64,000 bases of DNA, from NCBI GenBank assembly GCA_965248195.1, contig CBDFIQ010000001.1, positions 320,001 through 384,000 on the forward strand. The letters run 5' to 3'. The DNA comes from Longimicrobiales bacterium (GTDB lineage Bacteria > Gemmatimonadota > Gemmatimonadetes > Longimicrobiales > Gaopeijiaceae). Positions 1-64,000 of this stretch are shown one piece after another. The notes under the pieces were generated by a model, which saw only the letters and a list, made by a program, of their open reading frames with translations, ran no database searches and had not been told where the DNA came from. Within the stretch, counting starts at the first letter, position 1, and each line of letters starts with the position of its first letter. Both the position numbers and the translations under genes were made by a program.

Positions 1-1394
1 ACACAGAGGCTGTAGCAGCCCTGGTCGACCACGGTGCGGTGATGGACGCAAGGGAGTCCCAGTGGGGACAGACGCCCCTGATGTTCGCGGCGGCGTTCGA
101 CCGGGTCGAGGCCGTGAACATGCTTCTGGAGCGTGGCGCAGACCTCACGATCACGGCGAAGGTCGTGGATATCATTGAACGCGAAGCCGAGGATCGGATC
201 GCCCGCGCACGTCGCAACACGCTTCAGGTAGCGCTCCAGTCGACCCAGCAGCAGGGGGCCGAACCGCCGTCGCGTCCAGGTGCCGCGGCCGAGCCGCGTC
301 GCGCGGCGGAGGAGCCGGCCCGGGGGCAGGGCGCCTATCCGAGCGAGCGGCCGGGGCCTACACAGGGGGCGCCGCAAGAGACGCCACTCCTCCCGGATGA
401 GATCGATCCCCTTTCCTACGCCGACCTGGTGGGCACACACGGGGGTCTTTCGGCGCTCCTCCTCGCGGCTCGAGAAGGCCATGTCGAGTCCGTACGGGCT
501 CTACTGGACGCTGGCGCCGACATCGATGCGTTGGGTGCGGGCGACCATACGAGTCCCATGCTGATGGCTGCGGTCAATGGCCACTTCGATTTGGTGGAGC
601 AGCTCTTGGAGTGGGGAGCGGATCCGAATTTGGCGAGCGACGCGGGTGCCACGCCGCTCTATGCGGTGCTCAACATGGAGTGGGCGCCCAAAGCGCGTCA
701 TGCACAGCCGGTCGACTATCGGCAGCAGGAGGTGGCCTACCTGAATTTGATGGAGATGCTGCTGGAGGCTGGAGTGGACCCCAATGTTCGACTGAAGAAG
801 AACCTGTGGTACACGACGTACGGTCGGGACATGTTGGGTGTGAATCGAACGGGAGCGACGCCGTTTTGGCGTGCCGCCCATGCGACGGACGTCGCGGCCA
901 TGCGCCTGCTTCTGGCCTACGGTGCGGATCCGAACATCCCGACCCAGGTGGTGCCCTCCCGAAGGGGCCGTCGGGATCAGCTAGAGGACCTGTCAGGGAT
1001 GCTGCCAGTTCCGGTCGGCGGGCCCGCAGTGGCCCCGATCCTCGCGGCCTCGGGCGTGGGGTATGGTCAGGGCTACGCAGGCAACACGCACCGGCATGTG
1101 CCGGACGGATGGATTCCGGCTGTGACGTTCCTCCACGAAGAGCTCGGTGCCGACGTGAACGCAAGGGATCATGACGGCTACTCTCCGGTCCACCACGCTG
1201 CGGCCAGGGGTGACAACGAGCTGATCCTCTACCTGGTCTCGCAGGGCGCCGACGTGACGTTGGTGAGCCGGCGAGGGCAGACCACCGTCGATATGGCGAA
1301 CGGCCCCGTGCAGCGTATCCAGCCGTTCCCCGCGACGATCGAGCTCCTCGAGAGCCTGGGCGCCATCAACAACCACAACTGTGTGTTATGCTGA
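1..1394 (+). CDS. Ankyrin-repeat protein, 5' end probably upstream of the window; C-terminal NNHNCVLC
   Basis: Repeated ankyrin motifs (GQTPLMFAA, GATPLYAV, GATPFWRAA, GYSPVHHAA); frame appears open to the window edge. Confidence 0.9.
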   Translation, partial: TEAVAALVDHGAVMDARESQWGQTPLMFAAAFDRVEAVNMLLERGADLTITAKVVDIIEREAEDRIARARRNTLQVALQSTQQQGAEPPSRPGAAAEPRRAAEEPARGQGAYPSERPGPTQGAPQETPLLPDEIDPLSYADLVGTHGGLSALLLAAREGHVESVRALLDAGADIDALGAGDHTSPMLMAAVNGHFDLVEQLLEWGADPNLASDAGATPLYAVLNMEWAPKARHAQPVDYRQQEVAYLNLMEMLLEAGVDPNVRLKKNLWYTTYGRDMLGVNRTGATPFWRAAHATDVAAMRLLLAYGADPNIPTQVVPSRRGRRDQLEDLSGMLPVPVGGPAVAPILAASGVGYGQGYAGNTHRHVPDGWIPAVTFLHEELGADVNARDHDGYSPVHHAAARGDNELILYLVSQGADVTLVSRRGQTTVDMANGPVQRIQPFPATIELLESLGAINNHNCVLC

Positions 1395-1448
1395 TACGGG
1401 CGCTGCTCAACCGTCGAGGCCGGGGATACCGAGCCTGACAAGGCCGGG

Positions 1449-2114
1449 TTACTGATTCGCTTCTCCGGCCCGTATCTGGAGGACTTCGATCGTGGCACCC
1501 TGCGGGCAAAGTGTCGAATCGGCGATGCCCCCCTCGACGACGACGCGGTCTCCAGCCTCGAAGCCCGAGAGGTCCCCCACCAGGGTGTAGAGCACACCCT
1601 CGTCGGTCAGCAATCCGGGCACCGGGCAATCCCCGACTCCGTTCGTGATCCGACCTTGCCTCTCCACCGTTCCATCCGGAGTGAGCACGAAGAACTCGTC
1701 CGACACAGCGATCGGGATGAAGTAGAAGTCGAAGACGATGAAAATGTGAGTCAGGTCGGGTTGCGTCCAGGACGGGACGGTCACCGTCAAGGAGAGCTCA
1801 CCCCTATCGTTGGTCATGGCCTGGCCGATCTCCTCGAAGCCCACTTCGGTGGCCCCAATGCCGATCCGTACCGGGGTGATCGCCGGCATGCCGGTCGCGC
1901 TGAGGGTGACGACCGTTCCGGCTCGCCCGCTTCGTGGAGAGAGGGTCTCGATCCGGCGAGACACGGCGTGCAGAGAGCTTTCCAGGGGATTGGGCGTCTG
2001 GGCGGCCACCTCCCGGCCCGGCCCGAAGCCCAAGACGATCCCCACGGCCGCGATCGCGACGACGGATAGAGGGCTCCCATCCCGGCGCCAAGGATTTACC
2101 TTATTGATCCGCAT
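1449..2114 (-). CDS. Hypothetical exported protein
   Basis: Long ORF with hydrophobic N-terminal segment; start uncertain. Confidence 0.6.
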   Translation of the reverse strand: MRINKVNPWRRDGSPLSVVAIAAVGIVLGFGPGREVAAQTPNPLESSLHAVSRRIETLSPRSGRAGTVVTLSATGMPAITPVRIGIGATEVGFEEIGQAMTNDRGELSLTVTVPSWTQPDLTHIFIVFDFYFIPIAVSDEFFVLTPDGTVERQGRITNGVGDCPVPGLLTDEGVLYTLVGDLSGFEAGDRVVVEGGIADSTLCPQGATIEVLQIRAGEANQ

Positions 2115-2284
2115 GAGTCTTCTCCGTCGCTTCTGGGCCTCTCGGGCCGAATCCATGCTGGCACCCCGGAATATAGGACGCCATCATCGGAGGACGATAG
2201 GGAGGGGACGACCCTTCGGTTTTCCGTTCCTGAAACCCCGGACAACTCGCTGTGTAGTCTCTCGGACACGCCATGGAGGTCTCA

Positions 2285-3091
2285 ATGAAAACACGCAGCG
2301 CGGTATACGGGCTGTTCCTGGTATTCGTCAGCGCGGGGCTCTCGGCCCAAGAGCGGCCCAATACGATGTTCCTCGAGGAGCTCACGTGGACCGAGGTGCG
2401 CGAAGCGATCGACAACGGCACCACGACGATCATCGTACCGACGGCCGGGACGGAGCAGAACGGACCGCACATGGTGCTCGGGAAGCACAAGTTCATCATC
2501 AACCACACGTCCGACCTCATCGCCCGCGAGCTGGACAACGCGCTCGTGGCTCCTGTGGTCACGTACGTGCCCGAGGGATCTGTCGAGAACATCGGCGGCC
2601 ATATGCGCTATGCGGGGACGATCACGCTCCCGAACGAGTACTTCATGAAGCTGCTGGAGTACGCGGCGCGGAGCCTGGCGATCCATGGCTTCACCGACAT
2701 CGTCTTCATCGGCGACAGCGGCGGAAATCAGGGCGGAATGCGGGACGTATCAGCCATGCTCAACGAGGAGTGGGCGGGCGAGCCGGCTCGAGTCCACTTC
2801 GTAGGAGACTACTACTCCGCTTCACGCACGGAATTCCGGGAATGGTTGATGGAGGAGCACGGTGAGACCGACGAGACGATCGGCGGCCACGCCGGGATCA
2901 GCGACACGTCGCAGCTCCTCTACGTCGCGCCCCAGCACATCCGAGGGGACCGGCTGGCTCCCCTCGGTGGTGGCGAAGGCAGCGGGGTCTCGGGCGATCC
3001 CACGAGGGCATCGTTCGAGCGGGGCCGGAGGGGGATCGAGGTCAAGGTCGAAACGGCGCTGCGGCAGATCCGGGAGCTCATGCGAGGGTAG
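2285..3091 (+). CDS. Creatininase/creatinine amidohydrolase family protein with signal peptide
   Basis: EELTW.EV, GTEQNGPHM, GDSGGN and GHAGISDTS motifs; GGAGG SD before ATG 2285. Confidence 0.85.
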   Translation: MKTRSAVYGLFLVFVSAGLSAQERPNTMFLEELTWTEVREAIDNGTTTIIVPTAGTEQNGPHMVLGKHKFIINHTSDLIARELDNALVAPVVTYVPEGSVENIGGHMRYAGTITLPNEYFMKLLEYAARSLAIHGFTDIVFIGDSGGNQGGMRDVSAMLNEEWAGEPARVHFVGDYYSASRTEFREWLMEEHGETDETIGGHAGISDTSQLLYVAPQHIRGDRLAPLGGGEGSGVSGDPTRASFERGRRGIEVKVETALRQIRELMRG

Positions 3092-3145
3092 GGTGCATCG
3101 CGCCAGGCGGCCTACCAGCCCCGGGGGTGCTGGAGCGTAGCGACG

Positions 3146-3391
3146 CTAGTCGTTATGAGCCTGCTCGTACTTCCGCTGCTCGATCACGCGCTCCGTCGCT
3201 TGGGCCTTGTCACGCTTCTTCGCGGCTCTCATGCTCATGGCCCTCGTGGACGATGAGTGGACCCTCGGTAGGGAGAGCAACCGCTTGAGATCCTGGCTCT
3301 GGCAGGAGGGGCACTCAGGCTCTGTGTCTCCCCGGACCAATGTCTCGAACTCATGCCCGCACGCTTCACAGGAGTACTCGTAGATCGGCAT
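3146..3391 (-). CDS. FmdB-family zinc-ribbon regulatory protein
   Basis: MPIYEYSCEACGHEFE...CPSC signature. Confidence 0.9.
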   Translation of the reverse strand: MPIYEYSCEACGHEFETLVRGDTEPECPSCQSQDLKRLLSLPRVHSSSTRAMSMRAAKKRDKAQATERVIEQRKYEQAHND

Positions 3392-3502
3392 TTATTCCTC
3401 CATTTGGACCCCCTAATGTTCCACGAAAGACGGGCACCGGGCAAGCTCTCGACGTGATGGAGGTCCTCCTTACGGGCGTCGATCCGCGCGTTTCATTGAG
3501 GA

Positions 3503-4012
3503 TCAGTCCCTGCCGGGGTCGATCCGCACGATGGTGTAGATAATCGACTCTGGAATCTCGGAGAAGTAGTGCGGCGTGCCCGCTGCGATGATGATAATGT
3601 CGCCCTCGGCGACCTGACGGGTCACCGCACCTTCCATGCCGTTCCCCGTCCACCCGGGCCCCGACGTCCCGGGTCGGCGAGCCGTGCTCCCACTCCCACG
3701 GGGCCGCGGATCGATCAGGCGCCCGCCGGTGACCATTGTGCCTGAGCCTTCCAGGACGGTGTAGACCTCGGTGACTTCGCTGTGGATCGTGCCGGCGACG
3801 ACGTTCGCCGCCCGGCCCCGAGAAACGACAGCGACGCTGACATCATACCCGCCCACATCGAGGGTCCGTATCGGCGTGTCAATGATGCCGGGCACGATCT
3901 CGATCGCGTTCTCCAAGGTGGCTTGAATGTCGCCGGCCGTCACATCGACCGCCGGGATGGATGTCGAGCCCGCCTGCGCTAGCACGAGCAAGGCTCCAAG
4001 AATGTTCGACAT
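3503..4012 (-). CDS. Cupin-domain exported protein
   Basis: H..VTEVY.VLEGSG and GDIIIIAAGTPH cupin motifs. Confidence 0.8.
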   Translation of the reverse strand: MSNILGALLVLAQAGSTSIPAVDVTAGDIQATLENAIEIVPGIIDTPIRTLDVGGYDVSVAVVSRGRAANVVAGTIHSEVTEVYTVLEGSGTMVTGGRLIDPRPRGSGSTARRPGTSGPGWTGNGMEGAVTRQVAEGDIIIIAAGTPHYFSEIPESIIYTIVRIDPGRD

Positions 4013-4201
4013 GGCCCCTCCGTTCCTTGTTCACGACGACCTTACGCATCAAACTCGATCGACCGGATTATAGGTGGAGAGCCGTTGTCGCGCAGCCTTT
4101 GAAGGCTGGAGTCCACCCCCATTCACTCACCGCCGGCCATCCACACATGCGCTCGTCCGACCCTTGCATGGGCAGACGGCAAGCGTTCACCTTGAGTCAC
4201 C

Positions 4202-5185
4202 ATGTTTGTGCCTGAGGCCTTTCCGATCGCTCTGCTCATGATGATCACCAGCATGATTTGCTGGGGATCGTGGGCAAACACCTACAAGCTGACCAAGGGC
4301 TATCGGTTCGAGCTGTTCTACTGGGACTATGCGATCGGGATCTTTCTGATCTCTGTGGTCCTGGCGCTGACGCTCGGCTCGATGGGGTCGACGCCCGAGG
4401 GTTTCTTCCTCAACGTGCGTCTGGCGGACCCGTCCAACGTCGCGTACGCCATGGTCGGCGGGGTGATCTTCAACGTGGCCAATCTGCTGCTCGTAGCGGG
4501 AATCGAGCTCGTCGGGCTGGCGGTGGCGTTTCCCGTGGCGATCGGCATCGCGCTCGTGGTCGGCGTCGTCCTCAGCTACGCCGTTCAGCAGACCGGCGAT
4601 CCGTGGCTGCTCGGACTGGGAGTCTCCCTCGCCATCGTGGCCGTCATCATGGACGGCCAGGCGTACGCCAGGCTGAGCGCCCAGCGTCAGGTCGTTCCGC
4701 GGAAGGGCATCATGGTATGTCTCGTGTCGGGGCTTCTGATGGGATTGTTTGCACCCTTTGTGACGAGGGCGCTCACGGCCGGGGAGCCCTTGGGTCCGTA
4801 CAGCATCGCGGTGTTCTTCACGCTTGGTGCCTTGCTCTCGTGCTTCATCGTGAACGTGTACTTCATGAGGCATCCGATTGCCGGCCCGCCAGTGACGTTC
4901 GGTGACTACGTGTCGGCTCGGCCCGTCGACCACGGCCTCGGGATTCTGGGTGGGGCCGTCTGGGGCGTCGGAACCGTCTTCAATTTCGTCGCGGCGAGCC
5001 TGGTCGGAGTGGCGATCGCGTATGCGATCGGCCAGGCGGCTCCGATGGTCGCCGCGGCATGGGGCGTCTTCGTATGGAGCGAGTTTCGGGGGGCTCCACG
5101 CAGCTCCTGGCTGTATCTGGGTGCGATGTTCATCCTGTACCTTCTGGCCATCGTTGTCATCTCGCGGGCGTACCTGGCCGGATGA
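4202..5185 (+). CDS. GRP/DMT-family transporter (sugar/ureide permease-like)
   Basis: CWGSWANT and RFELFYWDY motifs, about 10 hydrophobic helices; in operon with nucleoside hydrolase and ribokinase. Confidence 0.8.
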   Translation: MFVPEAFPIALLMMITSMICWGSWANTYKLTKGYRFELFYWDYAIGIFLISVVLALTLGSMGSTPEGFFLNVRLADPSNVAYAMVGGVIFNVANLLLVAGIELVGLAVAFPVAIGIALVVGVVLSYAVQQTGDPWLLGLGVSLAIVAVIMDGQAYARLSAQRQVVPRKGIMVCLVSGLLMGLFAPFVTRALTAGEPLGPYSIAVFFTLGALLSCFIVNVYFMRHPIAGPPVTFGDYVSARPVDHGLGILGGAVWGVGTVFNFVAASLVGVAIAYAIGQAAPMVAAAWGVFVWSEFRGAPRSSWLYLGAMFILYLLAIVVISRAYLAG

Positions 5186-5217
5186 ACGGATGTCGAGAAC
5201 GAGGGCATGATGTGACG

Positions 5218-6255
5218 ATGAAGCTTGGGCGTGTGCTCTGCCTGACGGCGCTGGTGGTGTCCATGGATACTGGAGGCGCGGTTGCTCAGCAGCACAGGGT
5301 GATCTTCGACACCGACTTTGCGGTCCCTCCGCAGGACGATGGGATGGCGCTGATCTTGGCGTTGCACTCCCCGGAGATCGAGATCCTGGGCCTCACGACG
5401 GTCGCGGGGAACTTCAGCATGGAGCGCGCCACCAGCGATGTGCTTCGGGTGCTCGAGATTGCTCAGCGGACGGACATCCCCGTGTATCGCGGGGCCGACA
5501 TGCCGCTCGTTCACGAGAAATCGGACTACGCCGCGCTCGTTTGGGGCGAGTGGTGGTCCGACGAGCCACCGCCGCCACCGCCGGGTGGGTTTGCCACGAA
5601 GCAGGCCGAGGCGATCGGAGCTGCCGAGTTCATCGTGCAGACGGTGAAAGCGCATCCAGGTGAGATCACGATCCTGGCGATCGGGCCGCTCACGAACGTC
5701 GCGATGGCGATCAGACAGGCGCCGGATATCGCACCCAACGTGAAGCAGATCGTGATCATGGGTGGCGCCATCGCCCGGCTGCCGGACGGGCACGGCAACG
5801 TCACGCCAAACGCCGAGTTCAACTTCTGGGTAGACCCGGAGGCCGCTCGCGCTGTGCTCAGGTCCGGCATTCCGATCGTCCTCTCGCCGCTCAACGTCTC
5901 GCGGAAGACGGGCCTGACGAAAGAGTGGTACGAGCGGATGGCCGCCACGGATACGCCGATCACGCGCCTCATCCGAGCGACGATGGGGCCGCGGTTCGAG
6001 AGCCGTCCGGACGCGAGTGAGCTCATGTACGACCAGGTCGCCGTGGCCAGTTTGATCGACCCGTCCCTCGTCACGACGCGCGAGCTCTACGTGGACGTCG
6101 ACGATACGCCGGGCCTCAATTACGGCGTGTCGGTCGGCGGCGATCAGATCTGGCCCGGGGCAGAAGGGGCGCAGCGCATGAGCGTGCAATACGACCTCGA
6201 CTGGGAGCGCTTCATCACCATGTTCGTCGAGCGTGTCACGCGCCCCATCCCTTAG
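5218..6255 (+). CDS. Inosine/uridine-preferring nucleoside hydrolase family, with signal peptide
   Basis: DTD...QDD, TTVAGN, IGPLTNVA and AEFNFWVDPEAA motifs. Confidence 0.9.
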   Translation: MKLGRVLCLTALVVSMDTGGAVAQQHRVIFDTDFAVPPQDDGMALILALHSPEIEILGLTTVAGNFSMERATSDVLRVLEIAQRTDIPVYRGADMPLVHEKSDYAALVWGEWWSDEPPPPPPGGFATKQAEAIGAAEFIVQTVKAHPGEITILAIGPLTNVAMAIRQAPDIAPNVKQIVIMGGAIARLPDGHGNVTPNAEFNFWVDPEAARAVLRSGIPIVLSPLNVSRKTGLTKEWYERMAATDTPITRLIRATMGPRFESRPDASELMYDQVAVASLIDPSLVTTRELYVDVDDTPGLNYGVSVGGDQIWPGAEGAQRMSVQYDLDWERFITMFVERVTRPIP

Positions 6256-6273
6256 CATAGGTGCCAGGAGCGA

Positions 6274-7236
6274 ATGAGCCGTTCGCCACGTATCGCTGTC
6301 GTCGGGAGCGCGAACGTCGATCTTACGACGTTGGTTCATCGCTTCCCGAAGCCGGGCGAGACCGTCTTCGGAAGGGAGTTTCATCTCGGGTTCGGCGGGA
6401 AAGGAGCCAACCAGGCTGTAGCGGCGCGCCGGTGCGGTGCGGACGTCCAGATGGTGGCGCGGGTGGGGGATGACCTCTTCGGGCCCGCGACCATCGAGCA
6501 CATCGATGCAGAAGGGATCGACACCACGCACGTCGAAGCGATCGCGAACACGTCGACCGGCGTCGCGCCGATCCTGGTGGACGACACGGGACAGAACTCT
6601 ATTCTCGTGGTCAAGGGTGCGAACGACCTGCTCATGCCCGGCGACGTCGACCGCGCAGCCGAGGCCCTCTCGCAGGCCGACTGCATCGTTTTGCAGCTCG
6701 AGATTCCACTGGAAACCGTGTACCACACGATCGAGCTGGCACGGTCACATGGTATTCGTTGCATCCTGAACCCTGCTCCGGGGCAGCCCTTGGACCTGGC
6801 GCGCATCGCATCGGTCGACTATCTGATCCCGAACGAGAGCGAAGCAGAAGAGATCGGTGGCATGGCCGTGCAGAGCAGCGGGGACGCAGCGGCGTGCGCA
6901 GCAGGGCTTCTTGATCGGGGCATTCAACGGGTCGTCATCACCCTCGGTGCGCAGGGCGCGCTGGTTGCGGGAAGCGACGGCACACGAGTCGTGCCGCCCT
7001 TTGAAGTCGAAGCGATCGACACGACCGGTGCCGGAGATGCGTTCATCGGCAGCTTCGCGACGTTCCTCGCCGAGGGCCGATCAGAGGGAGACGCACTCGA
7101 GCAGGCGAGCCTTTATGCTGCACTCTCCACGACCCGGGTCGGCACGCGTGAGGCGTTTCTCGACCGGGCGGCGTTCGAGAAGGAGCGAGAGAGACGGCAG
7201 GGAGACACGGAGGCAAGCGCGCGAGCGGGGTCCTGA
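6274..7236 (+). CDS. rbsK: Ribokinase (PfkB family)
   Basis: GGKGANQAVAA, LQLEIP, PNESEA and DTTGAGDAF motifs. Confidence 0.92.
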   Translation: MSRSPRIAVVGSANVDLTTLVHRFPKPGETVFGREFHLGFGGKGANQAVAARRCGADVQMVARVGDDLFGPATIEHIDAEGIDTTHVEAIANTSTGVAPILVDDTGQNSILVVKGANDLLMPGDVDRAAEALSQADCIVLQLEIPLETVYHTIELARSHGIRCILNPAPGQPLDLARIASVDYLIPNESEAEEIGGMAVQSSGDAAACAAGLLDRGIQRVVITLGAQGALVAGSDGTRVVPPFEVEAIDTTGAGDAFIGSFATFLAEGRSEGDALEQASLYAALSTTRVGTREAFLDRAAFEKERERRQGDTEASARAGS

Positions 7237-7306
7237 CGCATACGAATGGCGAACACCTAGGGGAGTGTGGCTGCATGCCACCGAACGTTTCGAGGAGGAT
7301 AGTCCT

Positions 7307-9022
7307 ATGAGAAATCGAGCCGTCTTGACGGCCGTCGCGCTGGCCATGGTAGTGGGGTTGGGACTCACGATCGACGAAGTGGCCGCTGCGCAGTCTGGGC
7401 CGGTGACCGACGAGATGCTGCGCAACCCGGATCCCGACGACTGGCTGATGATGCGGCGCACCTACGATGCGCACAGCTTCAGCCCCTTGGATCAGATCAA
7501 CCGGGACAACGTGCAGGACTTGGAGCTCGTGTGGGCGTGGGGGATCGAGAAGACTCTGATTCGCGTGGATGATCAAGTCGGGCCGATCGTCCACGACGGC
7601 GTCATGTATCTGTCTATGCCCGGCGGCTTGGTGCAGGCTCTTGATGCCGCTACGGGCGACTTCCTTTGGGAGTTTCGCCACCCGATGACGGGTCGCTTCG
7701 AGGGACGACCCGGGGGGATTCGAGGCGGACTCGTGCTCTATGGGGACAAGGCCTACGTGCACACTGCGGACGGAAAGTTAGTAGCCATCAACACCGCTGA
7801 CGGCAGCCTGGCCTGGGAGAGTACGGTCTTCAACCCGGAGGACCGCTACTCCATCTCGAGCACCGGGATAGTCGTGGACGGAAAGATCCTGTCTGGTGTG
7901 CGTTGCGGCGGATTCGGGGTGAACCGCTGCTTCATTGTCGCGCATGACGCGCAGACTGGTCGGGAACTGTGGCGAAGGTACACGACCGCCGCTCCGGGAG
8001 AGCCGGGAGGCGAAACATGGGCCGGCCTCGACCTGATCTTCCGGGCTGGTGGTGATCCCTGGATGACGGGCACCTACGACCCGGAGTTGGACCTCATTTT
8101 CTGGGGCGCAGCCCAGGCCAAGCCCTGGCATCGCGTGAGTAGGGAGACGGGGGACTCCGAGCTTCTGTACACGAGCTCTACTCTGGCGCTCGATCCCGAC
8201 ACAGGCGAGATCGAATGGCACTACCAGTACGTCCCCGGTGAGAGCTTCGACATGGACGAGCACTTCGCCTTCATAAACGTCGACGTCGAAGGACGCGAGT
8301 CCGGCTTCATGATGGGAAAGCACGGCATCCTGTGGGAAGTCGATCGGGAGACCGGCGAGCTGATCCGAGCGAGTGACACCGGCCTGCAGAACCTCGCGGA
8401 CATCGATCCCGAGACAGGGTTCGTGGGCTACCGGCCGGGCATGGTCGCGCCGATCGGTGAGAGTGTCTTCATGTGCCCCAGTCTGTCGGGGTTCAAGACC
8501 GCACGGGAGATGGCCTACAACCCGCTGACGCAGGCATTCTATATCCCCATGTCGCTCAACTGTGCACAGCAAGGTTTTGTCGAGATGGCGTATGTGGAGG
8601 GCGGCGGGGGTGTGGGTGGCTGCTGCCGAGTCGCGGAGTTCCACCCCGACTATCCCGGAATCCTTGGACAGCTGCTCGCCATGGATGTCAACGGCGAGGA
8701 GCTCTGGGCGCATCGGCAGAAGGCTCAGCTGAGCAGCTCGGTCATGAGCACGGCGGGCGGCCTGGCCTTCGTTGGTGACACCGAACGCTACGTCCGTGCT
8801 TTCGACACCGAGACGGGGGAGGTTCTATGGCGGACCCGCCTCACCACGAAGATTTCCGGGTGGCCGATGAGTTATGGTGTGGATGGGCGACAATACATCG
8901 CGATCATAACGGGTCTGGATGCGCACGGTTGGATTGCCAGGGTCGCACGACCTCTGCAGCCCGAAATCGTATGGCCGCTGGCTGGAACAGCGGTGTTCGT
9001 GTTCGCTCTGCCGGAAGACTAG
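7307..9022 (+). CDS. PQQ-dependent alcohol-dehydrogenase-like quinoprotein
   Basis: FSPLDQINRDNV.DLEL.W, ALDAATG..LW and W.TGTYDPEL..IFWG motifs; GAGGAGG SD before 7307. Confidence 0.88.
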   Translation: MRNRAVLTAVALAMVVGLGLTIDEVAAAQSGPVTDEMLRNPDPDDWLMMRRTYDAHSFSPLDQINRDNVQDLELVWAWGIEKTLIRVDDQVGPIVHDGVMYLSMPGGLVQALDAATGDFLWEFRHPMTGRFEGRPGGIRGGLVLYGDKAYVHTADGKLVAINTADGSLAWESTVFNPEDRYSISSTGIVVDGKILSGVRCGGFGVNRCFIVAHDAQTGRELWRRYTTAAPGEPGGETWAGLDLIFRAGGDPWMTGTYDPELDLIFWGAAQAKPWHRVSRETGDSELLYTSSTLALDPDTGEIEWHYQYVPGESFDMDEHFAFINVDVEGRESGFMMGKHGILWEVDRETGELIRASDTGLQNLADIDPETGFVGYRPGMVAPIGESVFMCPSLSGFKTAREMAYNPLTQAFYIPMSLNCAQQGFVEMAYVEGGGGVGGCCRVAEFHPDYPGILGQLLAMDVNGEELWAHRQKAQLSSSVMSTAGGLAFVGDTERYVRAFDTETGEVLWRTRLTTKISGWPMSYGVDGRQYIAIITGLDAHGWIARVARPLQPEIVWPLAGTAVFVFALPED

Positions 9023-9087
9023 GGCTACTTGGTTCGAGGAGGGTGGGCGGAGGCCCTTTCAGGGTAAACCACAGAAGGTGAGGAGTC

Positions 9088-10332
9088 ATGAACGTGAAGG
9101 TGCCCAGGAACCGTATGGTAGTCGCTGCCGTGGCGGTGAGCTTGGTCGTAGTGGGCTGTGAGTCAGGCGGTACGGGCGATGCCCCAGGCACTGCGGGAAC
9201 GCCCGGGACGCAGGGCACCGGGAACTACCCTCCTGATGCGTCCGGACCGCAGGTACCGGCCGGCGTGGCGCAATTCGCAGTAGACCCGTTCTGGCCGCAG
9301 CCACTGCCGGATAACTGGATCTTGGGGCAGGTCGCCGGCCAGTCCGTGGACAATGACGACAACGTGTGGATCATCCACCGGCCTTGGAGTGCCCAGGCTA
9401 TGAACGCAGGCTCCACCCCACTGCAAACGACGCGTGATCAGACCTGGGGCCACGATCCTCTCTTGAGCCTTTGCTGCGTCACCGCCCCACCGGTCATCGC
9501 GTTCGACCCGCAGGGGAAAGTCATTCACGCGTGGGGTGGCGACAGTCCCACCGGTGAGTATCAGTGGTTCAACGGTGAGCACGGGATTCACGTCGACCAC
9601 AACAACTTCGTGTGGGTCGCGGGAAATGGTGCGAATGACCACCACATGTTGAAGTTCACGAGGGACGGGGAATTCGTTCTTCAGATCGGGACGGTTGGGG
9701 AGAGCGAAGCGAGTAACGATCCGAACTCCCTCAACGGGGCCGCGGTCATGGAGGTGGACCCTGAGACGAACGAGATCTACGTGGCCGACGGTGGTCGCCT
9801 GGTCGTCTTTGACGCGGAGACGGGAGAGTTTCTCAGGCACTGGGGAGCCTATGGGCAGCCGCCCGTTGACGGGGACACAGGCCGCCCGAGCCCGCGGGAC
9901 CCCAACGCGCCGCCGAGCCGCACCTGGAGCCGGCCGGTGCATGGGATGGCGATCTCCGACGACGGGCTTGTATTTGTGGCAGACCGTCCCAACAACCGGA
10001 TTCAGGTTTTCCAGAAGGACGGGTCGTACGTGACCGAGACGGTCCTCCAACCGCAGACTTTCGGATTGGGATCGACGGACGGTGTGGAGTTGGATCCTTT
10101 GGATAGCGAGCGGCGGTTCATCTATGTTCCGGATGCGATGGACAACAAGATCTGGACCCTCGATCGCGAGACGCTGGAGGTGGTCTACTCCTGGGGGCGC
10201 GGGAGAATACAGCCCGGCCAGTTCGACTGGCTGCATTACATAGCCTTCGATTCCCAAGGAAATATGTATACCGGCGAAGTGCAGACCGGGCATCGGATCC
10301 AGAAGTTCGTGCGGCTCAACGGGGCACCATGA
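9088..10332 (+). CDS. NHL-repeat beta-propeller lipoprotein (PAL-like)
   Basis: Lipobox VVGC; WPQPLPDNWILGQVAG, HGIHVD and VADRPNNRIQVF. Confidence 0.85.
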   Translation: MNVKVPRNRMVVAAVAVSLVVVGCESGGTGDAPGTAGTPGTQGTGNYPPDASGPQVPAGVAQFAVDPFWPQPLPDNWILGQVAGQSVDNDDNVWIIHRPWSAQAMNAGSTPLQTTRDQTWGHDPLLSLCCVTAPPVIAFDPQGKVIHAWGGDSPTGEYQWFNGEHGIHVDHNNFVWVAGNGANDHHMLKFTRDGEFVLQIGTVGESEASNDPNSLNGAAVMEVDPETNEIYVADGGRLVVFDAETGEFLRHWGAYGQPPVDGDTGRPSPRDPNAPPSRTWSRPVHGMAISDDGLVFVADRPNNRIQVFQKDGSYVTETVLQPQTFGLGSTDGVELDPLDSERRFIYVPDAMDNKIWTLDRETLEVVYSWGRGRIQPGQFDWLHYIAFDSQGNMYTGEVQTGHRIQKFVRLNGAP

Positions 10333-10415
10333 CCGCCAAAGGCCTCGCGTTCATGGCCAACCGGTGACCCGCTACAGGAAATCCGCGGAATCGGACCCGA
10401 TTGGCGGCAACGCGC

Positions 10416-10445
10416 TTGACATCCCTCAGCGCCCGCTTCTACGTT
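10416..10445 (+). promoter_or_regulatory. Putative sigma70 promoter of the DUF1592 operon
   Basis: TTGACA (10416-21), 18-nt spacer, TACGTT (10440-45). Confidence 0.45.
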
Positions 10446-10506
10446 GCTTATTGCTTAAGGTTCAGAATCGACGGGCTCCGTAGAGGGTGCCTGTCTAGGA
10501 GGCAGA

Positions 10507-13098
10507 ATGCGGTTCATCAGGCCGATCGGCCGACAGATGTCAAGGAACCGCTCGCGAGCTGGATACGCGTCGAGCTACGCGCTCCTGCTGAGCACTGGGA
10601 TCGTGGGAGCGTTCCTGTGGGGTGCCGACGGATCGCTCCGGCAGGCGCAACCGGCCCAGACGCAATTGGTGCCCGCTCCCGGGCTCGATGTCGTCCAGCC
10701 GGGACTCCATCAGCAGAATCAGCAGGCGATTGATGTTCAGGCGGTCCTGGACACATACTGCGTCGTCTGTCATAACCCGAGACGAGGCACTGCCACCTTC
10801 GCGTTCGACACGCTGGACGCGTCGCGCCCGGGCACCCATCCCGCAACGTGGGAGAAGGTGGTTACGAAGCTTCGGACGGGCACGATGCCACCTGGCGGGA
10901 GGCGGCGGCCCGATCCGGAGACGTATGCGGCCGTGGCTGGCTGGTTGGAGACGGAGCTCGACGCCGCGTGGGCGGCCGATCCGTATCCAGGCAGGATCAA
11001 CGCGCTCCACCGCTTGAACCGCACCGAATACAACAACGCCATTCGCGACCTGTTGGCGCTCGATATCGATGTGAGAGAGCTGTTGCCCGGGGACGAGACG
11101 GCGGACGGCAGCTTCGACAACATCGCAGCGTCCCTCACGATTTCCACGGCCCATTTGGAACGATACGTATCGGTGGCCCGTCAGGTCACGCGTCTGGCGA
11201 CGGGCCTGCCCCCGGTAGGGGCGGATTTCAAGATCTTTCGAGTCGACGAGCTCCTGAAACAGACTGATCTGATGGGCGAAGATCTGCCGCTGGGATCTCG
11301 CGGTGGCATGGCCGTCCGCCATCAATTCCCGGCCGATGGTGAGTACCTCATCAAGGTCAACCTGACAGCGAATTATGCGGACTACCTCAAGGGGATGGGG
11401 TGGCCGCAAGAGATCGAGTTTCGCGTCGATGGCGAGCTGATGGGCCGGTTTACAGCGGGAGGGGAGGCCTTGGAATTCCGACCCGCCCCTGCCAGCTACG
11501 AAGGCGCCGGTCAGCCTGGGTTCGAGGGCGACTGGGAGTGGGAAGCGTACATGCAGGGCGCGGCGGACGATCACTTGGAGGTTCGCACCTTCATCACGGG
11601 CGGACCCCATGTCGTCGGAGTCGCATTCCCCATGTACATGTGGGAGCCGGAGGCCCTCCTCCCGCAACCGCCGCTGCGGGAGTGGGGGAAGACGTTGAAG
11701 GATGACGCCAGGTACATGGACTATCAGGGCGTGAACGATCTCATGATCGAAGGCCCCTACCAGATCTCCGAATCGACGGGCGATTCTCCCAGTCGTCGGG
11801 AGATCTTCGTCTGTAAGCCGGAGGCCGAAACGGAGGAGCCGGCCTGCGCTGCGAGAATTATCGAGCGGATGGCCCGGCGCGCCTTTCGGCGACCGGTCAC
11901 GGGCGAGGACCTCCAGAAGTTGATGGAGTTCTTCGATCAGGGTAGGCAGGATGGGCAGAGCTTCGACGCCGGCATTCAGTTCGCCCTCGAGCGGATGCTG
12001 GTCGACCCGGCTTTTCTGCTCCGTGTTTATCGGGATCCGCCGTCGCAGGCCACCCCCGACCCCTATCGCCTCAGCGACCTGGAGGTCGCCTCGCGGCTGT
12101 CTTTCTTCCTGTGGAGCAGCATTCCCGACACAACCCTGCTCGACCTGGCGGAGCAGGGGAGGCTTTCGGATCCCCCTGTTCTGAGACAGCAGGTGCTGCG
12201 AATGTTGGCTGATCCACGAGCCGCAGATGCGCTGACGCAGGGTTTCGCCAGCCAGTGGCTGAATTTGCGCGTCCTCGCCGACAAGGTAGCCGATGAGGAC
12301 CTATATCCTGTGTTCGACCACAATCTGCTGGAGGCGATGCGGCTCGAGACCGAAATGTTCGTCACCAGCACGATCAGCGAGGACCGGAGCGTCCTCGACC
12401 TCTTGAGGGCGGACTACACGTTCGTCAACGAACGGCTGGCACGCCATTACGGTATTCCCGACGTCTACGGCAGCCGCATGCGGCGGGTCACCCTCCCCAA
12501 CCTCCAGGAGCGCGGCGGATTGCTCGGGCAAGGCGCGCTGTTGGCGCTCACGTCGTATCCAAACCGGACGTCGCCCGTTCTGCGAGGCAAATGGCTGCTT
12601 GATAACATTCTGGGTACGCCCGTGCCGGCGCCCCCGGCTAGTGTAAACACCGATATCGAGGACGAGAGGTTTTCTCCAACCGCAACCATACGCGAGCGCA
12701 TGGAATCACACCGGACCGATCCCGTGTGCGCCACGTGCCATTCGGTCATGGATCCGCTCGGTTTCGCGCTGGAGAGCTTCGATGCCGTTGGGGCTTGGCG
12801 GACCAGAGACGAAAAAGGCCATCCGGTCGATGATTCCGGCGTCTGGCCGAGCGGTGCGGAGTTGGATGGATTTGCGGGTCTGCGCGCGATGTTGCTGGAT
12901 CAGAGCGACCAGTTCGTCAACACGGTGACCGCAAAGCTCATGACTTACGCTCTGGGGCGCAGACTCGAGTACTACGATCGGCCCGTGGTGCGCAGGATTG
13001 TGAGCGACGCGGAGGCGGACGAATACCGCTGGTCCTCGGTCATTGTCGGAATTGTCGAGAGTCCTGGCTTCTTGATGCGGGCACGCTTGACGCAATAA
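10507..13098 (+). CDS. DUF1592/DUF1588/DUF1587/DUF1595/DUF1585 planctomycete-type cytochrome c protein
   Basis: CVVCH and CATCH haem motifs; RLNRTEYNNAIRDLL, ASRLSFFLWSSIPD and TSPVLRGKW. Confidence 0.92.
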   Translation: MRFIRPIGRQMSRNRSRAGYASSYALLLSTGIVGAFLWGADGSLRQAQPAQTQLVPAPGLDVVQPGLHQQNQQAIDVQAVLDTYCVVCHNPRRGTATFAFDTLDASRPGTHPATWEKVVTKLRTGTMPPGGRRRPDPETYAAVAGWLETELDAAWAADPYPGRINALHRLNRTEYNNAIRDLLALDIDVRELLPGDETADGSFDNIAASLTISTAHLERYVSVARQVTRLATGLPPVGADFKIFRVDELLKQTDLMGEDLPLGSRGGMAVRHQFPADGEYLIKVNLTANYADYLKGMGWPQEIEFRVDGELMGRFTAGGEALEFRPAPASYEGAGQPGFEGDWEWEAYMQGAADDHLEVRTFITGGPHVVGVAFPMYMWEPEALLPQPPLREWGKTLKDDARYMDYQGVNDLMIEGPYQISESTGDSPSRREIFVCKPEAETEEPACAARIIERMARRAFRRPVTGEDLQKLMEFFDQGRQDGQSFDAGIQFALERMLVDPAFLLRVYRDPPSQATPDPYRLSDLEVASRLSFFLWSSIPDTTLLDLAEQGRLSDPPVLRQQVLRMLADPRAADALTQGFASQWLNLRVLADKVADEDLYPVFDHNLLEAMRLETEMFVTSTISEDRSVLDLLRADYTFVNERLARHYGIPDVYGSRMRRVTLPNLQERGGLLGQGALLALTSYPNRTSPVLRGKWLLDNILGTPVPAPPASVNTDIEDERFSPTATIRERMESHRTDPVCATCHSVMDPLGFALESFDAVGAWRTRDEKGHPVDDSGVWPSGAELDGFAGLRAMLLDQSDQFVNTVTAKLMTYALGRRLEYYDRPVVRRIVSDAEADEYRWSSVIVGIVESPGFLMRARLTQ

Positions 13099-13126
13099 GC
13101 GATCAACCGGTTCCATGGCATAGGAG

Positions 13127-14479
13127 ATGAGAGGAATGACATTCATCATTGGGAAACCACTATCTCGTCGGACTGTCCTGCGGGGCGTCGGAGCGGCGTT
13201 GTCGTTGCCATTCCTGGAAGCCATGTCGCCAACCAGGTTCGGTCTGCGCGGGCAGGTCCCCGCCAAGCCCACACATCGGTTTCAGACGATCTATGTGCCG
13301 AACGGGATGGCCATGGAGTACTGGACCCCACAGGAAGTGGGAAGGCACTTCGAGCTTTCACCCGTCTTGGAACCGATGGCGCCGTTCAAGGACCAGATGT
13401 TGGTGCTCTCCGGCCTCGATGGGACCTGGCCCGCCAACCACGCCGGGGCATCGGGGTCGTTCCTGACGGGCACGACACGTGGGGGGCGGAACAATACCGA
13501 AACTTTGGCGGACGTCTCGATCGACCAGTTGCTGGCGAGGGAATTCGGACGGGAGACGCAGGTCGCGTCACTCGAGCTTTCGATGGACAAACCGGCCAAC
13601 GCGGGGGTTTGCGATCTCACCCTGAATTGTGTCTACACGCATACCCTTTCGTGGCGTAGCCCCACGCAGCCGTTGCCGATGGAGTCCAACCCGCGGGCGG
13701 TGTTCGAGCGGCTGTTCGGCGACAGCGGCAGCACGGAGCGGGGGGCGCGGGAAAGGCGGCTGCGACAGCAACGGAGCATCCTGGACTCGGTGAGGGATGA
13801 GGTGGCGGCTCTCAAGAGGGAGCTTGGGCCGCAGGACAACCTGAAGATCGATGAATATGCAGAGGCGGTCCGTGACGTCGAACGGCGCATTCAAAAGGCC
13901 GAGGAACAGATCGACCTCGAGCTGCCGTTCTTCGATGCGCCCCAAGGCGCCCCGACTTCGTATGAGGAGCACATGGAGCTGATGTTCGACTTGCAGCTCC
14001 TGGCCTTCCAGGCTGACCTGACGCGGGTCAGCTCATTCATGCTCGGCAAGGAACAGAGCGCTCGACCGTACCCGCAGATCGGCGTGCCCGACGCGCACCA
14101 CCCGCTGTCGCACCACAACAACGTCCCCGAGCTGATCGAGCGAATGTCGAAGATCAACCGGTATCACATCGAGTTGGTCTCCCGGTATTTAGGGAAGCTT
14201 CGCGAGACGCCCGATGGTGATGGCTCGCTTCTGGACCACATGACGATCCTGTATGGGGCCGGCATTTCCAACAGCACGCGGCATTCGTCCCTGGACCTGC
14301 CCGTGATGTTGCTCGGCGGCGGGAGCGGACGCCTCGACGGCGGCCGGCATCTCAGCTATACCGACTCACCCGTGTTGGCGAACCTGCACGTCACCCTGCT
14401 GGACAAGCTCCACATGCCGCTCGATCGGTTCGGGGGCAGCACCGGCCGACTCGAGATCGATACGCTGGCCGAGTTGTAG
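13127..14479 (+). CDS. DUF1552 (HXXSHH) protein with Tat-like signal
   Basis: SRRTVLRG..LPFLEAM, YVPNG and HHPLSHH. Confidence 0.92.
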   Translation: MRGMTFIIGKPLSRRTVLRGVGAALSLPFLEAMSPTRFGLRGQVPAKPTHRFQTIYVPNGMAMEYWTPQEVGRHFELSPVLEPMAPFKDQMLVLSGLDGTWPANHAGASGSFLTGTTRGGRNNTETLADVSIDQLLAREFGRETQVASLELSMDKPANAGVCDLTLNCVYTHTLSWRSPTQPLPMESNPRAVFERLFGDSGSTERGARERRLRQQRSILDSVRDEVAALKRELGPQDNLKIDEYAEAVRDVERRIQKAEEQIDLELPFFDAPQGAPTSYEEHMELMFDLQLLAFQADLTRVSSFMLGKEQSARPYPQIGVPDAHHPLSHHNNVPELIERMSKINRYHIELVSRYLGKLRETPDGDGSLLDHMTILYGAGISNSTRHSSLDLPVMLLGGGSGRLDGGRHLSYTDSPVLANLHVTLLDKLHMPLDRFGGSTGRLEIDTLAEL

Positions 14480-14484
14480 GGACT

Positions 14485-15969
14485 ATGTGGATGACACCCA
14501 GGCGGTCATGCCTGACCTTACTCGGGCTGGCTCTGATCCTCATCGGGGCCGATGGGAGTGATCACCCGCTGGTCGACGCGGCGAAGAACGGTGACAGGGT
14601 CGCGCTGCAGACGCTCTTGAACGAAGGAGCCGACGTCAACGCGCAAACGGCTGACGGTTCCACCGCTCTCCTCTGGGCGAGTTACAGGGACGATCTCGAG
14701 AGCGCAGAGCTCCTGATTCGCGCCGGCGCTGACGTGAACATCGGCAATGATCTCGGCGCAACGCCGATCTGGGCTGCGAGCCGAAACGGCAGCGCGGCCA
14801 TGGCCGACGAGTTGTTGGCGGCGGGAGCAGATCCCGACGCGCCGCTGTTGCTCGGCGAGACGCCGCTCGTCACGGCCTCTCGCTCGGGTAACCCCGAGGT
14901 CGTCAGGATGCTGCTCGAGAAGGGCGCCGACGTGAACGCCCGTGGGGCCCGCGGCCAGACGCCACTCATGTTCTCGGCGGCGCAGCGACACCCGGACGTC
15001 GTGAGGGTCTTGCTGGAGCACGGTGCGGACGTTCATGCCGTATCGGATTCCTGGAGCCAGTTGATGGCCCAGAGCCCGCATTCTCACCCCGAGCATCAGG
15101 CCTGGGTCCAGCATGGGGGCAACACCGCGCTGATGTTCGCCGCTCGGGTGGGCGATCTCGAGTCCGCAAAGCGCCTCGTGGCCGCCGGCGCCGACGTGGA
15201 CGCACCATCCGCCTGGGGCTCCACGCCGTTGGCCATCGCGACGTACGCCGACTTTGGAGAACAGTTCCTGATCCGGGAGCAGACCACCAGGCAGCTGGTA
15301 TACTTCGATCGCGATCAGATCCTCCCTGGGCAATTCGGCGAATTCGTAGAGTTTCTGCTCGAGCGGGGCGCCGACCCGAACGCGGGAGCCCACCGCTTCA
15401 CCCCGCTGATCGCCGCGGTCCTGCGTCAGAACGAGAAGACAGTGGAGCTCCTCCTTGCCCACGGCGCGGATCCCGATCTCCTGCTCGGGGATTTCACGCC
15501 GCACCAACGCGGATCGACCACGGATTTCTATCTTCACAAGTCATGGGTGGGAGCCACTCCACTCTGGCTTGCTGCGCGTTTCAGCACCCCGCCAATCGTG
15601 CGCCGCCTGCTGGAGCACGGAGCCGATCCGTTGTTCGTGCATCACGGCGTGTACTACGGTGGGGGTCAGGGCGGCGTTCTGTCTCCACGACAGGAGGAGA
15701 TTACCACGACTCTGATGGCAGCGGTCAAGATGGGTACCGGGAGGGCGTGGACTGTGGTGGAGGCTGATGAGGCGAGGGTGCTGGACACCGTCAAGCTGCT
15801 GGTGGAGGCTGGTGTCGATCTTGATGCCGTCGGCAATGCACGAAATCGGGGCGTAGGTGGAGCGACCACGGCACTCGAGGCCGCGATCATCCTGGAGTAC
15901 GACTCGGTCGTGGAGTTTCTCGTCGGGGAGGGCGCCGTCACGGCGGCTGCGCCCGGTTCCTTTCGGTGA
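14485..15969 (+). CDS. Exported ankyrin-repeat protein
   Basis: Many G.TPL/GSTALLWA ankyrin repeats. Confidence 0.9.
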   Translation: MWMTPRRSCLTLLGLALILIGADGSDHPLVDAAKNGDRVALQTLLNEGADVNAQTADGSTALLWASYRDDLESAELLIRAGADVNIGNDLGATPIWAASRNGSAAMADELLAAGADPDAPLLLGETPLVTASRSGNPEVVRMLLEKGADVNARGARGQTPLMFSAAQRHPDVVRVLLEHGADVHAVSDSWSQLMAQSPHSHPEHQAWVQHGGNTALMFAARVGDLESAKRLVAAGADVDAPSAWGSTPLAIATYADFGEQFLIREQTTRQLVYFDRDQILPGQFGEFVEFLLERGADPNAGAHRFTPLIAAVLRQNEKTVELLLAHGADPDLLLGDFTPHQRGSTTDFYLHKSWVGATPLWLAARFSTPPIVRRLLEHGADPLFVHHGVYYGGGQGGVLSPRQEEITTTLMAAVKMGTGRAWTVVEADEARVLDTVKLLVEAGVDLDAVGNARNRGVGGATTALEAAIILEYDSVVEFLVGEGAVTAAAPGSFR

Positions 15970-16916
15970 GGCCTGTCGGCGGCAAGCCCCAGTGGTTGAT
16001 ATCTCTTGGCTTGGTCGTTCTGTGTGGAGTAAGCTCTGCGCGAGCTGAGAGCACCGAAGCGCCCGCGGATGATGCGGCCCAGGATCAAGCGTCCGGCGGC
16101 GGCTATCAGATGGTCGAGGATTGGATTACCGGGCCGGAAGACATCGGCGGAGTGTCCGGGGTAACCACCGATGATGAAGGTAACATCTACGCATTCAGGC
16201 GCGACGCCAACAATGTCTGGAACCTCGATCCGGCGGGTAAGCTGGTGAAGGAGTGGGGCCAGGACATCGCCATGTGGACGCATGCCATCCGCGTCGACCA
16301 CGAAGGATTTATTTGGACCATCGACGGGCAGGGCCATCAGGTCAAGAAGTGGAGCGCTGACGCGAGCAAGCTCCTGATGACCCTCGGCAGCTACGACGTT
16401 GCCGGGGACGGACCCGACACGTTCAACCGGCCTACCGATGTGGCTGTCGCTCCGAACGGCGATTTCTTCGTGTCGGATGGGTATGTCAACACGAGAGTGG
16501 CCAAGTTCGACAGGACCGGTCGGTTCATCAAGGACTGGGGCGGGGCGGGCACGGAACCGGGCCAGTTCAACACGGTCCACAGCCTCACCATCGACTCGCG
16601 GAGTCGGGTGTTAGTAGCCGATCGCGAGAATAGCCGGGTGCAGATTTTCGATCTTGAGGGCAATTTTTTGGACCAGTGGACCCACCTGGGTACCCCCTAC
16701 GCTTTGTTCCTCACCCAGGATGACCGGCTCTTTGTCGCTGATGGCGTCAACGCCAAAGTGTGGATCGCCGACGCCGGCGACGGGACGCTCCTGGGTACGA
16801 TCGAGGGAACAGAAGGCATCCATTGGGTCGCCGTGGACCCGGCTGGGAATGTCTATGCCGCCTCGAACCGAAGCCACTATTTGAGGAAGTACTCGAAAGT
16901 GGGGGCGACGCACTGA
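15966..16916 (+). CDS. NHL-repeat (peptidyl-alpha-hydroxyglycine lyase-like) protein
   Basis: FNRPTDVAV, VSDGYVNTRV and VADRENSRVQIF. Confidence 0.88.
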   Translation: MRPVGGKPQWLISLGLVVLCGVSSARAESTEAPADDAAQDQASGGGYQMVEDWITGPEDIGGVSGVTTDDEGNIYAFRRDANNVWNLDPAGKLVKEWGQDIAMWTHAIRVDHEGFIWTIDGQGHQVKKWSADASKLLMTLGSYDVAGDGPDTFNRPTDVAVAPNGDFFVSDGYVNTRVAKFDRTGRFIKDWGGAGTEPGQFNTVHSLTIDSRSRVLVADRENSRVQIFDLEGNFLDQWTHLGTPYALFLTQDDRLFVADGVNAKVWIADAGDGTLLGTIEGTEGIHWVAVDPAGNVYAASNRSHYLRKYSKVGATH

Positions 16917-16962
16917 CAGCTGTCGCATGCGGCAGCGACCGCTGAGTGCAACAGCCTACGGA

Positions 16963-16997
16963 GCGTACGTACGATCACACCTCAAACGTACGTACGC
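16963..16997. terminator. Hairpin between convergent NHL genes
   Basis: GCGTACGTACG-N13-CGTACGTACGC inverted repeat. Confidence 0.45.
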
Positions 16998-17023
16998 CCC
17001 GCACAGAAGCGTAACGTGCGAAC

Positions 17024-18073
17024 CTACGGACGCACCCGCATGTACTTTCGGAGTTGCCGCGGCCGAGGTTCCCCTCCGTACATGTTACCGTCGCGATCCA
17101 CCGCGACGAACTCCGCCCCGTTCCCCGCGGTGTCACGGGGATCCGCCCAGGGGAAGCGGATGAACTCGGTCACCCAACCCGTCTCGATCTCCCCGATCCG
17201 AATCCCCATTTCCCAGCCCGGGTTCTGCACGTCGTCGGATTCGGAGTCTGCCACGTAGATCAGCCCGTTACTGTCGAATGCAATTCCGCTGGGGCGCCCG
17301 AATTGGGTCCAGGTGGCGATGTGATTCCCCTGCTGGTCGAAAATCTGGATGCGGCTGTTGCTCCGATCTCCCACGAAGACCCGCCCGCTCGGGTCGATGT
17401 CGATGGCGTGGAGCGAACGGAACTCGCCTGGGCCGTACCCGGTCTGTCCCCAGGACATCAGGAACTCCCCGCGGCGGTTGAACTTTACCACACGGTTGTT
17501 GCCGTTGCCGTGGCCGTCCGCGACGAAGATGTCCCCGTTTTCCGCAATGGCGACGTCGCTCGGGGAGGTAAAGTGATTCCGGCCACCACCCTCCTCTCCA
17601 CCCGTGCCCAGGATCATGAGCACCTCGCCGCGCCCGCTGAACTTGATGACCCGGTGGCCCCGGTCGTCACCTTCGGGAATGTTCCCCGAGCCCACGCCGT
17701 CCGTGACCCACACATTGCCGTCAGAATCTACGTCGATCCCGTGCGGCCAGATGAACAACCCGCCTCCGAAGCTCTCCACCATGTTGCCGTCGGGATCGAA
17801 TTTGAGGACCGGGTCTAGATCGGAGTCGCGGCACTCGTCTCCGAACCTTTCAGCCCCCGCATCGCAGCGGACGACCGCCCAGACATGCCTCCCATCCGGA
17901 TCGATGGTGGCCTTGCCCACAGCGCCCATCTCCCTTCCACCCGGCAGCTTCGCCCAGCCGTCGACTATTGCGTACCGATTCGATGAGTTCTGAGCGACGG
18001 CCTGTTCGGTCGAAGCAATCAGAGTGATGCCGAGCAACGCGGCAATCCACATAACGGATCTAGGAATCGACAT
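17024..18073 (-). CDS. NHL-repeat protein with signal peptide
   Basis: PHGIDVD, PSDVAI, VADGHGNGNNRVVKF and VGDRSNSRIQIF. Confidence 0.88.
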   Translation of the reverse strand: MSIPRSVMWIAALLGITLIASTEQAVAQNSSNRYAIVDGWAKLPGGREMGAVGKATIDPDGRHVWAVVRCDAGAERFGDECRDSDLDPVLKFDPDGNMVESFGGGLFIWPHGIDVDSDGNVWVTDGVGSGNIPEGDDRGHRVIKFSGRGEVLMILGTGGEEGGGRNHFTSPSDVAIAENGDIFVADGHGNGNNRVVKFNRRGEFLMSWGQTGYGPGEFRSLHAIDIDPSGRVFVGDRSNSRIQIFDQQGNHIATWTQFGRPSGIAFDSNGLIYVADSESDDVQNPGWEMGIRIGEIETGWVTEFIRFPWADPRDTAGNGAEFVAVDRDGNMYGGEPRPRQLRKYMRVRP

Positions 18074-18273
18074 GATGTCACCTCTCACTTCGGCGTGGTC
18101 CAAGGGACCCTGGTAAGGAGCGTCTAAACGCGTCGGTGTCACGCGCGCGCAAGAGAAGCCCCGCAGGACTCCTCGCTAGGGGGAACCGTACGCGCCGGGG
18201 TTTTCCGGGGCAAGGGTAGAAGGGGTGGGAGCCGAGGTATTCGCGCAGAGCCGTCGCCACGATAGCTTGATGA

Positions 18274-19113
18274 ATGCCCATTCCCATTCGTGAGCGCGGC
18301 TACCGTCATCCGGAGCTCCTGACGGAGACCGTTTGGCTCGCCGGTCACCTGTCCGATCCGACGGTTCGCGTCGTCGATGCTCGGTCTGACGAGGACTACG
18401 CTCGCGACCACGTTCCCGGTGCCGTTCACCTTGATGGCTACACCCTCGGCGGCCTGCGCACAGGGTCCGCGATGCCAGAGCCCGAGGCCTTCGCTCACCT
18501 GGTCGGGGAGCTTGGAATCGACGAGCACACAAAGGTCGTCGTCTACGACGCGGGCGGGCCACCGACGGCGGGAATCGTCGTCTGGGCGTTCCTCTATTAC
18601 GGCCATCCCGATTCCTCTTTGCTCGATGGTGGGTTGACGAAGTGGACCGCCGAGGGGCTATCACTTTCCAACGACGCCCCGGCCCACGAACCCAAGACGT
18701 TCGCAGCTCGCCTAGCAGGGGGCGTCTACTGCTCCCTGGACCAGGCCAAGGCCGCCGTCGATGACGACGGCGTCGTCTTCTGGGACGTGCGCGGCGTCGG
18801 CGAGTTCGAGGGGACGAAGAAGGGGTGGAATGCTCCGCCCCGGCTCGGGCACCTGCCGGGGGCCATCCACTTGGAGTGGGCCGAGCTTTTCGATTCTGAC
18901 AACGGGACGTTGAAGCCTGCCGCCGAGCTCACCACGCTCCTCGGGGCCAAGGGGATCACACCGCAAGCCAAGGTCGTTTCCTACTGAGGAGGCGGTGCGC
19001 GGGCGGGTCTCGCGGCGGTTGTCCTGAAGATCCTGGGTTACGCCCGGGCATCGAACTACGCCGGATCCTTTAACGAATGGGCCAATCAGCCTGACACCGA
19101 AGTGGAGCGCTGA
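18274..19113 (+). CDS. Tandem-domain rhodanese/sulfurtransferase, probable selenoprotein (Sec at TGA 18985-18987), 279 aa
   Basis: HVPGAV and GHLPGA motifs; reading through TGA gives VVSY-U-GGGARAGLAAVVLKILGYARASNYAGSFNEWANQPDTEVER, the normal rhodanese C-terminus. Confidence 0.9.
18998..19014 (+). promoter_or_regulatory. Putative bacterial SECIS hairpin
   Basis: 10 nt after UGA: CGCGGG-CGGGU-CUCGCG (6 bp including one G-U). Confidence 0.7.
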
Positions 19114-19186
19114 CGCAAAACAGCGATGGCCGGAGGCGATCCCACCCCCGGCCACCCCGACCCCGCTGGTATACCTAGCTTGGACG

Positions 19187-19795
19187 TTACGTACCGAACG
19201 TTTCGAAGTTTGACGCCTCCAGCCCGCAGATCTTCCCAGTGATGTCACTGCTGTTGCCTGACTCACCGGTGACGACGGAGAATGTCACATCAAAGGCGCA
19301 ACTGCCGGTGCGCCCGTCGCTCGACGTGAAGCTGAATCCCCCCTTCTCCATCCCGCTCACCGTCAGAGAGCCTTCCGAAGAAGTCATGTCGAGAACGACT
19401 TTGATCTCAGGGGCTCCATCAAGCGTGAACGTATTCTCGTCATCGCCGACCACGCATCCGTGCGGATTCAAACTCACATCCATTGTGATATCCATGTCGA
19501 ACGTCTCGTCGTTGATGCTGCCCGATATCGAGCCGCTCATCTCGAGGTTTCCCGACTCGCATGGAACGGACTCGTCGAAACTCTCGTCGACGGAAATCGC
19601 GGCCTGGGCGGGTGGGGCCTGCGCCGCGACGCCGACAGACTCGAACGCCGAACCCAACGCAGCCATGACGACGGCGACTTCGGCGGCTGTGAGCTCGTCG
19701 CCGGAAGTGACGCCGGTGGGGTCGTCGCTACAGGCGACAACTGTGAGGGCCACGGCGGTAGTCAGCCCAATGAAATTCCTGGATATTTTGCGCAT
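19187..19795 (-). CDS. Hypothetical lipoprotein
   Basis: MRKISRNFIGLTTAVALTVVAC lipobox; IS256 inserted about 50 bp upstream. Confidence 0.75.
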   Translation of the reverse strand: MRKISRNFIGLTTAVALTVVACSDDPTGVTSGDELTAAEVAVVMAALGSAFESVGVAAQAPPAQAAISVDESFDESVPCESGNLEMSGSISGSINDETFDMDITMDVSLNPHGCVVGDDENTFTLDGAPEIKVVLDMTSSEGSLTVSGMEKGGFSFTSSDGRTGSCAFDVTFSVVTGESGNSSDITGKICGLEASNFETFGT

Positions 19796-19844
19796 GCTAT
19801 TACGTTTCCTCGATGACCCTCGAGCCGCACCCGGGAATCGGGAG

Positions 19845-21219
19845 GGTAGTGTCCCTAGATTTGTGTAAAAGCGGATAAGCTGGACAGGAGGGAAAGAAAA
19901 ACGGAAGCTCCTCTGTTGTTGTTCACTGTCACATGAACCCGGGAGTCCGGGTCTGCAGAGCAGGCTCGGAACCGGAGAGGAGCTTCCGATGCAAGAGATT
20001 GTGGAGATCGGTCGGGCCACGCAAGACGAGCTACGCGATGATTTGCGCGAGCTGTTTCAAGGCGCGATCCGGCTGACGCTCGAGATGGTGCTGGAAGAGG
20101 AGCTGAAGGCCATGGTAGGTGCACGCCGCTTCGAGCGGGTGGGAAGCCGGAAGGACCATAGGAACGGCACATACCTGAGGCGGCTGCTGACGAGCCTGGG
20201 GCAGATCGAGGTCGCCATGCCCCGGAGCCGGGACAACGGTTCGCCGGCCGACGTGATCGGCCGCTACCAGCGCAGGAGCCCCGAGCTCGACGAGATGATG
20301 GTCGAGGCGTATGTGAGCGGCGTGTCACAGCGCAAGATGGGCGACGTCACCGAGGCGCTGATGGGCGAGCGTGTTGGGCGCTCGACGGTGAGTCGTGTGG
20401 CAAAACGGCTCGACGAGGCCGTGGAAGGCTGCGCCGTGCGCCGATCGAGGGGCCTCACCCCTATCTGTACCTGGACGCCACGTTCTTGGACGCCCGCTGG
20501 GCCCGCAAAGTCGAGAACGTGAGTGCGCTCGTGGCGTATGCAGTGGGCCCTGAGGGTCACCGACGGCTCCTGGCCGTCACGCTGGGCGCTGAGGAGTCGC
20601 AGCAGAGCTGGTCGGAGCTCCTCGAGCAACTCCAGGACCGCGGCCTCGGCGGTGTCGAGCTCGTGATCGCCGATGAGCACGCAGGCCTGGCAGCTGCGGT
20701 CCGCCGCTTCCTGCCCGAGGCACGCCGTCAGAGGTGTACGGTCCATCTGCAGCGTAATGTGGGGGCGAGGGTCCCCCACCGCCTACGCAAGCGCGTGGCG
20801 CGTGAGGTCTCGGTGATCTTCCAGACATCCGGACTCGCCGAGGCGAAGAAGCTCCTGGGCGAGTTCGGCGCACGCTGGAAGAAGGAGCTGCCCGAGGCCG
20901 TGGAGGTCCTGGAGCGGGGCTTCGGGGCAGCGACGCAGTTCTACGCGTTCCCCGAGGCGCACTGGCCCCGGCTGCGTACCACCAACAGCCTCGAGCGGCT
21001 GCACGGCGAGATCAAACGCAGGATCAAGGCCGCCGGCGCCTTCCCGGACCGGGCCAGCGCCCTCAGGCTCATCACGGCCGTCGCACTCAGGACCACACAC
21101 GTCTGGGGCGACCGGCGTTACCTCGACCTCTCACTCCTCCAGAAACAGGAGGTCGCCCAAGCAGCCTAGCCGAAGGCGAGGAGCTTCCTCCGCTTTTACA
21201 CACAAATCGGGACTTGACC
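19845..21219 (+). mobile_element. IS256-family element, copy A
   Basis: Imperfect IRs GGTAGTGTCCC..TGTGTAAAAGCGGA; flanking direct repeat AATCGGGAG (19836-44 / 21220-28). Confidence 0.92.
19989..21169 (+). pseudogene. IS256 transposase with a 1-bp frameshift near 20428
   Basis: GTGGAAGGCTG here versus GTGGAAGGGCTG in intact copy B; may be a homopolymer sequencing error. Confidence 0.75.
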
Positions 21220-21340
21220 AATCGGGAGCCCACTCGCAGAGGGTCGAAGCTCTAATAGAAGATTAGGAAGCCACAGGGCCCTGGGGCCAGAAGTTTTTTT
21301 TGGGGGGAATTTTGGGAGGAAGAGGTAGCGGCGGAGGCTC

Positions 21341-21741
21341 CTAGCGGGGATCTAGCCGAACAAAGTACCTCGGCGCAAACCCGGTCAAAATTCGGAACGC
21401 TATGCCAGTGCTGTTTTCGCTATTAACACGATCGTGCTCTTCATCGGTTACGGGTATTGCCAGGTAGCCCTCCTTCTCACCGTCCAAGGCCACCTGCACA
21501 CTCGGATTCTCTAAGGCTTGTTTGTACCAGGCTCGGGCCAGTGGTTAGCCGCCACGTAGAGCCGGCCATTACTTTCGAGGCGAGCCAGGACTCGGTCGTT
21601 TGTGGTGCCATCCTCCGCCGTGGTGGTGATAACCAGCGTCCCTTGATCTGTGGGCTGGAAATAGCCGAGCAAGGACTCGAACGCCACGATGATCCCTACG
21701 TAAACGAGGAACAATTTCGCGATTAGCTTTACGGCTTTCAC
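21341..21741 (-). pseudogene. Nitroreductase/F420-dependent quinone reductase-like (DUF385-like) protein, frameshifted near 21536
   Basis: NHWP continues in a shifted frame as RAWYKQALENPSVQV...FAPRYFVRLDPR*; one C missing in a C run. Confidence 0.6.
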
Positions 21742-21995
21742 TCTGGGACTCCTAGGGCGTGTATTAGCGGCCTTTTAGGGCTGTATTCAGGGGAGTGCCG
21801 GGATCGGACATGGGTGCCTCGAGGCCACGGGAGCGTGGCGGTCATGATACGACCTGGCAGGTGTTCGCGCACACCGTGATGGGTTGTCATCGGACAACAT
21901 TTGCTCCGATCGCAGCCCCGACCCAGGTTGAGGGTCATCGGCAGGCATTACTGCCGATCGTGCCTCCACACACACGCGACCGTTGGAGTTGACCC

Positions 21996-24413
21996 ATGGT
22001 TTTCCATCGCCCGCCTCTGGTCTACGCCCTAGCCTTGATCGCTCTTGCGGCAGTGATTGCCCCCGCCCTCACGGCCCAAGACGGGTACCGGCTCCCGCCC
22101 CAGGAGATCGTCGACATTCTGGATGCGCCCCAAGCCCCGGGTGTGGCAGTGAGTGGCGATGGCAACTGGTTGATCCTGAGTCATCGGCGCAACATGCCCT
22201 CCCTGGCCGACCTGTCCCAACCGATGCTGTGCATCGGAGGGCGGCGCATCAACCCGGCCACCAACGGTCCGTTCAACCCCAGCCTCACGACCGGCTTTTC
22301 CATCATGAAGGTGACAGACGGCTCCCAGAGAAGGGTTGCGCTGCCGCACGAGGACGGCTGGGTCGGAGCGTCCATTTCGCCCAACGGTGAGAGTTTCTAC
22401 ATGACTCGGGCGACTTCTGAGGGAATCGAACTCTGGCTGGGTGAGGTGGAGTCTGCAACAGCCCAGCAGGTGTCGGGCGTTCGGTTGAACGCGGCCCGGG
22501 GAGGCGCCTGCAGCTGGATGCGTGATTCGCAGCAGTTGCTCTGCCACTTGGTGAACCCCTCTCGGGGCCCCGCACCGGTGGAACCCATGGTGCCGTCTGG
22601 CCCCATCATCCAGGAAACGTCAGGGATGTTGGGAGTGATCCGGACCTATCAGGATCTCCTCAAGACGCCCTTCGACATCGTGTTGTACGACTACTACATG
22701 ACCTCGATTCCGACCCTTGTTGACGTCGGCACCGGAAGGACTACACGGGTGGCACGTCCAGCGATCTACGCTTCTTTCTCTCCGTCGCCCAGTGGAGACT
22801 ACTTCTTGGTTCGAGAGCGGGTAAAGCCCTACTCCTACCTGGTGCCCGATGGCCGCTTCGGGGAGAGGATCTCCGTCGTCGCTAAAGACGGAGATTTGGT
22901 TCGCGAGCTGCCCAGCAAGTCGCTGCAGGAGGCCATCACCATCGGAGGGGTGCAAGCTGGACCCAGGAGCTTCGCATGGATGGGGGGTGATTCAAACACC
23001 CTCACCTACCTCGAAGCGCTGGACGGGGGCGATCCCCGCACCGACGTGGCGCATCGCGATCGACTCATGCGACTGGCGTTGGGGGGGAGTCCCCAAGAAG
23101 TGCTGCGCACGGAATTCCGCTTCGCCGGCCTATCGATATCCGGGAGAGGAACCGGTTTTCTGTCCGAATTTGATCAACCGACGCGAGCCCGCCGACTCTG
23201 GCGGGTGCCCATGGACGACACCTCTGCCAAAGAGCTTCTTTGGGAGAGGAACTCTGAAGATCGCTACGGTGATCCAGGAACCCCGGTGACGATGTTGGAC
23301 GACGAAGGCCACCGCCTCGTACACCAAGATGGCGATTGGATTTTCTTGAGGGGAGCCGGAGCGTCGGATCAGGGAGACCGGCCCTTCCTGGACCGCTACA
23401 ATATTGAGACCGGAGAGTCAGAGCGGCTCTGGAGGGCGGGAGCCGACAGCTACGAGACGTTGGTTGCGGTGCTGGACGACGACGCCACTCGCATCTTGAC
23501 CCGTCATGAGTCCAAGACACAGCCGCCCAACTATTACGTTCGGGACCTGAGCGATGGCCAACGCACAGCCTTGACCCATTTCGCGGATCCTCATCCTCAG
23601 CTTTCGGGAATCGAGAAGCGGTTCGTCACCTACGAGCGCAACGACGGGGTTCAGCTGTCCGCCACGCTCTTACTCCCCCCGGGGTACCAGGAAGGCCAAC
23701 GACTCCCTGTGGTGGTCTGGGCCTACCCCCGGGAGTATTCCAACGCAGACGTGGCGGGCCAGGTCCGAGGCAACCCCAACCGGTTCACCCGCATCACTGG
23801 TTATTCCCACCTGTTCTTTCTGACCCAGGGGTACGCCGTGTTCGATGCCGCCACCATGCCCATTGTCGGTGGGAATCTGGCCAACGACACCTACGTGGAG
23901 CAGTTGGTGGCGTCGGGGCAGGCAGCGGTGGACAAATTGGTGGATATGGGGGTGGGGGATCGCGATCGAATCGGAATCGGAGGGCACAGTTATGGGGCCT
24001 TCATGACGGCCAACATCCTGGCCCATTCCGACGCATACAGAGCCGGTATCGCCCGCAGTGGGGCCTACAATCGGACGCTGACGCCCTTCGGCTTTCAGAA
24101 CGAGCGCAGGACGTTCTGGGAGGAACCGGAAGTCTACTTCAACATGTCGCCTTTTATGGCTGCCGACCAAGTGAACGAGCCTATCCTGATGATTCATGGG
24201 GTGGCAGACAACAACTCGGGTACCTTCCCGATCCAGTCCGAACGCATGTATGGTGCCCTCAAGGGGCATGGCGCTACCGCACGCCTCATCATGCTACCGA
24301 ACGAGAGTCACGGGTACCGTGCAAGGGAATCGATAATGCACACGTTGGCCGAAATGGTGGAGTGGTTCGATCTGTATGTGAAGAATGCCGAGCCCAGGAG
24401 CATTACGTTCTAG
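21996..24413 (+). CDS. S9-family prolyl oligopeptidase/dipeptidyl peptidase, exported
   Basis: GGHSYGAFM nucleophile motif, HGVADNNSGT and LPNESHGY. Confidence 0.92.
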   Translation: MVFHRPPLVYALALIALAAVIAPALTAQDGYRLPPQEIVDILDAPQAPGVAVSGDGNWLILSHRRNMPSLADLSQPMLCIGGRRINPATNGPFNPSLTTGFSIMKVTDGSQRRVALPHEDGWVGASISPNGESFYMTRATSEGIELWLGEVESATAQQVSGVRLNAARGGACSWMRDSQQLLCHLVNPSRGPAPVEPMVPSGPIIQETSGMLGVIRTYQDLLKTPFDIVLYDYYMTSIPTLVDVGTGRTTRVARPAIYASFSPSPSGDYFLVRERVKPYSYLVPDGRFGERISVVAKDGDLVRELPSKSLQEAITIGGVQAGPRSFAWMGGDSNTLTYLEALDGGDPRTDVAHRDRLMRLALGGSPQEVLRTEFRFAGLSISGRGTGFLSEFDQPTRARRLWRVPMDDTSAKELLWERNSEDRYGDPGTPVTMLDDEGHRLVHQDGDWIFLRGAGASDQGDRPFLDRYNIETGESERLWRAGADSYETLVAVLDDDATRILTRHESKTQPPNYYVRDLSDGQRTALTHFADPHPQLSGIEKRFVTYERNDGVQLSATLLLPPGYQEGQRLPVVVWAYPREYSNADVAGQVRGNPNRFTRITGYSHLFFLTQGYAVFDAATMPIVGGNLANDTYVEQLVASGQAAVDKLVDMGVGDRDRIGIGGHSYGAFMTANILAHSDAYRAGIARSGAYNRTLTPFGFQNERRTFWEEPEVYFNMSPFMAADQVNEPILMIHGVADNNSGTFPIQSERMYGALKGHGATARLIMLPNESHGYRARESIMHTLAEMVEWFDLYVKNAEPRSITF

Positions 24414-24430
24414 GGGCGGGAGCTGATCGC

Positions 24431-25483
24431 CTACTCGTCGAGATGCACTTCGGCGATCGCGATCCCGCTCTCGCCCGCCACGGCATATAGCAGGAAGATA
24501 CGCCCGCTGTCGGCATCCTCGAAGATCGCCGGGTCGCGTAGCTGGTTGACGTGTCCGTAAGCGGTGCTCCGGACGGAGGGCTCGAGCGGTGCGTCGGCGC
24601 CCTCCCAGTCGAACTCCGGACGCAACATTTCCACGCCGGGCGTCTCCGACCACGTCGCCCAATCGCCCGAGATGTCGATCGTGCTCAGTAGGATCCGCTC
24701 CGGGACGTGCCCCACCTGTGTCCAGAAGACGAAGAGCGTCTCGCCACGTTTCAGGAGCGCGGCGTGACGCATGTTGGGGTTGAAGAGGCGCGGCCCCTCC
24801 TCGAATCCGCCGAGAGGGTCCCGAGACCGGTAGAACTGCCCGGGCATCGACATGATGTAGGTGTACCCCTCATGCTGAAGCGCCCTCATATACGTCCGAC
24901 CGAGGGGTTCGGACCTCGCCTCGAAGCGAATGCCGTCGCTGGACGTGGCCACGCGTGAGCGTTGCCGGCTCACCCCCTCGAGCCCGTGAAAATACATGAC
25001 GATGCGGCGATTCTCGTCGTCGACGTGTACGTCGGGCGATGCGATGTGGGGGGTCGTCGCCTCGACGAAGCGGTCGTGTCCCAGCGAGGATGGCGCCGCC
25101 CGGAGTCGCGCCGCCTGTTCCGGCTCCACCTCCGGCGGATCCGTCAGGAAGTGTGAATCGGCGATCTGCAAGCTTCCGGGAGGATGGATATGCCAGGGAC
25201 CCAGCAGGTCGTCGGCATACGCCAGCCTGATATACCTCCCTTTGTGGTCGGCAAAGTAGAGATAGTAGGCCCCGAGCCGATCCTCGACCCATTCGGGGAC
25301 GCGAATCAGCGAGGGGCCCTGGATATTCTCTCCGATGCTCGGATGCAAGGCGGGCGTGATGATCGGCACGTCGAGCAGTCGTTCGACGCGCACCCGGGTG
25401 GTGGTCGCCTGGGCCCCGAGCCCCGTCTGCGCCCCGAGCCCGACGATCCCGCACGCCAGTGCGACGGTCCAACCTCGAGTCAT
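24431..25483 (-). CDS. Exported hypothetical protein, glycoside-hydrolase-like beta-propeller
   Basis: NIQGPSLI, YYLYFADHKG.YIRLAYAD, HIASPDV and LRDPAIF. Confidence 0.65.
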   Translation of the reverse strand: MTRGWTVALACGIVGLGAQTGLGAQATTTRVRVERLLDVPIITPALHPSIGENIQGPSLIRVPEWVEDRLGAYYLYFADHKGRYIRLAYADDLLGPWHIHPPGSLQIADSHFLTDPPEVEPEQAARLRAAPSSLGHDRFVEATTPHIASPDVHVDDENRRIVMYFHGLEGVSRQRSRVATSSDGIRFEARSEPLGRTYMRALQHEGYTYIMSMPGQFYRSRDPLGGFEEGPRLFNPNMRHAALLKRGETLFVFWTQVGHVPERILLSTIDISGDWATWSETPGVEMLRPEFDWEGADAPLEPSVRSTAYGHVNQLRDPAIFEDADSGRIFLLYAVAGESGIAIAEVHLDE

Positions 25484-25529
25484 CGTTTGTGCGCCGAGAG
25501 CAGTCTCACCGCCGCGAGACACCGTAGAC

Positions 25530-25940
25530 TCAGACCTGACTCGGGGCGCCCCTTCCCAGCGACCAGCCTATGGCCGCACCGCCGATCCCGAAGACGATGG
25601 CCGTGATGAACGGATCGATGAACGACATTGCCGAGGTGGGGAGCGTCGTCATCGAGTAGAATCCCAGGCCGATCGCGATCGAAAGCAAGAAGCCGACGAT
25701 CGCTGCAACCTTGAATCCGGCTCCCGGCGTCGATCCGCCGGGCGACCCGCCGATGATCACGCTCAGCAAGGCGGCCCACACGAACTGGGTCAGGACGAGC
25801 CAGAGCCAGAGCGGCGTCTCCCGATCGATGACCGTCACTGGATAGGCGTTGGCCAACGCCAGTCCGTAGACGAGGAATCCGACCGCGAAGAGAGTCACCC
25901 CACCCACAACAGTGGCGGTCAAGAAGCGTTGCGCACCCAT
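25530..25940 (-). CDS. 4-TM membrane protein, paralogue of 31706-32140
   Basis: Hydrophobic helices; shared L..TVVGGV and G.K....VGFL pattern. Confidence 0.7.
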   Translation of the reverse strand: MGAQRFLTATVVGGVTLFAVGFLVYGLALANAYPVTVIDRETPLWLWLVLTQFVWAALLSVIIGGSPGGSTPGAGFKVAAIVGFLLSIAIGLGFYSMTTLPTSAMSFIDPFITAIVFGIGGAAIGWSLGRGAPSQV

Positions 25941-26234
25941 TGATGCCTCCTTGCTCGAGCGGATATGAGCGGATCGAACATGGCGGACAAGATGGGGCCA
26001 ACGCGTGTTGGGCGGCAAGCAGTCGGTTCTCCACGCGCTCCCTCAACTCCCCCCCTGAGGCATGATGTCTTTCGCCCGGTCGCCCGTCAGGCGAGAGGGC
26101 GGCCCGTCGGGCAGCGTACGGCGCCACGACGAGGATATCGGATCGCATCAGAGCGCCCGCAGCCGTTAGGGTGGGTGGGTTCTAGCGGGCCGCGCGAATT
26201 GGTGTACTCTGTAAGGCTTTAACGCCCCTGGGTC

Positions 26235-28454
26235 TTGCTGCCACGAATCGTGACTCTAACACACCGGAGTGGCTGGTTACACAGATTCTTGTTGACCAGC
26301 CTTTTGTTTGCATCGACCGCGATGTGTGCGGCCGCGCAGGTGTCTCCGGCACCAGACGTCAACGCGCACCGCCTTCCTCCCGGGGAGGCATCCGTCCTCC
26401 GTGTCGACGGCCTACTGGACGAGGCCGCTTGGCGCGATGCACCGATGGCATCCGGGTTCAGGCAGCAAGAGCCGCTCGAAGGAGAGCCCGCGACCGAAAT
26501 CACCGAGGTCCGAGTCCTCTTCGACGACGCCACGCTCTACGTGGGCGTACTGGCCCGAGACCGCTCTCCTGATGAGGTGATCGCCCGCATTCTTCAGCGG
26601 GACAAGCTCATGGAGCTGGGCTTCGAGGCAACGCCGGAATTCACGAGTGACGACGCCGTCGTGATCGTCCTCGATCCGTTCCACGATCACCGGAACGCCG
26701 TCGTTTTCGGCACGAACCCGAACGGTGCCGAGTTCGACGCGCTCATAACGGACGAAGGTCGCGAGTTCAATATCGATTGGCGGGGTGTTTGGGAGGTCGC
26801 CGCACAGCGAACGCCCGAGGGTTGGTCCGCGGAGTTCGCGATCCCATTCCGCTCACTGCGTTTTCCGGAGGCGTCCGCTGAGCCGTGGGGTTTCAACGTC
26901 TACCGGATCATCCGGAGAAAAAACGAGGAGGTGCTTTGGAGCTCCTGGTCCCGCTCGAACGAGGGATTCACCCGCGTGAGCAGGGCCGGGCACATCCATG
27001 GCCTGGCCGATCTGCCCCGGGCGGGGCTGAACGTGGAGCTGAAACCGTACGTGTTGGCAGGAGGCGCCGAGGAGCGGGACTCGTTCGGCCGCTTGGACAC
27101 CGATGGGGAAATCGACATCGGACTCGATGCGAAGTACGAGGTGAGACCTGGACTGGTCCTGGACGCCACGCTCAACACCGACTTTGCCCAGGTCGAAGTA
27201 GACGATCAGCAGGTCAACCTGACGCGCTTCAGTCTCTTCTTCCCCGAGAAGCGGGATTTCTTCCTGGAGAATGCGGGCATCTTCGAGATGGGGCAGCGAG
27301 GCGTGTTCGGGGAGCCACCTCCGTTTCTCATGTTTTTCTCGAGGCGAATCGGTATTTCGGAGGACGGACCGATCCCGGTGATGGGCGGATTGCGACTCAC
27401 GGGCCGAGCCGGGCGCCAGACCGTGGGCCTCATCAACGTGGTCACGGACGCGGCGTTCGACGAGCCCCGAACGAACCACGCGATCGCCCGTGTAAAGCGC
27501 GACATCGGCGAAAGTAGTTACTTGGGCGCCATGGTCACGGATCGCCGGAGCACGGATCGTTGGAACTCGACCGGAGGGGTCGATTGGTCGTTCTGGCCTA
27601 GCTTCGGCGCCGCGACCGCAGCGAGCGGCCGGGGCGGTGAAGGGGCGGCCTACCGACTCGGCATCGATTACCAGACGGACACGTACGGAATCACCGCGGG
27701 CCACCTGGGTGTCGGCCCAGGCGCAACTGCCGAACTGGGGTTCATCACGAGGACCGATATTCAGCAGTCCGACGTTACGCTCCGCTTTACGCCGCGACCG
27801 AGAGTCCTCGGACTCCGGAGGCTCGAGTTCCAGTCGGTCAACAGGCTGGTCACCCGCTTCCGCGGGACGCTGCAGGACTTCGACGTCGGCCTATTCGTCT
27901 CACCGGAGTGGAATACCGGCGATAGGGTCGGATTCGGACTCTTCCGCGGGTTCAACAGGATCGACGAAGCGTTCGATATCGGTCAGGGCGTCATGGTCCC
28001 GGCCGATGACTACGACACCAGCCAAATCGGTTGGTTCGCCAGCTCCAGCAGAAACCGGCCGATCGCGCTGAACTCCATGGCCTTCTTACAGAATTTCTTC
28101 GGCGGTCATGTCAATTCGATCTCGAACACCATTGGCGTAAATCCGAACGCCAACCTCGAGTTGACCGTGGGTTATACGCACAACCGGGTCGATATGCCGG
28201 CGGGAGCGTTCACGGCCGATCTGGCTCGGTTCCAGGTCGGGTACTCGTTCTCGACGAGGCTCGTCGCCAACGCGCTGGTGCAGTACAACAAACGAGATGA
28301 CGAACTGTCCGTCAGCGTTCGCATCAATTTCATCCACAGGCCCGGCAGCGATCTCTTCATCGTGTTCAATGAGCAGCGCGGCAGCGCCACCTCGATATGG
28401 GACGTGAACACGAGGGCGGCCGTCGTGAAGTTGACATATTTAGCCAGGTTGTAA
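26235..28454 (+). CDS. CBM9-like/DUF5916 outer-membrane protein
   Basis: DGLLDEAAW, NTDFAQVEVD, FFPEKRDFFLE and FFSRRIG. Confidence 0.85.
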   Translation: MLPRIVTLTHRSGWLHRFLLTSLLFASTAMCAAAQVSPAPDVNAHRLPPGEASVLRVDGLLDEAAWRDAPMASGFRQQEPLEGEPATEITEVRVLFDDATLYVGVLARDRSPDEVIARILQRDKLMELGFEATPEFTSDDAVVIVLDPFHDHRNAVVFGTNPNGAEFDALITDEGREFNIDWRGVWEVAAQRTPEGWSAEFAIPFRSLRFPEASAEPWGFNVYRIIRRKNEEVLWSSWSRSNEGFTRVSRAGHIHGLADLPRAGLNVELKPYVLAGGAEERDSFGRLDTDGEIDIGLDAKYEVRPGLVLDATLNTDFAQVEVDDQQVNLTRFSLFFPEKRDFFLENAGIFEMGQRGVFGEPPPFLMFFSRRIGISEDGPIPVMGGLRLTGRAGRQTVGLINVVTDAAFDEPRTNHAIARVKRDIGESSYLGAMVTDRRSTDRWNSTGGVDWSFWPSFGAATAASGRGGEGAAYRLGIDYQTDTYGITAGHLGVGPGATAELGFITRTDIQQSDVTLRFTPRPRVLGLRRLEFQSVNRLVTRFRGTLQDFDVGLFVSPEWNTGDRVGFGLFRGFNRIDEAFDIGQGVMVPADDYDTSQIGWFASSSRNRPIALNSMAFLQNFFGGHVNSISNTIGVNPNANLELTVGYTHNRVDMPAGAFTADLARFQVGYSFSTRLVANALVQYNKRDDELSVSVRINFIHRPGSDLFIVFNEQRGSATSIWDVNTRAAVVKLTYLARL

Positions 28455-28502
28455 GGTCTCTCCCCGCTTCACGATCATCCTGAACATGGGGCGGTGGCCC
28501 TC

Positions 28503-29573
28503 TCACTCACGCCTGGAGTCACTCGATCCCTGCGCTTCCATTCTCTCCTCATAGCGCGCCCCGCTCAGTACGCTCGACAGACTGTAGTTCCCCTCGTGAC
28601 AAGCGTACTCGTAGAGCTTGTCGTTGAGCCTGTTGTACGGGATCACTCCTTCCCAGAGCTGGCTATAGGTCGTCGGATCGTCGATGGTAAACGCATAAAG
28701 AAACGTCTCTTCATCGACCCGCGTGAAGCGTTCGGTCACCTTCAGGTGCTCCGATGGAGAGATTCCCCGGAAAATCTGACGCGGACTGATGTTCGTGGTC
28801 TCGACCACGAGTACGTCGCCTTCCCACCGACCCCAGGAGTCGCCGAACCACGGACGGATGTGTGCAGGCAACGGCTCGGGCTCACCGAGCCGGATAATTC
28901 GCACATCGTGGACCATCTCCGCCTTGATCATCACGTAATCAGCGGTCTGTACGATGGTGTAGTTGTTGTTGTAGGCCGTGTTGGGGATCATCGGGGGTCC
29001 GGCACTGGAACCGAACGACACGATGCAACGCTCGGCGAGGGGTCTCAGCTCCGGGTGGTCGTATAGGCCGAATTGGTCCCTGAAGTCCCGGGACTCCTCG
29101 AGCCGCCGCTCGCCCTCCGGCGTGAGGGGCGGACGGCGCCCATTCGCTGGATTGGTGACCAGAGAGGTTACGTATTCGCCATCGACGATCGCTACCCGCG
29201 AGCCCCGATCCCAATAGACTTCGCTATACTCCGCGCCACTCAGTCGACGCTCATTACTCAGAGACCCATCCCCTTGGTTGTCCTCCCTTCCGCACGCGAC
29301 GGTCCCCGGGTTGGCGGGGCACCCATCTCCTGGCTGTTCGATCTCCTCGACCTCCTCCCTGGTGAACACCGGACCCCGACCCTCTTCCCGCTCAAACGGA
29401 GTGAGCGTCACGTTGGTCCAGTTCCCCTGGAGGTCCGGATGTCCGTCGGGGGTCCTGGGGATTTCCCACTTTCCGGCGTCGGCGGCTGGAGCCTGCGCCG
29501 CCGCGGTCGAGACGACGCCGGGCGCCGCGGTTGAACAGAGAACGGCTAGAAGTAGGGCAGAGTAACGCGACAT
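28503..29573 (-). CDS. Conserved exported hypothetical protein
   Basis: Signal peptide; PRTPDGHPDLQGNW, GDSWGRWEGDVLVVET and YEYACHEGN. Confidence 0.75.
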   Translation of the reverse strand: MSRYSALLLAVLCSTAAPGVVSTAAAQAPAADAGKWEIPRTPDGHPDLQGNWTNVTLTPFEREEGRGPVFTREEVEEIEQPGDGCPANPGTVACGREDNQGDGSLSNERRLSGAEYSEVYWDRGSRVAIVDGEYVTSLVTNPANGRRPPLTPEGERRLEESRDFRDQFGLYDHPELRPLAERCIVSFGSSAGPPMIPNTAYNNNYTIVQTADYVMIKAEMVHDVRIIRLGEPEPLPAHIRPWFGDSWGRWEGDVLVVETTNISPRQIFRGISPSEHLKVTERFTRVDEETFLYAFTIDDPTTYSQLWEGVIPYNRLNDKLYEYACHEGNYSLSSVLSGARYEERMEAQGSSDSRRE

Positions 29574-29819
29574 CACTTCATGGCCTCGATTAACCACCGC
29601 CATACGAACGCTCATTTCGACCTCCATTCCCACGTGATCCACGACACTGACCGGCACACCTGTCAAATAGCCCTCCGACCGTTCAGGACGCAAGTCAGTT
29701 CGGCACCCGCTCCCGCGGCTCTTCGAACCAGTTGAGCACGACCCCGCTCTTGAAATCCGAGTGACTTCACGAGATATCATCCCAGGCCACTGACCACACC
29801 CAACCATCTGGAGAACTCA

Positions 29820-30311
29820 ATGCTCAACCACGTGACTTATCTCTACGGATTCAACCTCCGCTACGCGGAAAGGCTCGTGAAGGACCTGTCGACCGAGCAG
29901 ATGGCCGCGCAGCCCGGCGGCGTGATCAATCATCCGGCCTGGTCGCTCGGCCATCTCGTGATCTCGGCCGACCACCTCGGCCAGCTGTTGGGACTCGAGT
30001 CGAACCCGCCGGAGGGTTGGAGCAAGACCTTCAAGACCGGCGGGGAGCCGTCGGGCGACGCGTCGGTCTATCCGAGCAAAGAAAAGCTCCTCGGAGCGCT
30101 CCAGGAGCAGCATGCCAGGAACGCCGAGGCGGCGAAGAACTTCGATACCTCACGGTTCGCGGAACCCCATCCGAACGAAGGGACACGGAAATATTTCCCC
30201 ACGCTCGGGGACCAGGTCATCTTCCTGATGACGTCGCACGAGATGGACCACCTGGGACAGATCGCCGCGTGGCGTCGTGCGATGGGTCTTGGTCCGGCGA
30301 CAAGAGCCTGA
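29820..30311 (+). CDS. DinB-family protein
   Basis: NHPAWSLGHL and HEMDHLGQI His motifs. Confidence 0.85.
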   Translation: MLNHVTYLYGFNLRYAERLVKDLSTEQMAAQPGGVINHPAWSLGHLVISADHLGQLLGLESNPPEGWSKTFKTGGEPSGDASVYPSKEKLLGALQEQHARNAEAAKNFDTSRFAEPHPNEGTRKYFPTLGDQVIFLMTSHEMDHLGQIAAWRRAMGLGPATRA

Positions 30312-30369
30312 GCCCCGCTCGTGCTCTTCAGCACGAAACCGAGACGTTCAAAGGCTAAGTTCAACCCTT

Positions 30370-31128
30370 CTAGTTCCGGCGAAACGGAACGAACCGGACC
30401 GTAATGTCGTCACGTATCTCCACCTCACCTCCGGGCAGCTTCTCGACCACCCTCAGGATCTGGAAGGAGAGCGAATCACCTACCGGGATGATCATCCGGG
30501 CCCCAGGCCTCAGCTGTTCGATCAGTGGCTCGGGGACGTGCTCGGCCCCCGCCGTGACGAGGATTCCGTCGAACGGGCTCTGCTCGGGCCATCCGAGGTA
30601 CCCGTCACCGGCTCGGACAACCACGTTCGAAACTCCAAGTCGCTCGAGCCGGTCGGCTGCTGAGCGCGCCAGCTCCGGAATGATCTCGATGCTGTAGACT
30701 TCGGAGACCAATTCGGCCGCAACCGCCGCCTGGTACCCCGAACCGGTTCCGATCTCCAGTATCCGGTCGTCCGGCTCCAGCTGAACGAGTTCGGTCATCA
30801 ATGCGACGATGTAGGGCTGTGAAATCGTCTGCTGGAACTCGATCGGCAGCGGCGTATCATTGTAGGCGAAGGCCCGATATCGCTCGGGGACGTACTCGTG
30901 ACGGGGGACCCGCGACATGGCCTCGAGAACCCGGGCATCGGTGACTCCACGCGCCTCGATCTGTTCTACCACCATCTGGCGTCGTGCCTGCTCGAAGTCG
31001 ATGGCCTGTCGGGGGCGAGCGGAGGCGGTGGCCTGTCGGGGGCGAGCGGAGGCGGTGGCTTGATCCGGCGACGGGCGCCCGCACGACACGTTCAGAGCGA
31101 TCATGAGGGTAAGAAGCAGTTTCTTCAC
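30370..31128 (-). CDS. pcm: Protein-L-isoaspartate O-methyltransferase with lipoprotein-like N-terminus
   Basis: VPRHEYVP, QTISQPYIVA, LEIGTGSGYQAA and VRFVP. Confidence 0.92.
   Translation of the reverse strand: MKKLLLTLMIALNVSCGRPSPDQATASARPRQATASARPRQAIDFEQARRQMVVEQIEARGVTDARVLEAMSRVPRHEYVPERYRAFAYNDTPLPIEFQQTISQPYIVALMTELVQLEPDDRILEIGTGSGYQAAVAAELVSEVYSIEIIPELARSAADRLERLGVSNVVVRAGDGYLGWPEQSPFDGILVTAGAEHVPEPLIEQLRPGARMIIPVGDSLSFQILRVVEKLPGGEVEIRDDITVRFVPFRRN
31002..31062. repeat. 27-bp tandem repeat (about 2.3 copies) encoding QATASARPR in the Pcm linker
   Basis: TGGCCTGTCGGGGGCGAGCGGAGGCGG x2 followed by TGGCTTG. Confidence 0.9.
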
Positions 31129-31330
31129 GCGAGTTCCTCGTGGGGGGTGAAGGTTCTGCGAAACCCCTCTTATACCTCACCCGATCGTGACCGTTCACTT
31201 AACCGTGTCCAGGGTCGTAGCTCTCCTTTCGCTGTTGCCCAGTCCGATTCTGTGCCTCACGTTATCCCGACCCGCGACCGGCCTCTTGGATCGGCCATGC
31301 TCCCCGCCCACGAGGATCGCATCAGGCCAG

Positions 31331-31681
31331 ATGAGCAAACGCCCTAAGCGACTGGGGAAGGAGGCCAAGGAACCCCCCTCCCCGCCCCCCACCCTAACGG
31401 GCATCGCCCAACTCCTCAGCGAGATGCAAGTCGCCACGCTCGACTTGCACCGCTACACGGCAGATCAGGCTCGGCTACGCGTGCGGGACTTTCTCACGAC
31501 CCACTCCCGCATCTCGGCTGAAGGGGTGGTGCACATCATCACCGGCAAGGGCACGGGCTCGGAGGGAGGCGCCGTGCTGTTCGAGGTCGTGCGAGACATG
31601 CTCGACGACGAGGCGGCTGACCATGTGGACCAGTACGCGGGCATGCTCGGAGGAGGAGGCTGGGTGGTACGGGTCAAATGA
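31331..31681 (+). CDS. Smr/MutS2-domain protein
   Basis: LDLH, IITGKG.GS and GGGGW.V. Confidence 0.85.
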   Translation: MSKRPKRLGKEAKEPPSPPPTLTGIAQLLSEMQVATLDLHRYTADQARLRVRDFLTTHSRISAEGVVHIITGKGTGSEGGAVLFEVVRDMLDDEAADHVDQYAGMLGGGGWVVRVK

Positions 31682-31705
31682 GCCTTCGAGCTAGAAGACT
31701 CTACC

Positions 31706-32140
31706 TCAGCCCTCAGTCGAAGCCGCTTCCCTACCAGCGCCGCCTCCGCTCACGGCACCGATCGCCGCGCCAGCGATGCCCGTGCGGATGAGCTCGACGA
31801 CCGGATCCGCCAGTTGTCCCGTGAGCGTGAAGAAATTGAAGTTGGCGTAAATAAGCAGGTCCGCACCGAGCCAGAAGAGGAAGCCGACGAGGGCACCGGT
31901 CTTGAGGCCGTCCATCGCCGAAGATCCACCGGACCAGCCGATCGCCAAGGTGACGACCATCGCGATCGAGAGTGTGCCCACGACACCCGCCCACAGGATG
32001 GGGGCCTCGCGGGTCAGGCCGGTCGAGGCCATCTGCCCTTCGAAGAAGCTGGCGAGAAGCACGCCCCAAAGCAGGTATCCCGTCGCGTAAGCCACAACGC
32101 CCCCCACCACGGTCCCGGTCAGCAGTCGCTTCGTGTCCAT
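31706..32140 (-). CDS. 4-TM membrane protein
   Basis: Hydrophobic ORF similar to 25530-25940. Confidence 0.75.
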   Translation of the reverse strand: MDTKRLLTGTVVGGVVAYATGYLLWGVLLASFFEGQMASTGLTREAPILWAGVVGTLSIAMVVTLAIGWSGGSSAMDGLKTGALVGFLFWLGADLLIYANFNFFTLTGQLADPVVELIRTGIAGAAIGAVSGGGAGREAASTEG

Positions 32141-32284
32141 GTGTCCCCCTTTTCGAGCGTTCGATCGTCCCCCTTCCCATCGGATCCACCGCCCAGAACT
32201 GCCCGATCAATGGACTGAGTCGGGAGCATACTCGCAAGTGAGAATGACGGATAAGATGGCTCGGAGGCCTGTGTGGTCGCCCCC

Positions 32285-33715
32285 CTACCGCACGATCTCC
32301 CTGACTACGCCATCCCACTTGTTCAACAGAAACACCCGCCCCCCCGGCCCCCGCCCAAAGTGTAGATCTACCCGCGGTGTCGGCTCCCTGCCCTGATCGA
32401 CGTTTTTCGCCTGGACCAGCTCGAGCAGCGTCGTGGTGCCTCCGCCATCTCGGAAAAGCACCCTCCGGATCGCGGCTTGTCCGCCACCCCGCAGTCCGTC
32501 GGCGGGCACGTGGAAGACCTCGCCGCTCGGCAGGTCGCCCCAGAGCACGCGGTTCGTGAGCTGTGGGATGCGACCGTCCCGGTACGCCACCACGCCGGTG
32601 GCCGCCGATCCTGTCTGCAGCAGAGGATCGTTCTGGTCGAACTCGGCCACCGGGTAGGTGATCCACGGCTCCCCCCTCGGGTTCGACAGCTCGACCCGAG
32701 TGTTGCTCACCACACGGTAGCTCCCCTCCCACGTGTTCCAGCCCAGGTCGCCGCCGGATGGCACGACGTTGAGCGTCTCGACCACGCTCTGGCCGATGTC
32801 GGCCATGAGGAGATCGCCGGTCACCGCGTCCCAGTCGAACCCCTGCGGATTGCGAACGCCCGACGCGTAAATCTCACCCAGGGTGCGGTCGACGCCGTCA
32901 CGCGCGTAAGGATTTTCCGCCGGAACGCCGTAGCGCCCGTTCGCGCTGTTGGAGCCCAGCGGGTGGACCCGCAGGATCTTGCCGAACACCGAGCCGAGGT
33001 TCTGCGCAATATCCAACAAGTCGCCCGCCGCGCCGCCGTCCGCCATGCCGATGTACAGCAATCCGAAATCCGGATCGCCCGGCGACGAAGTCGCGTTGAA
33101 GCCCATTCGGCCGCCGTTGTGATTCTCGAAGGGCTGTTCTACGCGGAACAACTCCCTCGGCGGGCCGCCGTCGTACGTGGCGGCTGTCGGGTCGCGTGCC
33201 GTCCACTCGAGGAGGACGATGTCGTGCGTGGCGTCGCCCCCCCCCGGAACGAAGTCGGGCTCCGGAGCCGTGTCGTTCGTGTCGATCCACGTATAGAGCT
33301 TCCCGTATCCCGCGGTGCCGGGCTCGTTGAAGTGCGGATGGAACGCGAAGCTCTGCAGCCCCACTTCCATGATCGGTGCGACCTCGGGCGTCTCCACCTC
33401 GACCTCCCACCTGGATTCGCGGGCGTCGAGGTATCGGGTCACGCTCCCGTCGTAGCTGATCGAGTAGACGAGGCCCCACATGTCGTTGACGAAGAGACGG
33501 CCGGAGCCCGGTTCGTCGACGAGCACCATGGGCCGGGCCGGCGCCCCGTTGATTTCAGGGAGGGTCGCGAACTCCTCGAGCCCGACAATGATCGCGCCCT
33601 CGGATGCCGGGATTGGGTCGGGGAACGGGTCGTTGGAGATCTGAGCGACGGCGGGGCCGGCGATCAGCAATGCTGCGAAAACAGGGCGCATCGTAGCCAA
33701 ATCGGCAGCCGTCAC
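32285..33715 (-). CDS. PQQ-dependent glucose/sorbosone dehydrogenase family (GSDH)
   Basis: NHNGG, GKILR, GVRNP and ADIGQ; GTG start overlaps the upstream TGA. Confidence 0.85.
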   Translation of the reverse strand: MTAADLATMRPVFAALLIAGPAVAQISNDPFPDPIPASEGAIIVGLEEFATLPEINGAPARPMVLVDEPGSGRLFVNDMWGLVYSISYDGSVTRYLDARESRWEVEVETPEVAPIMEVGLQSFAFHPHFNEPGTAGYGKLYTWIDTNDTAPEPDFVPGGGDATHDIVLLEWTARDPTAATYDGGPPRELFRVEQPFENHNGGRMGFNATSSPGDPDFGLLYIGMADGGAAGDLLDIAQNLGSVFGKILRVHPLGSNSANGRYGVPAENPYARDGVDRTLGEIYASGVRNPQGFDWDAVTGDLLMADIGQSVVETLNVVPSGGDLGWNTWEGSYRVVSNTRVELSNPRGEPWITYPVAEFDQNDPLLQTGSAATGVVAYRDGRIPQLTNRVLWGDLPSGEVFHVPADGLRGGGQAAIRRVLFRDGGGTTTLLELVQAKNVDQGREPTPRVDLHFGRGPGGRVFLLNKWDGVVREIVR

Positions 33716-34593
33716 CGGTATTCCTCGTATGCCGCCCTCAACCAGCGCTCCGTGCCATCGCCGGGCTCGGCGTAGCCTCGGGCCGGGTTGGCGGCGACGA
33801 CCTGGTCGGCGGAGCGTCCCCGAGCGATCTGATCCTTGATCCGCCCCCGGATCGTGACGAGCATCATTCTGTACTCCAAGAGGTCCGCTCGCGTGGAGAG
33901 CTGACCGTGGCCGGGGATGATGACGGTGTCGTCGTTGATCAGGCCCGCGATGCTCCACAGCGCCTCGATCATACCGTCCGTCGACCCACCGTTAGGCTGA
34001 TCGATGAAGGGAAGCCCATAACGGACGAACATGTCACCGGTATGGATGACGTTCGAGTCTCGGAAGTACACCTGCGTGTCGCCGTCCGTGTGCCCGGGGC
34101 CCGTGTAAAAGACATCGACCACGTTGTTGTTGTAGTAGAAGCGCATGGACTCCAGGAAGGTGATCTTGGGCAGTCCCACCTCGGAGTAGGCCGCCTGGCG
34201 CCGACCGTTGAGCGACACGATCTGGTCGGTCTCCATGCGTCGCCGGCTGTTGTCGTGAGCCACGATGAGCGCTCCGGCCCGCCCGAAGTTCTCGTTCCCG
34301 TCGGTGTGGTCGTAGTGCCAGTGGGAGTTGACCACGAAGTCGACGGGGTGGTCGGTCAGCTCGGCTATGGCCGCGACGATCTTGTCGGTCAGCGGAGCGA
34401 ACTGGTCGTCGACGATGAACGTTCCGTCGTCACCGATCGAGACGCCGATGTTCCCGCCGCTCCCCTGGAGCATGTAGATGGATTCGGTAATCCTTGTGGT
34501 CTGGATCTGGATGTCGTCGAAGTTCTGGGCCGAGCCCAGGGCGGGGCATACCAAGAGCCCGAGGATGGCGGAGGTCATGCGTCTCAGGTTCAT
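33712..34593 (-). CDS. Metallo-beta-lactamase-fold hydrolase (cyclase-like), exported
   Basis: NSHWHYDHTDGN, GHTDGD, HTGD and IPGHG. Confidence 0.9.
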   Translation of the reverse strand: MNLRRMTSAILGLLVCPALGSAQNFDDIQIQTTRITESIYMLQGSGGNIGVSIGDDGTFIVDDQFAPLTDKIVAAIAELTDHPVDFVVNSHWHYDHTDGNENFGRAGALIVAHDNSRRRMETDQIVSLNGRRQAAYSEVGLPKITFLESMRFYYNNNVVDVFYTGPGHTDGDTQVYFRDSNVIHTGDMFVRYGLPFIDQPNGGSTDGMIEALWSIAGLINDDTVIIPGHGQLSTRADLLEYRMMLVTIRGRIKDQIARGRSADQVVAANPARGYAEPGDGTERWLRAAYEEYR

Positions 34594-34767
34594 TTCTCCG
34601 GTTGGCGGGGTGGTCCCACTCGATCGCCGGTCCACTTAGTCGCGGACCAGCGGTATTCTCGCGTGCGACCGGGGGTGGCGCCAGACTAGCCGGACAGCGT
34701 GATAGGGTTCAAACTACGTCGCGAGATATCCAGACGTTGCGCGGTAACCAGGACACGATCCCAACGC

Positions 34768-35661
34768 ATGAAAATCGCGGTAACTGGAGCCAACAGCAGT
34801 GTCGGTCGAAACCTGCTAGCTCATGTTGCCGAAAACGGCGATATCAGTGTCATTGCCGGAGTGCGATCAGAAAGCGCTGCTGCTTCCCTTCCCGCATCAC
34901 CCCAAATCACGGCTCGTATTATTTCTTATGACGATGTTGGCGAGCTGGCCAAGACCATAGAGGGCGCGTCTTGTATTGTGCACCTTGCCGGCATCTTGAT
35001 TGAAAGCAGGGCATCGAGCTATGCCAGTGCCAACTTTGCCGCAACTGCCGCCGTGGTCGAAGCATCCCAGAAAGCGGATGTGCAGCACATCGTTTTCATC
35101 AGTGCACTCGGTGCCAGCTCGAAATCGCCTAACCGATATCTCAGGTCCAAGGGCGAAGCGGAGAGGGCGGTCGCAGATTCAGGGATATCCTCGACCATCC
35201 TTCGAACCCCTATTCTTCTGGGACCGGGCACAGCAGGTGCGACCGCACTCGTCGGAGCGGCAACGCGGCGTAAGGTAAGACTGTTGGGTGGCGGCCGTTC
35301 CTTAATGCGCCCTCTCGATGTAGATGACTTGAGCCGGGCGATTCTGCACATCTTCAAGACTCGGCCGGAGGGAGTCTCCATCCATGAACTGGTTAGACCG
35401 GAGTCCATCCCCTATCGAGAGTTGATAACGCGAGTCGCCGGTATGATGGGGAAAGAACCGTTCATGGGTACGATTCCCCTTTGGATGGCCAAGTTGGGCG
35501 CGGCAATTACCAGTCGCTTGAACGGGGGAGGAATCTCGCCGGCGGTCATCGAGGTCATCACCACCGACGAAGTCGTGCAGAAAAATGCAGACTCCGAAAT
35601 AGGCATCAGCCTGACGCCCTTATCCACAACATTGCAAAAAATCTTATCCAAGAACGAGTAA
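34768..35661 (+). CDS. NAD-dependent epimerase/NDUFA9-like SDR
   Basis: VTGANSSVG, VHLAGIL and YLRSKGEAE. Confidence 0.85.
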   Translation: MKIAVTGANSSVGRNLLAHVAENGDISVIAGVRSESAAASLPASPQITARIISYDDVGELAKTIEGASCIVHLAGILIESRASSYASANFAATAAVVEASQKADVQHIVFISALGASSKSPNRYLRSKGEAERAVADSGISSTILRTPILLGPGTAGATALVGAATRRKVRLLGGGRSLMRPLDVDDLSRAILHIFKTRPEGVSIHELVRPESIPYRELITRVAGMMGKEPFMGTIPLWMAKLGAAITSRLNGGGISPAVIEVITTDEVVQKNADSEIGISLTPLSTTLQKILSKNE

Positions 35662-35682
35662 GAGCAAGCCTAAGCAAGAGAT

Positions 35683-36651
35683 ATGACCGAAACAGAAGCC
35701 GACGAGGTGAGCGCACCTCGCAAACCAGGCGCTTTACAGCGCATTGTTTTTCTGGGCATCACTATTCTCTGTTTCGTCTATCTGTACTACCGCCTGAATG
35801 GCGCTGCAGTACGCGAGGGGCTCTCCCTTGTCGATTACATGTCGCAGGTCTTCGCAACGGTCGCCTGGATACCATGGCTGTTACTGATGATCGTGTATTC
35901 CTTTCTGTATTTCTTGATCGACACCCTGGTTGTGACTCGCGCACTCAACTGGTTTATCGCAGAGATAAGGTACGGGGACATCATGCCTATCCGTGCGAGC
36001 GCCTACATCATCTCCATCTTTAATGAGCAGATCGGTAAGGGCGCCATGGCCTACTATCTCAATAAACGAGATCGGGTACCGGGTTGGGAAGTCGGCTCGG
36101 TCATGTTGTTCGTCATGTTTTGCGAAATGTTCTATTTACTGGCCTGGGCCACCATAGGATTCTTCGTAAGTCGTGATTCGCTCCCCGAAGTATTTGGCCT
36201 CATCCCCCCTCTCGCCTTGGGGGCAGCCGTTTTTCTCACCCTATGGATGGTGTACTTCCAGGGTAAGATCTTGCCCAACAACCCGCTGCGGGATAAGCGA
36301 ATCCTCCACGCGTTCAAGTTGGCCAAACCCAGGCACTATGGGGCATTCTTCTTGCTACGCTCACCGGCCTTACTCTCAGCCGTCGTCGTCTATACGATTG
36401 CGCTTAATTTGTTTGGTGTGGACGCTTCCTTTGCCGCATCGCTCGGTTACTTGCCAGTGATTTTTTTTGCGGCCGCGGTACCCACGCCAATGCGCGCTGC
36501 GGCGATCACCTCCTGGGTGATCCTGTTTCCCGAGAATGAGGGACAAATGGCCGCTTTCGGATTCGTCCAGCACAACTTCTTCATTCTGTTCAATGCACTG
36601 ATCGGGCTTCTCTTTTGGCGACGTGCACAGCGCGAGCTGCTCGGTCGGTAA
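35683..36651 (+). CDS. Lysylphosphatidylglycerol-synthase TM/flippase-like membrane protein
   Basis: About 8 TM helices; context next to a CDP-alcohol phosphotransferase. Confidence 0.6.
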   Translation: MTETEADEVSAPRKPGALQRIVFLGITILCFVYLYYRLNGAAVREGLSLVDYMSQVFATVAWIPWLLLMIVYSFLYFLIDTLVVTRALNWFIAEIRYGDIMPIRASAYIISIFNEQIGKGAMAYYLNKRDRVPGWEVGSVMLFVMFCEMFYLLAWATIGFFVSRDSLPEVFGLIPPLALGAAVFLTLWMVYFQGKILPNNPLRDKRILHAFKLAKPRHYGAFFLLRSPALLSAVVVYTIALNLFGVDASFAASLGYLPVIFFAAAVPTPMRAAAITSWVILFPENEGQMAAFGFVQHNFFILFNALIGLLFWRRAQRELLGR

Positions 36652-37220
36652 TGGCTTACCTGCTTACCAGCCTTCGATTGTTGTTGGTGGTGCCTGCGGC
36701 ACTGGCCTTCGCGCGATCAGAATTCATTTCACCGATCTTGCTGCTCACGTTGATGAGCGTCGCGATCGCGACGGATTACTTCGACGGAATCGTGGCGCGT
36801 CGGACCAACACCGCGACACCTCGAGGACGACTCTTCGATCACGCCACCGATTTCTTGTTTGTCACTTCCGGACTTGCAGGTGCCGCTATCGCGGGTCAGG
36901 TAACCGCCGCTCTACCCATACTCATTGTGGTGGCATTTTCACAATACGTGCTGGATTCCTATTTTCTCCATCGTGAAAAGCGCTTACGCATGAGTTTTCT
37001 CGGGCGCTGGAACGGTATTCTTTATTTTGTGCCTTTGGTGCTAATTGCGGTGTCGCGCCTTGGGTTCACGGCAAACGTTGCCGAAGGATTTTCCACACTG
37101 ATCGTCCTATTGAGCTATCTGCTGCTCCTCTCTACGATAGCGTCAATCATGGATCGGGCTGTTGCACCCCGGCGGGCTCATCAATTGAGCGACTCTCCGT
37201 CCACGTACGGCATCACGTAG
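36651..37220 (+). CDS. CDP-alcohol phosphatidyltransferase family
   Basis: TDYFDGIVARR...GRLFDHATD signature. Confidence 0.9.
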   Translation: MAYLLTSLRLLLVVPAALAFARSEFISPILLLTLMSVAIATDYFDGIVARRTNTATPRGRLFDHATDFLFVTSGLAGAAIAGQVTAALPILIVVAFSQYVLDSYFLHREKRLRMSFLGRWNGILYFVPLVLIAVSRLGFTANVAEGFSTLIVLLSYLLLLSTIASIMDRAVAPRRAHQLSDSPSTYGIT

Positions 37221-37248
37221 AAAGCGAGTAGGACGGAAAGGCCTACGC

Positions 37249-37605
37249 TCAGGCGAAACCTACCTCTGCGAGGGCGTTGCCCAGCGCCTCGGGGCCGACG
37301 GGCTTGCTGATCAGAGCGTCGGCACCCGCGCGCTTCGCAGCGTGGAGTCGGTCCGGGCCTCCAGCGGATACTGCGATGACTTTCGCGTCAGGGTACAACG
37401 ATTGCAACGCCTCGATGAACTCCAACCCGTCCACACGAGGCATCTCAATATCGGTAATGACGAGCTCGATGTCCTTCCTCAGGTACTTCTTGAAGGCCTC
37501 CTCACCATCCGAGGCAAGATGGACCTCGTGACCCAATTGTTCGACGAGACCTTTCATAATGGCCATATCCGTCGGCTCATCGTCGACAATGAGTATACGC
37601 GTCAC
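37249..37605 (-). CDS. Stand-alone response regulator receiver
   Basis: ILIVDDE, VITDIEMPRVDG and ISKP. Confidence 0.9.
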   Translation of the reverse strand: MTRILIVDDEPTDMAIMKGLVEQLGHEVHLASDGEEAFKKYLRKDIELVITDIEMPRVDGLEFIEALQSLYPDAKVIAVSAGGPDRLHAAKRAGADALISKPVGPEALGNALAEVGFA

Positions 37606-37725
37606 GATACCACCATCCTTGGCCCATCCTATGGGGGGCAGCTTGGCCCGGCATGACCAAACAAGAGGGAGGATCATACTTCGGCGACTCTGCCCGCGCA
37701 AAGCCGCCACAGCCCTGCGTATCGG

Positions 37726-38106
37726 CTACCCGATCGCGTCGCTGCGCCCTCGGCGCTCTTCAAATTCGGGCAAGGTGAGAGTGTAGTCCTTTCCCCGCCA
37801 GTCGTCCTCGAGCTCGACACCCAGGCCATCGGCCAGGCGATTGACGTAGTTGTAGTAGGAGGCCACCTGACAAATATCGAGAATGGCGGCGGGGTCGAAT
37901 CCCACCTCGCGGAGGCGTTCGACATCCCCCTCACCCACTTTCCACGGCGTCAGGGTCAACTTCAACGCGTAGTCGAGCATCGCCCGGTCCTCAACTTCCA
38001 GATCGGCCTCGCGATGGTCGCGGGCGAGGGCCCTAGATAGCTCGGGGTTTTGCGTGAGCCTACGGAGTCCCGCTCCGTGATGGTTGATTCAGTAGAAGCA
38101 CTCGTT
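37726..38106 (-). pseudogene. 3' part of an AhpD/CMD-family peroxidase-related selenoprotein (CxxU), 5' end cut off by the prophage
   Basis: In frame upstream of the annotated Met: N-E-C-F-Y-TGA-INHHGAGLRRLTQ...DRAMLDYALKLT...YYNYVNRLADGLGV; an in-frame TAG lies directly before NEC, with no start codon. Confidence 0.85.
38062..38078 (-). promoter_or_regulatory. Putative bacterial SECIS hairpin
   Basis: 10 nt after UGA (38091-38089): ACGGAG-CGGGA-CUCCGU perfect 6-bp stem. Confidence 0.75.
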
Positions 38107-38110
38107 CTAC
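38092..38110. other. Putative prophage attachment core (tyrosine-recombinase type)
   Basis: GTAGAA-GCACTCG-TTCTAC: 6-bp IR around a 7-bp spacer exactly where the host gene breaks, 60 bp from the integrase stop; TATGGCA direct repeats at 38135 and 38147 may be arm sites. Confidence 0.7.
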
Positions 38111-38170
38111 CACAATCGAGCAAATACAACACTGTATGGCATGGCTTATGGCAAACCGTTGTTTTTGCTG

Positions 38171-39439
38171 TCACCCCTGGATCCTCTTTTCGATGTACTG
38201 AACGGCGGCCCGGTAGGTGTCAGGAATAAGGTGGGCGTAGGTCTCCTCGACGACCTTGGTCGTGTCACCTAGCAGGGTGGCGATCACATTGAGCGGAACG
38301 CCGTCCTGTGCCAGCCATGAGGCGTAAGTGTGACGACCCGAATGCAGCGTGAGCCCGTCGCCCTCCCTCCCGTACTTGATCCCGGCCAGCTCGAAGGCGT
38401 CCTGGGCCCAGCGAGCCGAGGTGCCGGCCGTCACAGGCTGGTCCCCGCGATGAGGGCTCACAATCAAGTACCGCTCCCCGGCATAGCCTCTGCGGAGGTG
38501 GTCTTCGATGATCGTGACGAGGCTCTCGGTGATTGGAACGTCCCTTTCACCGCGCCGCGTCTTCGGCCTCCAGGGATAGGCATCCTTGCGGGACTGGACG
38601 CGGATGAGCGGTTCGGGGCTCTCCAGGAGCACATCCACGTCGGTGCGCAGATGTAGGATCTCGCCTTGGCGCAGTCCGGCGAGGAACGCAATCGCGATCA
38701 TCGCCCGGCTGGGGATCCCAAGCATACCGCGGTCCAGGTCCACCCACTCCGGTGGAGTCAGGAACACAGCCCGTGTGGGCCGGATCTCGGGCATCTCGAC
38801 GCCCTTCCAGGGGTTGCTACGGATCGCAGGCTGTACGTTGCGGCGAGCGAGCAAGTCGGCCTCCTCGTCCATGACCATGCTCCAGAGTGCCCCGCACACG
38901 ACCTGGCAAGCCCCTTGGCTGGCAGGTGCCCACGGACGCCCCGCTGTGCTGGCTTTCGGGCCGTGCAGGTACGCGCGCGCCTCGTCGACCGTCAGCTCTT
39001 CCATAGGGAAGTCCGAGCCAACGTCTCTCTCAAGGTTCCCGAGAACCGTACGATACTTCTTGATGGTGGACCGACTGCGTGTCGCCTCTTTGAGCCTCAG
39101 GAACCTCTCGACGGCCGGCCCGAGCCGTGGCGAGTCGGAGCCCATGCGCCGCAGCTTGGTGGCGTCGCCGTTACGTAGCGCGGCCTGAGCGTCGGTGATG
39201 TGCATGTCGCCACGGCGGATCGCCTCGAGCACGTTCCAGTCGCCACGATCCATGAGCTGAGTCAGGACGGTATGGCGCTCGGTGGCCACATCCTGATCGC
39301 CGGTCCTGAGCGAGATCGCCAGGCGGCCGCCCTTGAACCGCGAGTGCCTACGGTCGAAGTAGGCGCGGCCAGCTCGCCATACGAGGCCCTTGGGGGCACG
39401 TGAGCGCTTTCTAGGGCCCACTGCCCACGAGCTCCTCAC
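38171..39439 (-). CDS. int: Phage tyrosine integrase
   Basis: AGLRQGE, K, HSGRH and LLGD.....EETYAH catalytic motifs (second His replaced). Confidence 0.92.
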   Translation of the reverse strand: MRSSWAVGPRKRSRAPKGLVWRAGRAYFDRRHSRFKGGRLAISLRTGDQDVATERHTVLTQLMDRGDWNVLEAIRRGDMHITDAQAALRNGDATKLRRMGSDSPRLGPAVERFLRLKEATRSRSTIKKYRTVLGNLERDVGSDFPMEELTVDEARAYLHGPKASTAGRPWAPASQGACQVVCGALWSMVMDEEADLLARRNVQPAIRSNPWKGVEMPEIRPTRAVFLTPPEWVDLDRGMLGIPSRAMIAIAFLAGLRQGEILHLRTDVDVLLESPEPLIRVQSRKDAYPWRPKTRRGERDVPITESLVTIIEDHLRRGYAGERYLIVSPHRGDQPVTAGTSARWAQDAFELAGIKYGREGDGLTLHSGRHTYASWLAQDGVPLNVIATLLGDTTKVVEETYAHLIPDTYRAAVQYIEKRIQG

Positions 39440-39653
39440 ACTCTTGGACGAAGCGATCGACAGCCTTCGGCGAGATTCGGTAGTGCGCCTTGCCAGAGCG
39501 CGACACGTTTAGGACCCCGGGGGGCTTCAGGTGGCCTTCGTGGATCATCTTGAGTACGAAGCCGGTGGACATCCCGCCGATGCGCTCGCCCGCCTGTTCC
39601 GTGCTGAGCCAGTTGTACTCCGCATCGTACTGCTCCAGGGTCTTCGTTCTCAT
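39411..39653 (-). CDS. Excisionase-like helix-turn-helix protein
   Basis: WLSTEQAGERIG...YRISPKAVDRF; directly upstream of int. Confidence 0.75.
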   Translation of the reverse strand: MRTKTLEQYDAEYNWLSTEQAGERIGGMSTGFVLKMIHEGHLKPPGVLNVSRSGKAHYRISPKAVDRFVQECEELVGSGP

Positions 39654-40351
39654 CTCACCACGCCCCTTACGGCTTCAGTAGCCCAGGGAGCCGGGCGCAC
39701 GATCCGCTCCTCCGCGCCCAGCTCCATCATCCGCCGGAACAGAAGGACCGCGCTGTCTTGCAACGCGAGCTTGGTGCGCTCCAGCATGTCCCTGGCAGCG
39801 TCCCAGGCAGAGTCCCTGGCAGCGGTCCAGGCAGCGGCCCAGGCACCGGCAGCGTCCCCGGCAGCGGCCCTGGCAGCGTCCCCGGCAGCGGCCGCCGACT
39901 TGCGGGCGGTATCCAACACCTCCTGCGCACCCCAGAGCGTAGCGGCGTCCGCGATCTCGGGGAGCGCCTGCAGGCCGTCGGCCTCCGTGTCCAGCCGAGC
40001 CAGCCGCAGCCATGCAGGCGTATAGGTACGGACGATCCAATCCATCGCCATGAAGCCGCGAGCCTCGGCGTGGCCATCGCTCGCCGTGCCGACGAGCGCC
40101 GGAATGAGTGGCTTCAGCCGTTGCCGCCGCTCGACGTCCAGACGGTCGTTGAGGCCGCGCCCGAACGCACCGAGCACCGGGCATACGCAATTCGGTCCAT
40201 CGCTGTGCGGCTCGCGCGCCAGCCATGCGACGGCCTCCATGAGGCACACCCCTTCGTCCGGGCTCTGGTGCGATCCATTTTCCAGCCTCAAGCGCCCGAA
40301 GTCTTCCGCGCTCCGCCAGAACCACGGTTCGTTACGTGTCTCTCTCATCAT
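39650..40351 (-). CDS. Phage protein with Cys/His N-domain and Ala-rich AAxD/W repeats
   Basis: CLMEAVAW...HSDGPNCVCPV; AAAGDAARAAAGDAAGAWAAAWTAARDSAWDAARD; AGGAG SD. Confidence 0.75.
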   Translation of the reverse strand: MMRETRNEPWFWRSAEDFGRLRLENGSHQSPDEGVCLMEAVAWLAREPHSDGPNCVCPVLGAFGRGLNDRLDVERRQRLKPLIPALVGTASDGHAEARGFMAMDWIVRTYTPAWLRLARLDTEADGLQALPEIADAATLWGAQEVLDTARKSAAAAGDAARAAAGDAAGAWAAAWTAARDSAWDAARDMLERTKLALQDSAVLLFRRMMELGAEERIVRPAPWATEAVRGVVR

Positions 40352-40684
40352 TACACTCCTTTGTGTACAGTTCGCCCCCACCCGCGAGCCCGAGCCCATT
40401 CATGGGTCTATGTTCTCCGCCACGGCCCTAGAGCCGCCCACGCCGCGTCGACGGCGTGGCGGTGAGCACCCGGTCCGGGTTGTCGGCACTGAACGCCTCA
40501 CGCATCTCGCCGACGGTCAACTCGCCGGATCCGACTGTGACGGCCACGTGGGTGTCGTCGGGGAGACCGGACAGCATCTCGGCGATCGTCATCAGAACTC
40601 CAAGCCCACCAACGTGGGCGCGTGAACCTTCCACCCCCAGATCGCCGCCCACGGTGTCTGAGGACTCGACCGGCTGTAGCTGAA

Positions 40685-40756
40685 TAGCGGGGGGCGGACT
40701 CGAACCGCCGACCTTCGGGTTATGGGCCCGACGAGCTACCGCTGCTCTACCCCGCA
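40685..40756 (-). tRNA. tRNA-Met(CAU), initiator-like, phage-encoded, no encoded CCA
   Basis: Cloverleaf TGCGGGG/CCCCGCT, GAGC/GCTC, TCGGG-CCCATAA-CCCGA and GGCGG-TTCGAGT-CCGCC; 1:72 mismatch and 3 G-C pairs in the anticodon stem. Confidence 0.88.
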
Positions 40757-40769
40757 TATATTTCACCGC

Positions 40770-41027
40770 TTAGGCCCCGATGGCCTTCTTCTGCAGGTCC
40801 TTGATTGCGGCACGGACGCCGGGGCCGTCCTCGTCCTTGATCAGCTGCTCGAAGCGCTCCGCATCCTCGAGCTCGACGTCGTACTTATCCATGAGTTTGC
40901 GGAGCTTCTCGATCTCCTTCGACGTTGGGGGGGAGGCACCCTCTTCCTCTGCCGGCACCTCCTTCTCTTCAACGACGGTGGCCAAGGGGACATCCTCGCC
41001 GTCGAGCGCGGCAGCCAGGTCCTTCAC
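40770..41027 (-). CDS. Acidic ORF in frame with the recombinase across a TAG (probable C-terminal tail)
   Basis: ...AGC GCG TAG GAC CGA GTG AAG... Confidence 0.55.
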   Translation of the reverse strand: MKDLAAALDGEDVPLATVVEEKEVPAEEEGASPPTSKEIEKLRKLMDKYDVELEDAERFEQLIKDEDGPGVRAAIKDLQKKAIGA

Positions 41028-41033
41028 TCGGTC

Positions 41034-41642
41034 CTACGCGCTAGGCCCGATGTCTTCGACCTCATCGGCCGTGTACATCCCGAGCCCGATCTCAGGGCAG
41101 TAGACGCGCGTCCAGAAGCCGCCGGCCCGGTACATGAGCATCTGCTCGGGCATTGTCTTCCACTTGCTGCCGCCCTTCTCATACCAGCCCTCGGCCTTCG
41201 CCAGTGCGATCGTGATGAGAGCACCTACACACTCATCTCCGCCGTCCTTGTCGACGGCCACCGCTCGGCACCCCCAGTCGTCCGAGCCCTCCGTGCCCTC
41301 GAACCGGAAGCGCAGCGGCGAGAACCGGCCCGAAGCGTTCACCGTGGCAATCAAGAACTTCGACCTCCAGGCCGGGCGGCCGTGGATGATGTCTAGGTTC
41401 TGCATCACCATGAACACCGACGCGCCGGTGCGGTTGGCCAGCTCCATGGCGATGAGGCAGTTCGGGAGGTTGTCCTGGTACTCCTTGGGGACCAACGAGC
41501 TTTTTGTGAGCGCCATCCCCATCCGCTGTGCAGCCTCGAAGTTGCCCTCGCTGGCGAAAGCTCCAATCGCTCCGCCCTCGTCGGCTAGGGTTTGGAATTC
41601 GTACCCGTCCGCTCTTGTGGCCACTGCTGTTGCGTCATCCAT
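41034..41642 (-). CDS. RecT-like phage single-strand annealing protein
   Basis: SSLVPKEYQ..PNC.IA.E.A.R....VMQNL..IHGRP.W and W.TMPEQML.YRA; near the RecE-like gene. Confidence 0.75.
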   Translation of the reverse strand: MDDATAVATRADGYEFQTLADEGGAIGAFASEGNFEAAQRMGMALTKSSLVPKEYQDNLPNCLIAMELANRTGASVFMVMQNLDIIHGRPAWRSKFLIATVNASGRFSPLRFRFEGTEGSDDWGCRAVAVDKDGGDECVGALITIALAKAEGWYEKGGSKWKTMPEQMLMYRAGGFWTRVYCPEIGLGMYTADEVEDIGPSA

Positions 41643-41657
41643 CGTTCAACTCCCGGT

Positions 41658-42185
41658 CTAAAGATTCAGGCTCGCGAACTCGCCGAAGAGTTCTTTCGCC
41701 GCGACGTCCCGCGCCCTAGCCGCCTCTTCTTCGCTCACGAAATATCCGAGTTCTATCACTTTGCCTTCATGCTCGATCTTGGCTCGCCACCGCCTACGCA
41801 ACTCGGGCCGGCTCTTCTGGAAAGAGACCCCCAAATACCTGGACGACCCTCCCTTGCTGACCTTGTTTCGTTGGTTCTCCACCTGCGAACACACGCGGAG
41901 GTTGCCTCTCCTATTATCCAGGCCATCGTGGTTGATGTGGTCCACATAGACCCTTGGGTGGGTCACTCCGACGATGATCCGGTGCATGGACACCATTTTC
42001 GCGCCGAAGGCTAGTGGGGTCCTGCCAACGGCGTATTGATGCCCGCACTTGATGATCCGACACCAGCGGATCGCAGAAATGAGCGGGAGATCGATTAAGT
42101 CGAAGACGGCTACGTAATCACGTCCGATGTCCATCTGGATGACGTCGGCAACTACCTCGTAGCTATTGCGGGCGATCAGATTCAC
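41658..42185 (-). CDS. HNH endonuclease with C-terminal AP2 domain
   Basis: VDHINHDGLDNRRGNLR; SRYLGVS..WRAKI..LGYF..EEEAARARD. Confidence 0.9.
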   Translation of the reverse strand: MNLIARNSYEVVADVIQMDIGRDYVAVFDLIDLPLISAIRWCRIIKCGHQYAVGRTPLAFGAKMVSMHRIIVGVTHPRVYVDHINHDGLDNRRGNLRVCSQVENQRNKVSKGGSSRYLGVSFQKSRPELRRRWRAKIEHEGKVIELGYFVSEEEAARARDVAAKELFGEFASLNL

Positions 42186-43099
42186 TCGTCCTCCTGCCGC
42201 TCATCGAACGCCCAGGGAGGCATCTTCAAGGAGATCATCTCATCTGAGAACCCGGGCCAGTGATCGTCGCCCAGGCACATGGCGTATCTATTCAGGTGTC
42301 TCGTGATCTCTCGGTTGCTCGCCGCCAGGTCGTCCTCGTCGAGCAGATAGACGGCGACGGGGTAGGGAGGCTCATTCTCGGGCACGATGAGGACACTGGA
42401 GTTGCGTTCCCGGCCGAGCGCATCACAGCCCCGACGATAGAACGCAGCCTTGCGGTGATAACCCATCTTGGCGGCGTCCCGTCGGAACCCGTGTGGGCTC
42501 GCATCGCGAGCGGACTTGAGATCTGCGATGAGCAGTGAGCGCTCGACGTCCCGGTCGATCCGCATCTTGCAGAGCACTCCGGTCTCTTCGTCGCGCCAGA
42601 TGCCGGTCAACTCGTAATCGCCCCGACCCTGGAAGAACGTGCGAGCACGGGGATGCGCCTGGATCGCGGCAGTCATACCTTGCAGGTCCGCCATCGCGTC
42701 CTGGGACAGTACATGGACGCCCGGATCCATCGGCTCGCCGTCGAGGGGGTCGTGGCCCCTCACACCGCAGTACGATGATCCGTCACGGTAAACGCTGCCC
42801 TGGTTCTCGCATGGGAACCCGGACCTCTTCTGCGCCTCGCACTGGCCGAGCGTGACGTACTGGCCCTCGAACAACAGCGGCTCAAGGAGCGCCATGTGCA
42901 GCGCCGTGCCGAGCTCCATCGCCGGTGTTGACGGCTTCGGGTTGTCCCGGTAGTACCGGAAGTGGAGCGGGCTCTTGCGCAACTGCTCGATCCCCGACGC
43001 GCTCATCGCGTCGATGGCGAGGTACTCCTCCATCGTGAGCCCCTCGTGCCAACCCACTTCGATCGCGGTGGTCGGCTCTTCCATCGTCGCCGTGCTCAT
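42182..43099 (-). CDS. PD-(D/E)XK exonuclease VIII/RecE-like (DUF3799-type)
   Basis: SASGI, GTALH..LLEP, CKMRID, IADLKS and YHRKAAFY. Confidence 0.85.
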   Translation of the reverse strand: MSTATMEEPTTAIEVGWHEGLTMEEYLAIDAMSASGIEQLRKSPLHFRYYRDNPKPSTPAMELGTALHMALLEPLLFEGQYVTLGQCEAQKRSGFPCENQGSVYRDGSSYCGVRGHDPLDGEPMDPGVHVLSQDAMADLQGMTAAIQAHPRARTFFQGRGDYELTGIWRDEETGVLCKMRIDRDVERSLLIADLKSARDASPHGFRRDAAKMGYHRKAAFYRRGCDALGRERNSSVLIVPENEPPYPVAVYLLDEDDLAASNREITRHLNRYAMCLGDDHWPGFSDEMISLKMPPWAFDERQEDE

Positions 43100-43500
43100 C
43101 GGATCACCGTCACGCGGTCGACGCCAGCGCCTGGGATTTCATACGCGATCAGCCGATGGACGATCATGCCGACCGTATGCAGGTCCGCGACCCCGTCCTC
43201 GACGAGTACTCGAACACGACCGTCGAAGTCGCAGAGGTAGCAGAAGTGGACCGGCGTCCCACCGTGCTTGCCTGGGTCCTCAATTAGAACCGGCTCACAC
43301 CATTTCACGCAGTCGTGGCAGACGCGAAGGCCCTGCTCGTCGGAGAACTCCGCGTTCGTCTGGTCGTCGTAGCGAGCGACGGACTGGTCATTGCCCCGTC
43401 GATCGACGTAGACCACCGGAGTGTATCCCGGGTCGCCGTCGGCTTGCGCCTGCGCGCAGCAGTTGCCTCCGTCTCGTTCGACTAGCTTGACCTCATTCAT
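43096..43500 (-). CDS. Hypothetical phage protein, Cys-rich
   Basis: MNEVKL... with CHDC and CYLC; its SD (GGAGG) lies on the far side of the IS. Confidence 0.55.
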   Translation of the reverse strand: MNEVKLVERDGGNCCAQAQADGDPGYTPVVYVDRRGNDQSVARYDDQTNAEFSDEQGLRVCHDCVKWCEPVLIEDPGKHGGTPVHFCYLCDFDGRVRVLVEDGVADLHTVGMIVHRLIAYEIPGAGVDRVTVIR

Positions 43501-43502
43501 TC

Positions 43503-45069
43503 CGGAACCTGTCAACGACAATGGGACACTCTACGGGATTAATTAGAGAGCAATATCCTGTGTGGTGAGGGAAGGGATGGGAGGATTGATGTAGACGGCC
43601 TCCGGGAGCGGTTTGGGCTTCGGCACACCTGTGACGAAGCGTTCGGGATGAGCGGCCCATGCTTCGCGGAGCACGGATTTCCTGCCGGCAATGACCTGAT
43701 CGGCGTTCCCGAAGTGGACCTGCTCGGGGGTTAGCATCGAGATACCGCCATGGCGGTGCTCGGCATTGTACCAGCGGAAGAACGATCGACACAACGTCTT
43801 GGCCTGGCCCTGATCCCCGAACCGCCCGGGAAACGAGGGATGGTACTTCAAGGTTTTGAACTGAGCCTCGGAAAACGGGTTGTCATCCGACACCTGAGGC
43901 CGGCTCAACGAGCGAGTCACGCCGAGGTCAGCGAGAAGTTGAGCGGTGCATTGGCTCGTCATTGGAGCTCCCCGATCCGAGTGCAGGGTCAGGACCCGGG
44001 GCTGGACGCCATGCTTCAGGCAGCTCTGCTGGATCAACCGGCCGGCCAGGGCCGAGTTCTCCCGGTCCGCCACCATCCAGCCCACGACGTAGCGGCTGTA
44101 GATGTCCATGATGACGTAGAGGTAGTAATAGCTCCACTTCTTCGGCCCGAGTAGCCGCGTGATATCCCAGGACCACACCTGGTTCGGCGCCGTGGCCATC
44201 AACTCGGGCTTCTTGTACTCGGGATGGGTGCGCTGCGCCCGGCGTTCCTGAACCGGCACCTCGGAGGCCAGAACACGATACATCGTGCGTTCGCTGCACA
44301 GGTAGACCTCTTCGTCGAGCAGCGTGGCCACCACCTCGGCGGGTGAGCGGTCCACGAACCGCTCCGAACACAGCGTGTCGAAGACCTCGCCTCGTTCCGT
44401 CTCGCTCAATGCCCGGGCGGGCGTCGGGCGGGGCTGCCGTTGCCCGGTCGATGGGCCTCGACGACGGTAGAACGTCGATCGGGAGACCTCGAGAGCCGCG
44501 CACGCCGGTTTTACACCGACGTGCTTAGCCAGCTCATCGGCCGCCTTCAAGAGTTCGTCCCGTCGTCGAGGCTTATCCCCAGCAGCCCCGCAACTTTTCC
44601 CTGCACGTCGATGATCAGGTGTGCCTTCCTGAGCTCATTCTCGAGCCGTGCGTTTTGCCGCTCCAGCTTGCGTACCTTCTCATCCAGCGGATTCCGCTCC
44701 GGCTTGCGGCCGCGTTTCTTCGACAGGGCCTTCAGCGACCCGCTATGCGCCGCCTTGCGCCACGTCGTCAGGTGCGACGAGTACAGGCCCTCGCGCCGCA
44801 GGAGCTGACCCACCTCGCCGGGCTCGGTGCACCGGTCCGCTTCTTCGACGATCCGCAGCTTGTACGATGGACTGAACCGCCGGCGTAGCGGCCTATCTAC
44901 TACCTCCGGGTCCGCAGGAGCTGCCGCGCTTCGCTTGGCCTCCCCGATTCCAGGGGCACTACCATTCTCTTCCATTCTCTCTCGCAGTCCCAACATGTTC
45001 GTTTTCTCTGCCTTCGCCCTACTCTAATTCTTTGCGTGCTCCGTGTCTCACGTACGTTGGCAGAGAGGG
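43503..45069 (-). mobile_element. IS3-family element type 1, copy 1 (orfA 44547-44996, orfB 43543-44550)
   Basis: HTH orfA plus rve orfB (WSWDIT, HSDRG, DNPFSEA); 1567 bp, apparently identical to copies 2 and 3; flanks TTC/CTC (imperfect). Confidence 0.92.
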
Positions 45070-46105
45070 CTCCGGCCTCCAGCTCGGCCGCGGCGCACCA
45101 TCAAGTCACCGCCTCAAGCACACGAACCACCGTCTCGAGCCTCTCGCCTCCGGTGGCCGCTCGAACAAATTCGAGTGCGAGGGAGAACGCTTCTTCGTTT
45201 CGGCTCGACTCAAGGAACTCACATCCCGACTGGGTAAGCCGAAAGGCAGGATCGCCGACGGCGTTATCCTGCGTGAGCAGTCCGGCATCGAAGGGCGAGG
45301 TTGAGGTGAAGGGGCCCCTTCCCGAGCCCGCGTACCCCGGCCCGCCACCCACCCTCCTCAACCTTCATCAGGAGTTCACGCAGGTATGGCAGATCGCGCT
45401 TCACGTTGTCGTGCTCATCGATCCCACCCTCGCCCTGCGCTCTCGATACGCCTAGCTTCGGCGCGCAACGATTCCACGCTCCGCCTGGTGATGACGTCAC
45501 CGGCCCAGAATTGCACGGCGATTATCAGCCAGCAGCACACGAGTCCGAAAAAGAACGCTGTTCGGCCCGGGCGGTCTGCTGACGCTCTTCTCGAGCGGTT
45601 GGACCGCATACACGAGCTCGCGCTCCCTGTCTACCACACGATCGGCGAGGCGGTCCGGCAGTACGTGCTGGCTCATGGCGTTGACCCGCTGGAAATCGAC
45701 AGGGAGTTCTTGCGCGATCTCTTTGGCGACGAGAGATAGGCGGAAATCAGCGCACGGACCCACGCGGCCTCAATCTCAGCCACCGTCAGAAAGTCGCCCC
45801 GCTCTCGGGCCCTCAGCAGCGTCACAAGTAGTTCCGGATAGTGCTCGGCTAGCCAGGAGTCGAGGCGCAGGTCGGCGGACATCGAGCCGGCTCCGTCTCT
45901 CCCGTGTGCGCGTACCGGATGGTCGCAGTTCGATCTTCGGTCGCTCGGGCCGGGCCCCCTCACGGCGCCGCCTCCGTCTCCGCCAGCACGCGCTCGCTCA
46001 TGGACGAGAAGGCTCCCCCGCTGATACGATCAGCGTCGCCAAACAACCGATCAGCCATCAACGGAGGAGCCTCCTGTGAGCGTTCTGAGCACCGGCGAGA
46101 AACCG

Positions 46106-46582
46106 ATGGACCGCGAATACCAACGTGAAGTCTTGGCCAGGCTGCGAGAGGCCTATCCCAACCGGGTCAGTGCCTCCCAGCTGCCTCCACGAGATGAGAC
46201 GAGCCTTGGGGCTACGCTCTACTATCTCGACGAACATCAGCTCATCGATCTCAGGCGAGCGCCTACTATGGAGAATCCGATCGCAATCCTCGATGCGAGA
46301 ATCACTGCCAAGGGTCTGGACTTCCTCGCCGACGACGGTGGCCTGAGCGCCATTCTGGGAGTCGTGACGATCAAGCTCGACTCGGACGACCTCCGAGCCC
46401 TGATGGTCTCGCGGGTCGAAGCGTCTGACCTGCCGCCCAAGGAGAAACAGCGCCGCATTCACGCTATTCGTTCCTTTTCCGCGTCGGTACTGCGGGACGC
46501 GACGGTCCGCTGGGCAACTGAAGCACTGGTCCGTCTGCCGGACGCAGTTCAGCTATTTCAAACAGGTGCCGGGCCGTCGTGA
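46106..46582 (+). CDS. Conserved phage hypothetical protein (winged-helix-like N-terminus), antisense to the early operon
   Basis: L.YL.EH.LI and ITAKGLDFLADDGGLSAILGVVTIKL pattern. Confidence 0.7.
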   Translation: MDREYQREVLARLREAYPNRVSASQLPPRDETSLGATLYYLDEHQLIDLRRAPTMENPIAILDARITAKGLDFLADDGGLSAILGVVTIKLDSDDLRALMVSRVEASDLPPKEKQRRIHAIRSFSASVLRDATVRWATEALVRLPDAVQLFQTGAGPS

Positions 46583-46760
46583 GCGCGACATCCTGCAGGG
46601 GTCGCATCCGCAAGTAGCCGATCGGGCGGTGTGTGGCCTCGATGCTCGCGAGCGTCAGCCAGTGCTCGCCCTCTCGGTTCACGTTCTCCACGATCACCGT
46701 CGCCGTGCCAAACTCCGCGTCCTTGACGATCTGAATCCGGCCATGCTCGCCCGCACTCAT
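46464..46760 (-). CDS. Hypothetical phage protein
   Basis: ATG coupled to the stop of the upstream early gene; 3' end overlaps the opposite-strand gene. Confidence 0.4.
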   Translation of the reverse strand: MSAGEHGRIQIVKDAEFGTATVIVENVNREGEHWLTLASIEATHRPIGYLRMRPLQDVALTTARHLFEIAELRPADGPVLQLPSGPSRPAVPTRKRNE

Positions 46761-46777
46761 CCCTCACCCCCCGCCAG

Positions 46778-48153
46778 GGTAGTGTCCCTAGATTTGTGTA
46801 AAAGCGGATAAGCTGGACAGGAGGGAAAGAAAAACGGAAGCTCCTCTGTTGTTGTTCACTGTCACATGAACCCGGGAGTCCGGGTCTGCAGAGCAGGCTC
46901 GGAACCGGAGAGGAGCTTCCGATGCAAGAGATTGTGGAGATCGGTCGGGCCACGCAAGACGAGCTACGCGATGATTTGCGCGAGCTGTTTCAAGGCGCGA
47001 TCCGGCTGACGCTCGAGATGGTGCTGGAAGAGGAGCTGAAGGCCATGGTAGGTGCACGCCGCTTCGAGCGGGTGGGAAGCCGGAAGGACCATAGGAACGG
47101 CACATACCTGAGGCGGCTGCTGACGAGCCTGGGGCAGATCGAGGTCGCCATGCCCCGGAGCCGGGACAACGGTTCGCCGGCCGACGTGATCGGCCGCTAC
47201 CAGCGCAGGAGCCCCGAGCTCGACGAGATGATGGTCGAGGCGTATGTGAGCGGCGTGTCACAGCGCAAGATGGGCGACGTCACCGAGGCGCTGATGGGCG
47301 AGCGTGTTGGGCGCTCGACGGTGAGTCGTGTGGCAAAACGGCTCGACGAGGCCGTGGAAGGGCTGCGCCGTGCGCCGATCGAGGGGCCTCACCCCTATCT
47401 GTACCTGGACGCCACGTTCTTGGACGCCCGCTGGGCCCGCAAAGTCGAGAACGTGAGTGCGCTCGTGGCGTATGCAGTGGGCCCTGAGGGTCACCGACGG
47501 CTCCTGGCCGTCACGCTGGGCGCTGAGGAGTCGCAGCAGAGCTGGTCGGAGCTCCTCGAGCAACTCCAGGACCGCGGCCTCGGCGGTGTCGAGCTCGTGA
47601 TCGCCGATGAGCACGCAGGCCTGGCAGCTGCGGTCCGCCGCTTCCTGCCCGAGGCACGCCGTCAGAGGTGTACGGTCCATCTGCAGCGTAATGTGGGGGC
47701 GAGGGTCCCCCACCGCCTACGCAAGCGCGTGGCGCGTGAGGTCTCGGTGATCTTCCAGACATCCGGACTCGCCGAGGCGAAGAAGCTCCTGGGCGAGTTC
47801 GGCGCACGCTGGAAGAAGGAGCTGCCCGAGGCCGTGGAGGTCCTGGAGCGGGGCTTCGGGGCAGCGACGCAGTTCTACGCGTTCCCCGAGGCGCACTGGC
47901 CCCGGCTGCGTACCACCAACAGCCTCGAGCGGCTGCACGGCGAGATCAAACGCAGGATCAAGGCCGCCGGCGCCTTCCCGGACCGGGCCAGCGCCCTCAG
48001 GCTCATCACGGCCGTCGCACTCAGGACCACACACGTCTGGGGCGACCGGCGTTACCTCGACCTCTCACTCCTCCAGAAACAGGAGGTCGCCCAAGCAGCC
48101 TAGCCGAAGGCGAGGAGCTTCCTCCGCTTTTACACACAAATCGGGACTTGACC
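46778..48153 (+). mobile_element. IS256-family element, copy B (intact transposase 46922-48103)
   Basis: Same IRs as copy A; flanking repeat CCCGCCAG (46770-77 / 48154-61). Confidence 0.93.
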
Positions 48154-48344
48154 CCCGCCAGCACCACGCGGGCGAGTTCGGCGAGCCTCCAATGCTCCCA
48201 GTCGCCGCCCCATCGCTCGGCACGCTCCGTGTCACCGCCCCAGGAGTCGTACTCCGGTTCCGTCTCAGGCGCGTCCCGGACGATCTCGCGCAGACACGCC
48301 AACATCTCCGGCGCGGCGGCGATCAGCCGGGCGTTCGCCGTCAC
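48154..48344 (-). CDS. Small phage protein (ANARLIAAAPEM motif); 3' end displaced by IS256
   Basis: Common phage motif; GAGGAGG SD; original end LAGGEG* is restored by removing the IS. Confidence 0.65.
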
Positions 48345-48717
48345 GATGCCACCTCCTCGACTCCCTCAGCGACCCGGCGCTCGGGTAGCTCTCTCATCGT
48401 GAGTTCACCTGGACGACGGTGCCCCGAGCCAACGTGGTCGGCTTGTGCGGAGCGGTGAACGCCCGCCCCCTGATAACCCGCTTGGCGCCGCCGCTGTAGC
48501 GAACCGTGACCGAACCCATGCCCCTTGCGAGTACCTTGAGCTTGGTGCCCCGGTGGTCGTAGCAGACGCGACCCCGACGCAGGTTGCCGAGGTAGGCGTG
48601 GCCGGGGGCAAACGCCGGTGTGTCGTTGCCGTCGTAGTCGACGAAGGGCTCCACCGTCTTAGGCCCCCTCCTGTGAGGCCAGCGCATCCCGCAACGAATG
48701 CGCGTCCTGGGTGCGCA

Positions 48718-48966
48718 TCACCCCACCACCTCATCACCCGCCAGCACACGCTCGCGGGCCTCGTTGGCCGCCTTCTCCGCCGCTTCGAGCCTGTCCAGCG
48801 TCGCGTTGAGCCGAGCCTCGAAATCCTCGGGGGGCTTACGGAGCCCCCGCAGGTAGCGACTGAAAAGGGAGCGGTCGATCCCCATCTCCAGGGCTACGCG
48901 CTCCTGGGGAATGCCGAGAAGGGCTAGGCGGCTTCTGATCTCTAACGAACTGGCTTCGTTTATCAT
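48718..48966 (-). CDS. Cro-like XRE HTH protein
   Basis: GIPQERVALEMGIDRSLFSRYLRG; divergent from cI. Confidence 0.8.
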   Translation of the reverse strand: MINEASSLEIRSRLALLGIPQERVALEMGIDRSLFSRYLRGLRKPPEDFEARLNATLDRLEAAEKAANEARERVLAGDEVVG

Positions 48967-49028
48967 GCTGGGACGATATACGAACTGAATTCATATGTCA
49001 ACCCGCATGGTGCCCGCTATGTTATATA
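48944..49028. promoter_or_regulatory. cro/cI switch region with divergent promoters and two 17-bp operators
   Basis: Minus strand TTGACA(49001-48996)-17-TATCGT(48978-73); operators AACGAACTGGCTTCGTT (48944-60) and TACGAACTGAATTCATA (48979-95). Confidence 0.7.
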
Positions 49029-49868
49029 ATGCATACGATCCTCGGTGTGCGGCTCGCGGAGTCCCGGAAACGGTCTGGCCTTACCCAGAATCGCCTTGCT
49101 GCTGAGATGGGGGAGCGATACGACCAGACAATGATCTCGGCCGTTGAGCGCGGTCAGTCAGCCATGCTCTTTGACGGCCTGTTAAAGGCCGCCCGTGTCC
49201 TCGACACCTCGCTCGACTACCTGGCTGGCCTCACCGACAACCCGATCCCAGTGGACGACCGGGCCCGCGAAGCCGAGGAGCGAGCCCGCGAAGCCGAGGC
49301 CCGGGTACGCCGAGAGGAAGCGCGGAACCGCCAGCAGCTTGAAGCCGCGCTGCGCACCGAGACGGAGCTGGAGCGCCTGCGGGCGCAGGCCGCCGCTACG
49401 GCCAAGCTCCCCGACCCCGACGTGTCCCCGATCCAGTCAGCGCCGGGCTGGCATGACGAAGACTACGAGTCCGTCAGACGCTACGAGTCCGAGGATGTAC
49501 GGCTCGCGGCGGGAACCGGAACGTTCACGGACCAAGAGCCCGCCGCAGGTGAGGTCAAATTCCGCACAAGCTGGCTGCGCAAGCGAAGGCTGAGGGCCAA
49601 GGACCTCTTCCTGGTCGATGTATTGGGCGATAGTATGGAGCGCACGATCTTCGACGGAGACGCGGCGCTAGTTGATGAGACCCACAGATCGCCACGCAGC
49701 GGTAAAATCTACGCACTTCAGGCGGGAGAGGGTCCACTGGTCAAGCGTGTTCGCAAGCGCGACCACCGCTGGTGGGCCGACAGCGACAACGAAGAGTACG
49801 AGCCGCAGCCGCTCGACGATCGAGCCCGAATCATGGGCCGCGTCGTCTGGTGGGCGCACACGGATTGA
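49029..49868 (+). CDS. CI-like repressor (XRE HTH, coiled-coil linker, S24 peptidase)
   Basis: GLTQ.RLA; AAGTG cleavage-like site; VLGDSME (Ser), LVKR (Lys) and GRVVW. Confidence 0.92.
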   Translation: MHTILGVRLAESRKRSGLTQNRLAAEMGERYDQTMISAVERGQSAMLFDGLLKAARVLDTSLDYLAGLTDNPIPVDDRAREAEERAREAEARVRREEARNRQQLEAALRTETELERLRAQAAATAKLPDPDVSPIQSAPGWHDEDYESVRRYESEDVRLAAGTGTFTDQEPAAGEVKFRTSWLRKRRLRAKDLFLVDVLGDSMERTIFDGDAALVDETHRSPRSGKIYALQAGEGPLVKRVRKRDHRWWADSDNEEYEPQPLDDRARIMGRVVWWAHTD

Positions 49869-49973
49869 GGGGGTCAAGCGCCAGCATCAGCTTGAGCAAG
49901 CAGCAGACGGGATCGCCGCGTCATCGTAGGCGCGGACACTTTTGTTTCACCAGCCGCTATCCCCCCATGGCGG
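49835..49973 (+). repeat. About 135-bp direct repeat, copy 1 (cI 3' end plus downstream leader)
   Basis: Near-identical to 54062-54198. Confidence 0.9.
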
Positions 49974-49991
49974 TGAAGGGAGGGAGGGGAC

Positions 49992-50345
49992 GTGGTTCGC
50001 AAACTCTCTGCTCTGTCTCTTGCTCTTGGCGTAGTTGCCTGTGGCAGCGGAAATGGTGGCGCCGGACCCGATTTGGGCTTAGGCCTTGATCCGCTCGACG
50101 CCATCGCGACAGTATCGGTCTCGCCAAGTTCGGCAACGGTGGAAGTCGGAGCCACTACCCAACTGTCCGCCACCGTGACGAACGGCCACGGCAACATCGT
50201 GAATACGTCCCCGACATGGTCTACTGCCTCGCGGGATTGGGTGCAAACGAGTTACGGCACCAAAATACTGAAGGCTCAGGAGTACCGGGACAGGTATGGA
50301 ACACCAGCGATCGTATCCGAACGACATTGGGTTGCGCACCTATGA
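49992..50345 (+). CDS. Lipoprotein with Ig-like (Big_2) domain, probably truncated
   Basis: Lipobox VVAC; VSVSPSSATVEVGATTQLSATV...TWST. Confidence 0.65.
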   Translation: MVRKLSALSLALGVVACGSGNGGAGPDLGLGLDPLDAIATVSVSPSSATVEVGATTQLSATVTNGHGNIVNTSPTWSTASRDWVQTSYGTKILKAQEYRDRYGTPAIVSERHWVAHL

Positions 50346-50488
50346 AAAGGATCACCTTCCTGGCATTCGCACTCGCCGCTTGCTCATCTTCAACAGAGCC
50401 AGCATCGATCGGATAGCGCACCTTCAGATGGTCCAAGCCGTGGGCGCACACGGATCTGGGGTGAGGCCAGAGGGGGGAGCCAGGGCGA

Positions 50489-50782
50489 ATGGGCAAAAAA
50501 TCCGGTACGTCATACCACGAGTTCCCGAGCGGCCAGGAGACCATACATCTGGTGCAGCCGTATCGGATGGTCAAGAAGCGCGGACTAACGCCGGTCGACG
50601 CACTGCGAGTGGCCAGCCCGACCGCAGCCCGGGAGCGGGCGAAGCGGCTGTTCGAGTCTGGCCGGTACTCGGGGGTGGACGCGGTGACGGTGACGGGAGA
50701 CCCGGATCTGGGTGAGTATGCTGATCCGGTGTTTCACGTCCGGCTGGGGCAGGTGCCGGATTCCGAGGGCGAAGAGTCCTGA
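50489..50782 (+). CDS. Hypothetical protein
   Basis: 97-aa ORF with SD; ends GDPDLGEYADPVF..RLGQVP. Confidence 0.65.
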   Translation: MGKKSGTSYHEFPSGQETIHLVQPYRMVKKRGLTPVDALRVASPTAARERAKRLFESGRYSGVDAVTVTGDPDLGEYADPVFHVRLGQVPDSEGEES

Positions 50783-50808
50783 GCGTTGAGGCGACGAGGC
50801 GAGGTCAT

Positions 50809-52865
50809 GTGGACGGGCAAGATGTTGCGGGAATCAAGGTGAGGCGGAACAGCCAGGCTATTACCAAACTCAAGGCTCATGCAGAGCATCTGCTCTGAAT
50901 CGCCCCGGGTTCATCGGAGACTGTTTGACTTGAGTGTCAGAGGCTCACCTGGAGCGTCCTGACGCGAATAATACAACTCTTCGTACTCGGCCGGCGGGAT
51001 ATGGCCGTGGGGCTCGAAGAGGCGATGGTGATTGAACCACCAGACCCATTCGAGGGTGGCGAGCTCGATGTCTTCGAGGGTGCGCCACGGACCGCGTGGA
51101 CGAATGAGCTCGGTCTTGTAGAGTCCGATGATCGTCTCGGCCAGGGCGTTGTCATACGAATCCCCCCGGCTGCCTACGGACGGCTCGATGCCTGCCAACG
51201 CCAGGCGCTCGGTGTAGCGGATAGACAGGTACTGCCCCCCGCGGTCGCTGTGATGCACCAGGCGCTTGTCTGCGTCGTCCTCGCGTTCACAGATCGCCTG
51301 CTCGAGAGCGTCGAGCGCTAAGTCACTGCGTAATGAGTTCGAGACCCGCCATCCGACGATGCGACGGCTGAACGCATCGATCACGAACGCCACGAAGACA
51401 AACGCATGGCCCGTCCGCACGTACGTGAGGTCCGAGACCCACAGCTCGTTGGGACGTGCCGCGCTGAAGTCTCGGTTCACGAGGTCCAGCGGGCGCTCGT
51501 CGCCCTCCGCCGTGTGCGTTGTCACCTTGAAGCGCCGCCCTCGCGTAACCCCACAAAGCTCCAGTTCCTTCATGAGCCGAGCCACCGTGCATCGAGCCAC
51601 GGTGATGCCTTCCCGGTTCAGCTGCTTCCACACCTTCTTCGCCCCGTAGACCTGGAAGTTCTGCATCCACACTCGACGGATCTCCGGCTTCAGCATCTCG
51701 TCGCGCTGAGCCCGGACCGATCGTAGCGTCGGATCTGCCTGCATCGCCTTGTGCGTGTAGTAGGTCGACGGAGCGATCGGCAGTACCTCGCAGATCGGCT
51801 CGACTCCGTACGTGGGCCGGTAATCGTCGATGAAGGCCACCATCACCGAACTCGGCGGTCGAGCTCCGCCTGTGCGAAATACGCCGATGCCTTACGCAGA
51901 ATCTCGTTCGCCCGCTTCAGCTCACGATTCTCACGCTCCAGCACCTTCAGTCGCTCACGCTCTTCTGTCTTGAGACCGGGCCGTTGCCCCGTGTCTCGCT
52001 CCGCTCGTCGAACCCATTTACGTAGCGTCTCCGCCGTGCACCCGATCTTCTCCGAGATCGAGCAGATCGCCGCCCACTGTGAGCTGTACTCAGGCTCGTG
52101 CTCGAAAACCATCCGAACGGCTCGCTCCCGTACCTCTGGGGAGTACTGTCCTTTCCTTTTCATGACTCCATCCTCTCAACTGATGGAGTCTCCGGCAAAC
52201 CCGGGGTGATTCAGCTCGACAACTATCGTGAGACGGTAACGACCCTCGCGATAATGGAGCCGATGGTGTCCAACAGCGCCGTGCGAGAGTCGTGCGGCCG
52301 CGGCGATGCGCGCTGGGGCTTCCTAATCGTGCGTAGCACTCTTTTCCTCAACGTGGTTCTGCGTATTGCCAAGCTTGTCTTTGATAAATATTCCAGTACT
52401 CCGAGTGTCCATACGATCGTGGATGAAGTCATGCATCCCGAGGTAGCCGGGATTCTGAAGAACGAATACGTGGATGGGTACTGTGCCGTCGACTCTTCGA
52501 GCGATAGATCGCTTCACGAGGGTGAGTTTGACAGCCACTTGAACGAACTGCGGTCCCTAGCACAGGAAGTCAAAGCCGATCCGTTGTTCCTGTGCGCAAA
52601 GAAGGTGCGAGACAAGTCCATTGCTCACTGGGAAGTGGTATATAGGAACGGCAAGTATGAGTTATATGATATTAGCCAACACGACCTGAAGTGGACATCA
52701 CCGCGAGACATGATTGAGAGGCTTAGGCCGGTCATTGACAAGGTTAATCTAGTAGTCCGCGGTGCGTCATTCGGTTGGGAATCCCTCAAATCCGGTAGTG
52801 AAGGCATAGCTGACGGCTACTGGGCGGCGGCGTGTGCCGCTGGACAGCACGACGCAGCCCCCTGA
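50809..52865 (+). pseudogene. HEPN (AbiU2-like) protein of about 244 aa, split by IS3 type 2
   Basis: Removing the IS and one GCTC joins ...KLKAHAEHLL|DNYRETV...; R-x4-H-type motif RDKSIAH. Confidence 0.7.
50896..52213 (-). mobile_element. IS3-family element type 2 (orfA 51843-52163, orfB 50911-51846)
   Basis: TGAATCGCCCCGGG...CCCGGGGTGATTCA IRs; 4-bp TSD GCTC; WVSDLTYV, HHSDRG and DNALAE. Confidence 0.95.
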
Positions 52866-54004
52866 AGACCGCCGCCGCCGCTGGGAGATGGTCGACGAAG
52901 CAACCGAAGTGGCAGCTGCTCTTCGTGCTCCCGAATCTCCTGTTGAAGGAGGGCGGCTCGGGACCCTCTCAACTGGATCTTGGGCTAGAGGGCTTGGCGA
53001 TCGTTTCGGCCACGGATCCGCGAGTCGTCGAGATCAAGGAGTGGTCAGAGGACGCCTGTAGGTTTCTGGGCTCTTTCCACAATGGAGACCGGAAGCCGAT
53101 CATCCCCTCCGTCCTCATCGTACGGAATGACTGGCAGTCGAGACTTGGCCAGGATCCCGAGCCGGTGATCTCGTTTCGCAATGCCGCTGCTCTCGCCTGC
53201 ATCTTGCCCGTTAGAACGGGATCGCCAGAGGGGGCTTGGGGAGGGCCAGCGTGGTCCGACACTTTCGATCTACATCCATGTCAACTGAAGCCTGACGGCT
53301 CACATTGGTCCATTCATACTCCAGCGCTCAACAAGGGCCCCATCCCCTTAGATGAACTATCGCTCACAACCGATTTGGGTCTCTCACGACCACCACCATT
53401 GACCCTTGACTGTCATCTTGCGGAACGCCTTGGTCACGTCTGGTGCAGGCGGTATTGGCGAGGTCAAGACAAGCAAAAGGCGCTGCGGGTCTTTCGCTCT
53501 CTCGAATCGGCTTACGAAGCGCTCGCCATCCGTTTCAAGAACTTCGCATCTCCTAACGAAGTCGGACTGGGGACGGTCCCGTGGGCAACAGCGGTCGAAG
53601 TGTTGGCGTCTCCAGGTAGCAGAAACGTCCAGAAGTGGGACTGCACTTGCCTCATCGATCGGGGACGGCGGCCTTGTGACCCGAGACTCCGGACCCGCAA
53701 GTACTGGTGCATGACGCAGAAGGAAAAGCGACGGTATCTCACTCTTCCTCAGCGGATCTACCTGCATCTCCACGACGCTCGGAGCAAGTTCGTCCACGGG
53801 GACAAGATCTCCCAGAATCTGTTAGCGCCGTTTCCAAACGGAGCCCCGCTATTGTCGCTGGCTTCAACCGTCTATCGCATCGCTCTAGTATCTTACTTAG
53901 AAGAGCACTGGCCGGTGCGTGATGCGTGGTTGCGGGATCTTGCCGGGAGTTTCGACTACGAGCGCCACCTACTTAAGGCGATCGACGGCGGCGACGGGAT
54001 GTGA
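52832..54004 (+). CDS. HEPN-domain protein (ApeA/RiboL-PSP-like architecture), start uncertain
   Basis: C-terminal ARSKFVHG RxxxxH motif preceded by W.TAVEVL; no clear in-frame start near 52890. Confidence 0.6.
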   Translation: MCRWTARRSPLKTAAAAGRWSTKQPKWQLLFVLPNLLLKEGGSGPSQLDLGLEGLAIVSATDPRVVEIKEWSEDACRFLGSFHNGDRKPIIPSVLIVRNDWQSRLGQDPEPVISFRNAAALACILPVRTGSPEGAWGGPAWSDTFDLHPCQLKPDGSHWSIHTPALNKGPIPLDELSLTTDLGLSRPPPLTLDCHLAERLGHVWCRRYWRGQDKQKALRVFRSLESAYEALAIRFKNFASPNEVGLGTVPWATAVEVLASPGSRNVQKWDCTCLIDRGRRPCDPRLRTRKYWCMTQKEKRRYLTLPQRIYLHLHDARSKFVHGDKISQNLLAPFPNGAPLLSLASTVYRIALVSYLEEHWPVRDAWLRDLAGSFDYERHLLKAIDGGDGM

Positions 54005-54061
54005 CGCCGAGTTGACGGACCTAGTTCCGTCGCCGGGCGCGCAAGAAGTGGGAGAGCCACC

Positions 54062-54198
54062 GGGCCGCGTCGTCTGGTGGGCGCACACGGAGAAGGGGGT
54101 CAAGCGCCAGCATCAGCTTGAGCAAGCAGCAGACGGGATCGCCGCGTCATCGTAGGCGCGGACACTTTTGTTTCACCAGCCGCTATCCCCCCTGGCGG
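54062..54198 (+). repeat. About 135-bp direct repeat, copy 2
   Basis: Encodes an orphan GRVVWWAHT (cI C-terminus) and the same leader as copy 1. Confidence 0.9.
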
Positions 54199-54223
54199 GG
54201 GGTGGAGAGAGGAGGGGTTAGCC

Positions 54224-54598
54224 ATGCGTAAGAGCACACCGTTGTTGGCCGTCCTAGCCGCCGCCTGCGTGTCCGTGGGTAAGAGTGTTCTGGATACATC
54301 CTTCCAGACAGCCCCCGTGGAGCGGGACAACGTCTTTGTCTATGTCGCAGGAGACAGCGTTCCCGAGCATACCCGCATCGCTCTGTTGGATGCCAAAGGG
54401 GACACCGACTGGACGGACGAAGGAGACCTTCTCAACAAACTCCGAGAGGAAGCCGGGAAACTCGGTGCGAACGCGATCATTTGGGGTGACACGGAGGACG
54501 CGGGAACCGGGGCCAGAGTAGCCCAGGCGCTCCTGGGGACCAGCGCCAATCGGTCCACGACGGCAGTGGCAATCTACGTACCATCAAGGGAGCGATAG
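54224..54598 (+). CDS. Lipoprotein (YbjQ/heavy-metal-binding-like fold possible)
   Basis: Lipobox AAAC; LREEAGKLGANAII. Confidence 0.75.
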   Translation: MRKSTPLLAVLAAACVSVGKSVLDTSFQTAPVERDNVFVYVAGDSVPEHTRIALLDAKGDTDWTDEGDLLNKLREEAGKLGANAIIWGDTEDAGTGARVAQALLGTSANRSTTAVAIYVPSRER

Positions 54599-54662
54599 GC
54601 CACTAGGCGCACTCGCGGATAGATACGCCTTTTGACGGCCCCGATGTGGTAGAGTGCGTCCC

Positions 54663-54764
54663 ATGACCCTCCGCGTCTTTCGGTGGGACAGCCCACCAGC
54701 CGATACCGGACATCCCGGTAACGATGTCATGTGTCGCTGCGGAGCCGAGGCAGTCTTCGAGTGA
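54663..54764 (+). pseudogene. Orphan C-terminal fragment of a MuF/SPP1 gp7 head-morphogenesis domain
   Basis: [33 protein letters not shown] resembles the F.W..PP..GHPG.D..CRC.A..V end of MuF. Confidence 0.65.
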
Positions 54765-54861
54765 GGAAGCTCTAGCAGCATTCTGAAAGCGTTCGCTTCA
54801 CTCCTTGTAAGATTCTCACAGTCTGCCCTGATCTTCGCTCAAAAAACACCTGTATCACCCC

Positions 54862-54890
54862 TTGACCTAGATACGGCATTGCCGTATATT
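54862..54890 (+). promoter_or_regulatory. TA promoter with palindromic operator
   Basis: TTGACC-17-TATATT; ATACGGCA-T-TGCCGTAT (54871-87); ATG 6 nt after the -10 box. Confidence 0.75.
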
Positions 54891-54896
54891 ATATCC

Positions 54897-55244
54897 ATGC
54901 ACACGGTCATCGAAACTCCTACTTTCATCAGCAAATGCCGGCGATACCGAGTTAGCGATGACGAGCGCGAGGCGATCATCGGTTTCATCGCTGCCAATCC
55001 CGAGTCTGGCGACGCAATCAAGGGGTCCGGTGGTGCTCGCAAGGTTCGGTTTGCCGCTCCGGGAAGGGGCAAGAGTGGTGGCTACCGAGTGGTGACATTC
55101 TACAGCGGCACGGAAGTTCCCGTGTTTCTGCTGTCGATCTTTGCCAAAGGTCACAAGACAGACTTGGCGAAATCGGAAATCAACGCCTTGCGAACCATAC
55201 TGGACGCACTGGCCGACGAGTACCGAAGGAGGATCACACCATGA
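54897..55244 (+). CDS. higB: RelE/HigB-family toxin
   Basis: VIETPTF, NPESGD.I.GSGG.RKVRF..GRGKSGGYRV and LL.IFAK. Confidence 0.85.
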   Translation: MHTVIETPTFISKCRRYRVSDDEREAIIGFIAANPESGDAIKGSGGARKVRFAAPGRGKSGGYRVVTFYSGTEVPVFLLSIFAKGHKTDLAKSEINALRTILDALADEYRRRITP

Positions 55245-55573
55245 CCAAGGCTGGCGAAGAGCTGATCAACGCGGCGACGGAAGCTCTCGAATTTGTGCGC
55301 GATAACGCTGATCATGGGGAGTATCGAGTTCACCTCCCCGATGAAATCAACCCTCGGTTGATCCGCTCACGTTTGAATATGAGCCAGCGAACGTTCGCCG
55401 AGACCTTCACCATTGAACTGCGAACACTTCAAGACTGGGAGCAGGGGCGCCGCGTCCCCAACGGTGCAGCACAAACACTATTGAGGATCATTCACTTTGA
55501 GCCCGAGGCTGCCAAGCGCGCTATTGCGCACGAGTCTGTTGGGGCCGGAGGGCAGGATTCGGAAGTGTTGTAG
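55241..55573 (+). CDS. higA: HigA-like XRE antitoxin
   Basis: IRSRLNMSQRTFA...TLQDWEQGRR.P; ATGA overlap with the toxin. Confidence 0.85.
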   Translation: MTKAGEELINAATEALEFVRDNADHGEYRVHLPDEINPRLIRSRLNMSQRTFAETFTIELRTLQDWEQGRRVPNGAAQTLLRIIHFEPEAAKRAIAHESVGAGGQDSEVL

Positions 55574-55629
55574 GAGCCGTTGCAGATTCCTCCACCTCGA
55601 TCGAGGTCGAGAAACAGGCAACGGGGCCG

Positions 55630-55675
55630 AGCCACGCGGTCAGGTGTACGAGGAGGGATCTGTGATGGAAAAAGG
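55630..55675 (+). repeat. Degenerate repeat of about 45 bp, copy 1 (upstream of CapRel-like gene)
   Basis: AGCCACGCGGTCaGGTGtACGaGGAGG....TGtGATGGAaAA, similar to 58525-58569. Confidence 0.7.
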
Positions 55676-55793
55676 GGCTTCGCTAAAGCAGCCTGTGACG
55701 ACCACGGAGGTTGCAATTGTCGGCAATAACATACTTGCGGTACCCAGGAATGGGGGATAGAATATGATCCCCCGTTTCCTTGAGGATTACCCA

Positions 55794-58440
55794 ATGGCAT
55801 GGAACACGTTGGAGCATACGAAGTCCAAGGTGGATCGGGCTGGGGGAACACTGAAGTCAGGCAACGAGCACGGTACCTTCAAGTCCTTCCAGGACTACCT
55901 AGATCGCACCGAAGCCCTGGACGTTATTAACAACTTCCGCTCGTCACATGGTTATCCACTTCACGTGATTACCATGAGGCTCCGCCAGAATGCGCCTAAG
56001 ATAGATGATCAAGCGATTGTGGCTCAACGGTTGAAGCGTCTCGTCTCGATTGACGCAAAGCTGCGCCGCTTTTCCTGGCTCAAGCTGTCCCGCATGCAGG
56101 ACATAGGCGGTTGTCGGGCTGTCCTAGGGAGCGTGACCAGGGTTGAGCGGCTGCATGAGTGGTATTCTACCCGCCAGTGTGCATCCAAGATGCGGCGAGT
56201 GGACAATTACATCGAGAATCCGAAATCGGACGGATATCGCGGTATTCACTACGTCTATGAGTACCGCAGCACGACCGAGCAATACGAGGTCTACAACGGC
56301 TTCCAAGTTGAAGTGCAGCTACGTTCCGCCCTTCAACATGCTTCGGAACCTGTCAACGACAATGGGACACTCTACGGGATTAATTAGAGAGCAATATCCT
56401 GTGTGGTGAGGGAAGGGATGGGAGGATTGATGTAGACGGCCTCCGGGAGCGGTTTGGGCTTCGGCACACCTGTGACGAAGCGTTCGGGATGAGCGGCCCA
56501 TGCTTCGCGGAGCACGGATTTCCTGCCGGCAATGACCTGATCGGCGTTCCCGAAGTGGACCTGCTCGGGGGTTAGCATCGAGATACCGCCATGGCGGTGC
56601 TCGGCATTGTACCAGCGGAAGAACGATCGACACAACGTCTTGGCCTGGCCCTGATCCCCGAACCGCCCGGGAAACGAGGGATGGTACTTCAAGGTTTTGA
56701 ACTGAGCCTCGGAAAACGGGTTGTCATCCGACACCTGAGGCCGGCTCAACGAGCGAGTCACGCCGAGGTCAGCGAGAAGTTGAGCGGTGCATTGGCTCGT
56801 CATTGGAGCTCCCCGATCCGAGTGCAGGGTCAGGACCCGGGGCTGGACGCCATGCTTCAGGCAGCTCTGCTGGATCAACCGGCCGGCCAGGGCCGAGTTC
56901 TCCCGGTCCGCCACCATCCAGCCCACGACGTAGCGGCTGTAGATGTCCATGATGACGTAGAGGTAGTAATAGCTCCACTTCTTCGGCCCGAGTAGCCGCG
57001 TGATATCCCAGGACCACACCTGGTTCGGCGCCGTGGCCATCAACTCGGGCTTCTTGTACTCGGGATGGGTGCGCTGCGCCCGGCGTTCCTGAACCGGCAC
57101 CTCGGAGGCCAGAACACGATACATCGTGCGTTCGCTGCACAGGTAGACCTCTTCGTCGAGCAGCGTGGCCACCACCTCGGCGGGTGAGCGGTCCACGAAC
57201 CGCTCCGAACACAGCGTGTCGAAGACCTCGCCTCGTTCCGTCTCGCTCAATGCCCGGGCGGGCGTCGGGCGGGGCTGCCGTTGCCCGGTCGATGGGCCTC
57301 GACGACGGTAGAACGTCGATCGGGAGACCTCGAGAGCCGCGCACGCCGGTTTTACACCGACGTGCTTAGCCAGCTCATCGGCCGCCTTCAAGAGTTCGTC
57401 CCGTCGTCGAGGCTTATCCCCAGCAGCCCCGCAACTTTTCCCTGCACGTCGATGATCAGGTGTGCCTTCCTGAGCTCATTCTCGAGCCGTGCGTTTTGCC
57501 GCTCCAGCTTGCGTACCTTCTCATCCAGCGGATTCCGCTCCGGCTTGCGGCCGCGTTTCTTCGACAGGGCCTTCAGCGACCCGCTATGCGCCGCCTTGCG
57601 CCACGTCGTCAGGTGCGACGAGTACAGGCCCTCGCGCCGCAGGAGCTGACCCACCTCGCCGGGCTCGGTGCACCGGTCCGCTTCTTCGACGATCCGCAGC
57701 TTGTACGATGGACTGAACCGCCGGCGTAGCGGCCTATCTACTACCTCCGGGTCCGCAGGAGCTGCCGCGCTTCGCTTGGCCTCCCCGATTCCAGGGGCAC
57801 TACCATTCTCTTCCATTCTCTCTCGCAGTCCCAACATGTTCGTTTTCTCTGCCTTCGCCCTACTCTAATTCTTTGCGTGCTCCGTGTCTCACGTACGTTG
57901 GCAGAGAGGGCTTGGGCTACCGCAACGGAGACAGTATCAACGTTTACTGGCCAACGGCTTAAGGGGGGATTGGGAGAGGTAGAATGGTTTCGCTTCTTCA
58001 CACTTATGGCGAACGCTCTGGCGATGCGTGAGAAACGCGCCCTTGTACCAGACGCCCCAGATGATGAAGGCGAGCTTGTTGCTGAACTGACGGATTTGGC
58101 TGGGACATTAAACGTAGAAGTCGTACTCCGTGGATGGCAGACAGCCATGGAAATTCTAGGGGAGGCCCCTAAGGACGCTAGGGTGTTTCTCCTAGTCCTC
58201 AACCCCACCGAAAGGACCCTGGAGGCGATCCCATTCAGTGCAGAGCATGCAGCACTGGCGTCGAACCGATATCTAGAGGTAGAGAAAGAGATTGCGAAAA
58301 AACCAAATATCGAAGCGGTGCTCGTAAAGACGGACTCAGTCGCGGCGCTAAGGAAAGCGTATCCGAATTACTACGTGGACATGAACTCATTTCTAAACGC
58401 TATGGCTCTGGCGCTTCACTCCCCGGTCTTGGCCGGGTAA
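55794..58440 (+). pseudogene. capRel: Fused CapRel-like toxSAS toxin-antitoxin (about 358 aa), split by IS3 type 1
   Basis: AQRLKR, MQDIGGCR, GYRGIH and EVQLRS.LQHA|WATATE across the IS; C-terminal LRKAYPNYY.D (YxxY). Confidence 0.8.
56344..57910 (-). mobile_element. IS3-family element type 1, copy 2
   Basis: Same as copy 1; TSD CTT (or GCTT). Confidence 0.95.
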
Positions 58441-58524
58441 GAATGTGCGTCGTCAATGCGATCATTCGTCTGAGGCCCGATCCCCGACGGCCACGAACTC
58501 GCCGTCTGGACGGAAGCCTAGGCC

Positions 58525-58569
58525 AGCCACGCGGTCGGGTGGACGGGGAGGACGATGCGATGGAGAAGG
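58525..58569 (+). repeat. Degenerate repeat of about 45 bp, copy 2 (downstream of CapRel-like gene)
   Basis: AGCCACGCGGTCgGGTGgACGgGGAGG....TGcGATGGAgAA. Confidence 0.7.
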
Positions 58570-58681
58570 CGGAGCCCAGCTGCTGTAGGAAACCGATGGC
58601 CTGTCAGAGGGGTTTAACACTTGTGTACGGACTGTCCCAACGTATTTTCTCGGTGCATGGACCCAATATGGGAGGCTGAGT

Positions 58682-60443
58682 ATGAGTGATGCGGAACCTG
58701 TCAACGACAATGGGACACTCTACGGGATTAATTAGAGAGCAATATCCTGTGTGGTGAGGGAAGGGATGGGAGGATTGATGTAGACGGCCTCCGGGAGCGG
58801 TTTGGGCTTCGGCACACCTGTGACGAAGCGTTCGGGATGAGCGGCCCATGCTTCGCGGAGCACGGATTTCCTGCCGGCAATGACCTGATCGGCGTTCCCG
58901 AAGTGGACCTGCTCGGGGGTTAGCATCGAGATACCGCCATGGCGGTGCTCGGCATTGTACCAGCGGAAGAACGATCGACACAACGTCTTGGCCTGGCCCT
59001 GATCCCCGAACCGCCCGGGAAACGAGGGATGGTACTTCAAGGTTTTGAACTGAGCCTCGGAAAACGGGTTGTCATCCGACACCTGAGGCCGGCTCAACGA
59101 GCGAGTCACGCCGAGGTCAGCGAGAAGTTGAGCGGTGCATTGGCTCGTCATTGGAGCTCCCCGATCCGAGTGCAGGGTCAGGACCCGGGGCTGGACGCCA
59201 TGCTTCAGGCAGCTCTGCTGGATCAACCGGCCGGCCAGGGCCGAGTTCTCCCGGTCCGCCACCATCCAGCCCACGACGTAGCGGCTGTAGATGTCCATGA
59301 TGACGTAGAGGTAGTAATAGCTCCACTTCTTCGGCCCGAGTAGCCGCGTGATATCCCAGGACCACACCTGGTTCGGCGCCGTGGCCATCAACTCGGGCTT
59401 CTTGTACTCGGGATGGGTGCGCTGCGCCCGGCGTTCCTGAACCGGCACCTCGGAGGCCAGAACACGATACATCGTGCGTTCGCTGCACAGGTAGACCTCT
59501 TCGTCGAGCAGCGTGGCCACCACCTCGGCGGGTGAGCGGTCCACGAACCGCTCCGAACACAGCGTGTCGAAGACCTCGCCTCGTTCCGTCTCGCTCAATG
59601 CCCGGGCGGGCGTCGGGCGGGGCTGCCGTTGCCCGGTCGATGGGCCTCGACGACGGTAGAACGTCGATCGGGAGACCTCGAGAGCCGCGCACGCCGGTTT
59701 TACACCGACGTGCTTAGCCAGCTCATCGGCCGCCTTCAAGAGTTCGTCCCGTCGTCGAGGCTTATCCCCAGCAGCCCCGCAACTTTTCCCTGCACGTCGA
59801 TGATCAGGTGTGCCTTCCTGAGCTCATTCTCGAGCCGTGCGTTTTGCCGCTCCAGCTTGCGTACCTTCTCATCCAGCGGATTCCGCTCCGGCTTGCGGCC
59901 GCGTTTCTTCGACAGGGCCTTCAGCGACCCGCTATGCGCCGCCTTGCGCCACGTCGTCAGGTGCGACGAGTACAGGCCCTCGCGCCGCAGGAGCTGACCC
60001 ACCTCGCCGGGCTCGGTGCACCGGTCCGCTTCTTCGACGATCCGCAGCTTGTACGATGGACTGAACCGCCGGCGTAGCGGCCTATCTACTACCTCCGGGT
60101 CCGCAGGAGCTGCCGCGCTTCGCTTGGCCTCCCCGATTCCAGGGGCACTACCATTCTCTTCCATTCTCTCTCGCAGTCCCAACATGTTCGTTTTCTCTGC
60201 CTTCGCCCTACTCTAATTCTTTGCGTGCTCCGTGTCTCACGTACGTTGGCAGAGAGGGATGCGCCGGATCGGGCTAAGGTCACGGTGAGGGATTCGGGTG
60301 TCCGTACAGTATCTGTAGCTGACATCCTGAGGAGCAGAGCAGGTCAAGAAGCAATCCGCGAGACGGCCAAGCTCGGGCTCGGCTCCGAGGCCAGTGCAAG
60401 AACAGAGAAGAGCGATCCCGAGGTGAGCCCGCCAGACAGTTAG
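58682..60443 (+). pseudogene. Small 63-aa protein (MSDAPDRAKVTVRDSG...) split by IS3 type 1
   Basis: GGAGG SD at 58671; removing the IS and one ATG joins ATG AGT GAT G|CG CCG GAT. Confidence 0.7.
58692..60258 (-). mobile_element. IS3-family element type 1, copy 3
   Basis: Same as copies 1 and 2; TSD ATG (or GATG). Confidence 0.95.
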
Positions 60444-60446
60444 CAC

Positions 60447-61157
60447 GTGCCGTTCAACGTACTCCTCCTTCCCCTCCTCGGGGGATACGTCTTTATTTCA
60501 CACTGGAACAAGACGCGGTTCGGTGCCCGGAGGTACACGGGCCAACGGCTGATCCTCCACTCGGCCCTCGCAGGTGTCTGTTTGTTCCTGGTCTCTTTCT
60601 TGATTACAAAGTTCGGTGCTATCTGCTTTCCTGAACTTCTCTCTTGGTGGCGTGCGTATGTTTCCCGTGAATCGTTTGCGGGGACGTCGTTTCTCGCATT
60701 TCTAATAGGGTCGGTGGGATGGAAGCCGATAAACTGGTTCTTTGACAGAAATATCGAGTCTTTGCGGGCAGTTAAGGAGTCGGGGGATTTTCTTGAGGAA
60801 CTCCTAGAGCACTCCAAAACAGAGACCAAGCAGGTGTCCGTCACGCTGAGGTCCGGCAAGATCTATGTGGGGTTCGTGACGGGTTCCTTTGACCCCGCCT
60901 TCGATCGAAAATATGTGAGCCTCTTTACCACGCTGAGTGGCTACCGTGAGTCGACGACCCAGCAGATGAAGATCTCTCACAACTATGCTATCACGTGGAC
61001 GGAGGAGCTGGAGGCGGAGGAGCTGGACGAGAGGTTTCAGTTGGTCATCCCGGTATCCGAGATCGTTTCCGCGAACCTCTTTGAGCCAGAGATCTACATG
61101 CAATTCCAGAGATCCACGCTCGACCAGTTAAGAATCGATACACGCATTACCGACTAG
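60447..61157 (+). CDS. Unknown membrane protein (about 3 TM plus soluble beta-rich C-domain)
   Basis: Hydrophobic N-half; VTLRSGKIYVG..SGYR..VIP.SEI.SA C-domain; starts 3 nt after the small ORF. Confidence 0.8.
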   Translation: MPFNVLLLPLLGGYVFISHWNKTRFGARRYTGQRLILHSALAGVCLFLVSFLITKFGAICFPELLSWWRAYVSRESFAGTSFLAFLIGSVGWKPINWFFDRNIESLRAVKESGDFLEELLEHSKTETKQVSVTLRSGKIYVGFVTGSFDPAFDRKYVSLFTTLSGYRESTTQQMKISHNYAITWTEELEAEELDERFQLVIPVSEIVSANLFEPEIYMQFQRSTLDQLRIDTRITD

Positions 61158-61781
61158 CGATCACATACCCAGCCGCGAACACCGCAGCGTACTTGAGGAC
61201 ACCGACCATCGGGTCGGACCAGCTGCCTTGGCTCTGAGTGCACTGGACCGCTCGGCTCGAAGCGGGGCCCACGGCCGGTGTTAGCCTTCGCGTCCGAGGG
61301 CAAGGTTCATACGGTCGTCGTGGCTGCCGTTTCGCATCACGCGAGGCGGTTAGGTGGTGGCCGGTGCTTCTTTGCTTCTCAACGGTTGCGGCCACGTTTC
61401 TTGGGGGGTCGCCACGTATCGACACAGAACTTGTCATCGTCCCGCTGCTCTAACAGACTGTTCACTCCCCTTTTGGGAAACGTTCGGGTGGCTCAGTGGC
61501 CGGCTTAGGGGGGCGTTAGAATTCAAACTGTACCACTACCGAACGGACCGTGAAGGCTCGCGGGAGATTCAAGAGACTTACCGCGGAATCGACCGTGACG
61601 TCATATTCTGTCCCCTCCGCGACACATCATTTTGGGGATCACACGGTCGCTTGAGTCTTCGCGGCGATTCTAGTCCCAGCCCACCATCCCCCCGCCCACC
61701 CAACCCCCGATATTTCGCGCGAAATCTTTGAACCGCCTGCAGGAGATGATCGTGGGGTTGGTCTTATGGGATCCGGAGTGT

Positions 61782-62459
61782 TCACAGCTTCGAGATAAAC
61801 ACCCCAGCCGCGACCCCTGTACCGAGCCCCCTCACGAAACTTCCGATGTGCCCGAAGATCCCACGAGGCAGCGCGTCCCGGAGGAACCCGATCTCCTCTT
61901 CGTAGAGTCGGTTCGACTCAAGGGCTAGGGCTTTCTCAGCTCGCTCACTCGCCAGGTTCCGCTCCAGCAGGACGACCGCGAACGAGTCTGCTTGATGGAG
62001 CGCTGCGGCGCCCCGGAGCTGGGCCCGGAACGCGTCCCGGACGCTCCCCTCGGCGGCCTGCTCCTCCTTGTGCTGCGCTTGGGCAGTCTCCACGAGTGGA
62101 CGGAGCTCGGGCCGGACGACGGCGTAGAGGCTATCGTGGGTCGCGTCGAGGTCTGTGCCGGCCTCTGCGGCGCGCTCGGAGGCGTCAGCCTCGTCTCGCT
62201 CGCCCTGTGCGATCGTGTCCCGGGCCTGAGCGCGCTCGATCCTGAGCGAGTCTTTCACCTGCTCCAGCCAAAGCGAATCCGCGCGAGTGCGCATATGCGC
62301 ATCTTCGAGCAGCTCCTGGAGTTGCGCCTGCTCTTCGGCCCGGTCGTCTGCGAGTGCCGTGGCCACAGCGAGATCGGACAGTGCCCCGTAGAGCCACCAG
62401 CCGAGGACGCCGAGCGCCACGATCAGCACGATCTCGCCCGGCAGGCGAAAGCCCCTCAT
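61782..62459 (-). CDS. Spanin-like/coiled-coil membrane protein at the end of the lysis cassette
   Basis: N-terminal TM, long coiled coil, hydrophobic C-terminus. Confidence 0.6.
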   Translation of the reverse strand: MRGFRLPGEIVLIVALGVLGWWLYGALSDLAVATALADDRAEEQAQLQELLEDAHMRTRADSLWLEQVKDSLRIERAQARDTIAQGERDEADASERAAEAGTDLDATHDSLYAVVRPELRPLVETAQAQHKEEQAAEGSVRDAFRAQLRGAAALHQADSFAVVLLERNLASERAEKALALESNRLYEEEIGFLRDALPRGIFGHIGSFVRGLGTGVAAGVFISKL

Positions 62460-63010
62460 CGTGGCACCACCGGAAAGATGGTCCTGATCTCGCACTCCGC
62501 GAAGTGGGGGTCCTCATGGGAGCCGCCGCCCTTGAGATCGTGGATCGATTCGTGCGAGACCACTTCAGGGCTATTCACTGCGCGCCGGTCCAACATGATC
62601 TCGCGTGGTGGAGGAGCGGACCACCCGCCGAACTTTCTCTCGAGCGCATGGAGATCGAGCAAGAAGTCGACGACGTACCAGCGGATCGCGAAGAAATCTC
62701 CGCGGAGTCCCGTGCACTCTTCGGCAAGCGAGTAGATGTAGGCGTGCATCGTGGTCGGGTAGAACTCGATCTTGTTCCAGAAGCGTATCTCGGTCCAGCC
62801 CGTCTCTGTAGACGCTGACGGAGGCGCTACTGCCGCGAGGGACGGCGGAGCGGATCGCGTGGCGCAGCCGGCGAGAACTATGCTTGCGGCCAACACGAAG
62901 GCCGGCGCCCTGCGGTCGTCTCTCCAGAGCAGAACGCAGAGTACGGTGCCCAAGGTCACACAGACCGCCACGAACGCGGCCACGACGGTTTGGAGGGCGG
63001 AGCGGATCAT
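62456..63010 (-). CDS. Membrane/lipoprotein with HExxH motif in the lysis cassette
   Basis: TM, LAGC lipobox-like motif and SHESIHD; ATGA coupling. Confidence 0.6.
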   Translation of the reverse strand: MIRSALQTVVAAFVAVCVTLGTVLCVLLWRDDRRAPAFVLAASIVLAGCATRSAPPSLAAVAPPSASTETGWTEIRFWNKIEFYPTTMHAYIYSLAEECTGLRGDFFAIRWYVVDFLLDLHALERKFGGWSAPPPREIMLDRRAVNSPEVVSHESIHDLKGGGSHEDPHFAECEIRTIFPVVPR

Positions 63011-63522
63011 GACGCTGTCTGTCTCCGGAGGTAATTGACGCGGGACAGCCACCCGAGCAGGAACTTGCGGGACGCCGTGCGCCGGCGCGTGATCGCCTCG
63101 TAGAATGCCAGCCGCGCCCAGAGCATCCGGTTTACGAGTTCGTCCGGCTGTGCGGCACGCACGGCGCCGAGCGTCATGGGTCCGATCTTGCCGTCGTCAG
63201 CAACCCTCGCGGCCCGCTGTAGCAGCTTCGCGGCGTTCCTTAGCCCGTGGTTCACGCACGCGTCGAAGTGAGCCCCAGACGCGGGCCAGGGCAGCGCATC
63301 GCACTTTCCGGCGACCCAGTATCGCTCGTGGTATATCGCATCCACATCGGCGTCCGAGATCCCGCGTACGTCCTTCTGGGGCAAGCCCTTCGACTTCCGC
63401 CATGCGTCATACGTCTTGTGGGTGATCCCCTTGTTCGTGGCACCGCCAGGATCGTCGGGGTCGTTGACGTAACCGCCCTCGAAGCGGAGCGTGACCGGGA
63501 GCGCCTGGAGGAAGCCGCTCAT
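63007..63522 (-). CDS. Endolysin, glycoside hydrolase family 108 with PG-binding tail
   Basis: EGGYVNDPDDPGGATNKGIT, DGKIGPMTL and FLLGWLSR. Confidence 0.93.
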   Translation of the reverse strand: MSGFLQALPVTLRFEGGYVNDPDDPGGATNKGITHKTYDAWRKSKGLPQKDVRGISDADVDAIYHERYWVAGKCDALPWPASGAHFDACVNHGLRNAAKLLQRAARVADDGKIGPMTLGAVRAAQPDELVNRMLWARLAFYEAITRRRTASRKFLLGWLSRVNYLRRQTAS

Positions 63523-63767
63523 AGATCGAAGTCCGCACGACCCGAAGGGAGGTCCATCGGCTCGGTTCCCCGGTACGTACTCACGATGCTCTTCCCACCG
63601 GCGACCGTGATCCACGGGGCTGTGATCGAGATGAACGGAACGGGATCATCGAAGTAGATCGCGAGGGCGGCCGACAGCAGAACCACCCAGGGCGTCACCT
63701 TCCAGAACCGGGAGTTGCGGACCCAGCCGTTCACTTGTCGGCGCCTCCGTTTCCCCCGCCCAACCAC
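63519..63767 (-). CDS. Putative holin
   Basis: Small 2-TM protein directly upstream of the endolysin; start uncertain. Confidence 0.55.
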   Translation of the reverse strand: MVGRGKRRRRQVNGWVRNSRFWKVTPWVVLLSAALAIYFDDPVPFISITAPWITVAGGKSIVSTYRGTEPMDLPSGRADFDL

Positions 63768-64000
63768 GGCACGGACTTGAATCGGAGCTTGGCGGACTTC
63801 ACGAAGAACTGCGCGTTACGCTGGAACGAGACCGCTTCCTCCCAGAACATCCCGACGGTGGCCGTCATCACCAGCTTCCCCGCCGGATCCCATCCGATGA
63901 TCTCGAAGGTCATGCCCTCGATGAATGCCGCCATGATCACGACCAAGAAGATCACCAGGAGCTTCAGGACCCCGTTGCGCGCCTGCCTCGATCGCAGCGA
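63731..64000 (-). CDS. Membrane protein, 5' end beyond the window (holin-like?)
   Basis: Hydrophobic ORF open toward the window edge. Confidence 0.5.
   Translation of the reverse strand, partial: SLRSRQARNGVLKLLVIFLVVIMAAFIEGMTFEIIGWDPAGKLVMTATVGMFWEEAVSFQRNAQFFVKSAKLRFKSVPWLGGGNGGADK

Follow-up and report, generated by a model that had tools for sequence, protein, structure and literature searches.

The stretch of DNA analysed here (the window, 64,000 nucleotides) is C1:320,001-384,000 of the source genome G000 (contigs C1 and C2). In the window, the integrase end of a prophage adjoins the 3' half of a selenoprotein gene. The features concerned are the following:

37726-38106, minus strand: 3' half (126 codons) of an AhpD-like, peroxidase-related selenoprotein gene, beginning N-E-C-F-Y-U (TIGR01926, 96.5 bits, cut-off 81.8)
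38062-38078, minus strand: SECIS-like hairpin with a 6-bp stem and a 5-nt loop, 10 nt after the UGA
38089-38091, minus strand: in-frame TGA, read as selenocysteine (CxxU) on account of the alignment of homologues and the Sec machinery
38092-38110, no strand given: attR core, composed of the phage half-site GTAGAA, a 7-bp overlap (38098-38104) and the host half-site TTCTAC, the overlap being identical to that of the attL at C2:3,338,978
38107-38109, minus strand: in-frame TAG within the phage core half-site, in the same register at five of five attR ends
38111-38170, minus strand: P arm of the phage, with TATGGCA repeats (38135, 38147) and CAACGGTTT (38153-38161)
38098-64000, minus strand: the part within the window of a 46.3-kb hybrid prophage body that reaches C1:404,419 and has ends from two different host genes
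38171-39439, minus strand: tyrosine integrase of 422 aa with R257, K293, H366-x-x-R369 and Y401 (PF00589, phrog_1)
39411-39653, minus strand: small helix-turn-helix protein, from its position a probable excisionase (HTH_17, E 7e-5, below cut-off)
40685-40756, minus strand: phage-borne tRNA-Met(CAT), also found in three other prophage copies
41034-43099, minus strand: RecT-like annealase and RecE-like exonuclease VIII (phrog_561, phrog_412)
49029-49868, plus strand: CI-like repressor with HTH and S24 autopeptidase domains
63007-63615, minus strand: endolysin (phrog_315)

Read directly from the window, positions 38092-38110 are GTAGAA-GCACTCG-TTCTAC, and the minus-strand frame across them gives TAG (38109-38107), N-E-C-F-Y and TGA (38091-38089), followed by I-N-H-H-G-A-G. 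The distance from the core to the stop of the integrase is exactly 60 bp, and copies of TATGGCA lie at 38135 and 38147. All sequence features that the initial annotation had described here (core, N-E-C-F-Y codons, TAG, Sec TGA, 60-bp gap and TATGGCA) are present. By itself, the inverted repeat is weak evidence for an att core; the window contains 24 perfect 6-7-6 inverted repeats, that is, about 0.04 in every 110 bp. What proves the core is the partner end at C2:3,338,975-990, where GAA-CGAGTGC-TTC is common to both ends and the missing 80 N-terminal codons join in frame:

G000 C2:3,338,748-3,338,984, plus strand: 5' half (80 codons) of the AhpD-like gene

This 5' half ends with GTGAA-CGAGTGC-TTCAAC and is followed by phage DNA. 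The proposal that the repeat is the att core of a tyrosine-integrase prophage is therefore borne out by a partner end with the identical overlap CGAGTGC, and a 5' half with a duplicated core does exist, as had been expected. In the terms of att anatomy, we see a 7-bp overlap between inverted core half-sites, duplicated at both ends. Note that the positions of the cuts were taken from where sequence identity ends, and that the perfect inverted repeat is confined to the hybrid end at the window, the reconstructed attB being GTGAA-N7-TTCTAC.

The arms of the phage are less uniform than the window suggests. We rejected TATGGCA as a conserved arm repeat, because the pair is perfect only in the window copy (one of five) and one repeat is altered in the other four. 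The 9-bp CAACGGTTT is found in both phage arms, P and P', and would be the better candidate for an arm site. At the attL ends of G000, G005, G011 and G209, the P' arm begins with 6-8 variable bases (TTCAAC, ATCAAC, TTCCTC, TTCGTC), and the P half-site is nearly fixed; the variable bases are possibly host half-sites brought along from earlier targets. A scan of genome and viral contigs for the P' arm pattern gave no match in sets that may omit near relatives. A trpS-like gene (C2:253,066-253,100) has 15 bp in common with the att core, which we treated as chance; about 11 bp of the P arm stand beside this match in swapped order, probably also by chance.

When the two AhpD halves are rejoined at the overlap, an intact gene of 202 codons results, and neither half has stops or frameshifts. 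The rejoined 3-kb locus is collinear with G001 on both sides, and the integration is therefore real and precise. That a CxxU AhpD-like selenoprotein gene has been split, as the initial annotation had recognised, is thus confirmed by the TIGR01926 match and by the halves in the window and on C2. A search for AhpD-like homologues in 61 genomes gave 30 loci, 29 of them outside G000. At the Sec position these 29 have TGA in 22 cases and Cys in 6 (one was not alignable), and none of them (0/29) is interrupted at the phage site. Both the profile match and the alignment of Sec with Cys in homologues place the protein among the AhpD-like CxxU proteins, which is a known family; there is nothing unusual about the protein itself. 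We also found selA, selB, selD and tRNA-Sec in G000, all above their cut-offs.

The hairpin after the UGA is a plausible candidate SECIS, judging from the aligned sequences: 98.1% of the cells are paired in 18 of the 30 loci (the close, TGA-bearing ones). No double-sided (compensatory) change was seen among these 18 sequences, and the z value of the whole fold in the hairpin region, 0.18, is not significant. Two other genes of G000 may be mentioned here. An intact distant paralogue with C-P-F-TGA at C1:468.9-469.4 kb (minus strand) reads through and is a probable second CxxU selenoprotein, and selD itself (C1:691,290-692,213) has one in-frame TGA and is a probable selenoprotein as well. In the contig sets of four sequencing runs, we were not able to find a piece bridging the AhpD-phage junction among those listed; intact AhpD alleles of relatives occur in contigs of all four runs, among the matches listed. 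A start of AhpD supplied by the phage was rejected, since the core has the in-frame TAG at all five attR ends.

The integrase matches PF00589 with 55.9 bits (cut-off 27.1). Its residues R257, K293, H366, R369 and Y401 are invariant in 15 aligned integrase sequences, and the usual catalytic H/W position is D in most of them and N in two; among PDB structures there is only a distant match (4a8e, E 1e-4). A scan of viral and metagenome contigs with the integrase gave no match, in sets that may omit near relatives. The prophage body of the window carries genes for terminase, portal, capsid, endolysin and repressor and six IS-like blocks, and no tail genes were found in it. Copy B has capsid, major tail and tape measure genes; taken together, the two copies have the gene content of a tailed temperate phage. 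The repressor had been assigned to the S24 type, and an S24 domain was indeed found. From their annotation, the RecT-like and RecE-like proteins could promote recombination between prophage copies.

Prophage B is the most complete copy and lies about 4 kb from dnaA (G000 C1:800,317-805,728). IS copies inside the prophage are located at 43,500-45,070, 46,770-48,155, 50,900-52,200 and 56,340-60,260 of the window, and two of their families have roughly 50 and 100 near-identical copies genome-wide. The integrase of G005 (C1:1,619,783) is broken near its C-terminus by an IS-like insertion.

There are five copies of the integrase in G000, 96.4-100% identical, and the attR and attL ends number five each. 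Among them they occupy AhpD, an MMPL-like transporter gene, two genes for probable beta-barrel proteins, a winged-helix/cyclase gene and a gene which we take to be of the VOC family and which has no Pfam match (the winged-helix and cyclase labels come from Pfam, those of the transporter and the barrels were read from the sequences). Relatives of the integrase were searched at three depths, matching 6 of 101, 5 of 314 and 11 of 401 genomes, G000 included. In the relatives, both ends are mapped for five prophages (three of G209 and one each of G005 and G011), whose integrases are 67-95% identical. Each has its own overlap, identical at both ends and situated inside another protein gene. In the relatives, AhpD is the target of 0/5 mapped prophages. 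In total, we count 11 host genes with 11 different overlaps in 4 genomes, none used twice; the count leaves out attR E, a fragment in G106 and six integrase homologues of 39-45% identity.

What the 11 sites have in common is a loose core, (G/C)A(A/T)-N7-(A/T)TC, which has 14,285 matches on both strands of G000 if the overlap ends are G or C. We were not able to find a single preferred attB per integrase. In sequencing run X1, integrase-side contigs break at 38104 (at least 4 contigs) and at 38106 (at least 2) and continue into other host flanks. Rejoining each matched att pair restores a host reading frame. Moreover, the first base of each of the 11 overlaps is at codon position 3 in the direction of the gene, and therefore fusions at such sites stay in frame. 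We rejected this register as a selected trait: 61-77% of candidate sites genome-wide have it as well (with crude gene calls), the chance of 11/11 is roughly 0.005-0.06, and the register is mostly accounted for by codon bias. The end attR E was set aside as an independent site, as it stands in one VOC-family gene with attL e, 57 bp further downstream, and may reflect a slippage deletion. This gene is split by a fifth prophage, whose ends, at C2:3,043,083 and C2:286,374, are in inverted orientation with about 2.76 Mb between them; 57 bp of the gene are gone.

The far end of the window's prophage body is not the AhpD 5' half. It is an attL at C1:404,419 that adjoins the 5' half of the winged-helix gene, and its overlap, CCCCCAG, matches that of the window at 1/7 positions. 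The two AhpD halves flank different prophage bodies; they are co-directional and, as assembled, 1,163,264 bp apart on the circle, with dnaA (C1:800 kb), parB (792 kb) and selD (691 kb) between them and the rRNA operon outside. Because dnaA and parB lie between the halves, joining the matched ends would split the chromosome. The circle itself follows from two contig overlaps, one of 1,117 bp between the ends of C2 and C1 and one of 3,140 bp between the start of C2 and a place near the start of C1. The former join is one that we infer, as its overlap lies in a 16.4-kb repeat of which prophage B has an identical copy; if the join were made into prophage B through this repeat instead, dnaA would still stand between the AhpD halves. 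The 1.05-Mb segment was rejected as a second replicon, given that the one dnaA above cut-off and the one parB that we found are both on it. Similarly, the winged-helix attL and attR C were rejected as products of one attB once their true partners had been found.

It could be argued that the assembly has confused near-identical prophages and so produced the swapped ends, and that the AhpD prophage is one excisable unit. Both contigs do break in repeats, and prophages B and C share 16.4 kb of perfect identity. However, perfect identity between the window's body and the body at the 5' half extends over at most 1.75 kb, and that between the window's body and B over at most 1.8 kb; if the AhpD ends were paired, the result would be a circle of 3.7 Mb that has rRNA and lacks dnaA and parB. 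In addition, a chimeric scar in unique DNA, described below, independently shows that ends have lost their partners. We therefore consider an artefact quite improbable, and the exchange of prophage ends in G000 as shown. It may have come about by two inversions between inverted copies, with three prophages involved, and the subsequent excision of the one hybrid copy whose overlaps nearly match; one stray integrase reaction and then one homologous re-fusion would fit as well.

Undoing the junctions gives a single ancestral circle in which a 212-kb segment moves. The GC skew of this segment, -1.24% (95% range -2.44 to -0.06), stands between +2.06 and +1.53 and so has the wrong sign for its present place, which is weak evidence consistent with the reconstruction; the skew of the segment at C2:3,044-3,339 kb (+0.74) does not fit it. 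In G209, a 41-kb prophage body (C1:492,183-533,193) has unmatched overlaps at its ends, with the partner ends near contig ends; this body is not distinguishable from a misassembly, the contigs of G209 breaking inside near-identical copies. An array of 17 tRNA genes on one strand (G000 C1:1,071,378-1,073,597) lies near the switch of the GC skew, about 240-270 kb from dnaA.

We can now return to the idea that a prophage had been directed to the Sec motif and acts there as a stress-controlled switch, which on excision would restore the peroxidase or else provide it with a Cys ending. Both halves are intact, their overlaps are identical, and the rejoined gene has 202 codons; an S24 repressor and a probable excisionase are at hand, and excision before the rearrangement would have restored the AhpD gene. 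The same integrase clade, however, sits in 11 unrelated host genes, ten of them other than AhpD, which counts against a targeting of the Sec motif, and the AhpD-like loci and mapped prophages of the relatives speak against it likewise (0/29 and 0/5, see above). Excision from the window could not bring the halves together: the 5' half is 1.16 Mb away, past dnaA and parB, the far end belongs to the winged-helix gene, and the body is devoid of tail genes. Nor does the far end offer an alternative Cys C-terminus, as it reads NECF-NPKTLTEPVKPHRYA-stop (NPKT...stop). Lysis genes are present, and we saw no sign of a non-lethal route of excision. The distal end of the prophage holds no AhpD 5' half, an outcome that the initial annotation had itself named as speaking against the switch. 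For G000 as assembled, the switch is already refuted, and we regard it as very improbable; neither matched ends on one element nor a conserved target across strains, as expected for regulated gene integrity, were found.

The reading that we prefer, with a probability of roughly 0.78, is that a lambda-like temperate phage hit AhpD by chance and that the gene is locked off and not switchable. The phage would have entered AhpD because the V-N-E-C-F codons happen to spell the loose core (G/C)A(A/T)-N7-(A/T)TC.

What the exchange of ends can leave behind is seen elsewhere in the genome. The missing 3' half of the winged-helix gene is located at C1:145,983, where it is fused, with no phage DNA in between, to the 5' half of a barrel gene whose own 3' end flanks attR C:

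G000 C1:145,398-147,977, plus strand: chimera of a signal peptide and probable beta-barrel 5' half with a cyclase/TPR 3' half, open over 859 codons

The junction reads GAA-CACTCAG-ATC, and cyclase and TPR domains follow the barrel part. Intact versions of the parent genes exist in relatives, the barrel gene in G005 and the winged-helix/cyclase gene in G006. Only 0.3% of the scar region is repeat, i.e. it is unique DNA, and the scar is therefore not a repeat-driven misjoin. Among longer proteins, 0/603 candidates were other barrel-cyclase fusions, which is weak evidence. Tentatively, and with more doubt than confidence, one may see in this phage lineage a natural engine of domain shuffling: it would adopt the overlap of the gene that it has entered, reach thousands of coding sites, and leave seamless in-frame fusions when near-matching hybrids excise, the gene at C1:145.4-148.0 kb being one product, and an expressed one.

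How does the overlap come to differ at every site? In 7 of 8 true pairs (AhpD, the MMPL-like transporter, G005, G011 and three in G209) the overlaps are identical at both ends. In the eighth (B/b), attL has the host sequence of 3/4 relatives and attR is one base off. The host overlap equals that of the attL or the scar in all three testable cases (3/3), namely the barrel gene, the winged-helix gene (G006) and the second barrel gene (G005). A single base separates the overlap of attR C, CCCTCAG, from that of the winged-helix site (CCCCCAG, G006), and likewise a single base from that of the barrel site (CACTCAG, G005). Within G000, no more than two bases distinguish the overlaps in 3/15 pairs (P=0.03 relative to random consensus sites, with a threshold picked after seeing the data). 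Over all 11 sites, the mean distance between overlaps is 4.55 as against 4.64 for random sites, with 5/55 close pairs (P=0.11), so that their diversity fits full tolerance of heterology as well as it fits drift.

Following our preferred reading, specificity would be set by the overlap with a tolerance of one or two mismatches, and a phage leaving a mismatched site would carry a new overlap, such that the lineage hops from site to site. We saw no free attP. It also counts against this explanation that the closest relative has GAC where the AhpD overlap of G000 has GAG, so that the overlap seen here need not be the original one of the host. On the other hand, the integrase may tolerate a largely unmatched overlap, as do those of IntDOT and Tn916, and repair may copy the 7 bp of the host to both ends; the phage would then be a transposon-like integrator making 7-bp target duplications. 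Such tolerance would suit the 11 sites with no reuse and overlaps as diverse as random, the 14,285 consensus matches and the several further host flanks in run X1, and IntDOT is described as requiring just one matching base (PMC2817482). Unrepaired heterology, however, should give unlike ends, whereas the true pairs differ by at most one base and 7/8 are identical; bodies with ends matching at 1/7 positions remain, while the near-matching hybrid appears to be gone; and the overlaps within G000 fall into groups of near neighbours. We consider such a tolerant integrase unlikely, if by no means negligible, and lean towards overlap matching with one or two mismatches and an inherited overlap.

A selenoprotein switch would have been new, and what the data show is a chance hit. 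The route to new specificity that was proposed from lambda secondary sites has a natural example in a complete tailed phage whose overlap differs at each of 11 sites. G000 also keeps a rarely visible series of events, from multiple lysogeny over the exchange of ends and megabase rearrangement to a seamless in-frame fusion of host genes. Methods that call prophage borders on the assumption that one element has matching ends would assign such prophages wrongly, and gene switches that do not exist could be reported. If the shuffling reading is true, the integrase is a naturally retargetable tool.

Several parts of this picture are already known: the lambda-type att anatomy, secondary sites, inversions between related elements and integration into coding DNA. 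With the lambda type our phage shares the 7-bp overlap between inverted half-sites, an integrase adjoining attR, a CI/S24 repressor, RecE/RecT and the lambda-like head and tail genes of copy B; it differs from it in that this clade is without a visible primary site and uses 11 genes with 11 overlaps. Examples of regulated gene integrity, or active lysogeny, are skin and comK. There, as here, an element interrupts a functional gene that precise excision would restore, but here we find no conserved target and no excisable unit, and lysis genes are kept.

AhpD-like 1 and 2 are described as CxxU selenoproteins (PMC2398784), and the protein split here resembles such AhpD-like selenoproteins (TIGR01926) in its CxxU motif, its Cys homologues and the downstream hairpin. 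Integration into coding DNA is reported for 39.9% of mapped proviruses (PMC13626063) and for 43.4% of islands (PMC12424338). According to the ProBord report, 79.89% of species-level provirus clusters have one att-core cluster, with a mean of 1.39 (PMC13626063), and secondary sites have been proposed as a route to new specificity (Rutkai 2006, as cited in PMC8371274). In the titles and abstracts that we searched, outside of subscription journals, there was none on a phage in a Sec motif, none on an excision leaving an in-frame host chimera, and none on a tailed phage whose overlap changes with every site; for the last, supplements were likewise outside, and their site tables could hold this clade.

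The closest systems are found among other tyrosine recombinases. The mv4 integrase is reported to have degenerate core half-sites and to recombine any 7-bp overlap if both sites match (10.1101/2023.11.06.565760). This integrase, of the Tn916 family, resembles ours in the degenerate half-sites and the 7-bp overlap of any sequence; mv4, however, has one natural site (tRNA-Ser) and was retargeted by synthetic libraries, whereas here the retargeting appears natural and goes with 1-base mismatches. The integrases of IntDOT and Tn916/Tn1549 are described as tyrosine recombinases with many targets and tolerance of mismatches (PMC2817482; PMC8138268). Unlike in these elements, we have a tailed phage, GC-rich coding targets and a nearly equal overlap at both ends. 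The ends of Tn916 carry unlike coupling sequences.

Finally, homologous recombination between copies is reported to rearrange the chromosome and to make hybrids for TKV2 and TKV3 in Thermococcus kodakarensis and for pneumococcal lytA (PMC8371274, PMC8637289). In G000, by comparison, the ends that were exchanged belong to different protein genes and have one codon register, so that the loss of a hybrid leads to an in-frame fusion of two host genes.
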